Program-made: the position numbers and the translations under genes
In this document: positions 1 to 34,837 of the stretch, in pieces
How positions within the stretch are numbered: the first letter of the stretch is position 1
How the letters are laid out: the number at the start of each line of letters is the position of its first letter
Source: an uncultured virus (IMG/VR IMGVR_UViG_3300027917_000026)
Lineage: Duplodnaviria > Heunggongvirae > Uroviricota > Caudoviricetes
Strand: one strand, 5' to 3'
IMG/VR virus record: IMGVR_UViG_3300027917_000026
Length of the DNA: 34,837 nt
Notes under the pieces: model-generated
Told to the model about the DNA's origin: nothing
Seen by the model: only the letters and a program-made list of their open reading frames with translations
Database searches by the model: none

Positions 1-1401
1 CTTTATCATATCAACATCGGCGGCGGGTAGCATTTTCCGCGCAACCTGTTTTTGTAGTTGTTTATTGAATATGTCAGATTTGACTATAATTGATGCAGTC
101 AAAATATTTTCAAGGTCTGTCGCAAGATCCTCAACGTCATACGTTCTTTCACGTTCAATTGAAAATTCGCCAACATCTACATTTTCCCATGCCGCCCAAT
201 ACTCAACAATCTTGCGTTCCGCTTTTTCAAGGTTAATTGCTTTTCGCACCAACATGGAGTTAAGCAATTGAAATTCGGCTTTCAATGCCGTACCCGATTT
301 TGCTGTTGTAGATATTTCAGTGGATGCCATTCCGCCAGCGTTCACGGCTCGATATATCTCCATAACTTTTCTTTCAATCCATGCTAAAACCGCGTCAATC
401 GGTTCTTTAACTGCGGCGGCAAGCCAATCAGGTTTTGACTCCGGATGTTCGGGATCAAATTCTAAAATTGCAGTAACACCTGTTTCATCCTCTCCGGCAA
501 CCTGTTGATGACCGGGCACTTGCTCCTGTTTCGGTTTTCTCATCATAGGAAAAGCCGCATAAGTAATAATTTCTTCGCCGTGACTTAAATTCCTTAGTAT
601 TGAAACATCGATTCTCGAAACATCATGGATATCCGAAATACCTATCGGCCTAACTTTACTTCTAAGATTTTGTAGCCAAACAAACGGAATCTCACCCAAT
701 GTATTATCACCCTCACCAATCAATTCCGCTTCTTTTGAATTTATCTTCGCGGCGTGCTTATCACCCGCCGAATCCTCATCATTTTCATCATCAGGTATCT
801 CCCATATCTCCCAATGGTCTGGCCACCACAAGCGATATTGTTTATCCTCATCCAATAACTTCAAATAAGACAGATACGGCCGGTTGTTTTCGTCTCGCGC
901 ATATTCCCAATCCATAATAGCTTGCGGAAGATATCTTGCCACATATGGATAAACATTTTCTTCGACTTGCTCGGCGCGGGTTTCAAATGATCGGGATGCC
1001 TTATCTACAAGTATTCCGACAAGACCTGTCACACCCGCCCACCGACCGCATTCCGTCAAGAAGTCATCCCATGGATCACCATACAAATTGCAGTCATCTT
1101 GAAATTCGGCAAACAGGTTGTCATTTTTAAGGTTCGCCATATCACGCTTTACAGGTTTCTTGAAAAGGTAGAAATTGAAAAGGTCAACTATCGATTTGCT
1201 ATAACTAAAACCATATGCTTCTTTTATTCGCCGTTCATAGTTGCCTTGGCTTTCACGTTCATGTTTTTCAAGATACCCTCTTCGCACCAACTCTTTTGCA
1301 CCCTCATATGCCGCCATCAAAAAAATCCATTCTGGGAAGTAAAACGTATAGAGTTCATGCGTTTCCTTAAGATCACCAGCTTTCAGTTGTTCTTTCGGCA
1401 T
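1..1401 (-). CDS. Phage portal protein (SPP1/DUF4055-like), 3' end outside the window
   Basis: Hand translation from ATG at 1401 (MPKEQLKAGDLKETHELY...AAYEG...YLEKHERESQGNYERR...LGEIPFV...SGTALKAEF) stays open to base 1. The motifs and the position downstream of terminase fit a portal. Absent from the ORF track, presumably because it has no stop in the window. Confidence 0.85.
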   Translation of the reverse strand, partial: MPKEQLKAGDLKETHELYTFYFPEWIFLMAAYEGAKELVRRGYLEKHERESQGNYERRIKEAYGFSYSKSIVDLFNFYLFKKPVKRDMANLKNDNLFAEFQDDCNLYGDPWDDFLTECGRWAGVTGLVGILVDKASRSFETRAEQVEENVYPYVARYLPQAIMDWEYARDENNRPYLSYLKLLDEDKQYRLWWPDHWEIWEIPDDENDEDSAGDKHAAKINSKEAELIGEGDNTLGEIPFVWLQNLRSKVRPIGISDIHDVSRIDVSILRNLSHGEEIITYAAFPMMRKPKQEQVPGHQQVAGEDETGVTAILEFDPEHPESKPDWLAAAVKEPIDAVLAWIERKVMEIYRAVNAGGMASTEISTTAKSGTALKAEFQLLNSMLVRKAINLEKAERKIVEYWAAWENVDVGEFSIERERTYDVEDLATDLENILTASIIVKSDIFNKQLQKQVARKMLPAADVDMIK

Positions 1402-1551
1402 TTATCTTTTTCCTTTTTTCTTCTTTTTCTTTTTGCCTGTTTTATATGACTGCCCTGTTTGATCTTGACAGATCCGAATTGCGGATACTTTGCTTTTTCC
1501 CGAAGCAATTACTTTTCGCACTCACCTATGGACTTTCGTGCCTTTTGGCAT
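1402..1551 (-). CDS. 49-aa basic protein with in-frame TGA at codon 10; candidate selenoprotein (MPKGTKVHR-U-VRKVIASGKSKVSAIRICQDQTGQSYKTGKKKKKKKGKR)
   Basis: SD AAGGAG then ATG at 1551; TGA at 1524-1522; frame continues to TAA at 1404-1402, directly abutting the portal ATG; hairpin immediately 3' of the TGA. Confidence 0.7.
1480..1521 (-). promoter_or_regulatory. Putative bacterial SECIS element
   Basis: After the UGA: G-UGCG-AAAAGUAA-UUGCUU-[CGGGAAA]-AAGCAA-AGUAUC-CGCA. The apical loop starts 19 nt after UGA with G at loop position 2, matching the general bacterial SECIS model. Confidence 0.6.
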
Positions 1552-1560
1552 TTTTACTCC

Positions 1561-1830
1561 TTAACCAAATTTCGGATTAAAACTAATTCTTCGTCGCGTT
1601 GACTTATACCCACCTGTTGACAATTTATATGCGGCTTGCGCCGTTCTTATGTTTCCGGGAGATCCTGTACGTGCAATATGCTTCAGTGCGGCCTTTTTTA
1701 ATTTCGGTGATGTTCGCATACCGCGCTTTAATGCTTCCCGCGCTTTTGCCATATTCAGCTTACGTGCCGCACGTTGTCGCGGGGTGATCCGTTTCGGCCT
1801 AAGACTTTTACTTCTTTTTCTTTTAGCCAT
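1561..1830 (-). CDS. Small Lys/Arg-rich protein, paralog 1 (ITPRQRAARKLNMAKAR motif)
   Basis: SD AAGGAG; very basic; motif shared with 2702-2905 and 3027-3239. Confidence 0.8.
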   Translation of the reverse strand: MAKRKRSKSLRPKRITPRQRAARKLNMAKAREALKRGMRTSPKLKKAALKHIARTGSPGNIRTAQAAYKLSTGGYKSTRRRISFNPKFG

Positions 1831-2692
1831 TTTTACTCCTTAATTTTCTTTTTAATTTCAAGTAGTGTTTCTTGATTGCTCGGAAACAGGTACACCAACT
1901 TTCACTGTCATCCGGCGGCGGAGGCGGATCGGGCGTAGGTGGCGGATCGGGCGGCGATTCTTTTCCGCCAAACATTACTCCCGCTTTGTTTTCGCTTGAC
2001 CCCTCAATTTGTGGCGTTTGCGGGTATTTCCTTGACGGTAAATGCCCCGATATCTTTGTGCCAAATGCGTTGTAGTCAATCGGATATAATTCATTAAGGA
2101 TATTTAAGGCAAACCTTGAAAACAAGCCGCCATTTTCATCTTCATATGAATATTCGTCATCCGAACATGCCGAAAGTAGTATTTCCGGCATTGCCTCATC
2201 CGATAAAAAACTTTTACTACGTTTCGCGGTTAACGGCATATCCGTTTTCGGCTGTCTAAATTTTCTTTTCAATCCTACATCATTTGACATTAATCGCGTG
2301 CCGGTTCCGCCAAAACAGCAATCCAAAATAACGGTCATCGATGACTTCAAATTATTCAAGATTTTTCTGAAGTCATCGTCAAGAAAATCCTGATCGTATA
2401 GGCAAAGTACTTCATCCCAGCCATCCGCTTCATCATTGTTTAGATCCCATTCATACGAACCATGGCCAGAATAGAAAAATACCAAATTGTCTTCGGCGGA
2501 TGCATTGTCAATCATGGTTTTCAAGTCGCCTGTAACCCGCGCCCACGTTGCGTTTGCATTGAAGATATAATTGCACTGATATCCCAATGACTGCAAGAAA
2601 TTGCCCCACTTGGTTGCATCATTGACACATTGCGTCAAATCGTTTTCCCATCCGGGGTAGTCATTTATGCCGACAAGTATTGCCTGTTTCAT
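1823..2692 (-). CDS. Caspase-family (peptidase C14, metacaspase-like) protease
   Basis: AILVGINDY, CVNDA, catalytic FYSGHG, DE.DG.DE, ILDCC, LLSAC, QTPQ motifs; Pro-rich linker and basic C-terminal tail. Confidence 0.92.
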   Translation of the reverse strand: MKQAILVGINDYPGWENDLTQCVNDATKWGNFLQSLGYQCNYIFNANATWARVTGDLKTMIDNASAEDNLVFFYSGHGSYEWDLNNDEADGWDEVLCLYDQDFLDDDFRKILNNLKSSMTVILDCCFGGTGTRLMSNDVGLKRKFRQPKTDMPLTAKRSKSFLSDEAMPEILLSACSDDEYSYEDENGGLFSRFALNILNELYPIDYNAFGTKISGHLPSRKYPQTPQIEGSSENKAGVMFGGKESPPDPPPTPDPPPPPDDSESWCTCFRAIKKHYLKLKRKLRSKNG

Positions 2693-2701
2693 TTTAACTC
2701 C

Positions 2702-2905
2702 CTAATAACGCGGGTTCTTAATCCATCCGCCACCTTCAACCCGCAACCAGCGATTCAATTTATTTTGACCACCAAGAATTCTTTTCAAACCCTTTGTAGT
2801 CAATGCTTTCTTCGTACCCGATGTTTTTGCTCGGCGTGCAATTTCCATGTTGCGTTTTCGGGCGGCACGTTGTTTTGCAGTTATTGTCTTTTTTCTTTTT
2901 GCCAT
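2702..2905 (-). CDS. Small Lys/Arg-rich protein, paralog 2
   Basis: MAKRKKTITAKQRAARKRNMEIARR; SD GAGG. Confidence 0.8.
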   Translation of the reverse strand: MAKRKKTITAKQRAARKRNMEIARRAKTSGTKKALTTKGLKRILGGQNKLNRWLRVEGGGWIKNPRY

Positions 2906-2907
2906 TG

Positions 2908-3015
2908 CTACCTCTTGACGTTCTTTTTGGGTTTTCGACCCTTTGCAGATCCTTTGCGCCTACGGTTTTCCTTCAACCGCATATCCTTTGACCCGCCTGA
3001 TTTTGGTTTGCCCAT
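2908..3015 (-). CDS. 35-aa basic peptide (MGKPKSGGSKDMRLKENRRRKGSAKGRKPKKNVKR)
   Basis: Below the ORF-track cutoff; SD AAGGAGG; fills the gap between its neighbours. Confidence 0.75.
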   Translation of the reverse strand: MGKPKSGGSKDMRLKENRRRKGSAKGRKPKKNVKR

Positions 3016-3026
3016 TTTGCCTCCTT

Positions 3027-3239
3027 TTAAATTAAACCCAAATGTTTTGCCATTGATTCAGTTGAGTTTGTGGTTGACCTTAATATTTTTGTAGCATTTC
3101 TGCTAATTGCACGTTTGCGACCTTTTGACGTGCCGCCCTTTTTATGGCTTTTACTCCATCTGTATCTTCGTGCAATTGCCATATTCTTTTTCCTTGCCGA
3201 ACGTTGTTTTGCAGTAATTCTCTTTTTTGATTTTGCCAT
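3027..3239 (-). CDS. Small Lys/Arg-rich protein, paralog 3
   Basis: MAKSKKRITAKQRSARKKNMAIARR; abuts the upstream stop codon. Confidence 0.8.
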   Translation of the reverse strand: MAKSKKRITAKQRSARKKNMAIARRYRWSKSHKKGGTSKGRKRAISRNATKILRSTTNSTESMAKHLGLI

Positions 3240-3554
3240 TTACCTCATTCCTTCTTTTAGTTTTTTTAATCGGTTTAATTCCATTAATAGCCGCCTGTAC
3301 TCTTCCCGATCCCTGTCAGCCGTTGACCCATGCCATGTAGTACAATTGGCCTGACCGGGATATCGATCCTCAAGTTGCCATATCCTTTGTTGTAAAACGA
3401 AGATCTTGTCATCGAGAATTTTTTGATCCAACCGCATTGCTAAGAATTCAACATCTTCGGCTGTAGCAAAATAAGTTATGGCACCAAACGCAAAACCAAA
3501 TAAAACACAAATGCTGATAATTGTCTTCACCGTATCACTATTAATTAAAGCCAT
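3240..3554 (-). CDS. Membrane-anchored coiled-coil protein (holin-like or lysis-associated, uncertain)
   Basis: One N-terminal hydrophobic helix followed by heptad-like helices; SD AAGGAG. Confidence 0.6.
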   Translation of the reverse strand: MALINSDTVKTIISICVLFGFAFGAITYFATAEDVEFLAMRLDQKILDDKIFVLQQRIWQLEDRYPGQANCTTWHGSTADRDREEYRRLLMELNRLKKLKEGMR

Positions 3555-3556
3555 TT

Positions 3557-3643
3557 TTACTCCTTTTTATTCGGCAACACTAAAACGCTTAGTGCCACAA
3601 TTACACAAATGCCGACCACTACAAGAAGTATTGTTTCAGCCAT
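3557..3643 (-). CDS. 28-aa single-pass membrane peptide (MAETILLVVVGICVIVALSVLVLPNKKE)
   Basis: Hand-translated; overlaps the upstream stop and fills the gap. Confidence 0.55.
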   Translation of the reverse strand: MAETILLVVVGICVIVALSVLVLPNKKE

Positions 3644-3827
3644 CAATGACCGCTTTTTCAGCTTTTACCCACTCAATGATTTGACCACACTCGGCACACT
3701 TGGTTCCTACAATATTATTCCATTGATCATTGAAACCATCCACAAGTATAAACCAATGTTGACTACCACACTCACATGTGGCAAGCGGATAAATAGGACT
3801 TTCAGTTAATGATATTACTTCACCCAT
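3636..3827 (-). CDS. Small Zn-ribbon protein
   Basis: CECG...CAECG; coupled to neighbouring genes. Confidence 0.7.
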   Translation of the reverse strand: MGEVISLTESPIYPLATCECGSQHWFILVDGFNDQWNNIVGTKCAECGQIIEWVKAEKAVIDG

Positions 3828-4092
3828 TTTTTTTTCTTGTCACATTTTTAAAAACATTATAATTGGTATTGCCTACCGATCCAGTCATGCGCGGCTTTTT
3901 TCCATTTGCTACTTTTGACATTGCCGCCGCATCCTTTTTTTCTTCTTCGGCCATCTGTTGCGCCGCTTGCTTTGCGGCTGACATTCTCTTCGGATCATCG
4001 GCAATTCTATTTGCCTTTGCAAGTGTTAAAGCATCTTCCCTTGCACGCCATTCCTTGTCACTCATCGGCCTTGATATATCATCGATTGGCAT
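3820..4092 (-). CDS. Hypothetical phage protein
   Basis: SD AAGGAG; helical; in operon. Confidence 0.75.
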   Translation of the reverse strand: MPIDDISRPMSDKEWRAREDALTLAKANRIADDPKRMSAAKQAAQQMAEEEKKDAAAMSKVANGKKPRMTGSVGNTNYNVFKNVTRKKNG

Positions 4093-4094
4093 TT

Positions 4095-4328
4095 TTACTC
4101 CTTTTTACTTGAAGTTATTTCCGCCCTTGGTATGGATTTCCGAAAATAAAAAGCCAAATCACATTCACTACATTGAAAGCCGGAAACCTTTGCCAGCCCG
4201 GGTTTTTCACCTATCATAAAAAAGAAGTTATTGTCGCACCGTGGACAACAATAAACCATTTCATCTTCTTTTTCGTAGCCGTTTATCGGAATTACATTTT
4301 CGCTCAATCCGTTTTTCCTTTGCTTCAT
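4095..4328 (-). CDS. Small Zn-ribbon protein (start uncertain)
   Basis: CPRC...CSEC; similar layout to 3636-3827. Confidence 0.6.
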   Translation of the reverse strand: MKQRKNGLSENVIPINGYEKEDEMVYCCPRCDNNFFFMIGEKPGLAKVSGFQCSECDLAFYFRKSIPRAEITSSKKE

Positions 4329-4662
4329 TTAATTTAATAACTTTACCCGGACACTCGATCATCCATCCTGTATTGCGATTTACTACCTCTAAAGTGTACG
4401 GATCAACACGTTCCCAGAAGCCCAACTCGACAGGGGTTTTGCCGCAATCCCTACAAAACATCGATAGTAAATCACGGTTGTTTTTAAGATCCCAATTGTG
4501 CGTTATAAATGTAGCAGATCTTAATTTTGCTTCTCTTATTTCCGGCGAAAATCCATTTGGCTTTTCGCGTGCCTCTTTTTCGCTTATTACAATCTCAACA
4601 ACTTCAACATCTTTTTTTACTATGCCGGATATATCATATCCGCAATATGGACAATTATCCAT
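4261..4662 (-). CDS. Hypothetical Cys-containing protein
   Basis: SD GGGGG; CPYC and CRDC pairs. Confidence 0.65.
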   Translation of the reverse strand: MDNCPYCGYDISGIVKKDVEVVEIVISEKEAREKPNGFSPEIREAKLRSATFITHNWDLKNNRDLLSMFCRDCGKTPVELGFWERVDPYTLEVVNRNTGWMIECPGKVIKLNEAKEKRIERKCNSDKRLRKRR

Positions 4663-4694
4663 AACCCCCCTTTTTACTACAAGACCTCTATCGG

Positions 4695-5072
4695 CTAAAT
4701 ATCGATCTCTTTGACTTCCGTTTCCTTATTTTTACTATCCCAAAAAGCTGGGCCGCCAAATTCCCTGACCGCGCTGTAGTAAATGCGAACTGTTCTCAAC
4801 CGTAACTTTAAAAGCCAACGGCTCCGTGTTTTTCCTACAACAATTCTGACCATGTTATTAAGAAAAACCCTATCAGCCACAACTCGATCATCTTCAGTTT
4901 CACCAATATAATACATGTAGTCATGTATATTACAACAGGGATTTACATTGACACCCCAAATTTTATCAGGTACAAAGTAGTCACCAATATCACCCGGGCC
5001 GCAACCGCTTGCAATTTCAGCTTTTGCTTCAGGTGTTAATTTCCAATATTCTTCGGGCGCGTATAATTTCAT
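4695..5072 (-). CDS. Phospholipase A2-like / DUF1353-like phage protein
   Basis: GCGP...VPD...CCNIHDYMY...ADRVF...YYSAVREFG pattern. Confidence 0.6.
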   Translation of the reverse strand: MKLYAPEEYWKLTPEAKAEIASGCGPGDIGDYFVPDKIWGVNVNPCCNIHDYMYYIGETEDDRVVADRVFLNNMVRIVVGKTRSRWLLKLRLRTVRIYYSAVREFGGPAFWDSKNKETEVKEIDI

Positions 5073-5266
5073 TTGACTACCTCAAACCAATCTGAAATTT
5101 TTGGATCGTCTTCGTCAATGCCGTATAAAATCGATCCGCTTGTGTCATCCGTCAAGCCGATGATATGCTCAAACATACTTTCATAATTTTCGATTCTCTT
5201 CGGCGCACGCATGAAAACAGACCCTTTGGGAATAACTAAATTTTTTCTTAAAATAAATTTTTCCAT
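5069..5266 (-). CDS. Hypothetical protein
   Basis: SD GAGGAG before ATG 5266; ATGA overlap with the next gene. Confidence 0.7.
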   Translation of the reverse strand: MEKFILRKNLVIPKGSVFMRAPKRIENYESMFEHIIGLTDDTSGSILYGIDEDDPKISDWFEVVK

Positions 5267-5274
5267 TGACTCCT

Positions 5275-6744
5275 CTATTTCCAATATTTTTTGCCTGATG
5301 AAATATATTGCCTGACAGGATAAACCTTGTGAACATAGTAGCCAATTGCGTCTGACATATGTGAAAGCATCGGATCTTTTTTCTTGTCGATTTCACCGGT
5401 GCCGCCTTCAATTATTCGCGTACCCTCAAAATCCTTTATAGTAAATTCGCATGATGGATCGACAACCATATAGACTTCGCCAAACACATTGCACAAGCGG
5501 GAATTCACGGAGTTAACTCGAACACGTTCTTTCGGGTTTGCCATCGGCACTTGAAAATGTAGTCGTTCGCCAAATGTGGGATACAAAACTTTTTTGACAA
5601 GATCCCAATCACTACCCGAAACCTTGGCTGAACCTTTTGCGCCGCCTGTCGCATCACCATAGCAAAAGACTTTGCCTTCATGTTCACCCCAATCTTCTAA
5701 CAATTTGTCGCAAACGCGGATGGTATTGGAATTGCGTTTAATGAATACTTCGCCAATGATTGCAGTTGTTGACTTTCCTGCAATCTTTAATTGGCCTTTG
5801 ATGGGATTGATAAATTCTTGTGCAACGGCGGCAACGCCCGGATCAACGTTGAAGTCAAACATGAAAATCAGATCGCCTTTTTTCTCATAACGTTTTTTCC
5901 ATGGCTGAATGTTCTTCTGTTCATCCCAATTATAATAAGCCATTCCCGCAAATTGAACAAACGATCCTTCATATTCTTGCTGATATGTAAGCAAATCCAT
6001 ATCGCGCTTTGCTTGCTCAATTTCTTCGGGCGGCAAGATATCTGCACTTAACCAATGAAAGCCTTGCCATGTTGGATCATCATCACCAATCGCCTGTTTC
6101 CATAAATCGTAGTAATGATTCCTACCCTCCGGCACGCCTATGAAATCACACGTTCCGCGCCTATCCGATAATGCTGGCCTGACATGTTCTTCCCATGTCT
6201 CAACTTTCATATTTCCATATTCGTCAAGTACTCCATGATCCCACGGCGGCCCCTCAATACGTTCCGGCTTGTCCATTCCTAAAACGTGAATTTCACTACC
6301 ATTCAAAAGGAAGATAATTAATTCGGATTCGGATGGCGTGCGACTCATCAAATGTTTTGGAGTCATTTGTTTCAGATCTTTCCAGAAGATCCGTTTGGCC
6401 TGATCCCTTGTGGGCGCACCCGCAAAATATCTACCATCACCAAATTTACTACCCATTAATGCCTTTAAAATTATTTTGCGCTTACCCATCAATTCTGTTT
6501 TGCCGGATCGCCGCCCCGCAGGAACCACGTTGAATCTCGCGGATGACTGCCACGCCGCTGATTGTTTGGGATGATATTTCAATGGATACCATCGGCGGAT
6601 GTGTGCGGGTGGTAGTCGTCTTTGATGCAACCCGCCACCATAAATTTGCGATACAGGTCTTTTCATATCTGGATCGCCGTAGAAATTTTCAGCCAATGAT
6701 AATCTCAATTTGACTCCTCTGATTCGGTTGGAACTGAATTCCAC
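5275..6744 (-). CDS. terL: Terminase large subunit (true start probably TTG near 6708)
   Basis: Walker A AGRRSGKT, Walker B VLDEY, GVPEG coupling motif, FDFN nuclease motif, C-terminal HMSDAIGY. Confidence 0.95.
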   Translation of the reverse strand: MEFSSNRIRGVKLRLSLAENFYGDPDMKRPVSQIYGGGLHQRRLPPAHIRRWYPLKYHPKQSAAWQSSARFNVVPAGRRSGKTELMGKRKIILKALMGSKFGDGRYFAGAPTRDQAKRIFWKDLKQMTPKHLMSRTPSESELIIFLLNGSEIHVLGMDKPERIEGPPWDHGVLDEYGNMKVETWEEHVRPALSDRRGTCDFIGVPEGRNHYYDLWKQAIGDDDPTWQGFHWLSADILPPEEIEQAKRDMDLLTYQQEYEGSFVQFAGMAYYNWDEQKNIQPWKKRYEKKGDLIFMFDFNVDPGVAAVAQEFINPIKGQLKIAGKSTTAIIGEVFIKRNSNTIRVCDKLLEDWGEHEGKVFCYGDATGGAKGSAKVSGSDWDLVKKVLYPTFGERLHFQVPMANPKERVRVNSVNSRLCNVFGEVYMVVDPSCEFTIKDFEGTRIIEGGTGEIDKKKDPMLSHMSDAIGYYVHKVYPVRQYISSGKKYWK

Positions 6745-7316
6745 AAAGCCATTGCCGCCTGATTAATTTCTTGTGCATACTCTTCCGGCGTTTTGTTTTG
6801 TTGGATTGCGTCTCGACCCCATTCATCTTTCTTCTTTCGTTCAAGGAACCATGCGGCGGCGTGCCATTGCGGTGCCAATGTAGAAACTGTTCTTTCAATT
6901 TCCATTCCTTTGATCCCTTGTTTAATTTTTGACTTCTTTATTTTATATCCGCCTTTACTACATTTTGTTATGACCTCAAGTGCATCATATTCCCTTTGTG
7001 CCTCAAGCGCAATTATCTTTTTTCTGAAGTGCTTATATTTTTTTAAGGTTTTGTCTTTTCCATAATCCATATATTGATTGAATGCTTCAACTGATATTCC
7101 GGCAAGTGCGCACGCGGTTTGACGTGAAAGACCCAAGGCAATTGCTCCATACAATATCTTTTTGCGGCGGCGGGTAAACTTGGATTTATTGCGATTTGTT
7201 TTTCTTTCGCTTCCTTTTCGGCGTTTTATTTTCCTACCAACATCAACGCGCCGTGTCATCCGCCCACGCCGTTCCTTATAGACTACTTTTTTTCGCCTCT
7301 TTATCTTGCGTGCCAT
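6705..7316 (-). CDS. terS: Terminase small subunit with basic N-terminal extension
   Basis: HTH-like AIALGLSRQTACALAGIS and WHAAAWFLER...WGR motif; directly upstream of terL. Confidence 0.8.
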   Translation of the reverse strand: MARKIKRRKKVVYKERRGRMTRRVDVGRKIKRRKGSERKTNRNKSKFTRRRKKILYGAIALGLSRQTACALAGISVEAFNQYMDYGKDKTLKKYKHFRKKIIALEAQREYDALEVITKCSKGGYKIKKSKIKQGIKGMEIERTVSTLAPQWHAAAWFLERKKKDEWGRDAIQQNKTPEEYAQEINQAAMALWNSVPTESEESN

Positions 7317-7408
7317 TATATATTGAGTTAAATTTAACAGGGGTGTTTTGTGTAGATATTGATAAGGTAATGTGTGACGTGACAAGCTAATAAGATATGA
7401 TGGCCTAT

Positions 7409-7437
7409 ATATTACTAAGTCATTTATATTCTGTCAA
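7409..7437 (-). promoter_or_regulatory. Sigma70-type promoter of the leftward packaging operon
   Basis: TTGACA-17 nt-TAATAT on the minus strand. Confidence 0.65.
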
Positions 7438-7599
7438 GCATTTTCTTTAAAAGTAGTCATTCCCGTGAAATTATTGGCCTTTTTTATATATAGTGGTTTG
7501 CAATTAGGAATCTTCTATATCTCAAATATAGTCAAATGGCCTGATATTGGGTATGGTGCCCGGTCATGGTTTAATATCTAAGGTTCTGATATTTATTGA

Positions 7600-8310
7600 A
7601 ATAGCCTACGGCAAACCCTTATAAATAGCGGCTTTAGAGGCCTACGGCAAACCCTTGTTAAATAACCTTCGTCAAATCCACGGTTCCCTAGGCTTTGCGG
7701 CGATTTTGATAGGGTGCGTGTGAGTCCACGATTGTAGGGCATTTGCGGAAGGTCTTTTTAGCCTGTATTTGGGGTACTGTAAAAACGGACACTTTTTTCG
7801 GATCTTCGGCAAACGCTTATGGTTGTAAGGCGGGTGAAAGCTTAAACGTAGCTGTATATCCGCATGGTTATTGGGTTTGGCGAAGTTTGGTCAAAATTGG
7901 ACTGTTTTTACGTTTTTTATGGTTTTGATGCAATATTTTTTAGATGCCTGCTGGCCGCGCATTTGCCGTAGGCGATTTTGCCTGTAAAACCCTATGGATT
8001 GCGGATCTATAAAATGATGCTACAAAGTGGTGTTTTTTAGCATTTTTTTTGCGTTTTTTTGCCGTAGAAACATATTGAAATCATTAGAGATCCTACAGGG
8101 GTTTTTGGGTCGCAGGAAACCCACGGTTTATGCGGATTTACACTTCTGGGATTGCACGTCTTTATTGGATATCCCGAAGGTCTGACAGGGTATTTTGATG
8201 GTCGCAGGAAACCTTAGAGAATAGCGGATTTATAGAAGGCCTTTGCAAAGCTAATATTGACGCTTATTGGCTCTTCGGCTATGTATTGATTTCAGTGGAT
8301 TTGCCGAAGC
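7600..8310. repeat. Field of short degenerate repeats (CCTWCGGCAAA; GGTCGCAGGAAACC; AAACCC-N-GCGGMTTT)
   Basis: GCCTACGGCAAACCCTT at 7604 and 7640; GGTCGCAGGAAACC at 8108 and 8200; inverted TTTGCCGWAG copies near 7962, 8058 and 8300; no credible ORF. Confidence 0.7.
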
Positions 8311-8362
8311 TGTTTCATATTTCTGAAATTGCCTGTATCCGCAAAACACCTGCAAATAGGCC

Positions 8363-8391
8363 TTGACCTTTACCCCAATAATGCCGATAAT
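8363..8391 (+). promoter_or_regulatory. Sigma70-type rightward (early) promoter
   Basis: TTGACC-17 nt-GATAAT. Confidence 0.55.
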
Positions 8392-8674
8392 GTATATAGC
8401 ACCACTGTTTCACGACCGACCGCCCTTGCAAATAGCAAGGGAATTCAACGGCTGAAAGCCATGCAAGGAATCGCGGATCTTTTTAGAATCCATACGGCAC
8501 TTGCAAGATTGAAACGACTTAGTTTGTCGGCGTGGTATCCCTTTGTAGTCAATCGGTGATTGAGATTAGGAATTGTTTATACTGGGGCAATTCTGAAATT
8601 GTTTAGCTACTGTTTCATATGTTTAGTTGACTTTACTTTAAATCAGAGATTGACAATATCAAAGGAACCGAATT

Positions 8675-9461
8675 TTTACCACGATTTGAAGAGTAACCGA
8701 TTGGTGAAAAAAATTGAGTGGATCGAAACAGTAATTGAAATCCGGCAATCACTACAGTGCCGATGTTACCATATAAGATCGATGCTAATTGGCAATAGCC
8801 GTATCAATGTAGTTGTCTATTTGAAACTATGTCGTTAGCTATTGTTTAAGACAGTGAAACTTGTCAGGGTGTGCCAATGACTAGTCCGTTTGGAATGTTC
8901 GAAGAGTAACCCAGCGTTAGGTGAAAAAAGACTTTCAAACACGGCGGCTAGTTAAGCAATATCCCTCTAATGCCTACGGCAACAATAGATTGGACGATGG
9001 TAATGATACTAACAAGAATAAGTCAACGGAGAGTAAAGCTCTAGAGATACCGTGGCTTGAAAGGGTTTGACTAAAGTATTGTTACAGGCCAGCCGAGAAT
9101 TAAGAGAATTGCCTACCTGTTTATCCGCAATAGTAAGACGCAACGCCAATAAGTCGCTGAAAAGAAAATGTAGGAATGTGGGCAAAGCTAATGGGAATCG
9201 CAAGATTTGAACCATGGCATTTATCGGACTTTGATGAAGTCGAGTAGTCAAATATGATATCTAAGCTATGATCCTTGACGTTTTGACCACCTTCGTGCAT
9301 CGGACTAAATAAGCGGGTTCGCAAGAAGAACTTTCCCTGAGTGGTGCTTAATCAGGGCTAACCATAAAATCCTCCTCCTATAAAAGTTATCATTCAAATG
9401 TGGTGGGGCTGATTCGAAGAGTAACAATTGTGAAAAAAGTTTCGGCCCCACCCGTTTGGAT
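8675..9461 (+). ncRNA. Candidate large structured ncRNA (about 800 nt)
   Basis: No ORF with an SD; many nested helices with G-U pairs; GCAA tetraloops; three copies of GAAGAGTAAC-N4-10-GTGAAAAAA, each at the tip of a helix. Confidence 0.65.
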
Positions 9462-9550
9462 ATCCTATGAGTCATGCATGGCTTCGGCAAATGCACGATT
9501 GATAAGGTATCCAAACAATACCTAATAACCCAAAAATAGGAGGTATTACA

Positions 9551-9856
9551 ATGACCATGCACCACATGACAGAACGTGCAATTCTGGATCGTTTGGATGA
9601 CTTCTCTTTCAAGATCGAATTGGTCAAAGATTTTTTTGAACTTGGCGAAGAAATGGATCTATCGCTTGACGATGCAAGCGCAATCGGGCGCGAGATTGAC
9701 AACCTTGTATTGAAGGCAAAGGCCAAACAATCCATGCACCGATGGAAAAAAGCGATGGATGACTTCAAAAAGATCCGCAAGTCGATTGACCTGTTGCGCG
9801 ATTCTTTGGAATCACTGCAAGATGACTTGAATGAAATTGAGGTCAAAAAAGCTTAG
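9551..9856 (+). CDS. Hypothetical early protein (coiled coil)
   Basis: SD AGGAGG; first gene of the rightward arm. Confidence 0.8.
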   Translation: MTMHHMTERAILDRLDDFSFKIELVKDFFELGEEMDLSLDDASAIGREIDNLVLKAKAKQSMHRWKKAMDDFKKIRKSIDLLRDSLESLQDDLNEIEVKKA

Positions 9857-9969
9857 GCTTTGAATTCTCATAGGTACAGTATAGGCCTTCCGCTATACTG
9901 TACCAATTGGGCATTCAAGGGAATGTCCTATTTGGGTTAAATAACTTCATTAAATAGGAGGATTAAAAA

Positions 9970-10209
9970 ATGGAAAGAATGACACGGTACGAAAAAGAAA
10001 TCGGTAGGAAAGTAACTGAAAAAATGCTTGACCATGAACTGGATCGGTTTGTTGACATGGATGAAGCAAAACTGTTGACGCGGCTGAAAAAGATCACTAC
10101 ACCGATTAAGCTTGAGGCTTTTCGCCAGATGGCTTTCATCACAAAAAATCGGAAACTTTACTTCGCCGCAAAAGACAAACTTGCCGATTTCGGTATTACC
10201 ATCAATTAA
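9970..10209 (+). CDS. Hypothetical early protein
   Basis: SD AGGAGG. Confidence 0.8.
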   Translation: MERMTRYEKEIGRKVTEKMLDHELDRFVDMDEAKLLTRLKKITTPIKLEAFRQMAFITKNRKLYFAAKDKLADFGITIN

Positions 10210-10303
10210 AGCGGCATACAACCCGCAATTGCTACATTGGATTGCGGGTTGAATTGTTGGTTTAATTATCAACGTGTCAAAAACAAAAATAGGAGGATTA
10301 ATT

Positions 10304-10522
10304 ATGATTATGGAAAAGCAATTCACGGTTGTTTGTCAACATTGCGGAAAAGTACTACTTGACAAAGGTACTGAAAAATTATCTCACGGTGATTGTCTTG
10401 AATATCACGGCAAACCATGTTCAGCCGGAATGGGATACTTCAAGCAATTGGCAAAAGATATGGAAATGGACTATAACGAAATGTTAGACAATTTCCGCAA
10501 ACGTCTTGACAATCGAAAGTAG
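10304..10522 (+). CDS. Small Zn-binding early protein
   Basis: CQHCG...SHGDC; SD AGGAGG. Confidence 0.75.
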   Translation: MIMEKQFTVVCQHCGKVLLDKGTEKLSHGDCLEYHGKPCSAGMGYFKQLAKDMEMDYNEMLDNFRKRLDNRK

Positions 10523-10626
10523 TCATTAAGCAATCATACAGCCAGCAAGCTTTTAACGAAGTTTGTTGGCTGAATTGAATGCTTAATATCAAGCATTCAT
10601 AAACCCATATTATAGGAGGATTTACC

Positions 10627-10809
10627 ATGGCTAAAAAAAGTAGTAAAGACACAACGGTTGAGGTCACGAAAAACGACAAAGATTCAAAACGCTATTTTCG
10701 CTACAACATTGGCGAACAAGGCGAAAAAATTGTCGGCGGTCTTTACATTTCCAAAGATCTGAAAAAGATCCCGAAGCGTATTGTCCTTGACCTGTCAGAC
10801 GCCGCCTAG
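10627..10809 (+). CDS. Hypothetical early protein
   Basis: SD AGGAGG. Confidence 0.75.
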   Translation: MAKKSSKDTTVEVTKNDKDSKRYFRYNIGEQGEKIVGGLYISKDLKKIPKRIVLDLSDAA

Positions 10810-10930
10810 TAAGGGTTTGCCGGAGGTTAAGCATGTTGAGGTACAGCAAATGACTACATGTGTTTGCTGTACCAATTGGATGCTTAAATCCAGAAACAAA
10901 AAAATAACTCAAAATGGGAGGATTATAATC

Positions 10931-11305
10931 ATGGCAAGTAAAGCTTGCAAACGTCATGGCAATGGCAATGTAGCAAACAATGGCGGCAAGTGGATTCGCC
11001 CGAATAGGCGCAAAGCAATTTATCTTCGCGATGACTTGAAATGCGTTTATTGCGGCAAGGGTATTGAGGATGGAATCATCTTCACGCTTGACCACTTGGT
11101 TTCGCAAGAGTTTGGCGGCGATCATTCAAGTAGTAATTTGGTGACTTGCTGTAAATCTTGCAATTCCGCAAAAGGCAAGAAAACGCAACGGCAATTCTTC
11201 ATGTGGTTGCGCGATCAAGGGGTTGACACCGATCATATTGCCAAACGGATTCGCCGGAATATCCGCCGAAAGCTACCTTTAAAATCACACAAATCAAGGA
11301 TCTAA
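10931..11305 (+). CDS. HNH endonuclease
   Basis: IYLRD..CVYCG...LDHL...GG....NLVTCCKSCN..K; SD GGGAGG before ATG 10931. Confidence 0.9.
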   Translation: MASKACKRHGNGNVANNGGKWIRPNRRKAIYLRDDLKCVYCGKGIEDGIIFTLDHLVSQEFGGDHSSSNLVTCCKSCNSAKGKKTQRQFFMWLRDQGVDTDHIAKRIRRNIRRKLPLKSHKSRI

Positions 11306-11317
11306 AAGGAGTCAATT

Positions 11318-11533
11318 ATGATTAGATGCAAATGTGGTTTAACATTTCCGAATGCCTGTCATCATGCCGTTCACAAATGCCTTGAAGATGAAACCGATGA
11401 GCATACAACGGTTTGCTCAAGATGCGGCAAACACTTGACTTCGCCAATTTCATTAGATGAGGCGATCATTCAAATTGATGACAGCAAACATTTTATCGCA
11501 GTTATTTGCCTTGATTGCGTTAAAGAAATTTAA
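11318..11533 (+). CDS. Small Cys/His-rich Zn-finger protein
   Basis: CKCG...H..HKC...CSRCG...CLDC; SD AAGGAG. Confidence 0.7.
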   Translation: MIRCKCGLTFPNACHHAVHKCLEDETDEHTTVCSRCGKHLTSPISLDEAIIQIDDSKHFIAVICLDCVKEI

Positions 11534-11634
11534 GCAATCATAGAGCCAGCAATGGTGCGGTTTTGCCGTAGCTTGTTGGCTCAATTGGATGCTTAAATAC
11601 AGAAACAAATAACTTAAAAATAGGAGGATTTAAA

Positions 11635-11877
11635 ATGGAAAAAGTAATTGCGAAACATCTTAATTTACGTGATGTAGTCGATCTTGGTTTTACTCCTTGG
11701 GGTAACGCAACGGTTGTGGATATCAACAGGGGTATGGTCAAATTCTACAGACCATACGTTCACACCGATGATATCAAAACAACTGGCGGTGTGCTTCATT
11801 ATCTTGGGCATGAATATTTTGAGGTTCCGCAAGATGACCGTGAATTCACGGTGATTGAGCGAAGACCTATCAGATAA
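11635..11877 (+). CDS. Hypothetical early protein
   Basis: SD AGGAGG. Confidence 0.8.
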   Translation: MEKVIAKHLNLRDVVDLGFTPWGNATVVDINRGMVKFYRPYVHTDDIKTTGGVLHYLGHEYFEVPQDDREFTVIERRPIR

Positions 11878-11886
11878 GGGGGTGCC

Positions 11887-11997
11887 ATGTTAGATGTAGC
11901 TATTTCTTATGTAATCATTTGCTGGATTGCCATGGCTGTTGTCGGCATTATCAAATTACTTGAAATAATCGAAACCCTTTTCGGTGATAAGGAGTAA
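11887..11997 (+). CDS. 36-aa membrane peptide (MLDVAISYVIICWIAMAVVGIIKLLEIIETLFGDKE)
   Basis: Hand-translated; SD AAGGGGG; fills the gap. Confidence 0.6.
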   Translation: MLDVAISYVIICWIAMAVVGIIKLLEIIETLFGDKE

Positions 11998-12001
11998 AAC
12001 G

Positions 12002-12205
12002 ATGGCTGATCAAAAAAGATACAAATATATTATTTTCGCTTTTTCACATTACTACCCTATCGGCGGCATGAATGATATCAAAGGTTCAACCAATTCTTTG
12101 AGTGCCGCCATAAGTCACTTCAATGTGAACAAAGGTAAAGATGGCTGGGATCACTGTCAAATTGTTGAGCGCGATTCATGGCGTATTGTCTACGAATCAG
12201 AGTAA
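12002..12205 (+). CDS. Hypothetical phage protein (YYP.GG..D motif family)
   Basis: SD AAGGAG; FAFSHYYPIGGMND. Confidence 0.75.
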   Translation: MADQKRYKYIIFAFSHYYPIGGMNDIKGSTNSLSAAISHFNVNKGKDGWDHCQIVERDSWRIVYESE

Positions 12206-12303
12206 AATAGTTTAACTTCTGTAAAGCCGCTATTGACATGGCTTTACAGACGCTTGACTATTTTGGTCGAGAAAACAATAACTTCATACATAGGAGGATT
12301 GCT

Positions 12304-12975
12304 ATGGAAATGCACCAATTTTCAAAAAAGAATTGGGAAGACTTTGGCGATTGGATTCAAACAACAGATCCACATGCAGGCAAAATTAAGGTTCCGTCAA
12401 TTGATGATCCGAGAATACTTGAGGGTGTAGCCGTTCTTGACGGTAGCAAACTCACGCTGGTCGCGGATCAAGATGGAGTCATTATTTTTGTGGGTGAAAA
12501 AGATTTCACGCATAGAAAAAATGCCTTGAAATTTGCCAAAGAAATGCCGCAATTTGTTTCGAGAAATTTTCTTGAACAGAATGACTTCTATACAGGCACG
12601 CGAAAGCCGCCAAAAAAGAAGTCAAAGTCAAAAGTTAAAAAGTTAAAAAAACACGGCAAGCCCGAAACGCTTGATCTTTTCCATGCCTACATTGATGGAT
12701 CTTTGATTAGCTGTCAAGCCAATAGTCACTTTTTTACCTTGACACCGCAAATGTTAAATGTTATGGCTGAAAAGATTTCCAATGTTCAAGAACAAGTCAC
12801 GGCGCGGCGCAAGTACCAATCACGAATTGATGAAGTCAAATGTCATGCGGATGCAATTATCAATCATTGTGATGATTTCCTTGACGATTGCGAAGAGATT
12901 GAGGATGTTGTTGATAGCATTAAATCAACCTTATCCGATCTTCAGGAAACCGTTGAAAACCTTGACTTGTATTGA
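12304..12975 (+). CDS. Hypothetical protein
   Basis: SD AGGAGG before ATG 12304. Confidence 0.8.
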   Translation: MEMHQFSKKNWEDFGDWIQTTDPHAGKIKVPSIDDPRILEGVAVLDGSKLTLVADQDGVIIFVGEKDFTHRKNALKFAKEMPQFVSRNFLEQNDFYTGTRKPPKKKSKSKVKKLKKHGKPETLDLFHAYIDGSLISCQANSHFFTLTPQMLNVMAEKISNVQEQVTARRKYQSRIDEVKCHADAIINHCDDFLDDCEEIEDVVDSIKSTLSDLQETVENLDLY

Positions 12976-13001
12976 TCTTCATTCTGAATCCATGGTATAA
13001 T
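12972..13001 (+). promoter_or_regulatory. Sigma70-type promoter
   Basis: TTGATC-18 nt-TATAAT with extended -10 TG. Confidence 0.55.
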
Positions 13002-13105
13002 TAAAGCGGGTGAATATTCGATGCAACCCACAAATGACTACATGTGTTTGTGGGTTGGCTTGAATGTTTAGTCGAAACAATAACTTTAAAAATAGGAGGA
13101 TTATT

Positions 13106-13462
13106 ATGAGAAAATTACATTTGACCTTAACAGATCCAGATGGCGTAGTCATTTCGCAACACACCATTGGGCGCAAGCTTGAGGAAGACTTTGATCTTGA
13201 GGATCTTGACGCGGAAAGTGAATGCGATTTTTACCTTTGGGGTAACTACAATGATCCAGCCGATATAGGCGAAGATATTGTCCGTGAGGGCAAAACTTGG
13301 TTTGAACACCATGGCGAAAAGATCTGCGAAAAATGTGGTGAAATCGCAAACAAGATGGGTGCCTCTTTTGGTGACGATGACTACTTACGATTGAATTATC
13401 ATTGCGAAAATTGTAATGATGTGTGGTCAATCAAAAGTCCATCAATTCGGAGGGCAAGATAA
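13106..13462 (+). CDS. Acidic protein with C-terminal Zn ribbon
   Basis: CEKCG...CENC; SD AGGAGG. Confidence 0.75.
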   Translation: MRKLHLTLTDPDGVVISQHTIGRKLEEDFDLEDLDAESECDFYLWGNYNDPADIGEDIVREGKTWFEHHGEKICEKCGEIANKMGASFGDDDYLRLNYHCENCNDVWSIKSPSIRRAR

Positions 13463-13671
13463 TGACTACAATTATCAAAAAGAAATTGGCGGCTGATGTT
13501 TTCATCGTTTTAGAAGATGAGGATCGAAAACAGCTAGATAATTACACTATTGATCGAACTTGCGTTGACATGGAAGTACTTGTCAATAGCTTGCCTGCAT
13601 ATCGTTTGGGCGTGGGTGGCAAAAATATCAAAGCCACAATTCGACTACACCTTAAAGGATATGCCAAGTGA
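13462..13671 (+). CDS. Hypothetical protein
   Basis: TAATG coupling; SD GGAGGG. Confidence 0.7.
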   Translation: MTTIIKKKLAADVFIVLEDEDRKQLDNYTIDRTCVDMEVLVNSLPAYRLGVGGKNIKATIRLHLKGYAK

Positions 13672-13805
13672 AAGGGGGGTCAATATGGTCAACGGCTAGA
13701 AATAGTCCAACTTTTGCATTGCGGGTGATGGTAGTCATTTGCAATGCAAACGCTTGATTATTTCAGATCAAGGCAAACAATAACTTCAACATAGGAGGAT
13801 TTATT

Positions 13806-14015
13806 ATGGAACCTAAAAGAGTTGAAATCACATTTGGCAAGGACGGATCAGTCCGTGTCGAAGCATTTGGTTTTGTCGGAAAGTCATGCGAAGAGGCGAC
13901 CGCTTTTTTGGATAAACTTTTCGGCAATGACTCCAACAAAGTCCACAAGGAAAGCTATTATATCGAAGAAAAAGAGAATCTTGTCGATGGCTTGCCCAGT
14001 GGATATTGCGGATAG
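13806..14015 (+). CDS. DUF2997-like protein
   Basis: VEITFGKDGSVRVEAFGFVGKSCEEATAFLDKLFG matches the family pattern as I recall it. Confidence 0.75.
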   Translation: MEPKRVEITFGKDGSVRVEAFGFVGKSCEEATAFLDKLFGNDSNKVHKESYYIEEKENLVDGLPSGYCG

Positions 14016-14024
14016 GGGGTTGAA

Positions 14025-14207
14025 ATGATTGAAGACAAAGTATTTGTTGCCGCCGAATTTGCGGCAAGAGATATCATCGAAACCCCTGACTTTTCCGTTG
14101 CTAAGTTTTCCTACATAGATAAACAAGGCAACAAAGTTTATTATGATGGTTGTTCATATTGGGTAGTGAATCCCAATGGAATGATCAAACAAACTGAAAA
14201 GGAGTAA
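14025..14207 (+). CDS. Hypothetical protein
   Basis: SD AGGGGG; in operon. Confidence 0.65.
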   Translation: MIEDKVFVAAEFAARDIIETPDFSVAKFSYIDKQGNKVYYDGCSYWVVNPNGMIKQTEKE

Positions 14208-14212
14208 ATCAA

Positions 14213-14575
14213 ATGTCACACATTACACAATACAATGAACGTGTAAAGGATATCAAGACCTTCTTGGAAGTCGCGCCATTACACGGTAAATTGACAATGG
14301 TTGAATCCGTCAAGATGTTTGGTAGTCAAACGCAAGATGCCGTTTGTCAGGTGGAATTGCCTGGATGGAGATATCCTGTTGCAATTTCAAAAGACGGTTC
14401 TGTTTACTACGATCATTTTGGTTCACAACCGAATACCATGGAAAAGCTGGGTGGCATGTTGCAAGATTACAATGAGCAAGCAACAGCAAAGGTTGTACCA
14501 TATGATCGTGTTAACAATCACTACACCGAGCAATTGGAAAACGGTGATCGAAAGTTGGTGCTTGAATATGCTTGA
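14213..14575 (+). CDS. DUF1257 (Ycf35)-like protein
   Basis: MSHIT......KD N-terminus, LPGWRYPV, YD.F, LQDY, and a C-terminal ENG..KLVL. Confidence 0.75.
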   Translation: MSHITQYNERVKDIKTFLEVAPLHGKLTMVESVKMFGSQTQDAVCQVELPGWRYPVAISKDGSVYYDHFGSQPNTMEKLGGMLQDYNEQATAKVVPYDRVNNHYTEQLENGDRKLVLEYA

Positions 14576-14819
14576 CCATTTAAAAATCCACTTTTCAGTG
14601 CTTGACTACCTTGACGTGGGCTATTCATACACATTGCCGCGCCATGGTCGGATTCACATCCGCGCCACTGTAGATGATTCTCAAATTGTCTATGCATACT
14701 ACGGCAAACGGCGGCAATGGTGGCATTACAGCATTCAATCACTTTACTACTTTCAACTTTGCCACGATGATAGCACACTGAAAGGCAAAAAGAAAACACC
14801 CAGCGATTACTTCAAATAA
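14568..14819 (+). CDS. Hypothetical protein
   Basis: 3' part of ORF 14301-14819 from ATG 14568; HIRATVDD.QIVY.YYG...QWWHY. Confidence 0.65.
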   Translation: MLDHLKIHFSVLDYLDVGYSYTLPRHGRIHIRATVDDSQIVYAYYGKRRQWWHYSIQSLYYFQLCHDDSTLKGKKKTPSDYFK

Positions 14820-14907
14820 TTATACAGCCAGCAAGCGTTTCGGCGTTTGTTGGCTGAATTAGATATTTGAGGTAAATATCTAATAACCCAAAATAGGAGG
14901 ATTCATT

Positions 14908-15243
14908 ATGGATGCCAAAACTTTTTGGTCAATGTCAAAATTGGAGCAATTCCAATTTGTAGTCGAAAATTGTAATTACGATAACTGGCCGCGATATCCA
15001 TTCATGCCACTTGTGAACCATACAGTAGAGCCGTTTTCCGATGACTACTGCGGGTTTCTCTTGGCAAAGGATATCAGAACCCTAAGTAATTACAAAGTCT
15101 ATGTAGGCATGATGTTTGACGCGAATGCTTTATTACAAAAATTATCATTGCGATCAATTTCAATTGAAAAAATTGACAAAATGGAAGCAAGAATTTATCC
15201 GACTTTATTTAAACTTGCCGAAATTTGGAAGATCGATGAATAG
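14908..15243 (+). CDS. Hypothetical protein
   Basis: SD AGGAGG; WPRYPFMP motif. Confidence 0.8.
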   Translation: MDAKTFWSMSKLEQFQFVVENCNYDNWPRYPFMPLVNHTVEPFSDDYCGFLLAKDIRTLSNYKVYVGMMFDANALLQKLSLRSISIEKIDKMEARIYPTLFKLAEIWKIDE

Positions 15244-15252
15244 GAGTCAATC

Positions 15253-15453
15253 ATGGCAAAAGGTATTAATATCAAAGAGTATCGCGGTTGCAAGGTGAAT
15301 CGATATAAAAAAGTAGTAATGCACCTGACCGATGATAAAGGCAAAAAACTTCACGTCAGATTTTCATGGGATATTTGGTCAAAGCTTATGAGCGATATCA
15401 CTACACCAGTTGTTGACCATGTTAGCAAAGTGATGGACGACTTCAATGATTGA
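15253..15453 (+). CDS. Hypothetical protein
   Basis: SD AGGAG. Confidence 0.7.
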   Translation: MAKGINIKEYRGCKVNRYKKVVMHLTDDKGKKLHVRFSWDIWSKLMSDITTPVVDHVSKVMDDFND

Positions 15454-15547
15454 ATCGTAAGTATGCTGAGATACCGCGAATGACTACATTGTGTTCGCGG
15501 TATCAATTGGATACTTAGGAATCAAATAACTAATAGGAGGATTACTT

Positions 15548-15865
15548 ATGAGAAATTCTAGTTCAATGAAATTGGTTGCGATTTACTTCATTTGTGTTGG
15601 TATTGTTGCGATCATAGCCATTTTAATCTATGGTTGCAATCATACGCCAGCCGTGAAAACAACGGATATCTACACAAAGCAAAGTGATATCCAACCCGGC
15701 CGTACTGTCATTTATGGCGGCGGCGCGGAACCAAAAGGATATCTACAGCCAAGTCGTATTGATCCAAGGGTCACGGTAGAGTATGACAAAAAAGGCAATG
15801 TCAAAGGGTATTGGAAACAAGATCCTGTCGATGCACGTAAAATGCGGTTTTACAAAAAGAAGTAA
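15548..15865 (+). CDS. Putative lipoprotein or exported protein
   Basis: Hydrophobic signal ending in IYG-C; internal KGY repeats. Confidence 0.65.
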   Translation: MRNSSSMKLVAIYFICVGIVAIIAILIYGCNHTPAVKTTDIYTKQSDIQPGRTVIYGGGAEPKGYLQPSRIDPRVTVEYDKKGNVKGYWKQDPVDARKMRFYKKK

Positions 15866-15876
15866 AGGGGGCAATC

Positions 15877-16128
15877 ATGCTAAAAGTACAGGATGGATCA
15901 ATCGGAAATATTATCTTCCATAACATCACGCGGTTGACGCATTTATCGCAATTGCAAAACTTTACTACCTTGATAATGGTTGAAAGTGACGGATTGCAAA
16001 TTGACTTGTGGTTGACAGGCAATGAGACAAAGGCAATTAAAGATCTGATAAAATATTATCAAAGGTATTATGATGTTCACTTGCGCGATATGGAAAAGAA
16101 AATTATCCGATTGGAAAAAGTAAAATAG
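15877..16128 (+). CDS. Hypothetical protein
   Basis: SD AGGGGG. Confidence 0.65.
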   Translation: MLKVQDGSIGNIIFHNITRLTHLSQLQNFTTLIMVESDGLQIDLWLTGNETKAIKDLIKYYQRYYDVHLRDMEKKIIRLEKVK

Positions 16129-16222
16129 TTTAACTTCTGGAAACACACGGTATTGACGTGTTTCCAGACGCTTGACTATTTTATGTCAGGAAAACAATAA
16201 CTTCAACATAGGAGGATTAATT

Positions 16223-17650
16223 ATGGATCAGGAAAAATTTATAGACAAATTGCGTGCTGGATTTGCGGGTTTCTGGATGAAAACACATGAACATGACCGT
16301 GTAAGAATTGAGGTCTTCAATGAACTCGGTGAATTCGCCTTGTCAGGCGGAGAGAAATTCACGGTTGCCGAATGGGATTGCATTTCAGAAAAACCCGATC
16401 CAATGTCTCCACTGGCGTTTCTCGATGGCGCGGCTGACAATACCGTCATGTTTCTGTTTAACTACCACTGGTTTATTGATCGTCAAAATGTTATTCAGAA
16501 AATTATTAACAGTATGGCGGCGTGGGCAAACAAAGGCAAAGCAATTGTAGTTGTTAGTCCGATTGAAAAAATTCCAGTCGAACTTCAAAAAGCAATTACA
16601 CTTATCGATTTGCCAATGCCTGATGATGAAGAAATTGTCGATGCCATGAAACACGTTGCGCCTAGTGATGACTACATGCCAAAGAATGCCGAACTTGATG
16701 GATATGTCAGGGTATCACGCGGATTAACTCGAATGGAATTAGAGAATATCTACGCCTTGTGCCTTACAAAGCACAAGCGATTTGACGTGGCAACCATCAA
16801 TGACTACCGCGCTTTAATGGTTAAGAAAAGCGGTTTGGCTGATATCTTGCCACCGACTAAAACCTTTAATGATGTTATCGGATATCAGGTAGTCAAAGAT
16901 CAAGTCATGGATACGATCTTCTATCCAGAGGCAAAAGGTATTATTGCCATTGGGCCGACAGGTACAGGCAAAACAAGCTTGGCACAAGCAATTGCTACAG
17001 AGTCAAATAAGCTTGCCGTTAAAGTCAGAACTGGCAAGCTTTTCTCGAAGTTTCAAGGTGAAACGGATCAAAAGACCGATGCCTTAATTGATATGTTAAC
17101 TGCATTAGGTGATTCGTTTGTATTGTTTGATGAATTCGAGAAGCAATTCGCGGGTGTTGGTTCAAGTGGTGAATTGGATTCCGGCACAACTTCACGGCTG
17201 GGCGGTCGTTTCTTGGAATTCTTTCAAGATACACCGCATGGTATTTATAGATGTGCTACGTGCAATAGCACGCGGGGCATTCCGCCCGAATACTTCCGGC
17301 CGGGTCGCTGGGATAGTGCGCCATGGTATGTTGGTTTGCCTACTGACAAAGTTAAAAAGTCTATTCTCAATCACTACATTGGAAAATTTGAATTGAGCAA
17401 AAAACAAACTAGCACAATCCCAAAAATGCCATTGTGGACTGGCGCTGAAATTGAAGCAATGTGCCACAATGCGCGGATGAGAAAAATTAACTTAGTTGAT
17501 GCAAGTCAATTTATCATCCCGATGGCGTTGACCGCAAAAGAAGAATATGATCAAATGGAACTTTGGGCCAAAGATCGGTGCGTCAATGCTGAAGATATTC
17601 CTAAAGTCAGCATTGCCGTATCTTCGCGGAAACGCAAATTAAAAATGTAG
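16223..17650 (+). CDS. AAA+ ATPase (Ycf46-like)
   Basis: Degenerate N-terminal AAA domain (IPVEL...LPMPD..EI); Walker A GPTGTGKT; Walker B LFDEFEK; FRPGRWD; WTGAEIE. Confidence 0.9.
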   Translation: MDQEKFIDKLRAGFAGFWMKTHEHDRVRIEVFNELGEFALSGGEKFTVAEWDCISEKPDPMSPLAFLDGAADNTVMFLFNYHWFIDRQNVIQKIINSMAAWANKGKAIVVVSPIEKIPVELQKAITLIDLPMPDDEEIVDAMKHVAPSDDYMPKNAELDGYVRVSRGLTRMELENIYALCLTKHKRFDVATINDYRALMVKKSGLADILPPTKTFNDVIGYQVVKDQVMDTIFYPEAKGIIAIGPTGTGKTSLAQAIATESNKLAVKVRTGKLFSKFQGETDQKTDALIDMLTALGDSFVLFDEFEKQFAGVGSSGELDSGTTSRLGGRFLEFFQDTPHGIYRCATCNSTRGIPPEYFRPGRWDSAPWYVGLPTDKVKKSILNHYIGKFELSKKQTSTIPKMPLWTGAEIEAMCHNARMRKINLVDASQFIIPMALTAKEEYDQMELWAKDRCVNAEDIPKVSIAVSSRKRKLKM

Positions 17651-17747
17651 TCATGCCTTTTGAGGTACAGCAAGCAATTGTGTTTGCTGTACCAATTGAA
17701 TGCATGGTGCATTCGTAACCAATAACTTCATACATAGGAGGAAAATT

Positions 17748-18857
17748 ATGGCGAGTAAACGGAAACAGAAAAAGAGGCTGAAAAAACAAGGGGTAGGCAA
17801 TGCATCCGCCACTCAACTTGGAAACCAGCCACGGCAGGAAACGCAAGCCCAGACCGCAATGAGCGAAGCACTAAACAAAGCTAATGCGGCATTGGACGCG
17901 GCGGAAAAGGCAAACATCGAAGCAAAAGCAAAAAAGGCGGCGGTCGAAAAAGCTAAAAAAGAATTGGATGAAGCAAAAGACGCGGCTGAAAAAGCGAAAG
18001 CTGATGCAGTCAAAATGGTTGAAAAGCACGCCGAACAAAAAGAGGCAAAGAAAAAGGAAAAACCGAAAAAGAAGTATATTATCGGATTCGGTTCTAAAAC
18101 CCAATTGACGGATGATCCCGTCAATAAGGGTAAATTCATTTTCCATGCCGTTTCAAATGTAGACAATTCGGCTTTTTGCGATTCGCGCATTGTCAACATT
18201 CCAATTGACAAAAAAATCTCCGCCAAAGACTGTAATTGCAAGGCTTGCCAGAAGTATGTTGCCTTTCGTGACCTTTTGGAATTGGAGCAAAAATCTGAGG
18301 CAAAACCCGATGAGAAATCAAAGGAAAAGCCGGAAGAAAAACCGAAACCAAAAAAGAAACCCGCACCAAAAAAGAAGTCAATAGAAACAGATGTTACAAT
18401 TGACTCCGTTCGACAAATGCTGACGGTGCGAGTGCGCAACATGGAAAAACGTTTATGGGTACAAATCAAAGAATATATAGATGAAGCACTTGACGCCAAA
18501 CCCGCATTCTATATCATTCAAACCATAGGCAATCGATATTCCATAGTGCATGAAAAGTCACGGCTGGCAATCGTTTCGGGAATGACTCAAAAAGATGCCG
18601 ATAATTTACTTCCCAAATTTCTTGAGATTCCGTTCAAGTGGGATGGTCAATCAACAATGCCGCAAGAATGGATGAGGGCTGTTAAGAAGATCACTGAAAA
18701 ATTTACTTTGGATCTGAAAACACCCAAAAGAAAAATTAAACGTAGGAAAGTAAAAACAAAGAAAAGCCCGAAACCAAAATTGACGCGGAATATAAAACGG
18801 CGCAAAATCAAAGAAAAACCTGTCAGAAAAATCAAACGCCGTTCCCGCACTCGATAG
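17748..18857 (+). CDS. Hypothetical protein (Ala/Lys coiled coil, Cys cluster, KIKRR-repeat tail)
   Basis: SD AGGAGG; long ORF. Confidence 0.8.
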   Translation: MASKRKQKKRLKKQGVGNASATQLGNQPRQETQAQTAMSEALNKANAALDAAEKANIEAKAKKAAVEKAKKELDEAKDAAEKAKADAVKMVEKHAEQKEAKKKEKPKKKYIIGFGSKTQLTDDPVNKGKFIFHAVSNVDNSAFCDSRIVNIPIDKKISAKDCNCKACQKYVAFRDLLELEQKSEAKPDEKSKEKPEEKPKPKKKPAPKKKSIETDVTIDSVRQMLTVRVRNMEKRLWVQIKEYIDEALDAKPAFYIIQTIGNRYSIVHEKSRLAIVSGMTQKDADNLLPKFLEIPFKWDGQSTMPQEWMRAVKKITEKFTLDLKTPKRKIKRRKVKTKKSPKPKLTRNIKRRKIKEKPVRKIKRRSRTR

Positions 18858-18958
18858 CAAAATGGTTTAACTTCTGTAAACATGTCAAGACCGCATGTTT
18901 ACAGACGCTTGACTATTTTGTCAGGGCAACAAATAACTTTAATATAGGAGGATTAATT

Positions 18959-19852
18959 ATGGCAAAAGCAAAAGAAGTAAACAAACTGGAAAAGTTAAAT
19001 GAGGGTGTTTGTGTTAATTTCCAATTAGGGTATTGGGGTGCTTCCGCAAAGCTTGACGTGAAAAAGCTTGGCAAAGATGTGCCGAAGAAAATTGTCCGTG
19101 GGATGCAAGATCTCTTGGATGATAAACTTTTGGTCAAAGATATTTATCAGGTATTGCGTCAAGCGAAGTATTTGGTAACTGGCAATTCGTTGCCGTTCCC
19201 GATTGATGCCGTTAACTTCGTGCCCAAATCAAAGATTAAAGAAATTGATGAGGGATTACAGGAATTAGACGAAGAACTTTCGGTCAGGGTTGAAAAACTT
19301 TGTGAAAAGTATGATACCTTGCGGAAACGTTTCAAGAAAAAATATCCTCAATACTACCAACCAAACAAGTATCCATCCAAAGACGCTTTACGCAATCGCT
19401 TTTACATGCGTTGGACTTTTTTCGAGATTGGTCTTCCTGATGCCGCCGCGTCCGTATTGGATCCAGCGGAGTATAAAAGAGTGCAAAATCGCATGTTAGC
19501 AATGGTTGATGAAATGGAAGAAATGACCATGAATTTAGTTGCTAGTCAGGTATTTGAACGGTTGGAGAAATTGCACAAACAGTGCGTGTCCGGCGAAGGT
19601 TTGCATGGGAAAACCGTTGGATCAATCAATCGCTTCCTTGAAAAGTGGCAAGAACTTTGGTCTGGCCATGTAGATGACCAAAAGATGAAAATGGTTATGT
19701 CAAGGTTGCGGAAAGAAATGAAGAAAGTCAGTATTGATCGGCTCAAAGATAATGAGGCTTTCCGCGAAGAGACAAGTTTCAAATTGGCTAACATCATGGA
19801 AAAGATCGAAAATATTCCAAATGTTCAGCTAAAAAGAAAACTTGACATCTAG
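18959..19852 (+). CDS. DUF3150-like protein
   Basis: W.AS.KL, LPFPI....FVP, YPS...LR.RF...W.FF pattern; C-terminal RKLDI. Confidence 0.65.
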   Translation: MAKAKEVNKLEKLNEGVCVNFQLGYWGASAKLDVKKLGKDVPKKIVRGMQDLLDDKLLVKDIYQVLRQAKYLVTGNSLPFPIDAVNFVPKSKIKEIDEGLQELDEELSVRVEKLCEKYDTLRKRFKKKYPQYYQPNKYPSKDALRNRFYMRWTFFEIGLPDAAASVLDPAEYKRVQNRMLAMVDEMEEMTMNLVASQVFERLEKLHKQCVSGEGLHGKTVGSINRFLEKWQELWSGHVDDQKMKMVMSRLRKEMKKVSIDRLKDNEAFREETSFKLANIMEKIENIPNVQLKRKLDI

Positions 19853-19870
19853 TCATTTATAATATATGAT
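19842..19870 (+). promoter_or_regulatory. Sigma70-type promoter with TAGTCAT in the spacer
   Basis: TTGACA-17 nt-TATGAT. Confidence 0.7.
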
Positions 19871-19897
19871 TCAATTTTTCATTTGAAAGGACTAGAA

Positions 19898-20404
19898 ATG
19901 ACAACTTGCAATTATTGTCAACACTTCGCCAATGCCAAGGTAATAAGCCGAAAAAAGAAGACAGATGCACCGTATAAGCGCAAATGTCATGCAAGCAAAA
20001 AACGTATCACTTCTGATTCTGAGGTTTGTAAATATCTACTGCCGAAAGAAATTTTTTATTGTGATATAAACGACAATCGCTTGCATTTACTACAATGCCT
20101 TGCACGCCGCCGCAATTCAAAGAATCTTCCAGATTTCAAGGCGTGTGAAAAGTGTCGGCAATTCGACAAAGATATCCGGCATATTCTTTCAAGGTATTTT
20201 CTTGATGCTGAACAACCCCTTTTACCAAAGGGTTTCAAGGAGGCAATTCCAAAAAATGCGCCAATTGTGGTCAATCCTGGAAGACAAAGGAAAATCAAGC
20301 GGCGGCAATCAAGGCAAATCTTGAAACGGCGAAAACCAAAGGCAAGAGTGATTAAGCGTAGACCTAAACCGAAAACACGCAAAATTAAACGGAGAAAAAG
20401 ATGA
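19898..20404 (+). CDS. Cys-rich protein with KIKRR-repeat tail
   Basis: CNYC..C..C..C..C..CEKC; SD AAGGA. Confidence 0.75.
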   Translation: MTTCNYCQHFANAKVISRKKKTDAPYKRKCHASKKRITSDSEVCKYLLPKEIFYCDINDNRLHLLQCLARRRNSKNLPDFKACEKCRQFDKDIRHILSRYFLDAEQPLLPKGFKEAIPKNAPIVVNPGRQRKIKRRQSRQILKRRKPKARVIKRRPKPKTRKIKRRKR

Positions 20405-20727
20405 TCGAATTCGATGATGACAAACCCACCATTGAAAATAGCTTGATCGATGACGATTTGACTCCAATTGAAAAGGTTATTAGGGATGATAATTTTCATA
20501 ACTTAAGCCATGAAGCAAAAACACTGGCAATGATTATTCTTAATAGTCCACAGGAGATAATCGATGCAATGCCCAAAGGCAAATATCGATCAAATCAAAT
20601 CACAAAAAAGAAATGTCAATTATATCTTCGCAAGAAATTAAAAGATCCGTTTATCCTTACTTTAATCATCGAAAATTTTGTAAAGTCAATCATCGATGAG
20701 TTAACCAATTGGGCAAACGAATTGTGA
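20401..20727 (+). CDS. Hypothetical protein (possible sigma-factor-like C-terminal fold)
   Basis: ATGA overlap; NLSHEAK..A.IIL.SP.E. Confidence 0.55.
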   Translation: MIEFDDDKPTIENSLIDDDLTPIEKVIRDDNFHNLSHEAKTLAMIILNSPQEIIDAMPKGKYRSNQITKKKCQLYLRKKLKDPFILTLIIENFVKSIIDELTNWANEL

Positions 20728-20764
20728 TATAATTAATATAGGGGTGAGGATTTTATAACTTCAC

Positions 20765-20814
20765 GCCGGATGGCGTTGGGCCAGTAATGGTCTAGCGTCA
20801 TCCGGCATTTTTTT
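20765..20814 (+). terminator. Long intrinsic terminator
   Basis: 19-bp stem with G-U pairs, GTAA loop, then A-T7. Confidence 0.8.
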
Positions 20815-20828
20815 GTAGTCAAAAAATT

Positions 20829-22241
20829 ATGAGCAAATATAAAATAGATATATTAGATGAAGTACATTGCAAAGCAAATGCAAAAGCAAGATCTGTCATC
20901 AAATTTGCACTTGGCTACAAAGCCATGCACTGGCGGCGTGGCGAATGGGCAATGGAATCTAATGTAGTTAGACAATTCTTAATCACTGGCCGCAAAGGTA
21001 CAAGCGGTCATTTCCTGACAGGATTACTACCAAGAATTGAAAGGTATTGCGCGAAGCGAATGATCGATCTTGAGATTAATGGTGATAGAGAATTCCTACA
21101 ACCACAAAAAAAGCCGCACTTGCCTGATATTACTTTTCGCAAAGATCAACAAAGGCATTTGCGCAAACTTGCCAATACTCAAAGGGGCAAAATCATTGCA
21201 CCAACAGGTAGTGGAAAAACCATTATTCAATTCGGCCTTGCAAGTATGTTTCCAAATGCCAATATACTACTTTTGGCACATACGACAGACCTTATAAATC
21301 AATTGATAGCTGAATCAGGCCGGTTTCAATTATCATTGCCGCCAATATATTATCCTACAGGCAAAGATGAATGCAAACGTATTATGGAAGCAATTGCGCG
21401 AGACAATAACGGATCATTGATAATCACCACAATTCAAAGCTTCAGCAAAGTACCGCCAGCACTATATTCAACGACTGTAGACATTGCAATGGTCGATGAA
21501 TGCCACCATGTTGCAAACCTTGATGGTCAATACGGAAAATTCTTCCATTACTTGCTTGCACCGCGCCGATATGGTTTTACTGCATCCGATCAGAAAATGG
21601 ATCGGAAAATCAAATTAATAAATGAGGGTCTTCTCGGGCCAGTCATTGCAAAACTTACAGTGCAAGAGGGAATCAAATTGGGCATTATAGCAAAACCAAA
21701 AGTGAAGTTAATTAACGTTCCTTATGATGTTAAGATAAACCAAAGTTGTCATCGATACACGGATTTCTACACCAAGGGTATTGTGCGAAACAAAAAACGC
21801 AATGAATCAATTCGTAAAATTGTTAATATGAATGTAGGCAAAAAAAGGGCAACATTAATTATTGTCGAAAAACTTGAACACGGCAAGATCCTGTCTGACT
21901 TGATTAGCCGAAGATCAAAAGTCAAAGTACATTTTATTAGCGGATCAACAAAACAAAACATAAGACAAAAATTCAAACAACGACTGCTTGACGGAAAAAT
22001 TTTTGCGCTTGTGGTTTCGCGTATTTGGATGGAAGGAATCAATATTCCTAATTTGCGTGCTGTTATATACGCGGCTGGCATGAAAGAACAGAAGAGGACT
22101 ATTCAAGCCATGGGTCGGGGTTTTAGAACCACTAAAACAAAAAAGAAAATACTCCTTTATGATTTTCTCGATCCTTACAAATATTTGTCTTCTCATAGTA
22201 TAGAACGAATGCATGTTTACAATAGGGAAAAATGGTTATGA
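20829..22241 (+). CDS. SF2 DNA helicase (UvsW-like)
   Basis: APTGSGKT, DECHH, GFTAS, EGINIP, QAMGRGFR. Confidence 0.92.
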   Translation: MSKYKIDILDEVHCKANAKARSVIKFALGYKAMHWRRGEWAMESNVVRQFLITGRKGTSGHFLTGLLPRIERYCAKRMIDLEINGDREFLQPQKKPHLPDITFRKDQQRHLRKLANTQRGKIIAPTGSGKTIIQFGLASMFPNANILLLAHTTDLINQLIAESGRFQLSLPPIYYPTGKDECKRIMEAIARDNNGSLIITTIQSFSKVPPALYSTTVDIAMVDECHHVANLDGQYGKFFHYLLAPRRYGFTASDQKMDRKIKLINEGLLGPVIAKLTVQEGIKLGIIAKPKVKLINVPYDVKINQSCHRYTDFYTKGIVRNKKRNESIRKIVNMNVGKKRATLIIVEKLEHGKILSDLISRRSKVKVHFISGSTKQNIRQKFKQRLLDGKIFALVVSRIWMEGINIPNLRAVIYAAGMKEQKRTIQAMGRGFRTTKTKKKILLYDFLDPYKYLSSHSIERMHVYNREKWL

Positions 22242-22426
22242 TATACTTCATCGTATTGGTTATCATATTTTTATTCTGGCCACCGTTCACCATTGCATAT
22301 CTATTACATGACTACCCTGTAGTATCCTATATTATAATGGCATTTGCGGCAATTGGCGAAACATTTTTCCTTAAAGATTTATTTGATGAATTCACAAGAA
22401 AAGACGATGATAATTTTATGATATAA
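22232..22426 (+). CDS. Small two-TM membrane protein
   Basis: Two hydrophobic segments; overlaps the helicase stop. Confidence 0.6.
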   Translation: MVMIYFIVLVIIFLFWPPFTIAYLLHDYPVVSYIIMAFAAIGETFFLKDLFDEFTRKDDDNFMI

Positions 22427-22481
22427 TAAAAATGGGGCTAGGATACATAGGGGGCAATCATAAAACAATAAGGAGTAAATC

Positions 22482-22712
22482 ATGGCGAAAACAAAAAAGA
22501 AAAAGATAACCAAGAAAAAGGCAATTATGAGTAGTAAAGACTTTGTTGAAGCAAAGGTTCAAGATTTCAAGAAAAATGTCGCAAATGAAATGAAGGTATT
22601 CCATCAACAAACAGGCTTTCATATTGTCGATATCCAGATATTCAAAACCACCAACCTTGATACCTTGCGCACCATTAAGCGTAGTGATATAGGTCATATT
22701 GACATTGGATAA
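22482..22712 (+). CDS. Hypothetical protein with basic N-terminus
   Basis: SD AAGGAG. Confidence 0.75.
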   Translation: MAKTKKKKITKKKAIMSSKDFVEAKVQDFKKNVANEMKVFHQQTGFHIVDIQIFKTTNLDTLRTIKRSDIGHIDIG

Positions 22713-22730
22713 CTACAACCCTAGCCGACA

Positions 22731-22764
22731 GTGGGGGTGATTAATTTCACCCCTACTTTTTTTT
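22731..22764 (+). terminator. Intrinsic terminator
   Basis: GTGGGGGTGA/TCACCCCTAC stem + T8. Confidence 0.8.
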
Positions 22765-23682
22765 GTGAAAATGGATATAATAGAATTACTAGATGAATAT
22801 GGCGTAAAGTACTACACTGGCGGAAAAAATGTTTCCGTTGGATGGATTGGCTTGCGATGCCCATTTTGCGGAGATCACAGCAACCATTTGGGAATCCGCA
22901 TGGCTGATTTAAAATGTAGATGTTGGAAATGTGGCCCACATAGTCTTGTCAACGTTTTAGCTGAAGTTGCATCCATAGGCACAAAGCACGCAAGGGATAT
23001 CTCGAAGTCATTGACAAGTGATGAACGCGCAATTCTCGACAAACAACAAGTCGGTAGCAAACCCGGAAAGCTTATTAAATACCCGCCGGAAATAATTGAC
23101 CGTTTACCCAAACCACATAAGCAATATCTACGATCAAGAGGTTTCTTTCCGAACCGTCTGAAAAGAAAATATGAATTAAAAGCTTGTGAAAATATTGGTG
23201 ACTTCAAATTTAGAATCATCATTCCTATATATCAAAACCGTTTACTTGTCAGTTACACGTCAAGAGCAATTGCTACAGATATGCAACCAAAATATAAGAA
23301 TGCAAACACCCACCACGTCTTGATTTCAGCGAAGCAATGCATTTATAATATTGATTCTGTCATACAGGGCAAAGATTGTTTGATATGTGAAGGCCCGATA
23401 GATGTTTGGCGTTTCGGTGAGGGTGCCGTTGCAACTATTGGAATTCAATTCCATCAAAAGCAATTGAGTCTATTGAAGCAAAAACAAATAAGAAATTTAT
23501 TTATCATGCTCGATTCAGAACGTTATGCCCAACGTATTAAAGCGGAGCAAATCGGTCGTTTTATGGCACCATGGGTAAAACACTTCGAATTACTTGAAGC
23601 AAAATGGAAAAAAGATCTAGGTGATTTCAGCCAAAAGGATGCTGAATATTTGCGCAACAAAGTATTGAAATTTAACAAATAA
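22765..23682 (+). CDS. DNA primase (Zn finger + TOPRIM)
   Basis: CPFC.D...H....C.KC, RIIIP, PKY, ICEGPIDV, LD, KDLGD. Confidence 0.88.
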   Translation: MKMDIIELLDEYGVKYYTGGKNVSVGWIGLRCPFCGDHSNHLGIRMADLKCRCWKCGPHSLVNVLAEVASIGTKHARDISKSLTSDERAILDKQQVGSKPGKLIKYPPEIIDRLPKPHKQYLRSRGFFPNRLKRKYELKACENIGDFKFRIIIPIYQNRLLVSYTSRAIATDMQPKYKNANTHHVLISAKQCIYNIDSVIQGKDCLICEGPIDVWRFGEGAVATIGIQFHQKQLSLLKQKQIRNLFIMLDSERYAQRIKAEQIGRFMAPWVKHFELLEAKWKKDLGDFSQKDAEYLRNKVLKFNK

Positions 23683-23729
23683 AAAAATGTTGACATTATT
23701 CAACTAGTCATTTATATATATAACAATTG

Positions 23730-24000
23730 CATCAAGGGGTGTGGCGTAAAACCACTGGTTACGCCACTCGCAAGAAGTAAAAAGGTAACAATTAAACAAC
23801 GGCTAAAACAAGATCGACTTGGGTTGACTACTAACCCTTGTCAAACTGGGGGCCAATCTTAACTTCACAGATCTTTTTGCGTTCAAACCCCTTGCGCAAA
23901 AAAACCTTGTTTTAGCCGTATTTCTTGGTCTGTTGGTTATGTTACCTCCCGCAATTATGCGAAAAGATTGGCACCCATTTTGACAAGGGTTTTTTATTTT
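23730..24000 (+). promoter_or_regulatory. Structured leader with mutually exclusive long helices
   Basis: 23799-23812 pairs with 23906-23919 (14/14); 23833-23860 pairs with 23964-23991 (26/28), followed by a T-run. Confidence 0.65.
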
Positions 24001-24017
24001 CTATCGGAGAAAATACA

Positions 24018-25196
24018 ATGACAAGGCGTATTAGCCGTAGATCGCAAATTGATTGGTTCGATGTTATTGATAACCTGACAAGGATGCAACAACATTACTT
24101 CGCGCAAATCCTTGGTGAATCTAACTTTAAAAAAGAGTGGTTCATATTCCAACCAGACGACCACCGAAATACTGCAAGAAAATATCTTCACCAACTCAAA
24201 AAATTAAAATTAATTAATCGAAAAACAAACGGTCACGGCAATAAAAAATACCTACGTGTGAACCCGCTATTTATAAGGTTTTTTAGTGAGGAGGGTAATG
24301 CACAAAAAGTGGTCAAACGAATATCGATCCGCACAAAAAATGTGCATACTCCAAGAAAAACCGCGAAACGGAGTTATATATATTATATATTAAATACAGT
24401 TATTATATATAATAACTATGTACTTGTAAAATTAAAAAATGGAAATAACATGGTTGCAAAACGCATTGCTAAAAAAAGAGCATTGAAGAAATTGCAAAAT
24501 AAAAAACCTAAAACACGTACCTTGAAAAGACGCATTGATCCTGATATACAAGAAGTGATTGACCATTGGAATTCATATAATTTTCCATTTGCAAAAGTAG
24601 TTAAATCAACCCCATTGATTAAACCGATCAAACAAGCCTTTCGTAATCGCACTGTACCAAAGAAATATCAAGTCGATGAAATAAAAAAGTTGATTGACAA
24701 AGCCCATTCCTACATGACATCACCCCTTTTTAAATTTCATTTTACTACAAAATATAAATTACGCTTGCTTAATTTCTTTGTTGCTGAACCACGAAGCATA
24801 ATGGGCAAATTTTTATTTCAAAACAATATTTCTAGTTGGCGTGAATTATTTCAAAAAAAAGGAGATACATGGATTGAAATCAACCTTTTGAATTTACCAA
24901 AACTACGCAAAACCCTTAATGACATTGAACCAGAGGAAGCACTTAGAGATATGCAAAATATTTTTTCATGGTTTGACGGTGATGACCATGACACAAAAGC
25001 TACAATGATCGTATTGGCTAATAAAGCGATGAAGATGGCAAAAGATCATGCCTTATCATATGAGACGGTTAGAGTCCGTTTACGCGAATATATCAAATAT
25101 GAAGACGTTTCAAAACAGGAATTGCATTGGTATGCTAGTGACCGATTCTGGAATCACACATTGAGACAACACATAAAGCGAGTTTTGGGAATTTAA
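24018..25196 (+). CDS. Putative replication initiator / replisome organizer
   Basis: SD GGAG before ATG 24018; wHTH-like N-terminus; internal AT-rich palindromic tract; lies between primase and DnaB. Confidence 0.55.
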   Translation: MTRRISRRSQIDWFDVIDNLTRMQQHYFAQILGESNFKKEWFIFQPDDHRNTARKYLHQLKKLKLINRKTNGHGNKKYLRVNPLFIRFFSEEGNAQKVVKRISIRTKNVHTPRKTAKRSYIYYILNTVIIYNNYVLVKLKNGNNMVAKRIAKKRALKKLQNKKPKTRTLKRRIDPDIQEVIDHWNSYNFPFAKVVKSTPLIKPIKQAFRNRTVPKKYQVDEIKKLIDKAHSYMTSPLFKFHFTTKYKLRLLNFFVAEPRSIMGKFLFQNNISSWRELFQKKGDTWIEINLLNLPKLRKTLNDIEPEEALRDMQNIFSWFDGDDHDTKATMIVLANKAMKMAKDHALSYETVRVRLREYIKYEDVSKQELHWYASDRFWNHTLRQHIKRVLGI

Positions 25197-25205
25197 GGAG
25201 TTAAA

Positions 25206-26957
25206 ATGCCGAAACGATATCGAGATCTAGTTACTCGTAGATCCTTGCCTGACGCGGAAGATGAGAAGAACATCTTGGCTTTCAGTATTATGAATACAAA
25301 TGTGGCCGAAGCAATTTCACGGTATTATGAGGATGGTCAACTGAAACTTAAATATTTGACTCCTATTTATCGGCGGCAATATAGATCTGTTTTAAAATAC
25401 TTCAAACAATACGGCAAAGCACCACGCCGCGCCATTAAGTTCATCCATGATGGTGAGAAGGCAAAAATAAAAGATCTCGACGAATTGCAACTCGAAGAGG
25501 ATTTGCTAATCGTATTGGCGCAAGAATATCAAGCAAGACGCGAAGGCTATTCTGTTTCACCGCAATATGTCATCACTGAAATGATACCACGATTTCTACG
25601 CGCCCGAAAAGTCAAAGATATCTCCGACAAAATTGATATGCAACTTGAACGCGGCAATGTGCGTGAGGCGGAAGATCTTATATCTGAATATGATGTAATT
25701 ACGGTTGACCCGCCTGATCATACTTTTGGCATGATCGATACATTATCACATGAATACCAATTAGAGTATTACTACAGAAAATTAAAAGAACCATCAAAAG
25801 ATGTTTTTCGATTTGACGGTGCGCTTGACGCATTGATCGGCCCGCTTAAACGGCAATGGCTTGTTTCTCTAAGTGGCACAACGAAGTCAGGTAAAAGCTA
25901 TTTCCTACTTGACCTTGCAATCAGCGCGGCTGTTTATCAAAAAAGAAATGTTATGTATTTTTGCCCAGAAATGAGCGAAGATGATATGAATGATGAAAGG
26001 GTTATTCCATGGGCAACAAACCGCGCCGCCTCAAAAGAATCGGCAGGTGTAGTATATATCCCAGAATTTGATTGCTTAAACAATCAGATGAATAAATGCA
26101 CCGCAAATCAAAGAGTCAAAAGAGGTAGTAAATATAAAACAGTGCCGTTGCGCACTGTCAATAACAATACCCCACTGACAATATTTGACGAAAGAGAAAA
26201 TGTCAAAGAAGAAAATCAATTGTTTGCCGACAGCAAAGCTGTAGAGAATTGGGAACCATGCACCATTTGTCGTAATGACCGCGAACGTTATAACTACGGT
26301 CTATACAAACGTTTTCGACCATCAATTTACTACAAACCACGAACAATAAAAAAGGTTTCTCGAAAAGTACGCAACAGGGCATTCAAAGGTTTGAAACAAA
26401 GGGGTGCCAATGGTCGATTACAAATAAAGTACTTCCCAAAATACCAATTGACCATTGAGGACACTTTTAATATTGCAAAAAAATATTGCGATAAAAATAA
26501 TTGGCCTGTAGATATAATAATCATTGACTATGTTGATGTTCTGAAACCAACTTCGGGAAACAAAGAAATGACGTGGCAAGACTATGATCATATGTGGAAA
26601 TTATCTTCTGGATTTGCACAAGAAATGGATTCACTAGTTATATCAGCCGATCAAACAACAAAGGCCGGAAGAATTATGCGAACCGTTGACCATACTGTTA
26701 CCCCGCAGGCATCAACAAAAGACCATCACTTAGATGCTAAATTTGCCGTGAATAAATTTGAAGAGGAGACGCTAAATAATCTTTGCCGCGTCAATATAAT
26801 ATACCATCGGCACCGACCATTTAACAGAAATTTAGAAGTCATGTTAACTCAAAACCTAACTTGTGCAAGGGCTTTCCTTGACAGTGCCTTTTGGTACAAC
26901 AAAAAAATGACTACGTACCCAATAAAAATGCCCGAAAACTATGGTGTTGATTTATAA
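25206..26957 (+). CDS. DnaB-like replicative helicase with Cys-rich insertion
   Basis: Walker A GTTKSGKS, PEMS, IIIDYVDVL, ADQ motif. Confidence 0.85.
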   Translation: MPKRYRDLVTRRSLPDAEDEKNILAFSIMNTNVAEAISRYYEDGQLKLKYLTPIYRRQYRSVLKYFKQYGKAPRRAIKFIHDGEKAKIKDLDELQLEEDLLIVLAQEYQARREGYSVSPQYVITEMIPRFLRARKVKDISDKIDMQLERGNVREAEDLISEYDVITVDPPDHTFGMIDTLSHEYQLEYYYRKLKEPSKDVFRFDGALDALIGPLKRQWLVSLSGTTKSGKSYFLLDLAISAAVYQKRNVMYFCPEMSEDDMNDERVIPWATNRAASKESAGVVYIPEFDCLNNQMNKCTANQRVKRGSKYKTVPLRTVNNNTPLTIFDERENVKEENQLFADSKAVENWEPCTICRNDRERYNYGLYKRFRPSIYYKPRTIKKVSRKVRNRAFKGLKQRGANGRLQIKYFPKYQLTIEDTFNIAKKYCDKNNWPVDIIIIDYVDVLKPTSGNKEMTWQDYDHMWKLSSGFAQEMDSLVISADQTTKAGRIMRTVDHTVTPQASTKDHHLDAKFAVNKFEEETLNNLCRVNIIYHRHRPFNRNLEVMLTQNLTCARAFLDSAFWYNKKMTTYPIKMPENYGVDL

Positions 26958-27187
26958 CAACTACAGTATTTATAAGATTTCAGATATCTACGATCATTGG
27001 AATTGGGTGGCCTTCGGGAAACACGCGGCATTAGCGGCTTTGCCGAAGGTACTGATTTGAAAAAAAATAATAAAAATGTCACATTTTTTTTCACTGACAT
27101 TTTTTTGATGTTATAATATAGTATAATTTGAAATTGGATCATTTCGATCCGCAAACCAAAACCCATTTCATAAGGAGGTATTTTACC

Positions 27188-27982
27188 ATGGCAACAAAAA
27201 AGCAATTAGTAGCAAACATCAAGAAAATCAACAAGCTGGAATTGGTCGATGAAATTGATATCGATCAGGATGCGGAAGATCTGCAAGAGGATTTCATTTC
27301 CGCCATCGAAGAAATTGACGATGAGGGTGACACCGCAAAGGTGCCTGATAAAGTCCTTGACTTCTATGAAAGCCTTGTCGATGACGATGATGAGGATGAG
27401 GATGACGATGACGAATCCGATGACGATGATGAATCCGATGAGGATGAAGAGGATGAAGAGGATGATGACGATGATGACGATGAGGATGATGATGAAGAGG
27501 AATCCGATGATGATGACGATGAGGATGATGACGATGAGGATGATGATGATGAAGAGGAACCGGAACCTGTAAAGAAAAAGAAGTCATCCAAAAAAGCCAA
27601 AGGTAAAGCCAAAGGAAAAGCCAAAGGTAAAGCCAAAGGAAAAGCCAAGGCGAAAAAGGAAACCAAAAAGAAGTCATCCAAAAAGGCTGACAAAAAGGCT
27701 GACAAAAAAGCCAAAGGCAAAAAGGCTGACAAAAAAGCCGCGAAGAAAAAGGCACAAACCCCGATGCCCGATATCGTTGTATCGGCCTTCACCAAAATCA
27801 AAGGCAAAAAGACACCCCTTGCAAAGATCGTAGACAATGTGATTAAAGTCCGTAAAAAAGAGGGTGCCACTGGCGGCGAGTCCATTGCGAAGCAATACGT
27901 TAACGTGATGGCAAAGGCTTTGATCGGATTGGGTTTTGCGAAAGAAACCAAAAAAGGAGTCATTCGCATTAACAAAAAGTAA
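27188..27982 (+). CDS. Protein with poly-Asp/Glu tract and histone-H1-like Lys/Ala tract
   Basis: SD AAGGAGG; about 60-residue D/E run followed by KAKG repeats. Confidence 0.85.
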   Translation: MATKKQLVANIKKINKLELVDEIDIDQDAEDLQEDFISAIEEIDDEGDTAKVPDKVLDFYESLVDDDDEDEDDDDESDDDDESDEDEEDEEDDDDDDDEDDDEEESDDDDDEDDDDEDDDDEEEPEPVKKKKSSKKAKGKAKGKAKGKAKGKAKAKKETKKKSSKKADKKADKKAKGKKADKKAAKKKAQTPMPDIVVSAFTKIKGKKTPLAKIVDNVIKVRKKEGATGGESIAKQYVNVMAKALIGLGFAKETKKGVIRINKK

Positions 27983-28040
27983 TTTCAGATCGGCGGCGAA
28001 AATAAATAAGATTAATCCTCCTATTTAAAACTGTCGCCGT

Positions 28041-28073
28041 TGGGTGCGGTGTAAAAGCCGCACCCATTTTTTT
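28041..28073 (+). terminator. Intrinsic terminator
   Basis: TGGGTGCGG/CCGCACCCA stem + T7. Confidence 0.85.
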
Positions 28074-28104
28074 GACTTACATTCCAAACAAATGGAGTAC
28101 TTCC

Positions 28105-29382
28105 ATGGCAAAGAAAAAACTCAATGTCTTACTTGTCGAACCCCCATACCGCGCCGTTCATCTACCATTCGGATTGCAAAAAATATCTACATATCATTTG
28201 AAACGTGGTGATAAAGTCACGTTTATCCATGACCATCCGAAGAACGTTTTCACGTTCAGCAAGAAACCGCATTTCCATAGGATCTATGTCACATCTGTTT
28301 TTACTTACAACGGCAAGATCGTTGTAAATACCGTGAAATATCTACAAAGACTTTTTCCTGATTCGCGTATTATGATCGGCGGAATATTCGCAACCCTTAT
28401 GCCTGACTATGTTGAGCAAGAAACAGGAATTACACCGTGGACTGGTTTATATCCAAAAGTTGAAGATCTCAAACCCGATTACTCTATATTCCCATTGGGT
28501 AAGCAAGCCTGTTGTATTACTTCCCGTGGGTGTGTACGGAATTGCGAGTTTTGCGCAGTATCAGATTTGGAGCCGGGTTTTTCTTTAGAAGTAAAATGGC
28601 GTGAACAAATACTTGCGGGTTATGAGGCGGGTTTGCGCCATCTGAATATACAAGATAACAACTACCTTGCAAACCCATATTCCCATCAAAAAGAGGTTAC
28701 AGAATTCCTACTAAAATTTCCTGATATGACCATTGACTTTAATCAAGCAATTGATTGCCGTTTGTTTACAGATAAAAAAGCAAAACTTATGGCAAAGCTT
28801 AAAATACCCGTATTGAGATTTGCATTCGATGGAATGCAATCTGATAAGTATTTCCAGAAGGCTTGTCGGCTTGCCAAAAAACTTAAAGTCGGAAAAGATA
28901 TTACTTCATACACTCTTTACAATTTTGATGATACGCCCGAAGACTTTTGGTATAGGTTAAATGAGATATTTAAAAGCGGCACAAATGCATTTCCGATGAA
29001 GTACGTTCCGCTTGACGCACTTGACAAGTCATTTATCGGAAAGCACTGGACGCGATCCATGCTGAAAAATTTTCAACAACTAATGCGCAAGTGGTCAACT
29101 ACTGGCGCAACCTTATCTCATAGGGGTCACAAGAAGTGGAAAAATCACCGTATTGGCAGAACAGCCGAAGAATTTGTTGAAATGCTGAATGCACCACGTA
29201 TCAGTAGTAAACACTTTGTTGACTTGCGCTCAAGTGACCGAGCAAGATCTACAGGGTTCGGCCTGACCGACAGATCCGAAATTGAGGATTCACTCGAAAG
29301 AAATGTAAAAATAGGAGTACTTGACAAAAAGGGCAAACGCAAAGGGCGGCGCACCATGGGTAGAAATATTAAATATAAGTGA
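28105..29382 (+). CDS. Radical SAM protein with cobalamin-binding-like N-domain, paralog 1
   Basis: LLVEPP..PFGL, TSVFTY, GGIFAT, TSRGCVRNCEFC, DNN. Confidence 0.9.
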   Translation: MAKKKLNVLLVEPPYRAVHLPFGLQKISTYHLKRGDKVTFIHDHPKNVFTFSKKPHFHRIYVTSVFTYNGKIVVNTVKYLQRLFPDSRIMIGGIFATLMPDYVEQETGITPWTGLYPKVEDLKPDYSIFPLGKQACCITSRGCVRNCEFCAVSDLEPGFSLEVKWREQILAGYEAGLRHLNIQDNNYLANPYSHQKEVTEFLLKFPDMTIDFNQAIDCRLFTDKKAKLMAKLKIPVLRFAFDGMQSDKYFQKACRLAKKLKVGKDITSYTLYNFDDTPEDFWYRLNEIFKSGTNAFPMKYVPLDALDKSFIGKHWTRSMLKNFQQLMRKWSTTGATLSHRGHKKWKNHRIGRTAEEFVEMLNAPRISSKHFVDLRSSDRARSTGFGLTDRSEIEDSLERNVKIGVLDKKGKRKGRRTMGRNIKYK

Positions 29383-29389
29383 GAATCAA

Positions 29390-30679
29390 ATGACGAAAAA
29401 AATTAAAAGAAGAAAACAGGACATTTTACTTGTCGAACCACCTTACAAAGTATCCAATCTAAATCTTGGTTTGCAGAAGATTGCCACCTATCATTTGAAA
29501 CGTGGCGACCGAGTTGACTTCATCCATGACCATCCAAAGCACTATTTCTCTATGATTCAGCCGAAGCACTATGATAAAATTTATGTAACATCCGTTTTTA
29601 CATATCATGGAAAAATAGTAGTTAATACCATCAAATATCTACAACGTATTTTTCCGAATACTGAAATCCTTGTGGGTGGCATATTTGCTACCATGATGAG
29701 TGATTATGTTAAAAAGAAAACTGGAATCAAGCCATGGATCGGTATTTATCCAAAAGCGGAATTTCAAAAGCCTGACTACACTCTTTTCCCAAAACCGCAC
29801 CATGGCACCGTAATGACTTCTCGCGGATGCCCACGCAAATGCGAGTTTTGCGCAGTCAAATCTTTGGAACCAAAATTTAGTATTGTCAAAAGTTGGAAAA
29901 AACATATTGATGCTGGATATGAAGTCGGTCTAAAAAATATCTGTATTGTCGATAATAACTTTACAGCATTGCCATGGAAACATCAAAATGAGGTTGGCGA
30001 TTATGTCAATGGCTACAAGGATCTTTGGATTTTCTTTGCTTCTCTGGATACCCGTATATTCAAGGAACGCAACGCGAAACTATTTAATAAGTTAAAAATT
30101 TCATATATCTTTTGGGCATTTGATAACATGGAAGAGGATGGCCCATTCCAACGCGCAATGGAGTTATGTCATAAATATGCCCTTGCAAAAAATTATCATT
30201 GCTACGTACTTTACAACTTTGAGGATACGCCGCAAGAATTTTGGTATAGATTAAATGAAGTAATTAAATCGGGTGCCACGGCATTGCCTATGAAATATGT
30301 ACCTTTGAACGCATTGACTAAAACCGAATATGTAGGAAAACACTGGAACAAGAAAATGCTCAAAGGATTTATGAATCTATTGCGCCGCACCACACAAACA
30401 GGTGCATCCTTAAGTCACAATGCTTACAAACACAATGCTATCGGGCGATCAGCAGAAGAGTTTATAGATTTGATAACCAAAGATTATGTAAGTACTTCCT
30501 ATTTCAGCCAACTAAGGCAATCAGATCGTGCTTTGAATACTGGATTTGGATTAACAGATCGTAAAGATGTGATACAATCAAAAGAGAAACACAAGAAACG
30601 CAAGAAAATGAAGCAATTGAAAAAGTTGCAATATAGAACGGCTGACAAAGTACTACCCGGACAAGCCAAAAACAAATAA
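29390..30679 (+). CDS. Radical SAM protein with cobalamin-binding-like N-domain, paralog 2
   Basis: LLVEPP..LGL, TSVFTY, GGIFAT, TSRGCPRKCEFC, DNNF. Confidence 0.9.
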   Translation: MTKKIKRRKQDILLVEPPYKVSNLNLGLQKIATYHLKRGDRVDFIHDHPKHYFSMIQPKHYDKIYVTSVFTYHGKIVVNTIKYLQRIFPNTEILVGGIFATMMSDYVKKKTGIKPWIGIYPKAEFQKPDYTLFPKPHHGTVMTSRGCPRKCEFCAVKSLEPKFSIVKSWKKHIDAGYEVGLKNICIVDNNFTALPWKHQNEVGDYVNGYKDLWIFFASLDTRIFKERNAKLFNKLKISYIFWAFDNMEEDGPFQRAMELCHKYALAKNYHCYVLYNFEDTPQEFWYRLNEVIKSGATALPMKYVPLNALTKTEYVGKHWNKKMLKGFMNLLRRTTQTGASLSHNAYKHNAIGRSAEEFIDLITKDYVSTSYFSQLRQSDRALNTGFGLTDRKDVIQSKEKHKKRKKMKQLKKLQYRTADKVLPGQAKNK

Positions 30680-30700
30680 CTACAAAAAGGAGGCAACACA

Positions 30701-31729
30701 ATGAAATATGAATGTGGGGTATTGCTCAAAGCATTGGATTCGGTAAAGGATATTGCGAAGTCAATTCGCATTCGTGAAAAGACCGCTTGTGTAATGCTTG
30801 CTCATAATCAAATCATTGCTCAAAATGATGAATGCTACATTGCATTCAGTTTTGACCACAATATTGAAATGGCTGTTTTACCATTCGATAAACTTTACAA
30901 TCTGATATCCTATTTTCCGGCATCCACAAAAGTAGCAATGTCAAAAAAGGATGGCAAAGTAGTCATCAAACTGAAAGGCAAAACCAAATCGTCTCAATCC
31001 ACGATTGCCGAGATACAGGATGAAGACATTGCCTATATCGATCCGCCGCTTGACGGATGGGATGACTTGCCGGATGACTTCGAAACAGGCTTGAAATTGT
31101 GCCGTTTCTGTTTGCCAAAAGAATCATTGAATCCAGCTTTGACTACATTTGGTATTGACGGTGATACCATTTACACGTCAGACGATTTTAGGATCAGCAA
31201 ATATAAAATGTCAGATTCGTTTGACAGAAGTTTTACTATAAGTGGTGACAACGGCGGAATCATAATTGCCAATAACTTCTTGCGGTACATGCTTGAGGAT
31301 ACCTATATTGACTTGCGCAAGGGTGATGTGTTTGCGCGGATCATGCTGGGAATCGATGAATATCCTAAGATTGCCGAAGACCTGTTTTCCTATGATGAAA
31401 AAGTGACCGTTGCCAAGTCATCATTTTTGACAGCACTAGACCGAGCATCACTCTTTGCTGAAGGCCTTTCAGAGATTGACTACGCCATGGAATTCTTTAT
31501 TAAAGACAATTCCTATACTTTCAAGGCACAAAACGAATTTGGAAAGAATACGGAAAACGGCACACTCAAAGGTAGTATTTCCAAAGATCTGTCGGTCAAT
31601 CCTGTTTACTTATCACAAGCACTGAAAAATTTATCTTCCAAAAAATGCGATATTGGCATTGATGAAAACAACCGATTGATCTTCGCTGAAAAAGGATTCT
31701 CACACATTTTGGCAACCTATAACAAATAG
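30701..31729 (+). CDS. DNA polymerase III beta (sliding clamp)-like protein
   Basis: 342 aa; P.LT, TSDDFRI, YP, LDRASLF, NPVYL motifs; near the clamp loader. Confidence 0.75.
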   Translation: MKYECGVLLKALDSVKDIAKSIRIREKTACVMLAHNQIIAQNDECYIAFSFDHNIEMAVLPFDKLYNLISYFPASTKVAMSKKDGKVVIKLKGKTKSSQSTIAEIQDEDIAYIDPPLDGWDDLPDDFETGLKLCRFCLPKESLNPALTTFGIDGDTIYTSDDFRISKYKMSDSFDRSFTISGDNGGIIIANNFLRYMLEDTYIDLRKGDVFARIMLGIDEYPKIAEDLFSYDEKVTVAKSSFLTALDRASLFAEGLSEIDYAMEFFIKDNSYTFKAQNEFGKNTENGTLKGSISKDLSVNPVYLSQALKNLSSKKCDIGIDENNRLIFAEKGFSHILATYNK

Positions 31730-31738
31730 GGGTTTGCA

Positions 31739-31897
31739 ATGTTTGAATATTTATTTTTCGGGTTTTTTGGTGTAGTAATCGGGGCAATTGTGGGCGTGGT
31801 ATTGCAAAGCATTTCAGGAAGTGGATTGCTTGCATGGTTCGGCGCAATTACTACATTGCTAGTTTTCCTTTTCATCGGATGGGTTGAAAATCAATAG
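31739..31897 (+). CDS. 52-aa two-TM membrane protein
   Basis: Hand-translated MFEYLFFGFFGVVIGAIVGVVLQ...; SD AGGGG. Confidence 0.65.
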   Translation: MFEYLFFGFFGVVIGAIVGVVLQSISGSGLLAWFGAITTLLVFLFIGWVENQ

Positions 31898-31906
31898 GAG
31901 TGAATC

Positions 31907-32137
31907 ATGGGTGAATTTGTCAAAAGAGAAATCGAGCGATATCAAGACAAATACAACACCATTTGGTTTTTACAGGGTAGCAAACCCACACCAAAATTTT
32001 TGGTCGATGATATTTTGCAATGCAAATTTGAAAGATTTGGTAGCAATGCATCAGGCGAAGATATGTATTGGAAAACCCCACTCGCAAATATCACAACCCG
32101 CTTGAATGGTGAAGATTCGGCGGGTGACAGGAGGTAA
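31907..32137 (+). CDS. Hypothetical protein
   Basis: SD AGGAG. Confidence 0.7.
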   Translation: MGEFVKREIERYQDKYNTIWFLQGSKPTPKFLVDDILQCKFERFGSNASGEDMYWKTPLANITTRLNGEDSAGDRR

Positions 32138-32139
32138 TT

Positions 32140-32370
32140 ATGCCAATAACATTGCGCGACAAATATCAACATGACCCGCATTTTAAATCACTTGTAGATA
32201 TTATGGTTTCTAATATTCAAGCATTTCATTTTACTCCATCGGAAATGCGTGAGGCGGCAATGTTGGCATCGATCATTTATGAAGAACACAACATATCCCG
32301 CATGAAATTTGTCGAACCTGATATTGAAGCCGCGTTAAGGGTAATCAGAAAACGGTTAGAAAAGGAGTAA
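32140..32370 (+). CDS. Conserved small phage protein (Y..DP.F..LVD...TPSE.REAA)
   Basis: SD AGGAGG. Confidence 0.75.
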   Translation: MPITLRDKYQHDPHFKSLVDIMVSNIQAFHFTPSEMREAAMLASIIYEEHNISRMKFVEPDIEAALRVIRKRLEKE

Positions 32371-32373
32371 ATC

Positions 32374-33303
32374 ATGGCAAGCCTAGACAAAAAATACAGG
32401 CCGAAAACTTTAAAACGTATTGTAGGAAATAAGCAAATAGTCATTACCTTGAAATCATTTTTTAGAAATCCCGATTCTTTTCCGGCGACCATATTACTAC
32501 AAGGCCCGAGTGGTTGCGGCAAGACAACGTTGGCGCGGATCATTGCCAAGATGCTGAAAGTCGGAAAAGGAAATGTCTACGAATTAAATATCGGCACGCA
32601 AAGAAAAATTGACGATGCAAGGGCAATCCTTGAAAACCTTAGATATTCACCTATGCATGGAAGTGGCAAGGTCATCGTATTGAATGAATGCCACAAAGCA
32701 AACAATGAATTTCAAAATGTCATGCTTGAAACACTTGAAGAACCACCACCCAATGTTTACTTCATTTTATGCACCACCAATCCAGAGAAACTTCTTGATA
32801 CCATTAAAACACGATCAACCATAATGACCGTTAGAACACTTGACCATGATGAGATCATGCAAGCAGTCAAATACGTTGCCCGAAAAGAAGGTAAGACAAT
32901 TGCATCCAGCATTGTCAGAAAAATAGCTACGGCAAGTCAAGGATCGCCGCGCTCCGCCTTGGTTATACTGAATCAAATCATAAATCTTAAAAGTAGTCAA
33001 AGAATGAAAGAGGTCATTGCAAATTACAATCCGATGGAAGATCCAAAGTTAAATGAATTCTGTCAGGCATTGCTCAAAGGCACTGGCTATAAGGGTTTGA
33101 TGAAGATAGTGAAAGGGCTTGACGGTGACGCGGAAGACATTCGATATAGAGTGCTTGACTATATGAGCAAGGTCTTGATTGACAAAGATAATGCGGTTGC
33201 CGCAATGGTCATAAATAATTTTTATGACTCTTTTCAATATGTAGGCAAAGCGGGTTTGGTGCTTGCCGTTTACAATGTTATTGCATCACTAGAGGAGGGA
33301 TAA
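32374..33303 (+). CDS. Clamp loader (DnaX gamma/tau-like AAA+)
   Basis: KYRP....IVG, GPSGCGKTTLARI, LEEPP, FILCTT, GSPR.AL. Confidence 0.92.
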   Translation: MASLDKKYRPKTLKRIVGNKQIVITLKSFFRNPDSFPATILLQGPSGCGKTTLARIIAKMLKVGKGNVYELNIGTQRKIDDARAILENLRYSPMHGSGKVIVLNECHKANNEFQNVMLETLEEPPPNVYFILCTTNPEKLLDTIKTRSTIMTVRTLDHDEIMQAVKYVARKEGKTIASSIVRKIATASQGSPRSALVILNQIINLKSSQRMKEVIANYNPMEDPKLNEFCQALLKGTGYKGLMKIVKGLDGDAEDIRYRVLDYMSKVLIDKDNAVAAMVINNFYDSFQYVGKAGLVLAVYNVIASLEEG

Positions 33304-33605
33304 TGACTGATTTAATTTTCAATGGCCCAGAATTAGAGGAAGAGGATTTAACTTTGGAATTGTCTAGAGATCTTGACCGCATTGGCTTATCACAAAAAAA
33401 ACTACAAATGATCGGTGCCGCTATATTCAGTGAATTGGCGCGGATAATCAATCATCCTGATTTTTGGAAATATAACTACACTGGCCGTGGGCGAACACTT
33501 GACCTTTACGAAACCAAAAGGGCATTTGTAGAGATACTACTAAACAAATCTGAAAATCTTTTAATGAAAGCACTTGTGGATGAGAAAAATAAAAAGACGG
33601 ATTAA
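33303..33605 (+). CDS. Hypothetical protein
   Basis: TAATG coupling; SD GGAGGG. Confidence 0.65.
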   Translation: MTDLIFNGPELEEEDLTLELSRDLDRIGLSQKKLQMIGAAIFSELARIINHPDFWKYNYTGRGRTLDLYETKRAFVEILLNKSENLLMKALVDEKNKKTD

Positions 33606-34833
33606 ACCTTTTTTCAAAGTAGGCAAATCAAAACTATATCAAGGCAATGCACTTGCGATATTGCGGAAGATACCTGACGAATCCGTCCAATCCTGTATTA
33701 CTTCGCCGCCATACTGGGGGTTAAGGGATTATGACACAATCCCGCAAATATGGGATGAACGGCGCATTGGTTATTGCAAGCAATATATTGCTGATAACAG
33801 CAACACAATTGTTGAAGTAAATTATATCAGAAATGGTCACGATTGGGGCAAGCGTATTATCAAACGGCGAACACATACAGACCATGGCACATCAACACTT
33901 TCGGGTAGTAATAAAGATCAAATGAAAAGCACATCTTATAAGTCATCCTCCCAAGTTTGTAGGTATTGTGGCGCATGGCGCGGTTCACTAGGTCTTGAAC
34001 CGCATCCCGATTTATATGTAAATCATTTAGTACAAATATTTAATGAAGTAAAACGAATTCTGAAACCGAATGGTATTGCATGGCTGAATATTGGTGACAG
34101 CTACGCTGGGGGCGGCGGCGTGCATGGCATTCCCGATGATTGGGATTCGATATCTACAAAAAATCGTAGTAAACATCCTGATACAGTTGACCCAAAAAGA
34201 AACGCAAAAGCTATCGGCCTAAAACCCAAAGATCTTGTAGGCATTCCATGGAAAGTCGCGTTTGCCTTGCAATCAAGGGGATGGTATCTTCGCCAAGATA
34301 TTATTTGGAATAAACCAAATCCCATGCCGGAATCGGTAACAGACCGATGCACCAAAACCCATGAATATATCTTCTTATTATCAAAGTCTCAAAAATATTA
34401 TTTTGACTACAAAGCCATAAAGGAACCTTGCACACCCGCAAATATAGCGGATTTACGTGGTAGAAAAACAATGATGAACAAAGGCGACCATGGCGGCACT
34501 CGAAAAGATCTTGCGAGATCGCGCCTTGATTACATGGCTGAAGATCTTATGAGAAATAAAAGATCCGTCTGGACTATAAATTCATCTACATATAAAGGTG
34601 CCCATTTTGCGGTATTCCCTGAAGGTCTAATCAAGCCGTGTATTTTAGCGGGTACGAAAAAAGGTGATGTAGTAATTGATCCATTTGCCGGATCAGGTAC
34701 TACAGCAGTTCTATGTGAAAAGGCACACCGCAATTGGCTAGGAATCGAGTTATCAGAAAAATATTGTAAAATGATAAAGAGACGTGTTAAACCATATTAT
34801 AAAAGACGAATAGCTAGTTTAGGATTAACATAA
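33580..34833 (+). CDS. DNA methyltransferase, N6/N4 family, beta order (probably N4-cytosine)
   Basis: TSPPY motif IV precedes DPFAGSGTT motif I; WLNIGDSY, IIWNKPNPMPES, HFAVFP. Confidence 0.93.
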   Translation: MRKIKRRIKPFFKVGKSKLYQGNALAILRKIPDESVQSCITSPPYWGLRDYDTIPQIWDERRIGYCKQYIADNSNTIVEVNYIRNGHDWGKRIIKRRTHTDHGTSTLSGSNKDQMKSTSYKSSSQVCRYCGAWRGSLGLEPHPDLYVNHLVQIFNEVKRILKPNGIAWLNIGDSYAGGGGVHGIPDDWDSISTKNRSKHPDTVDPKRNAKAIGLKPKDLVGIPWKVAFALQSRGWYLRQDIIWNKPNPMPESVTDRCTKTHEYIFLLSKSQKYYFDYKAIKEPCTPANIADLRGRKTMMNKGDHGGTRKDLARSRLDYMAEDLMRNKRSVWTINSSTYKGAHFAVFPEGLIKPCILAGTKKGDVVIDPFAGSGTTAVLCEKAHRNWLGIELSEKYCKMIKRRVKPYYKRRIASLGLT

Positions 34834-34837
34834 AAGG

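What the first reader, a model, noticed from the sequence alone, without database searches (positions are those of the whole stretch)
1402..1551. Candidate phage-encoded selenoprotein, with SECIS, directly upstream of the portal gene
Seen: a 150-nt gap with no called gene holds the operon's standard SD (AAGGAG) and an ATG. The frame reads MPKGTKVHR-TGA-VRKVIASGKSKVSAIRICQDQTGQSYKTGKKKKKKKGKR, and its TAA touches the portal ATG. A hairpin follows the TGA (UUGCUU/AAGCAA upper stem, UGCG/CGCA lower stem, loop CGGGAAA starting 19 nt after UGA). Known: bacterial SECIS elements sit immediately 3' of the UGA with a G at the start of the apical loop, and Sec usually replaces Cys. Inference: residue 10 is selenocysteine and could pair with Cys28. 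I recall small phage proteins with a 'CV...SA.AIC' pattern but cannot verify this here. A phage selenoprotein in a packaging operon would be very unusual. Because read-through delivers ribosomes to the portal start, which has only a weak SD of its own, it could tie capsid production to host selenium/SelB status. It also implies a Sec-using host.
Basis: partly seen in the sequence, partly recalled or inferred. Interest (0 to 1): 0.92.

Follow-up and report, generated by a model that had tools for sequence, protein, structure and literature searches.

The report
Probable selenocysteine protein in a phage
A tiny gene next to the portal gene of an uncultured sediment phage has a "stop" codon exactly where its many relatives have a cysteine, followed by the kind of RNA hairpin that tells bacteria to insert selenocysteine, so it is probably a selenium-containing phage protein, something not described for bacteriophages in the papers searched.

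Summary
The 49-codon frame belongs to a widespread family of small basic phage proteins (355 representative clusters; 178 IMG/VR relatives) encoded in head/packaging modules. Codon 10 is Cys in 65 of 80 IMG/VR loci, Leu/Ile/Val in 13 (all with Ala instead of Cys28) and TGA in 2. Pattern scans found 12 further distinct TGA alleles, in at least four clusters of a weakly resolved tree, all with an intact, purifying-selected frame after the TGA (pN/pS 0.07-0.44). Stems differ in sequence, and synonymous recodings rarely give such a hairpin. TGA is an ordinary stop elsewhere in these phages, no suppressor tRNA or sel gene is phage-encoded, and only 6 of 13 alleles have a start codon after the TGA. 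Best reading: SelB/SECIS-dependent selenocysteine at residue 10, paired with Cys28 in a two-helix hairpin. Not shown: the host, its Sec machinery and actual Se incorporation. The window's own hairpin is weak taken alone. Portal coupling is not general.

The parts
1402..1551 (-). 49-codon gene of a small basic phage protein family, with an in-frame TGA at codon 10 (candidate selenoprotein)
   Evidence: Translation. 19 homologs with E 8e-15 to 6e-6. 178 IMG/VR relatives. 355 representative clusters.
1557..1562 (-). Shine-Dalgarno AAGGAG, 5 nt before the ATG
   Evidence: Read from the sequence.
1522..1524 (-). TGA at codon 10, the position of the family's conserved Cys; proposed Sec codon
1480..1520 (-). 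SECIS-like stem-loop. Lower stem 1520-1517 with 1483-1480. Upper stem 1508-1503 with 1495-1490. Loop CGGGAAA at 1502-1496, starting 19 nt after the UGA.
   Evidence: domain dG -8.2, upper stem -3.1. The equivalent hairpin is present in 12 of 12 other TGA alleles.
1468..1470 (-). Codon of Cys28, the proposed partner of residue 10
   Evidence: Covariation: C/U10+C28 in 65 of 78 parsed genes, L/I/V10+A28 in the other 13, no mixed cases. The AF2 model has helices 6-16 and 21-32.
1402..1431 (-). Lys-rich C-terminal tail (KKKKKKKGKR) and the TAA stop that abuts the portal ATG
1..1401 (-). Portal protein gene (runs off the window)
   Evidence: phrog_145, E 3.2e-55.
1561..1830 (-). Upstream 89-aa ORF of unknown function in the same operon
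   Evidence: only a weak match to phrog_25996.

Best explanation
The TGA at codon 10 is most likely decoded as selenocysteine by the host's SelB/tRNA-Sec system. The signal would be a small SECIS hairpin coded inside the gene, with its apical loop starting 19 nt after the UGA. The product is a 49-residue selenoprotein version of a widespread phage protein that normally has Cys at this site.

Shown here:
- The family exists and is widespread.
- A Cys/TGA alternation occurs at one column of the alignment.
- TGA alleles recur in several lineages.
- The frame after the TGA is under purifying selection.
- A position-fixed hairpin is specific to the TGA alleles.
- TGA is used as an ordinary stop elsewhere in these phages.

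Inferred:
- The decoding agent is SelB/Sec.
- Residue 10 contacts Cys28 across a two-helix hairpin and forms a selenylsulfide, where Cys forms would have a disulfide.

Inferred with low confidence (about 0.3): the protein is a low-copy procapsid- or portal-associated internal protein. Its stapled helical hairpin would anchor a basic (DNA-binding) tail or, in fused relatives, a long charged extension.
For: (1) Cys/TGA pair. Position 10 is Cys in 17 of 19 database homologs. In the 80 IMG/VR loci the codon is TGC 32, TGT 33, TGA 2 and Leu/Ile/Val 13.

(2) Recurrence. 13 distinct TGA alleles were found: the window, the L023/L024 allele, and 11 family members among 40 metagenome pattern hits. Of 9 IMG/VR hits, 6 are family members. 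All 13 keep C28, Q29 and T32 and an open frame to a normal stop. On a 41-column tree they fall in at least 4 clusters.

(3) Translation past the TGA. pN/pS over codons 11-34 between TGA alleles is 0.07-0.44 in 19 of 19 pairs. Codon 11 is a start codon (GTG) in only 6 of 13 alleles; the other 7 have GTC, GTA or GTT.

(4) Hairpin specific to TGA alleles. [quoted passage not shown] It is met by 12 of 12 other TGA alleles, 5 of 57 Cys alleles and 1 of 8 hydrophobic alleles. With dG <= -3 the counts are 12/12, 0/57 and 0/8. Loop starts are 18-21 nt in 13 of 13, and loops show G followed by G or U in 13 of 13.

(5) The stems differ in sequence (about 8 different stems). Within the window clade the same peptide ASGKSK is coded with Ser AGC or UCN so that pairing is kept, while the Cys allele L007 (SSGKSK) has no hairpin.

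(6) L089 and L103 carry a 4-residue insertion, absent from 13 Cys relatives, exactly where their 8-bp GC stem is coded.

(7) Synonymous recodings of each TGA allele reach the observed hairpin with probability 0.002-0.098. On average 10.6% of recodings pass the criterion, against 13 of 13 observed. For Cys alleles 4.9% is expected and 1 of 44 observed.

(8) The element fits the published bSECIS model: loop 3-9 nt, stem 4-16 bp, G in the first two loop positions, 16-37 nt spacing, MFE <= -7.5 (passages of PMC13188914). The window's domain dG is -8.2.

(9) There is no global recoding. TGA ends 8 of 31 long ORFs in the window and 21/93, 16/81 and 19/71 in three complete TGA-allele phage genomes. 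No suppressor tRNA was found: only tRNA-Gly(UCC) and tRNA-Ile(UAU) in G004, none in the window, G001, G002, G005 or G006.

(10) Residues 10 and 28 covary perfectly in 78 parsed genes. They sit opposite each other in a confident helical-hairpin model (pLDDT 87).
Against: - No experiment or proteomic datum shows Se incorporation.
- The host is unknown, so its selA/B/C/D could not be checked. Five phage records, three of them complete, encode none of selA, selB or selD and no tRNA-Sec above cut-off.
- The window's own hairpin is weak: upper stem -3.1 kcal/mol and z -1.35.
- Only 7 of 13 alleles reach -7.5 kcal/mol on a 51-nt stretch.
- With the permissive published model the contrast is modest: 9 of 13 TGA against 17 of 57 Cys alleles.
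- Whole-region MFE over 60 nt does not separate the classes: -12.7 against -12.4.
- The hydrophobic class also folds stably over codons 13-24: mean -7.4, z -0.97.
- RNAalifold on the ungapped 13-sequence alignment predicts no pairs, because the register shifts by 1-2 nt between lineages.
- No Rfam SECIS family is hit in the window or in 12 TGA loci.
- The alleles are related, so the p-values overstate independence. Well-supported branches of the tree force only one origin of TGA.
- The TGA-specific scans required MPKGT.. and a Val/Ile/Met codon after the TGA, so N-terminal conservation in those hits is circular.
- Only the probable source run covers the window's TGA.
Confidence: 0.7

Rival explanations
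1. The UGA is handled without selenocysteine. The hairpin would slow the ribosome or otherwise modulate termination. The gene would then make mostly a 9-residue peptide plus a small amount of full-length protein by near-cognate read-through (Trp or Cys). This would act as an expression throttle for a low-copy protein and, in the window clade, for the coupled portal gene.
For: The hairpin is tied to the TGA, but nothing here identifies SelB as its reader. The window's stem is weak. No Rfam SECIS family is hit. The host's Sec capacity is unknown. In the window, L111 and L123 the stop abuts the portal start.
Against: The geometry and loop rule are those of the bacterial SECIS model: loop at 18-21 nt and G[G/U] in 13 of 13 alleles. 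The codon sits only at the conserved Cys column. That column tolerates only Cys or, together with Ala28, small hydrophobic residues, so a Trp there is unlikely to be functional. From recall, I know of no class of hairpin-stimulated UGA read-through in bacteria other than SECIS.
Confidence: 0.15
2. Translation restarts at the GTG directly after the TGA. This would give a 39-residue protein that lacks the first ten residues; the upstream ATG frame would be a short leader.
For: In the window the TGA is followed by GTG and preceded by AGGTGA, which resembles an SD. The ORF listing reports this 39-aa ORF. Codon 11 is GTG in 6 of 13 TGA alleles, against 6 of 43 Cys alleles.
Against: 7 of 13 TGA alleles have GTC, GTA or GTT at codon 11. 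In L023 the next in-frame start is Met34. The SD-like AGGTGA ends at the start codon, which leaves no spacer. The strong SD+ATG and codons 1-9 are kept. The truncated product would lose the residue that covaries with Cys28. This reading also does not explain the hairpin.
Confidence: 0.05
3. The window allele is a pseudogene or an assembly or sequencing error (TGC/TGT read as TGA).
For: TGA is one substitution away from TGC or TGT. Only the probable source run (contig depth 9.25) covers the codon.
Against: 12 other distinct TGA alleles come from other contigs. The frame after the TGA is intact and under purifying selection. The hairpin is allele-specific.
Confidence: 0.03
4. The phage or its host reads TGA as a sense codon throughout (code 4 or 25, or phage stop-codon recoding).
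For: Stop-codon recoding is known in phages (recalled). ORF cover of the window rises from 0.69 to 0.80 if TGA is read as sense.
Against: TGA ends 8 of 31 long ORFs in the window and 16-21 long ORFs in each of three complete TGA-allele genomes. Large genes such as terminase, portal and helicases are intact under table 11. No tRNA with anticodon UCA was found.
Confidence: 0.02

Closest known systems
[quoted passage not shown]
   Same: An in-frame UGA sits at a column where homologs have Cys, and other UGA-bearing homologs exist. A stem-loop lies just 3' of the UGA, with a 3-9 nt loop, G then G/U at the start of the loop, and UGA-to-loop spacing within 16-37 nt (here 18-21).
   Different: The gene is in a phage genome, in the head/packaging module. 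The protein is only 49 residues and has no known redox-enzyme fold. The upper stems are short (4-8 bp) and 6 of 13 are weaker than -7.5 kcal/mol. There is no hit to the Rfam SECIS families. The decoding machinery must come from an unidentified host.
Selenoproteins of eukaryotic viruses (glutathione-peroxidase homologs of molluscum contagiosum and fowlpox viruses, recalled; 'viral selenoprotein' occurs only in papers on eukaryotic viruses in the listing)
   Same: A virus gene whose translation depends on the host's selenocysteine machinery.
   Different: Those are captured host enzymes with eukaryotic 3'-UTR or in-ORF SECIS elements. This one is a phage-specific small structural-module protein with a bacterial-type hairpin.
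Stop-codon recoding in phages (TAG or TGA reassigned in late genes with phage suppressor tRNAs; recalled, not read here)
   Same: An in-frame stop codon in a late (morphogenesis) gene of a phage.
   Different: Here a single codon in a single gene is affected. TGA is a normal stop in 8 of 31 long ORFs. No suppressor tRNA is present. A local hairpin accompanies the codon.
tRNA-SeC gene reported in Basilisk-like Bacillus phages (PMC6145125, passage read)
   Same: A link between phages and the selenocysteine system. The authors call it the first such tRNA in phages.
   Different: That is a predicted tRNA with no phage selenoprotein named. Here it is the reverse: a candidate selenoprotein gene with no tRNA-Sec in 7 phage records.
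Hypothetical protein DAD54690.1 of Thermocrinis Great Boiling Spring virus (BK013347.1 5292-5426)
   Same: A distant Cys-form relative with the same layout: MP..K..RCV.KV..KG...SAYAIC..STG followed by a basic tail.
   Different: It has Cys rather than TGA, sits about 2.2 kb upstream of the portal, and the tblastn match is weak (E = 1, 51.5% over 33 residues).

Membership tests
Bacterial selenoprotein gene (Sec-UGA + bSECIS) | In-frame UGA aligned with Cys in homologs | tested here: met
   Cys in 17 of 19 homologs. Cys codons in 65 of 80 IMG/VR loci.
Bacterial selenoprotein gene (Sec-UGA + bSECIS) | Other UGA-containing homologs with a conserved frame on both sides | tested here: met
   12 further distinct TGA alleles. 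pN/pS 0.07-0.44 after the TGA. Conservation before the TGA is partly imposed by the search pattern.
Bacterial selenoprotein gene (Sec-UGA + bSECIS) | bSECIS geometry: 3-9 nt apical loop, 4-16 bp upper stem, G in the first two loop positions, 16-37 nt from UGA to loop (PMC13188914) | tested here: met
   Window: 6-bp stem, 7-nt loop CGGGAAA, 19 nt from the UGA. 13 of 13 TGA alleles meet these three rules, with spacing of 18-21 nt.
Bacterial selenoprotein gene (Sec-UGA + bSECIS) | bSECIS stability: MFE <= -7.5 kcal/mol | tested here: inconclusive
   The window reaches -8.2 only when the lower stem, which pairs the UGA itself, is included; the upper stem alone is -3.1. 7 of 13 alleles pass on 51 nt and 9 of 13 on 69 nt, but so do 17 of 57 Cys alleles.
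Bacterial selenoprotein gene (Sec-UGA + bSECIS) | Organism has selA, selB, selC (tRNA-Sec) and selD | not testable with these tools
   The host is unknown. The phage records themselves have none: 0 of 5 for selB, selD and selA, and tRNA-Sec above cut-off in 0 of 7 records.
Bacterial selenoprotein gene (Sec-UGA + bSECIS) | Selenium actually incorporated (75Se labelling or mass spectrometry) | not testable with these tools
   No experimental data are available. No RNA run was listed among the holders.
Rfam SECIS families (among them SECIS_3 RF01989 and SECIS_4 RF01990, which one search's preprint names as bacterial) | Match to the covariance model | tested here: not met
   No hit at gathering score in the window. 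No hit at E <= 10 over 1380-1620. No hit at E <= 5 in 12 TGA-allele loci.
Globally TGA-recoded phage or host (code 4 or 25 type) | TGA not used as a stop; in-frame TGAs in many genes; suppressor tRNA | tested here: not met
   TGA ends 8 of 31 long ORFs in the window and 16-21 long ORFs in each of three complete relatives. No tRNA(UCA) was found.
Any named protein family (Pfam, PHROGs) | Significant profile match | tested here: not met
   Pfam: 0 families for P0001, and no family shared by 2 or more of the 20 members even at E <= 10. PHROGs: 0 for P0001, P0005 and P0009. The DUF6496 lead from the atlas (score 0.81) was not confirmed. Foldseek found no match with E <= 0.001 in PDB or BFVD.

The most novel reading that the evidence does not exclude
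This would be a bona fide bacteriophage-encoded selenoprotein family. A conserved two-helix, two-Cys head-module protein has switched between Cys and Sec several times. Each switch evolved (once by a 12-nt insertion) a minimal SECIS inside a gene of about 45 codons, and translation relies wholly on the host's SelB/tRNA-Sec. Assembly of these phages, and in the window clade perhaps portal translation, would then depend on host selenium status. The TGA allele would also mark phages of selenocysteine-using hosts in anoxic sediments.
Probability: 0.65. Interest if true: 0.88.

Novelty: new variant of a known kind. Interest (0 to 1): 0.82.

Why it matters
Selenocysteine decoding is regarded as a property of cellular genes and of a few genes captured by eukaryotic viruses. 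In the library searched, no paper uses the phrases 'phage selenoprotein', 'phage-encoded selenoprotein' or 'bacteriophage selenoprotein' (0 papers). A 2026 review of the prokaryotic selenoproteome and the BSepDB paper never mention phage or virus.

If this is true, several things follow:
- Phages can exploit the host's Sec machinery for a virion-morphogenesis protein.
- It provides a very small natural SECIS (a stem-loop of about 20 nt inside 45 codons) with natural Cys controls. That is useful for studying SelB recognition and for engineering Sec insertion.
- It offers a sequence marker for phages that infect Sec-using hosts.
- It links phage production in sulfidic sediments to selenium.
- It shows that gene callers systematically miss or truncate such genes; P0015, 37 aa, is probably one.

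Tried and rejected
- Host identification failed. The window's assembly is not held. G002, classed as a provirus, holds only phage genes in the 20 ORFs scanned. The atlas lists only viral clusters for the terminase.
- No RNA holder was listed. Contigs of runs X3, X4 and X5 do not cover the TGA.
- No Rfam family was hit.
- RNAalifold on the ungapped alignment of 13 TGA alleles predicted 0 pairs. I built no covariance model, so covariation is shown by listing stems, not by a formal pair count.
- MFE over 60 nt does not separate TGA from Cys alleles.
- tblastn and blastn against 50,697 phage records gave 2 weak protein hits and no DNA match.
- Fold searches found nothing with E <= 0.001.
A natural Cys homolog gave only 'hypothetical protein' clusters.
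- The DUF6496 lead was not confirmed.
- A search for TGA at the Cys28 codon found 0 stretches, but the same strict motif with TGY finds only 24, so this says little.
- The sub-threshold tRNA-Sec hits in G004 and G007 are tRNA-Gly(UCC).
- A scan for further TGA+hairpin ORFs in the window, G002 and G004-G006 gave only short frames or frames with a few codons before the TGA. Those I compared with the ORF lists overlap larger ORFs, and none was followed further.
- PHROGs on 35 long fused relatives: 29 had no match.
Full report
**Observation**

The feature lies on the minus strand. Reading 1600 down to 1380 gives these elements:
- AAGGAG at 1562-1557, then a 5-nt spacer.
- ATG at 1551-1549, then nine codons (MPKGTKVHR).
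- TGA at 1524-1522, then 39 more sense codons.
- TAA at 1404-1402, directly followed by the ATG of a 467-aa ORF that runs off the window.

The downstream ORF is a portal (phrog_145, E 3e-55). Further upstream in the same direction lie an 89-aa ORF, a caspase-like Peptidase_C14 gene, and the large and small terminase genes. Table 11 lists only a 39-aa GTG ORF in the gap.

The hairpin is as described: UUGCUU / loop CGGGAAA / AAGCAA, with the loop starting 19 nt after the UGA, plus a UGCG/CGCA lower stem. By itself it is unremarkable:
- The 76-nt fold is -14.3 kcal/mol with z = -1.35, and 24 of 200 shuffles fold as well.
- The upper stem alone is -3.1 kcal/mol.
- Comparable TGA+hairpin combinations occur five more times in arbitrary frames of the window.

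**The protein family**

- A word-indexed search found 19 proteins of 37-74 aa, with E from 8e-15 to 6e-6.
- A profile of these found 355 representative clusters at E <= 1e-3 and 150 at E <= 1e-10.
- IMG/VR holds 178 confirmed relatives, of which the best 80 loci were kept.
- The consensus is MPKGTKVHRCV.KVK.KG...AIAICQ.STGQSYKTGK followed by a Lys/Arg tail.
- No Pfam or PHROG family matches.
- AlphaFold2 on the 20-sequence alignment gives a confident model (pLDDT 87.2) with helices 6-16 and 21-32. Residues 10 and 28 then lie about equally far from the turn. That they face each other is my inference; I could not read the coordinates.
- Foldseek finds nothing at E <= 0.001 in PDB or BFVD.

The genomic context is head/packaging. 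Of 101 neighbouring ORFs scanned, 28 match head-and-packaging or connector PHROGs: large terminase 8, portal or adaptor/portal 9, adaptor Ad2 5, small terminase 2, and protease, scaffold or virion structural protein 4. Two match tail families and one a lysis family. The rest match unknown-function families or nothing.

In many relatives the domain is the N-terminus of long, charged, low-complexity proteins: L027 at 518 aa, L040-L044 at 216 aa, and P0078 and P0088. In P0152 it follows a head-maturation-protease domain. A distant Cys-form member is an annotated hypothetical protein of Thermocrinis Great Boiling Spring virus.

**Position 10**

In the 80 IMG/VR loci the codon is TGC 32, TGT 33, TGA 2 and Leu/Ile/Val 13. 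Every Leu/Ile/Val allele has Ala instead of Cys at position 28, and so does P0020 (L10/A28). Every Cys or TGA allele has Cys28. Among the 78 parsed genes there are no mixed cases. Residues 10 and 28 therefore behave as one contacting pair, either a (seleno)cysteine pair or a small hydrophobic pair.

**Other TGA alleles**

- The L023/L024 allele is the same gene on two contigs.
- A TGA-specific degenerate pattern gave 40 stretches in metagenome contigs. Of these, 11 are true family members and 29 are chance.
- The same pattern gave 8 stretches in genome contigs, none of them family members.
- It gave 9 stretches in IMG/VR: 6 family members representing 4 distinct alleles, and 3 chance hits.

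Together with the window this makes 13 distinct TGA alleles. All of them keep C28, Q29 and T32 and a normal stop.

On a 41-column tree (weakly resolved) the TGA alleles fall into at least four clusters, and the fewest changes of state is 4. Well-supported branches alone would allow a single origin.

**Is the frame after the TGA translated?**

Between TGA alleles, pN/pS over codons 11-34 is 0.07-0.44 in all 19 pairs compared, with synonymous sites near saturation. Codon 11 is GTG in 6 of the 13 alleles but GTC, GTA or GTT in 7. In L023 the next in-frame start is Met34. Restart therefore cannot be the general explanation; ribosomes must pass the TGA.

**Is TGA generally a sense codon here?**

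No.
- TGA ends 8 of 31 ORFs of 100 aa or more in the window.
- It ends 21 of 93, 16 of 81 and 19 of 71 such ORFs in three complete (CheckV 100%) genomes that carry TGA alleles, G004-G006.
- The only tRNAs in those three genomes are Gly(UCC) and Ile(UAU) in G004. The window, G001 and G002 have none.
- No selB, selD or selA was found in 5 of 5 records searched.
- No tRNA-Sec above cut-off was found in 7 of 7 records. The 28.6-bit hits are the tRNA-Gly.

**The hairpin**

The window itself is left out of these counts.

| Criterion | Other TGA alleles | Cys alleles | Hydrophobic alleles | Fisher p |
|---|---|---|---|---|
| any dG | 12 of 12 | 5 of 57 | 1 of 8 | 5e-10 |
| dG <= -3 kcal/mol | 12 of 12 | 0 of 57 | 0 of 8 | 2.7e-14 |

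The alleles are related, so these p-values overstate independence.

Further points for the hairpin:
- Loop starts are 18-21 nt in 13 of 13 TGA alleles. Every loop has G followed by G or U. The published bacterial SECIS model describes this as the usual form (PMC13188914, passages).
- The stems are not conserved in sequence:
  - UCGCGCGC/GCGCGUGG in L089
  - ACCCGUA/UAUGGGU in L097
  - GGGCUUC/GAAGUCC in L023
  - CCCGU/ACGGG in L118
  - UGCGCA/UGCGUA in L093
  - GGCAU/GUGCC in L104
  - GCUC/GAGC in L088 and L095
  - UGGCUU(C)/(G)AAGUCA in L111, L121 and L123
  - UUGCUU/AAGCAA in the window
- Within the window's clade the same peptide ASGKSK is coded with Ser20 as AGC or UCN, together with matching changes upstream. 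The Cys allele L007 (SSGKSK) forms no hairpin.
- L089 and L103 carry a 4-residue insertion, absent from 13 Cys relatives of their subfamily, exactly where their 8-bp GC stem is coded.
- Synonymous recodings of each TGA allele reach the observed hairpin with probability 0.002-0.098. On average 10.6% of recodings pass the criterion, against 13 of 13 observed. For Cys alleles 4.9% is expected and 1 of 44 observed.

Results that weaken the picture:
- MFE over 60 nt does not separate the classes: -12.7 against -12.4.
- Over codons 13-24 the TGA alleles are more stable than Cys alleles (-8.0 against -5.1, Mann-Whitney p = 0.008). The hydrophobic class is similar to the TGA class, at -7.4.
- The energy rule of the published model (<= -7.5 kcal/mol) is met by 7 of 13 alleles on 51 nt; the window reaches -8.2 with its lower stem.
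- With the whole permissive model (16-37 nt spacing) 9 of 13 TGA alleles pass, but so do 17 of 57 Cys alleles (p = 0.007). The tight position distinguishes the TGA alleles, not mere foldability.
- RNAalifold on the ungapped alignment finds no pairs, because the register shifts by 1-2 nt between lineages.
- No Rfam family is hit.

**Interpretation**

Five features together make this the standard comparative signature of a bacterial selenoprotein gene:
- a Cys/UGA alternation at one column;
- recurrence of the UGA in several lineages;
- coding conservation beyond the UGA;
- a hairpin that appears only with the UGA, at the SECIS distance, with the SECIS loop rule and with stems that vary;
- normal use of UGA as a stop elsewhere.

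I put SelB-dependent Sec insertion at about 0.7. The remaining doubt has three sources: the host and its Sec machinery are unknown, nothing shows Se incorporation, and nothing here identifies SelB as the hairpin's reader. The window's DNA is held by marine-sediment and estuary metagenome runs from 6 studies. That fits habitats rich in Sec users, but it is context only. Only the probable source run's contig (depth 9.25, no differences) spans the TGA.

On function, I infer that Sec10 and Cys28 cross-link the two helices, as a selenylsulfide where Cys forms have a disulfide. From recall, a selenylsulfide is harder to reduce than a disulfide, which could matter for a particle in sulfidic sediment. 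I infer with low confidence (about 0.3) that the stapled hairpin is a procapsid- or portal-associated module carrying a basic tail or a long charged extension. The basis is its place in head modules and its fusions, including the one to a prohead protease.

It is not a family feature. In L023 and L097 the gene is 210 and 120 nt from the portal, and in L093 and L095 it lies downstream of the portal.

**Comparison with what is known, and novelty**

The mechanism proposed is the known bacterial one. What is new is the setting. Full-text searches found no paper with the phrases 'phage selenoprotein', 'phage-encoded selenoprotein' or 'bacteriophage selenoprotein'; 'viral selenoprotein' occurs only in papers on eukaryotic viruses (listing). 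The listings for selenoprotein/bacteriophage/SECIS and for selenocysteine/phage/prophage/UGA showed none either.

What I saw of individual papers:
- A 2026 review of the prokaryotic selenoproteome and the BSepDB paper have no occurrence of phage, virus or viral (term search over the text).
- deep-Sep has no occurrence of phage or viral (term search).
- A marine trace-element survey says that the metalloprotein and selenoprotein families it examined, apart from RNR II, plastocyanin and Cu-Zn SOD, have few or no viral sequences (passage).
- One paper reports a predicted tRNA-SeC in Bacillus phages (passage).

Supplements of these papers were not read.

Earlier notes of this scan report other candidate phage selenoproteins, e1-6055852, e1-6036874 and e1-6018176. 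They are unchecked AI notes. I could not link any of them to this family by sequence, and the MuF lead does not apply to these genomes.

I file the finding as a new variant of a known kind.

Noticed in passing
window 1823-2692 (-): A 289-aa caspase-like Peptidase_C14 gene (PF00656, E 2e-24) sits inside the head/packaging operon, between the terminase and the portal. This is an unusual protease type for a phage morphogenesis module.
   Followed up: no
L027:2086-3642, L040:3001-3651, L067:3001-3738, L069:3001-3621; P0078, P0088, P0152: The 45-residue domain is often the N-terminus of long Lys/Glu/Ala-rich proteins of 200-620 aa. In P0152 (845 aa) it follows a head-maturation-protease domain (phrog_976). 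This suggests a targeting or anchoring module of scaffold-like or internal head proteins.
   Followed up: partly
L089:2201-2344 (-), L103:31-174 (+): These TGA alleles have a 4-residue insertion (..LVAR / MVAR..) absent from 13 Cys relatives. The insertion codes the 8-bp GC-rich stem, which looks like a SECIS created by insertion.
   Followed up: partly
L139:2674-2746 (+) (= G004:20014-20086), also L142: A tRNA-Gly(UCC) gene lies about 255 nt upstream of the TGA-allele gene in a complete 95-kb phage genome. It produced a sub-threshold (28.6-bit) hit to the tRNA-Sec model.
   Followed up: partly
P0021 (1682 aa): The best profile hit (E 8e-42) is a 1682-aa protein with 29 matched stretches to profile positions 2-26. 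It is a long repeat protein of unknown meaning that also matches three unknown-function PHROGs.
   Followed up: no
window 29321-30679 (+), 33574-34833 (+), 30701-33303 (+): The replication side of the phage encodes a weak B12-binding/radical-SAM-like protein, an N6/N4 DNA methylase (E 7e-51), a sliding-clamp-like protein and a clamp-loader subunit.
   Followed up: no
whole window: Cover by ORFs of 100 aa or more rises from 0.69 to 0.80 if TGA is read as sense. This is more than in the related genomes. It is probably due to run-on into neighbouring frames, but it was not resolved gene by gene.
   Followed up: partly
P0015 (37 aa): This database protein starts at family position 12 and resembles the L111/L121/L123 alleles. 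It is probably another TGA allele whose gene call was truncated; its DNA could not be fetched.
   Followed up: no
G002 (L132:10528-11706 (-), L132:5894-6724 (-), L133:10143-11609 (+)): The related TGA-allele phage carries a DegT-type aminotransferase, a GFO/IDH/MocA oxidoreductase and a TGT-like (queuine tRNA-ribosyltransferase family) gene. These may be sugar or DNA-modification functions.
   Followed up: no

Follow-up and report, generated by a model that had tools for sequence, protein, structure and literature searches.

A putative structured 5' leader with a repeated hairpin module upstream of the early genes of an uncultured tailed phage

What is the function, if any, of a long tract almost devoid of open reading frames between the terminase genes and the early genes of a phage genome? 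This question is raised by IMG/VR record IMGVR_UViG_3300027917_000026, a DNA of 34,837 nucleotides from an uncultured virus of the Caudoviricetes, which was analysed over its whole length and is referred to below as the window. In reverse complement, the window corresponds to part of a longer IMG/VR record, G001, of 49.5 kb. The public sequencing runs containing this DNA are marine-sediment and estuary metagenomes, no RNA run being listed among them; two further runs yielded short pieces only, with 0 or 1 differing letters, and thus provided no variants. The genes for the portal protein and for the two terminase subunits are read leftward and the early genes rightward, on either side of the ORF-poor gap; the corresponding coordinates are presented in Table 1. 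A preliminary description of the locus, made from the sequence, placed a new class of large, ornate non-coding RNA of about 800 nt within this gap, at 8675-9461. The explanation that we prefer, and to which we give an even chance of being right, is a different one: positions 8398-9550 may constitute a structured 5' leader (about 1.15 kb) of the rightward early operon, acting in cis.

Table 1. Positions of the genes and of the observed or predicted elements in the window, with the folding scores of the gap stretch, the candidate leader and their controls (z relative to shuffled sequences).
Feature	Position	Strand or direction	Remarks
Portal gene	1-1401	leftward	
Large terminase gene	5275-6744	leftward	
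Small terminase gene, terS	6705-7385	leftward	phrog_4102
ORF-poor gap	7386-9550		between terS and first early gene; 8675-9461 falls inside
Sigma-70-like promoter (predicted)	8363-8391	+	TTGACC-17-GATAAT; best + strand match in 7300-10400, 10/12 positions
Conserved 5' domain	8398-8520	+	three or four hairpins, including CCCTTGC-AAATA-GCAAGGG and stem UGCAAG/CUUGCA
Module copy 1	8677-8725; core 8688-8713	+	pattern match; covariance model R1, 45.8 bits, E 1.2e-9
Variable leader interior (apart from copy 2)	8726-9365	+	stems present; local z about 0
Module copy 2	8876-8958 with extended outer stem; R1 match 8889-8942	+	48.5 bits, E 2.1e-10
17-nt block AAAATCCTCCTCCTATA	9366-9382	+	exact in contig of relative L019 (locus L248); inside conserved block 9327-9382
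Predicted anti-Shine-Dalgarno CCUCCUAU	9374-9381	+	complementary to Shine-Dalgarno of first early gene
Module copy 3	9392-9461 with extended outer stem; R1 match 9404-9451	+	56.7 bits
UUCG-capped long hairpin	9454-9516	+	inverted repeat I1, 26-nt arms, 81% complementary
Shine-Dalgarno AUAGGAGG	9536-9543	+	ahead of ATG 9551
First early gene	9551-9856	+	ATG 9551, 101 aa, no family
Early genes	from 9551	rightward	many small genes, then AAA ATPase, helicases, primase
Gap stretch, first run	8675-9461	+	z -3.10, 0/20 shuffles as good
Gap stretch, first run	8675-9461	-	z -0.01, 11/20 shuffles as good
Gap stretch, more shuffles	8675-9461	+	z -1.63, 14/187 shuffles as good
Gap stretch, more shuffles	8675-9461	-	z -0.20, 78/189 shuffles as good
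787-nt coding control	16300-17086	+	z -2.61, 0/20 shuffles as good
787-nt coding control	20900-21686	+	z -1.77, 1/20 shuffles as good
787-nt coding control	25300-26086	+	z -0.41, 7/20 shuffles as good
787-nt coding control	5400-6186	-	z -0.47, 6/20 shuffles as good
Full candidate leader	8398-9550	+	z -4.80, 0/92 shuffles as good
Full candidate leader	8398-9550	-	z -3.72, 0/78 shuffles as good
1153-nt gene-region control	9551-10703	+	z -6.68, 0/38 shuffles as good
1153-nt gene-region control	16300-17452	+	z -4.52, 0/39 shuffles as good

The candidate leader is non-coding. The longest ORF on the + strand of 8400-9550 has 92 codons and a TTG start (8560-8838), so the earlier statement that no credible ORF is present stands; this ORF is without a ribosome-binding site of the phage's own type. 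No peptide is common to the leaders of the window and of its relative L019 (described below), the best match having an E value of 0.011 over 15 aa, and no tRNA gene was detected in the window by ARAGORN. The + strand of the leader is purine-rich, as are the genes downstream. The novelty of the element had been made dependent on Rfam, and the whole window has no match at the gathering score in Rfam 15, which we take to include the GOLLD and ROOL families. At E values of up to 10, the search of 7300-9700 returned two chance-level matches only (SAM-II and SNORD46), and no Rfam family of rRNA was matched. Models of CRISPR repeats match 8479-8515 with E values of 0.49 and 1.6 in a search of 166 nt, at a 3' end that is not conserved in L019; a mimic of such a repeat was rejected, the scores of 15.5 and 16.2 bits being below the respective cut-offs of 39 and 37. 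With a conserved sigma-70-like promoter upstream and no Rfam match, the locus keeps its description as a non-coding, plus-strand, structured element that is probably transcribed early.

Folding energy gives a more sober picture of the stretch initially singled out. Every pair of complementary segments listed for it is present in the sequence, and most of these pairs are formed in the minimum-energy fold. For 8675-9461 as a whole, pairing beyond chance is not found: the z-score obtained with more shuffles (-1.63) is inside the range of the coding controls, and the stretch folds no better than coding stretches of the same phage. The full candidate leader has a low z-score on the + strand, but so do its - strand and the two 1153-nt controls. 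In windows of 150 nt starting at 8676-9276, z ranges from -0.5 to +1.2 on the + strand, and hairpins capped by GNRA or UNCG loops are not significantly enriched in the leader (3 versus 1.4 expected; 161/1000 shuffles reach 3). Thermodynamics neither supports nor singles out 8675-9461. Caution is required with such scores, as the coding sequence of this genome already folds 1-6 standard deviations better than its shuffles; pairing spotted by eye, together with a single z-score, therefore overstates structure here.

A comparison with a relative identifies the parts of the locus that are conserved. One other lineage was found, consisting of the IMG/VR contig L019 and its metagenome twin L027 (99.4% identical), so that the comparison covers two lineages only. 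The TerS of L019 is 50% identical to that of the window and the layout is the same, with terS, a gap and early genes on the other strand; the leader of L019 measures about 0.7 kb, about 440 nt less than that of the window, and contains one module as against three. The regions aligned by sensitive blastn are 8354-8518, 9327-9382, the module and a few blocks upstream of the promoter, whereas the interior, 8520-9326, is mostly without a match (one 34-nt match has an E value of 4). Within the interior, stems can be drawn at 8839/8981, 9000/9074, 9109/9178 and 9336/9351, with GCAA-capped hairpins at 9197 and 9318. A new class of ornate RNA of about 800 nt, of the GOLLD or ROOL kind, is disfavoured because the interior is unconserved, because both length and module number differ in L019 and because the energy is no better than that of the coding controls.

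The end of the locus at which transcription is predicted to start is conserved. The block 8354-8518, comprising the promoter and some 120 nt at the beginning of the presumed transcript, aligns to L019 positions 2197-2034 with 65% identity (E 5e-10, sensitive blastn), and the GATAAT hexamer and its flanks are found at the same place in both phages. The start site is predicted near 8398. For the 5' domain that follows, RNAalifold predicts 25 pairs from the two-sequence alignment, 8 of which are compensatory, with both sides changed and still paired, as in UGCAAG/CUUGCA here versus UGAAAG/CUUUCA in L019. The sense strand of L019 is not favoured over the antisense strand by folding energy (z -2.38 versus -2.97). 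We infer from the sequence that the leader is transcribed as one RNA. The unit is wider than the stretch initially proposed (8675-9461), beginning near 8398 and reaching the start codon of the first early gene (9551).

Beyond chance expectation in this unit are the conserved promoter with its 5' domain, the 17-nt block and a repeated hairpin module. The core of the module, GAAGAGTAAC-N(4-10)-GTGAAAAA, is found at 8688, 8901 and 9416, in each case on the + strand of the window, and none of 100 shuffles of the window contains any match. The cores are 22-28 nt long, including the spacer of 4-10 nt, and each is enclosed by an inverted repeat whose sequence differs from copy to copy, resulting in a module of about 45 nt with an invariant, purine-rich inner loop; three copies are present in the leader and one in L019. 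According to the alignment, the outer stem (P1) varies from 4 to about 20 pairs, and its usual closing pair is C-G, preceded by one or two U-U mismatches. The internal loop is unchanging, with GAAGAGUA on its 5' side and GAAAAAA(G) on its 3' side, and the inner stem (P2) has 2-3 bp in all four copies, its pairing being kept across copies by exchange of AC/GU for GG/CU, below a variable cap (GAUU, an 8-nt loop, AAUU or GAAA). In L019, the stem is GCAAUAA/UUUAUUGC, P2 is GG/CU and the cap is GAAA. The AGUA of the 5' strand lies directly opposite the GAA of the 3' strand, adjoining P2, without change in the four copies, and GAAG opposite AAAA provides further invariant purines. A UYGA, palindromic or wobble-palindromic, can be read from the alignment in every module. 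Two of the three modules of the leader had already been listed as separate stems in the preliminary description, but the core that they share was overlooked.

The pairing of the module is accompanied by covariation. Six of the ten modelled pairs change on both sides among the four copies, and the cells of the module alignment are paired in 72.5% of cases, versus 54.4% in shuffles (2/500 reach this value) and 20-50% after sliding of the partner. When the four copies were made into a covariance model and this was run over the window, two phage records and 11 other loci, it recovered precisely these copies (45.8-56.7 bits), the next match having 13.6 bits (E 0.46). The sample is made up of three paralogues from one genome and one orthologue, from two lineages, and the covariation statistics are suggestive, not conclusive. 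Taken alone, the hairpins of copy 1 (z -0.38, 59/200 shuffles as good) and copy 2 (z -0.89, 37/200 shuffles as good; 20 Watson-Crick and 4 G-U pairs in its fold) are unexceptional. Copy 3, tested at 9393-9462, has z-scores of -6.22 on the + strand, with 0/200 shuffles as good, and -3.23 on the - strand.

These repeats bear on the possibility that most of the interior is functionless spacer, such as decayed early genes, with pairings of the sort to be expected in any 800 nt of this genome, and that only the parts next to the promoter and next to the ribosome-binding site matter. The lack of similarity to L019 in the interior agrees with this possibility, as do the z-score of 8675-9461 within the coding-control range and the local z-scores near zero. 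It appears quite improbable, however, as it leaves unexplained the three exact cores with different yet paired stems, the presence of a fourth copy in a phage with a TerS only half identical, and the retention of a very long leader in both phages.

The 3' end of the leader is linked to the first early gene by a predicted long-range pairing. The anti-Shine-Dalgarno sequence CCUCCUAU would form 8 bp with 9536-9543, with a predicted pairing probability of 0.86-0.98, and a comparable helix is predicted in L019 with a probability of 0.82-0.97. The anti-Shine-Dalgarno lies about 155 nt upstream of the Shine-Dalgarno (SD) here and about 115 nt upstream in L019. The helix encloses copy 3 and the UUCG-capped hairpin in the window; in L019, it encloses a UUCG-capped hairpin, at the equivalent place, and two others. 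The order of the elements differs, the module of L019 being upstream of the anti-SD whereas copy 3 of the window is downstream of it. The same ribosome-binding-site consensus is present ahead of six early genes, and inspection by eye of the 130 nt upstream of each of the other five revealed no CCTCC block. SD masking is predicted in both phages, and the 3' end of the leader probably masks the start site of the first gene. The 5' arm of the hairpin at 9454-9516 overlaps the 3' arm of copy 3, which has two alternative partners, its own 5' arm or 9509-9516, about 2 kcal/mol apart; a relay of alternative pairings from copy 3 to the SD is not supported, and the predicted folds reveal no switch, as the SD is masked in both states, including that in which the stem of copy 3 is forced. 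Promoter-like sequences are also seen at this end of the leader. The conserved CCTCCTCC-TATA block can alternatively be read as a promoter spacer and -10 element, and the scan calls TGGTCA-16-TATATT there in L019. TTGATA-18-TAATAA, at 9499-9528, was noticed by eye, without being called by the promoter scan, as a possible promoter of the first gene's own.

Such sequences raise the possibility that the conserved pieces act as DNA, in the form of operators, promoters, or packaging or replication sites, and that the folding of the RNA is incidental. The gap adjoins terS, and CYWCGGCAA sites occur in both orientations across 7606-9482, which contains 8 of the 13 sites of the window (two of them, at 8974 and 9482, are in the leader). 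A palindrome, TTCGAA, is present in the core, the promoter-like call in L019 falls on the CCTCCTCC-TATA block, and folding on the two strands is about equally good for three modules out of four (copies 1 and 2, and the L019 copy). A role as DNA sites is nevertheless distinctly unlikely. The sequences of the flanking repeats vary while their complementarity is preserved, a property not required of a site in double-stranded DNA, and a core spacer varying between 4 and 10 nt is awkward for a promoter or an operator; all four copies are in the orientation of the early genes. Copy 3 requires three G-U pairs and has a dG of -33.1 on the + strand versus -19.5 on the - strand, a gain of 13.6 kcal/mol on the + strand.

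The extent of the transcript is relevant to another explanation, a stand-alone large ornate non-coding RNA that would be made first in infection and would act in trans as a scaffold or decoy, its modules serving as multivalent binding or self-association sites. This we consider unlikely. A long ORF-free tract in both phages (of about 1.15 kb in the window, of about 0.7 kb in L019), the threefold presence of the module, the lack of an Rfam match and the possible separate promoter of the first gene at 9499-9528 are all compatible with such an RNA, and the UYGA of every module could pair between modules. However, predictions place neither a terminator nor any other defined 3' end ahead of the first gene, the scan for intrinsic terminators on the + strand of 8400-9550 being negative, and the predicted pairing of the 3' end with that gene's ribosome-binding site constitutes a cis link. 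The unconserved interior, the differences from L019 in length and module number, a folding energy that is ordinary for this genome and the absence of tRNA genes nearby also weigh against it. A 5' leader fits better than a separate RNA because no + strand terminator is predicted before the first gene.

In the cis-acting leader that we prefer, host RNA polymerase would start at the conserved sigma-70-like promoter, and the nascent RNA would fold into the conserved 5' domain and the three copies of the hairpin module. The modules would be docking sites for a protein of the host or of the phage, and CCUCCUAU, at the 3' end of the leader, would base-pair with the first early gene's ribosome-binding site, so that translation of this gene would depend on folding of the leader or on binding to it. 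AGUA opposite GAA, flanked by helices, is what we take to be the loop-E/sarcin-ricin (bulged-G) signature. Motifs of this type are typical protein-docking sites. By analogy, the modules probably dock a protein, as this signature is a common protein-docking surface. Control of translation or of RNA stability is a tentative suggestion for the regulatory output of the leader, and transcription antitermination is a rather doubtful one.

A more far-reaching version, in which the leader would be the first multivalent phage RNA composed of repeated loop-E-type modules and would act in trans as soon as infection begins, is very improbable. If true, the RNA might be a decoy for a host factor that recognises RNA of the loop-E/sarcin-ricin type, for example a ribosomal protein or a nuclease of a defence system directed at such a loop, or it might associate with itself through the UYGA of the modules, as in the self-assembly of GOLLD and ROOL; masking of the SD by the 3' end would, in that event, be of secondary importance.

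Further copies of the module and relatives of the phage were sought in several collections. A scan of IMG/VR for the exact core gave 11 matches, which were all rejected as single copies without a flanking stem, and another IMG/VR core scan gave 6 matches, of which only that in the contig of L019 was real. At least 119 stretches were matched in a wider IMG/VR scan, and among the at least 120 core matches listed, a P2 pair combined with a strong flank was present only in L019 and L075; L075 was rejected as a carrier of the module, as its match spans a gene junction. The core scan of GTDB genomes gave 88 matches, 7 of them P2-compatible, and a stem closing on the core was found in none of 27 rows (the 20 best by duplex energy and the 7 P2-compatible ones). 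Pattern scans with the 5' domain and with the 17-mer (12 matches) yielded the contig of L019 as the only related one. The TerL relatives L015-L017 and MW202621 were discarded, being not syntenic and without the leader. The first early protein has no Pfam or PHROG match, and no relatives of it were found; TerS has no match among GenBank phages, none among GTDB contigs and a single locus, L027, among metagenome contigs. A TerS profile search of public assemblies returned 48 related proteins at E values of 1e-5 or less, 38 of them below 1e-25, and three TerS relatives are 78-82% identical to that of the window. At least 38 clusters of TerS-related proteins occur in public assemblies, and the reading of their DNA would bring a proper covariation test within reach.

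GOLLD and ROOL RNAs are known systems with which the locus can be compared, as the candidate RNA is likewise long, free of ORFs and carried by a phage, and many stems are predicted in it. Their genes frequently have tRNA genes as neighbours, whereas the window has none and the element abuts a gene and pairs with its ribosome-binding site. A covariance-model match at the curated score is absent here, as is a conserved multi-stem architecture of 600-800 nt, although the latter is a weak test with one relative. GOLLD and ROOL RNAs form RNA-only multimers, as stated in a recent paper (Nature 2025, PMC12286853). The initial reader had recognised the element as neither GOLLD or ROOL nor put.

The antitermination sites of phages lambda and HK022 provide a second comparison. 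The put site of HK022 consists of two adjacent stem-loops, about 70 nt in all, just downstream of an early promoter, and the nut site of lambda combines a short boxB hairpin (15 nt) with boxA and is used with the small, arginine-rich N protein. The leader resembles these systems in that multiple hairpin elements follow an early promoter and precede genes that have hairpins between them, but there is no likeness of sequence or shape: the module consists of one hairpin, interrupted by a large internal loop, and its copies are all in one leader. Copy 1, unlike put, lies some 280 nt downstream of the predicted transcription start. No boxB-type hairpin family was found via Rfam, and no N-like arginine-rich N-terminus was seen by eye among the 18 early ORFs translated.

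In the early transcript of T7, the RNase III sites are repeated hairpins with a conserved internal loop, and such sites have about two helical turns of stem in total, split by the internal loop. The modules might, by comparison, be RNA processing signals of the RNase III type, at which the leader would be cut, leaving protective hairpins that set the stability of the mRNA, instead of serving to bind a regulator. This explanation is decidedly unlikely, despite the recurrence, in an early phage transcript, of hairpins whose internal loop is conserved and the abundance of strong intergenic hairpins in the early operon (that at 9909-9928, between early genes, is terminator-like). The stem above the internal loop has only 2-3 bp in every copy, and all three copies are in the untranslated leader rather than between genes, where none of the strong hairpins carries the core.

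Leaders that mask a ribosome-binding site, such as translational operators and the expression platforms of riboswitches, provide a further comparison, a pyrimidine-rich anti-SD being predicted to pair with the SD of the first gene in both phages, although no alternative fold freeing the SD was found and no ligand- or protein-sensing aptamer was identified. The module, for its part, matches the sequence signature of loop E in all four copies, next to a short capped helix, the likeness being by sequence alone. Loop E is, however, a structural building block rather than an RNA family, and the module adds to it the invariant GAAG opposite AAAA and a variable apical loop. The motif looks new, being absent from Rfam 15. 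It is compact, two helices framing some 15 invariant purines, and is repeated; a full-text literature search on noncoding RNAs of phages such as ROOL and GOLLD listed nothing on this element. We assign the leader to a known kind of element, the structured leaders that regulate the early genes of phages, and regard its RNA motif as new. If real, this undescribed motif and the very long structured leader that carries it would take their place among the few RNA elements known to control the first minutes of phage infection.

The non-coding gap of 2 kb that lies next to terS is rich in copies of a 9-mer, CYWCGGCAA: of the 13 copies in the window, eight lie within the gap, at 7606-9482, in both orientations, and they are frequently arranged as GCCTACGGCAAA / TTTGCCGTAGGC. 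This cluster beside terS looks like an array of putative protein-binding sites, perhaps with a role in packaging, replication or the binding of a regulator. An 18-nt block, AAAAACGGACACTTTTTT, is located 5' of the promoter of the leader (the proposed structured 5' RNA), and is 100% identical between the window (7781-7798) and L019, the contig of the related phage lineage compared (2556-2539), despite TerS being only 50% identical. L019 also has two near-perfect palindromes, TACCACATTGTGGTA and GCTACATTGTGGTAC, which look like operators; their counterpart in the window, near 8019, is degenerate only.

Six early genes have in common a near-identical ribosome-binding region, AAATAGGAGG(A/T)(T/A)T. 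In most cases AATAAC stands ahead of this region and, at a distance of 30-60 nt upstream, there is a strong hairpin with an AATTG-like sequence after it. The hairpin, the AATTG-like sequence, AATAAC and the AAATAGGAGG region together are a repeated intergenic cassette. The coordinates of these features, and of two other genes of the window, are listed in the table.

Sites, palindromes and other genes in the window and in L019
Feature	Coordinates	Strand	Location
CYWCGGCAA sites	11571, 14699, 27048, 31379, 32927		outside the gap
Near-perfect palindromes TACCACATTGTGGTA and GCTACATTGTGGTAC	L019 2407-2393 and 2317-2303	-	upstream of the L019 leader promoter
AAATAGGAGG(A/T)(T/A)T ribosome-binding regions	9534, 9952, 10287, 11618, 13090, 14891
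289-aa ORF with caspase domain (Peptidase_C14, E 2.3e-24)	1823-2692	-	among head and packaging genes
HNH endonuclease ORF	10781-11305		among small early genes

In this phage, ordinary coding sequence folds much better than its dinucleotide shuffles, with z-scores (folding energy relative to shuffles) of -4.5 and -6.7 for stretches of 1153 nt and as low as -2.6 for 787 nt. A single z-score is therefore an unreliable way to pick out RNA elements here.

The conserved 5' domain of the leader includes a segment (8479-8515) with a sub-threshold resemblance to CRISPR repeats, and the 3' end of this match is not conserved in L019. In a 166-nt search, two repeat models matched the segment, one on each strand, with scores below threshold of 16.2 bits (E 1.6) and 15.5 bits (E 0.49).

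Follow-up and report, generated by a model that had tools for sequence, protein, structure and literature searches.

We confirmed a split repeat in the non-coding gap that precedes the early genes of an uncultured tailed phage, and we propose that its three copies are probably a conserved RNA recognition site rather than a mimic of the ribosomal sarcin-ricin loop (SRL). In the reading that we prefer, the repeat is an RNA structural module that is carried in a leader and serves there as a binding site; we put the probability of this reading at about 0.5. That the repeat works as a structural module at the level of RNA is likely, and that it is a protein-binding site that would regulate the leader is a tentative proposal, in which both the binding and the effect on expression are putative.

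Genomic Context of the Non-coding Gap

The window, that is, the whole 34,837-nt stretch of DNA analyzed here, is a contig of an uncultured tailed phage whose parent virus record (G001) spans 49.5 kb. The portal, large terminase (terL), and small terminase (terS) genes lie on the minus strand up to 7385. From 9551 onward, a series of small early genes opens the plus-strand block, followed on their 3' side by genes for an AAA ATPase, helicases, a primase, and two radical-SAM-like proteins and, further along the same block, for a sliding clamp, a clamp loader, and a DNA methylase. Between these divergent gene blocks, a 2.1-kb gap (7390-9550) separates terS/terL from the early and replication genes. 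No long ORF was found in the gap, either with translation table 11 or with readthrough of TAG, TGA, or TAA; the gap ORFs gave 0 matches to PHROG families, and a large protein collection has no ORF on record spanning copy 3 of the repeat described below. The gap is non-coding. Its left half (7600-8310) is dense in another repeat, CTWCGGCAAA, in both orientations (31 matches versus 5 expected), and the gap, which adjoins terS, coincides with the turn (minimum) of the cumulative GC skew.

The gap had no blastn match among 50,697 phage records. The nearest named phage, MW202621.1 (TerL 54%), carries no large gap next to terS, and the gap is absent from the IMG/VR TerL relatives (52-58%). Similarity searches with the first early protein and with the one after it returned no usable relatives, and for the first of them the ESM Atlas gave only helical proteins without names. 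No RNA-binding protein was identified among the window ORFs, and tRNA/tmRNA scans yielded nothing relevant.

A Split Repeat with Invariant Loop Strands

The pattern GAAGAGTAAC-N{2,14}-GTGAAAAAA occurs three times in the window, always on the plus strand and always inside the 2.1-kb gap (table 1). The initial annotation had described this triple module, with spacers of 6, 10, and 4 nt at 8688, 8901, and 9416, and its description was confirmed; none of 100 dinucleotide shuffles contained any match to the pattern. The 49.5-kb record holds the same three copies and no others, and a relaxed descriptor (up to three mismatches), applied to both strands of the window, revealed no additional credible copy. 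The copies are spaced 213 and 515 nt apart, and each carries a TTY prefix (TTT, TTC, and TTC in copies 1, 2, and 3, respectively).

Table 1. Coordinates of the module copies and of the surrounding elements of the putative leader in the window.
Feature	Position	Strand	Details
Sigma-70-like promoter TTGACC-17-GATAAT	8363..8391	+ (rightward)	10/12 positions match
Conserved 5' domain	8396..8525	+	hairpins including CCCUUGC-AAAUA-GCAAGGG; aligns with L301 2197-2034 (-), E 5e-10
Module copy 1	8679..8721	+	loop strands GAAGAGUA 8688-8695 and GAAAAAA 8706-8712; tip ACC-GAUU-GGU
Copy 1 core	8688-8712	+	spacer N6 CGATTG
Module copy 2	8880..8952	+	loop strands GAAGAGUA 8901-8908 and GAAAAAA 8923-8929; tip ACC-CAGCGUUA-GGU
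Copy 2 core	8901-8929	+	spacer N10 CCAGCGTTAG
AAUCCUCCUCCUAUA box	9369..9383	+	complementary to the early-gene Shine-Dalgarno AUAGGAGG; 15/15 nt identical in L301
Module copy 3	9402..9452	+	loop strands GAAGAGUA 9416-9423 and GAAAAAA 9432-9438; tip AC-AAUU-GU
Copy 3 core	9416-9438	+	spacer N4 AATT
Long imperfect hairpin with C-UUCG-G cap	9454..9516	+	26-nt arms, 81% complementary; just 5' of the first ribosome-binding site
Shine-Dalgarno AUAGGAGG and ATG (9551) of the first early gene (101 aa)	9535..9553	+	

The invariant letters are those of two loop strands, 5'-UUY-GAAGAGUA and GAAAAAA-R-3', with a purine-rich 8-by-7 internal loop as the core (5'-GAAGAGUA / 5'-GAAAAAA). Between the two strands stands a variable mini-hairpin of 2-3 bp, AC(C)-loop-(G)GU, which is formed every time, with spacers of 4-10 nt. 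Below the loop come a Y-R closing pair, usually adjoining U.U mismatches, and then an ordinary stem; the closing pair covaries, being U-A in copy 1 and C-G in copies 2 and 3. Nearest-neighbour folds leave both loop strands unpaired. The three identical protein-binding tips of which the initial annotation had spoken were thus imprecisely named: the tips vary, and it is the internal loop that is identical.

It had also been claimed that the flanking helices all pair. They do, but unevenly, copy 3 being strong, copy 2 bulged, and copy 1 weak, as determined from flank-flank energies that were set, for each module length, against 1,500 random placements. The lower stem of copy 3 consists of an 11-bp GC-rich helix (GGUGGGGCUGA/UCGGCCCCACC) followed by U.U, U.U, and C-G; its flank energy is -22.9 kcal/mol, which none of the 1,500 controls equaled, and the hairpin has a z-score of -5.8. 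Copy 2 has a long lower stem that requires a bulge (-5.6 kcal/mol; fraction 0.037 of placements as good), and its hairpin was found in both the MFE and the centroid structure of the 1,151-nt fold. The lower stem of copy 1 comprises only the U-A closing pair and a 4-bp CCAC/GUGG helix (-3.1 kcal/mol; fraction 0.117 as good), and a competing fold is favoured by 1.2 kcal/mol. For all three copies, the plus-strand flanks pair better than those of the minus strand, and the whole 1,151-nt region folds at -321.8 kcal/mol on the plus strand versus -291.3 kcal/mol on the minus strand. The stems carry G.U pairs, which become A.C on the opposite strand. A terminator scan of 7200-9700 listed no intrinsic terminator at 9402-9460, where the tail of copy 3 reads CGUUUGG.

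A Putative Early Leader around the Modules

All three modules lie downstream of the promoter-like site at 8363-8391, from which a long untranslated plus-strand RNA would probably be transcribed, starting, as we infer, near 8398 and running for ~1.15 kb to 9551. Local folding z-scores were -3.4 over 8400-8519 and -9.3 over 9400-9519, and near 0 over 8500-9400, and hairpins with GNRA or UNCG loops showed only a mild plus-strand excess (6 versus 2). Thus, the leader comprises a structured 5' domain, the module hairpins, and a structured 3' end, and is not one large ornate RNA. RNAalifold, run on the 5' domain of the window and its counterpart in the relative L301 described below, gave 19 pairs, of which 7 were compensatory and 0 broken.

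Shortly upstream of copy 3 lies a box that is complementary to the Shine-Dalgarno sequence of the early genes. On the plus strand, CCTCCTCC occurs at this CCUCCUCC box only, and TAGGAGG stands at 13 early-gene starts. The duplex between the box and the first Shine-Dalgarno sequence has an energy of -12.7 kcal/mol, a value reached by 2 of 500 shuffles; the corresponding duplex of L301 is weaker (-9.7 kcal/mol; fraction 0.146). Because this conserved box is complementary to the Shine-Dalgarno sequence of 13 early genes, the neighbourhood of the modules suggests control of early-gene expression.

A Fourth Copy and a Colinear Leader in a Distant Relative

A small-terminase search found a relative, L301/G002, with a TerS 51% identical to that of the window. 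It carries one module copy, located upstream of terS on the opposite strand in the same layout as in the window, which reads ...GCAAUAAUC-GAAGAGUA-GG-GAAA-CU-GAAAAAA-GUUUAUUGC... Both loop strands are identical to those of the window copies. The tip pairs changed from AC/GU in the window to GG/CU in L301, so that G.U replaces A-U as the first pair and, by inspection, G-C replaces C-G as the second. The loop at the tip, GAAA, is a GNRA tetraloop, and the lower stem still pairs, with a sequence unrelated to the window's. RNAfold favours for this module a UAG/CUG tip, which would intrude on the motif. The hairpin nature assumed in the initial annotation was borne out by these comparisons: in four instances, which come from two distant phages, the loop strands do not differ by a letter, and the tip and lower helices change and still pair. 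Of the four hairpins, one closes with U-A and the other three with C-G; three begin their tip with an A-U pair and one with G.U. With covariation drawn from these four hairpins (three of them paralogues) and the one two-sequence alignment of the 5' domain, 70% of the cells in the four-hairpin alignment were paired versus 52% in shuffles (0/500 as high), 6 of 10 pairs had changed on both sides (2/500 shuffles), and slid registers were 20-55% paired. Of the four instances in the clade, only copy 3 and that of L301 passed the strict structural descriptor.

The two phages differ in module copy number (three in the window versus one in L301). Since L301 has a single copy, three copies are not essential, and multivalency is not conserved between the two; for the window itself, the multivalent protein platform envisaged in the initial annotation would be a plausible arrangement. 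The blocks shared with L301 are colinear. Positions 7781-7798 hold an 18-mer that is the same in both, and a 69% block spans 8010-8091; these are followed by the promoter with the 5' domain (8354-8518, E 5e-10), the module, a block at 9327-9382 that ends in AAUCCUCCUCCUAUA, and the ribosome-binding site. The promoter-like site retains in L301 its -10 element with the GCC prefix (GCCGATAAT) and the TTG of its -35 element. At the position equivalent to that of copy 3, directly past the box, L301 has a plain cUUCGg hairpin; thus, the module looks like a cap that may be present on or absent from a stem. The 101-aa product of the first early gene and its positional orthologue in L301 are only 23% identical (E 3e-4), and the loop letters are 100% conserved; the putative RNA elements of the leader are therefore better conserved than the adjacent first protein.

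Contigs from two other sequencing studies, X3 (records of 1,240 and 3,183 nt) and X4 (a record of 215 nt), align over module-bearing blocks at 80-95%; runs X1 and X2 probably represent the source sample and are not independent. Among the sequencing runs listed, none is recorded as an RNA run. The X3 blocks, roughly 82-91% identical by difference count, are 8222-8411, which covers the promoter-like site, 8562-8793, which holds copy 1, 8935-9177, and 9290-9479, which holds copy 3. The joint between X3 blocks suggests that in this relative the spacer of copy 2 is 6 nt long and its 3' flank differs. X4 aligned over 9290-9442 with 9 differences, and its tail past the copy 3 stem reads more U-rich than that of the window.

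Searches outside the Clade

The pattern search of genomes that the initial annotation had proposed returned, outside the clade, only single matches among those listed, at roughly the estimated chance number. The strict module had one match in the IMG/VR viral contigs, within a coding region. In metagenome contigs it was found at no fewer than 116 loci, with a single match each and none gap-related among the matches listed, and genome contigs (596 Gb) contained 54 single matches, about the estimated chance number and none related. A relaxed loop-strand pattern hit at least 118 loci in viral contigs, with neither a gap-related locus nor L301 among the matches listed, and a tighter pattern hit 34 loci, of which the L301 contig was the sole real one. 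The 18-mer shared with L301 had two further matches, both unrelated. Only 1 of 206 outside instances passed the structural descriptor, and it is located in a 2,082-nt ORF. A CRISPR-repeat mimic was considered and rejected, as no genome locus had arrayed matches.

Rfam 15 searched at the gathering thresholds gave no match in the window. At E<=10, the region 7300-9700 matched only SAM-II (19 bits) and SNORD46 (15 bits), and the L301 leader only ar14 (17.5), SorY (15.8), and IMES-2 (12), all far below their cut-offs. Covariance models of ROOL, raiA, GOLLD, Dictyoglomi-1, T-box, and rRNA (cmscan) did not match either. In the open-access literature that we searched, we found no phage, leader, or non-coding element comparable to this sarcin-ricin-like module.

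Predicted Fold of the Loop

The sarcin-ricin or bulged-G signature is described, in the available parts of two reports, as AGUA opposite GAA with an adjoining Watson-Crick pair (PMC5737476; PMC13085918). All four instances carry this sequence signature in the form AGUA-(A-U or G.U pair)...(pair)-GAA, and the likeness to loop E noted in the initial annotation thus agrees with these descriptions. In all four, helices frame the internal loop on both sides, the lower stem of copy 1 being weak. The available part of PMC13085918 distinguishes 7x6, 6x5, and 7x7 sarcin-ricin groups and a "larger variant" group; the loop of the module, at 10x9 counting closing pairs, exceeds the first three. With the G bulged, the 8 + 7 loop nucleotides could, we infer, be written as seven stacked non-canonical pairs. 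A sarcin-ricin-type fold of the loop in three dimensions is, on this signature, an evenly balanced prediction. A K-turn reading of the loop was rejected, as tandem sheared G.A/A.G pairs beside a 3-nt bulge are absent in that register.

Alternative Explanations

The alternative that survives best, unlikely as it is, takes the module as a building block for RNA-RNA contacts, tertiary or quaternary, within a large folded non-coding RNA, where it would shape or dock helices with no dedicated protein partner. It has precedents, given that conserved sarcin-ricin loops are present in ROOL and raiA RNAs and that four occur in the Dictyoglomi-1 RNA, according to the available part of PMC13085918; the last of these RNAs is listed among candidate ncRNAs (PMC2864571). 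It would also suit a leader that is long (0.7-1.15 kb) and conserved in blocks, as well as the GNRA tip of L301 and the several GNRA-capped plus-strand hairpins. However, local z-scores are near 0 across most of the region, a copy number of three versus one between relatives sits oddly with a fixed architecture, conservation does not extend to the tips, and no Rfam model matches. A binding site in the leader is the reading that we retain.

A second alternative, which we consider rather improbable, dispenses with the loop-E fold: the purine strands would be functionally single-stranded within a hairpin bubble and form a pad for the distal face of Hfq or for S1. A-R-N triplets and A-tracts bind Hfq. 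The loop offers three such triplets (AAG-AGU-AAC) and an A6 run, both strands stay unpaired in nearest-neighbour folds, and the leader adjoins the anti-Shine-Dalgarno box and the ribosome-binding site, where such factors act. Nevertheless, the letter-for-letter conservation exceeds what A-R-N triplets need, with a fixed G and U and with AGUA exactly opposite GAA by a Watson-Crick pair; moreover, a host that has Hfq would have to be assumed.

The repeats could also act as DNA, as a replication origin, a primase or helicase loading site, a terminase recognition site, or an unusual promoter, in the form of double-stranded DNA or of extruded or single-stranded hairpins. The location of the gap between divergent blocks, at the GC-skew minimum and beside terS, would be apt for such a site, as would its abundance of CTWCGGCAAA in both orientations and the phage's own primase, helicase, clamp, and clamp loader. 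We nonetheless regard this explanation as quite improbable. All four copies share one orientation, which is the direction of early transcription; spacers of 4-10 nt with compensating pairs are unlike a fixed geometry; the G.U pairs of the stems turn into A.C on the other strand, and the minus-strand energies are worse; and copies set 213 and 515 nt apart do not resemble iterons. Moreover, the modules lie 3' of the conserved promoter-like site, within a region of RNA-type covariation, as the preferred RNA-level reading would have it.

The initial annotation had suggested that the module mimics the 23S SRL and sponges ribotoxins, SRL-cleaving toxins, or translational GTPases. The AGUA/GAA signature followed by a short helix and a loop does reproduce the topology of helix 95, and multiple copies would suit a sponge. 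According to the available part of PMC2896532, the SRL is a universally conserved 12-nt stretch (2654-2665) that includes a GAGA tetraloop, and ribotoxins recognize two areas of it, one being the GAGA tetraloop, the other the bulged G. The first of these areas is absent here: the tip loops are GAUU, CAGCGUUA, AAUU, and, in L301, GAAA, so that they differ in every copy, none is GAGA, and the tip loop is not conserved. The conserved GAAG/AAAA extension has no SRL counterpart in that same part of the report, and no large-subunit rRNA model matches. A mimic or decoy of this kind is thus very improbable, and the conserved recognition site remains the favoured explanation. Last, the copies can hardly be small-gene starts with a weak GAAGAG Shine-Dalgarno sequence, a spacer, and GTG-AAA-AAA (Met-Lys-Lys): although the GTG opens an ORF of 31-49 codons in each window copy, it is CTG and therefore not a start codon in L301, the three peptides are mutually unrelated and match no family, the real early genes all use TAGGAGG and ATG, and the protein collection has no ORF across copy 3.

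Proposed Mechanism and Significance

In the mechanism that we propose for the module as a binding site, the internal loop would most likely stack its non-canonical pairs in an extended fold of the sarcin-ricin (bulged-G, loop-E-type) kind. A single trans-acting factor, most likely a phage or host protein, would recognize the module as its site. This factor would act on the leader, where the anti-Shine-Dalgarno box and GC-rich hairpins lie directly upstream of the first ribosome-binding site, and through the leader it may affect expression of the early operon. A specific recognition element is indicated by loop letters that do not vary between two phages that share only 23% identity in the neighbouring protein.

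A bolder version, which we regard as a long shot, has the module as a portable extended sarcin-ricin-type RNA cap, graftable onto stems and carried in 1-3 copies in the early leader by a small clade of sediment phages, that would be a multivalent landing pad or decoy for a host reader of bulged-G motifs; capture of that reader would be coupled, via the anti-Shine-Dalgarno box, to the switching on of the early operon. The host factor in that version might be, for example, a ribosome-associated or defence protein.

The leader is a candidate for a new phage leader RNA family in which a known type of three-dimensional motif would be unusually long, invariant in its letters, and variable in copy number. 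Confirmation would establish a new phage RNA family, an early leader of 0.7-1.15 kb with an internal-loop module that varies in copy number and is invariant in sequence, and it would add a natural and unusually long member to the catalogue of sarcin-ricin-type loops. The partner of the module, once found, could reveal the timing of early-gene expression or the engagement of host factors in these phages.

Comparison with Known Systems

The module resembles the sarcin-ricin motif of 23S helix 95 and of many structured RNAs in having AGUA opposite GAA, a Watson-Crick pair after AGUA and before GAA, and framing helices, a likeness known from sequence alone. It differs in being longer, since GAAG opposite AAAA gives it four extra purine-purine positions and U.U mismatches are usually present as well, and in having an upper helix of only 2-3 bp. 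With the SRL of 23S rRNA in particular, it shares the bulged-G signature and, after it, a short helix that ends in a terminal loop; however, it has neither the GAGA tetraloop nor the 12-nt conserved stretch, and its terminal loops are variable.

The nut/put antitermination sites, the RAT hairpins of the BglG/LicT type, and the operators of ribosomal proteins are hairpins in which unpaired nucleotides are conserved and the stem sequence is free. Such protein-read leader hairpins lie between the promoter and the first gene, sometimes in several copies, and control read-through or translation. The leader of the window is far longer than these, and the analogy is one of working principle, not of membership. 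Finally, Dictyoglomi-1 (RF01703), ROOL (RF03087), and raiA (RF03072) are non-coding RNAs of function not known that contain conserved sarcin-ricin loops. None of their models matches the window, and in contrast to them, the module described here would belong to a phage leader that precedes the early genes, in letter-identical copies that number three in one phage and one in its relative.

Repeats and promoters of the non-coding gap

The gap between terS/terL and the early genes has divergent promoters, since a sigma-70-like site (TTGACA-17-TAATAT) was located on the minus strand directly upstream of terS. There is also a second repeat family, CTWCGGCAAA, with 31 matches compared with 5 expected when at most one mismatch was allowed. 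Because these repeats are clustered in the left half of the gap and occur in both orientations, they probably represent a DNA-level binding site, for an origin or a regulator; the family was not found in L301, the contig of a distant relative, or in the other relatives retrieved. The two distant phages share the 18-mer AAAAACGGACACTTTTTT without a single difference. It is located on the upstream side of the leader promoter, and its two other matches in IMG/VR were both unrelated.

Features of the window (positions in the window unless L301 is named)
Feature	Position	Strand	Remark
Caspase-like peptidase C14 protein	1823-2692	-	E 2e-24
TTGACA-17-TAATAT promoter	7409-7437	-	10/12 positions match
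CTWCGGCAAA, main cluster	7600-8310	both	left half of gap
CTWCGGCAAA, further positions	9482, 11562, 14699, 27039
18-mer	7781-7798		L301 2556-2539 (-)
AAUCCUCCUCCUAUA box	9369-9383		L301 about 1582-1568 (-)
Early-gene SD AUAGGAGG	9535-9542
Two-level intergenic hairpins	9860-9930, 10210-10260, 10520-10600, 10820-10890, 11525-11600
35-nt shared stretch	10058-10092
AAAATAGTTTAACTTCTG/CAGACGCTTGACTATTTT hairpins	12204-12264, 13699-13764, 16121-16183		weaker member 13013-13068
Two adjacent proteins	28072-30679	+	weak radical-SAM and B12-binding matches, below Pfam cut-offs

Hairpins and other elements outside the gap

Two-level hairpins, for example TTAAGCAATCA-[GAGCCAGCAA...TTGTTGGCTC]-AATTGGATGCTTAAAT, recur in the intergenic spaces between the small early genes, each followed on its 3' side by the same ribosome-binding site, AAATAGGAGGATT. 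The windows holding them gave local folding z-scores of -3 to -5, and they may be RNA processing or stabilizing sites. A separate hairpin family with the arrangement AAAATAGTTTAACTTCTG-stem-loop-stem-CAGACGCTTGACTATTTT was also observed, with arms of 22-26 nt that are 82-85% complementary. In addition, a second contig in the sequencing runs X1 and X2 matched the 35-nt stretch with a 5-nt deletion, and the flanks of this match are unrelated to the window; the comparison suggests a short sequence common to another element of the same sample. The gene of the peptidase C14 protein is located among the packaging and structural genes.

A box complementary to the early-gene SD

The AAUCCUCCUCCUAUA box showed no difference between the window and L301, and the early-gene SD is complementary to it. 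The box may act as an anti-SD regulator. In L301, weak, sub-threshold Rfam matches to ar14/SorY-type sRNAs cover the box together with the GC hairpin that follows it.
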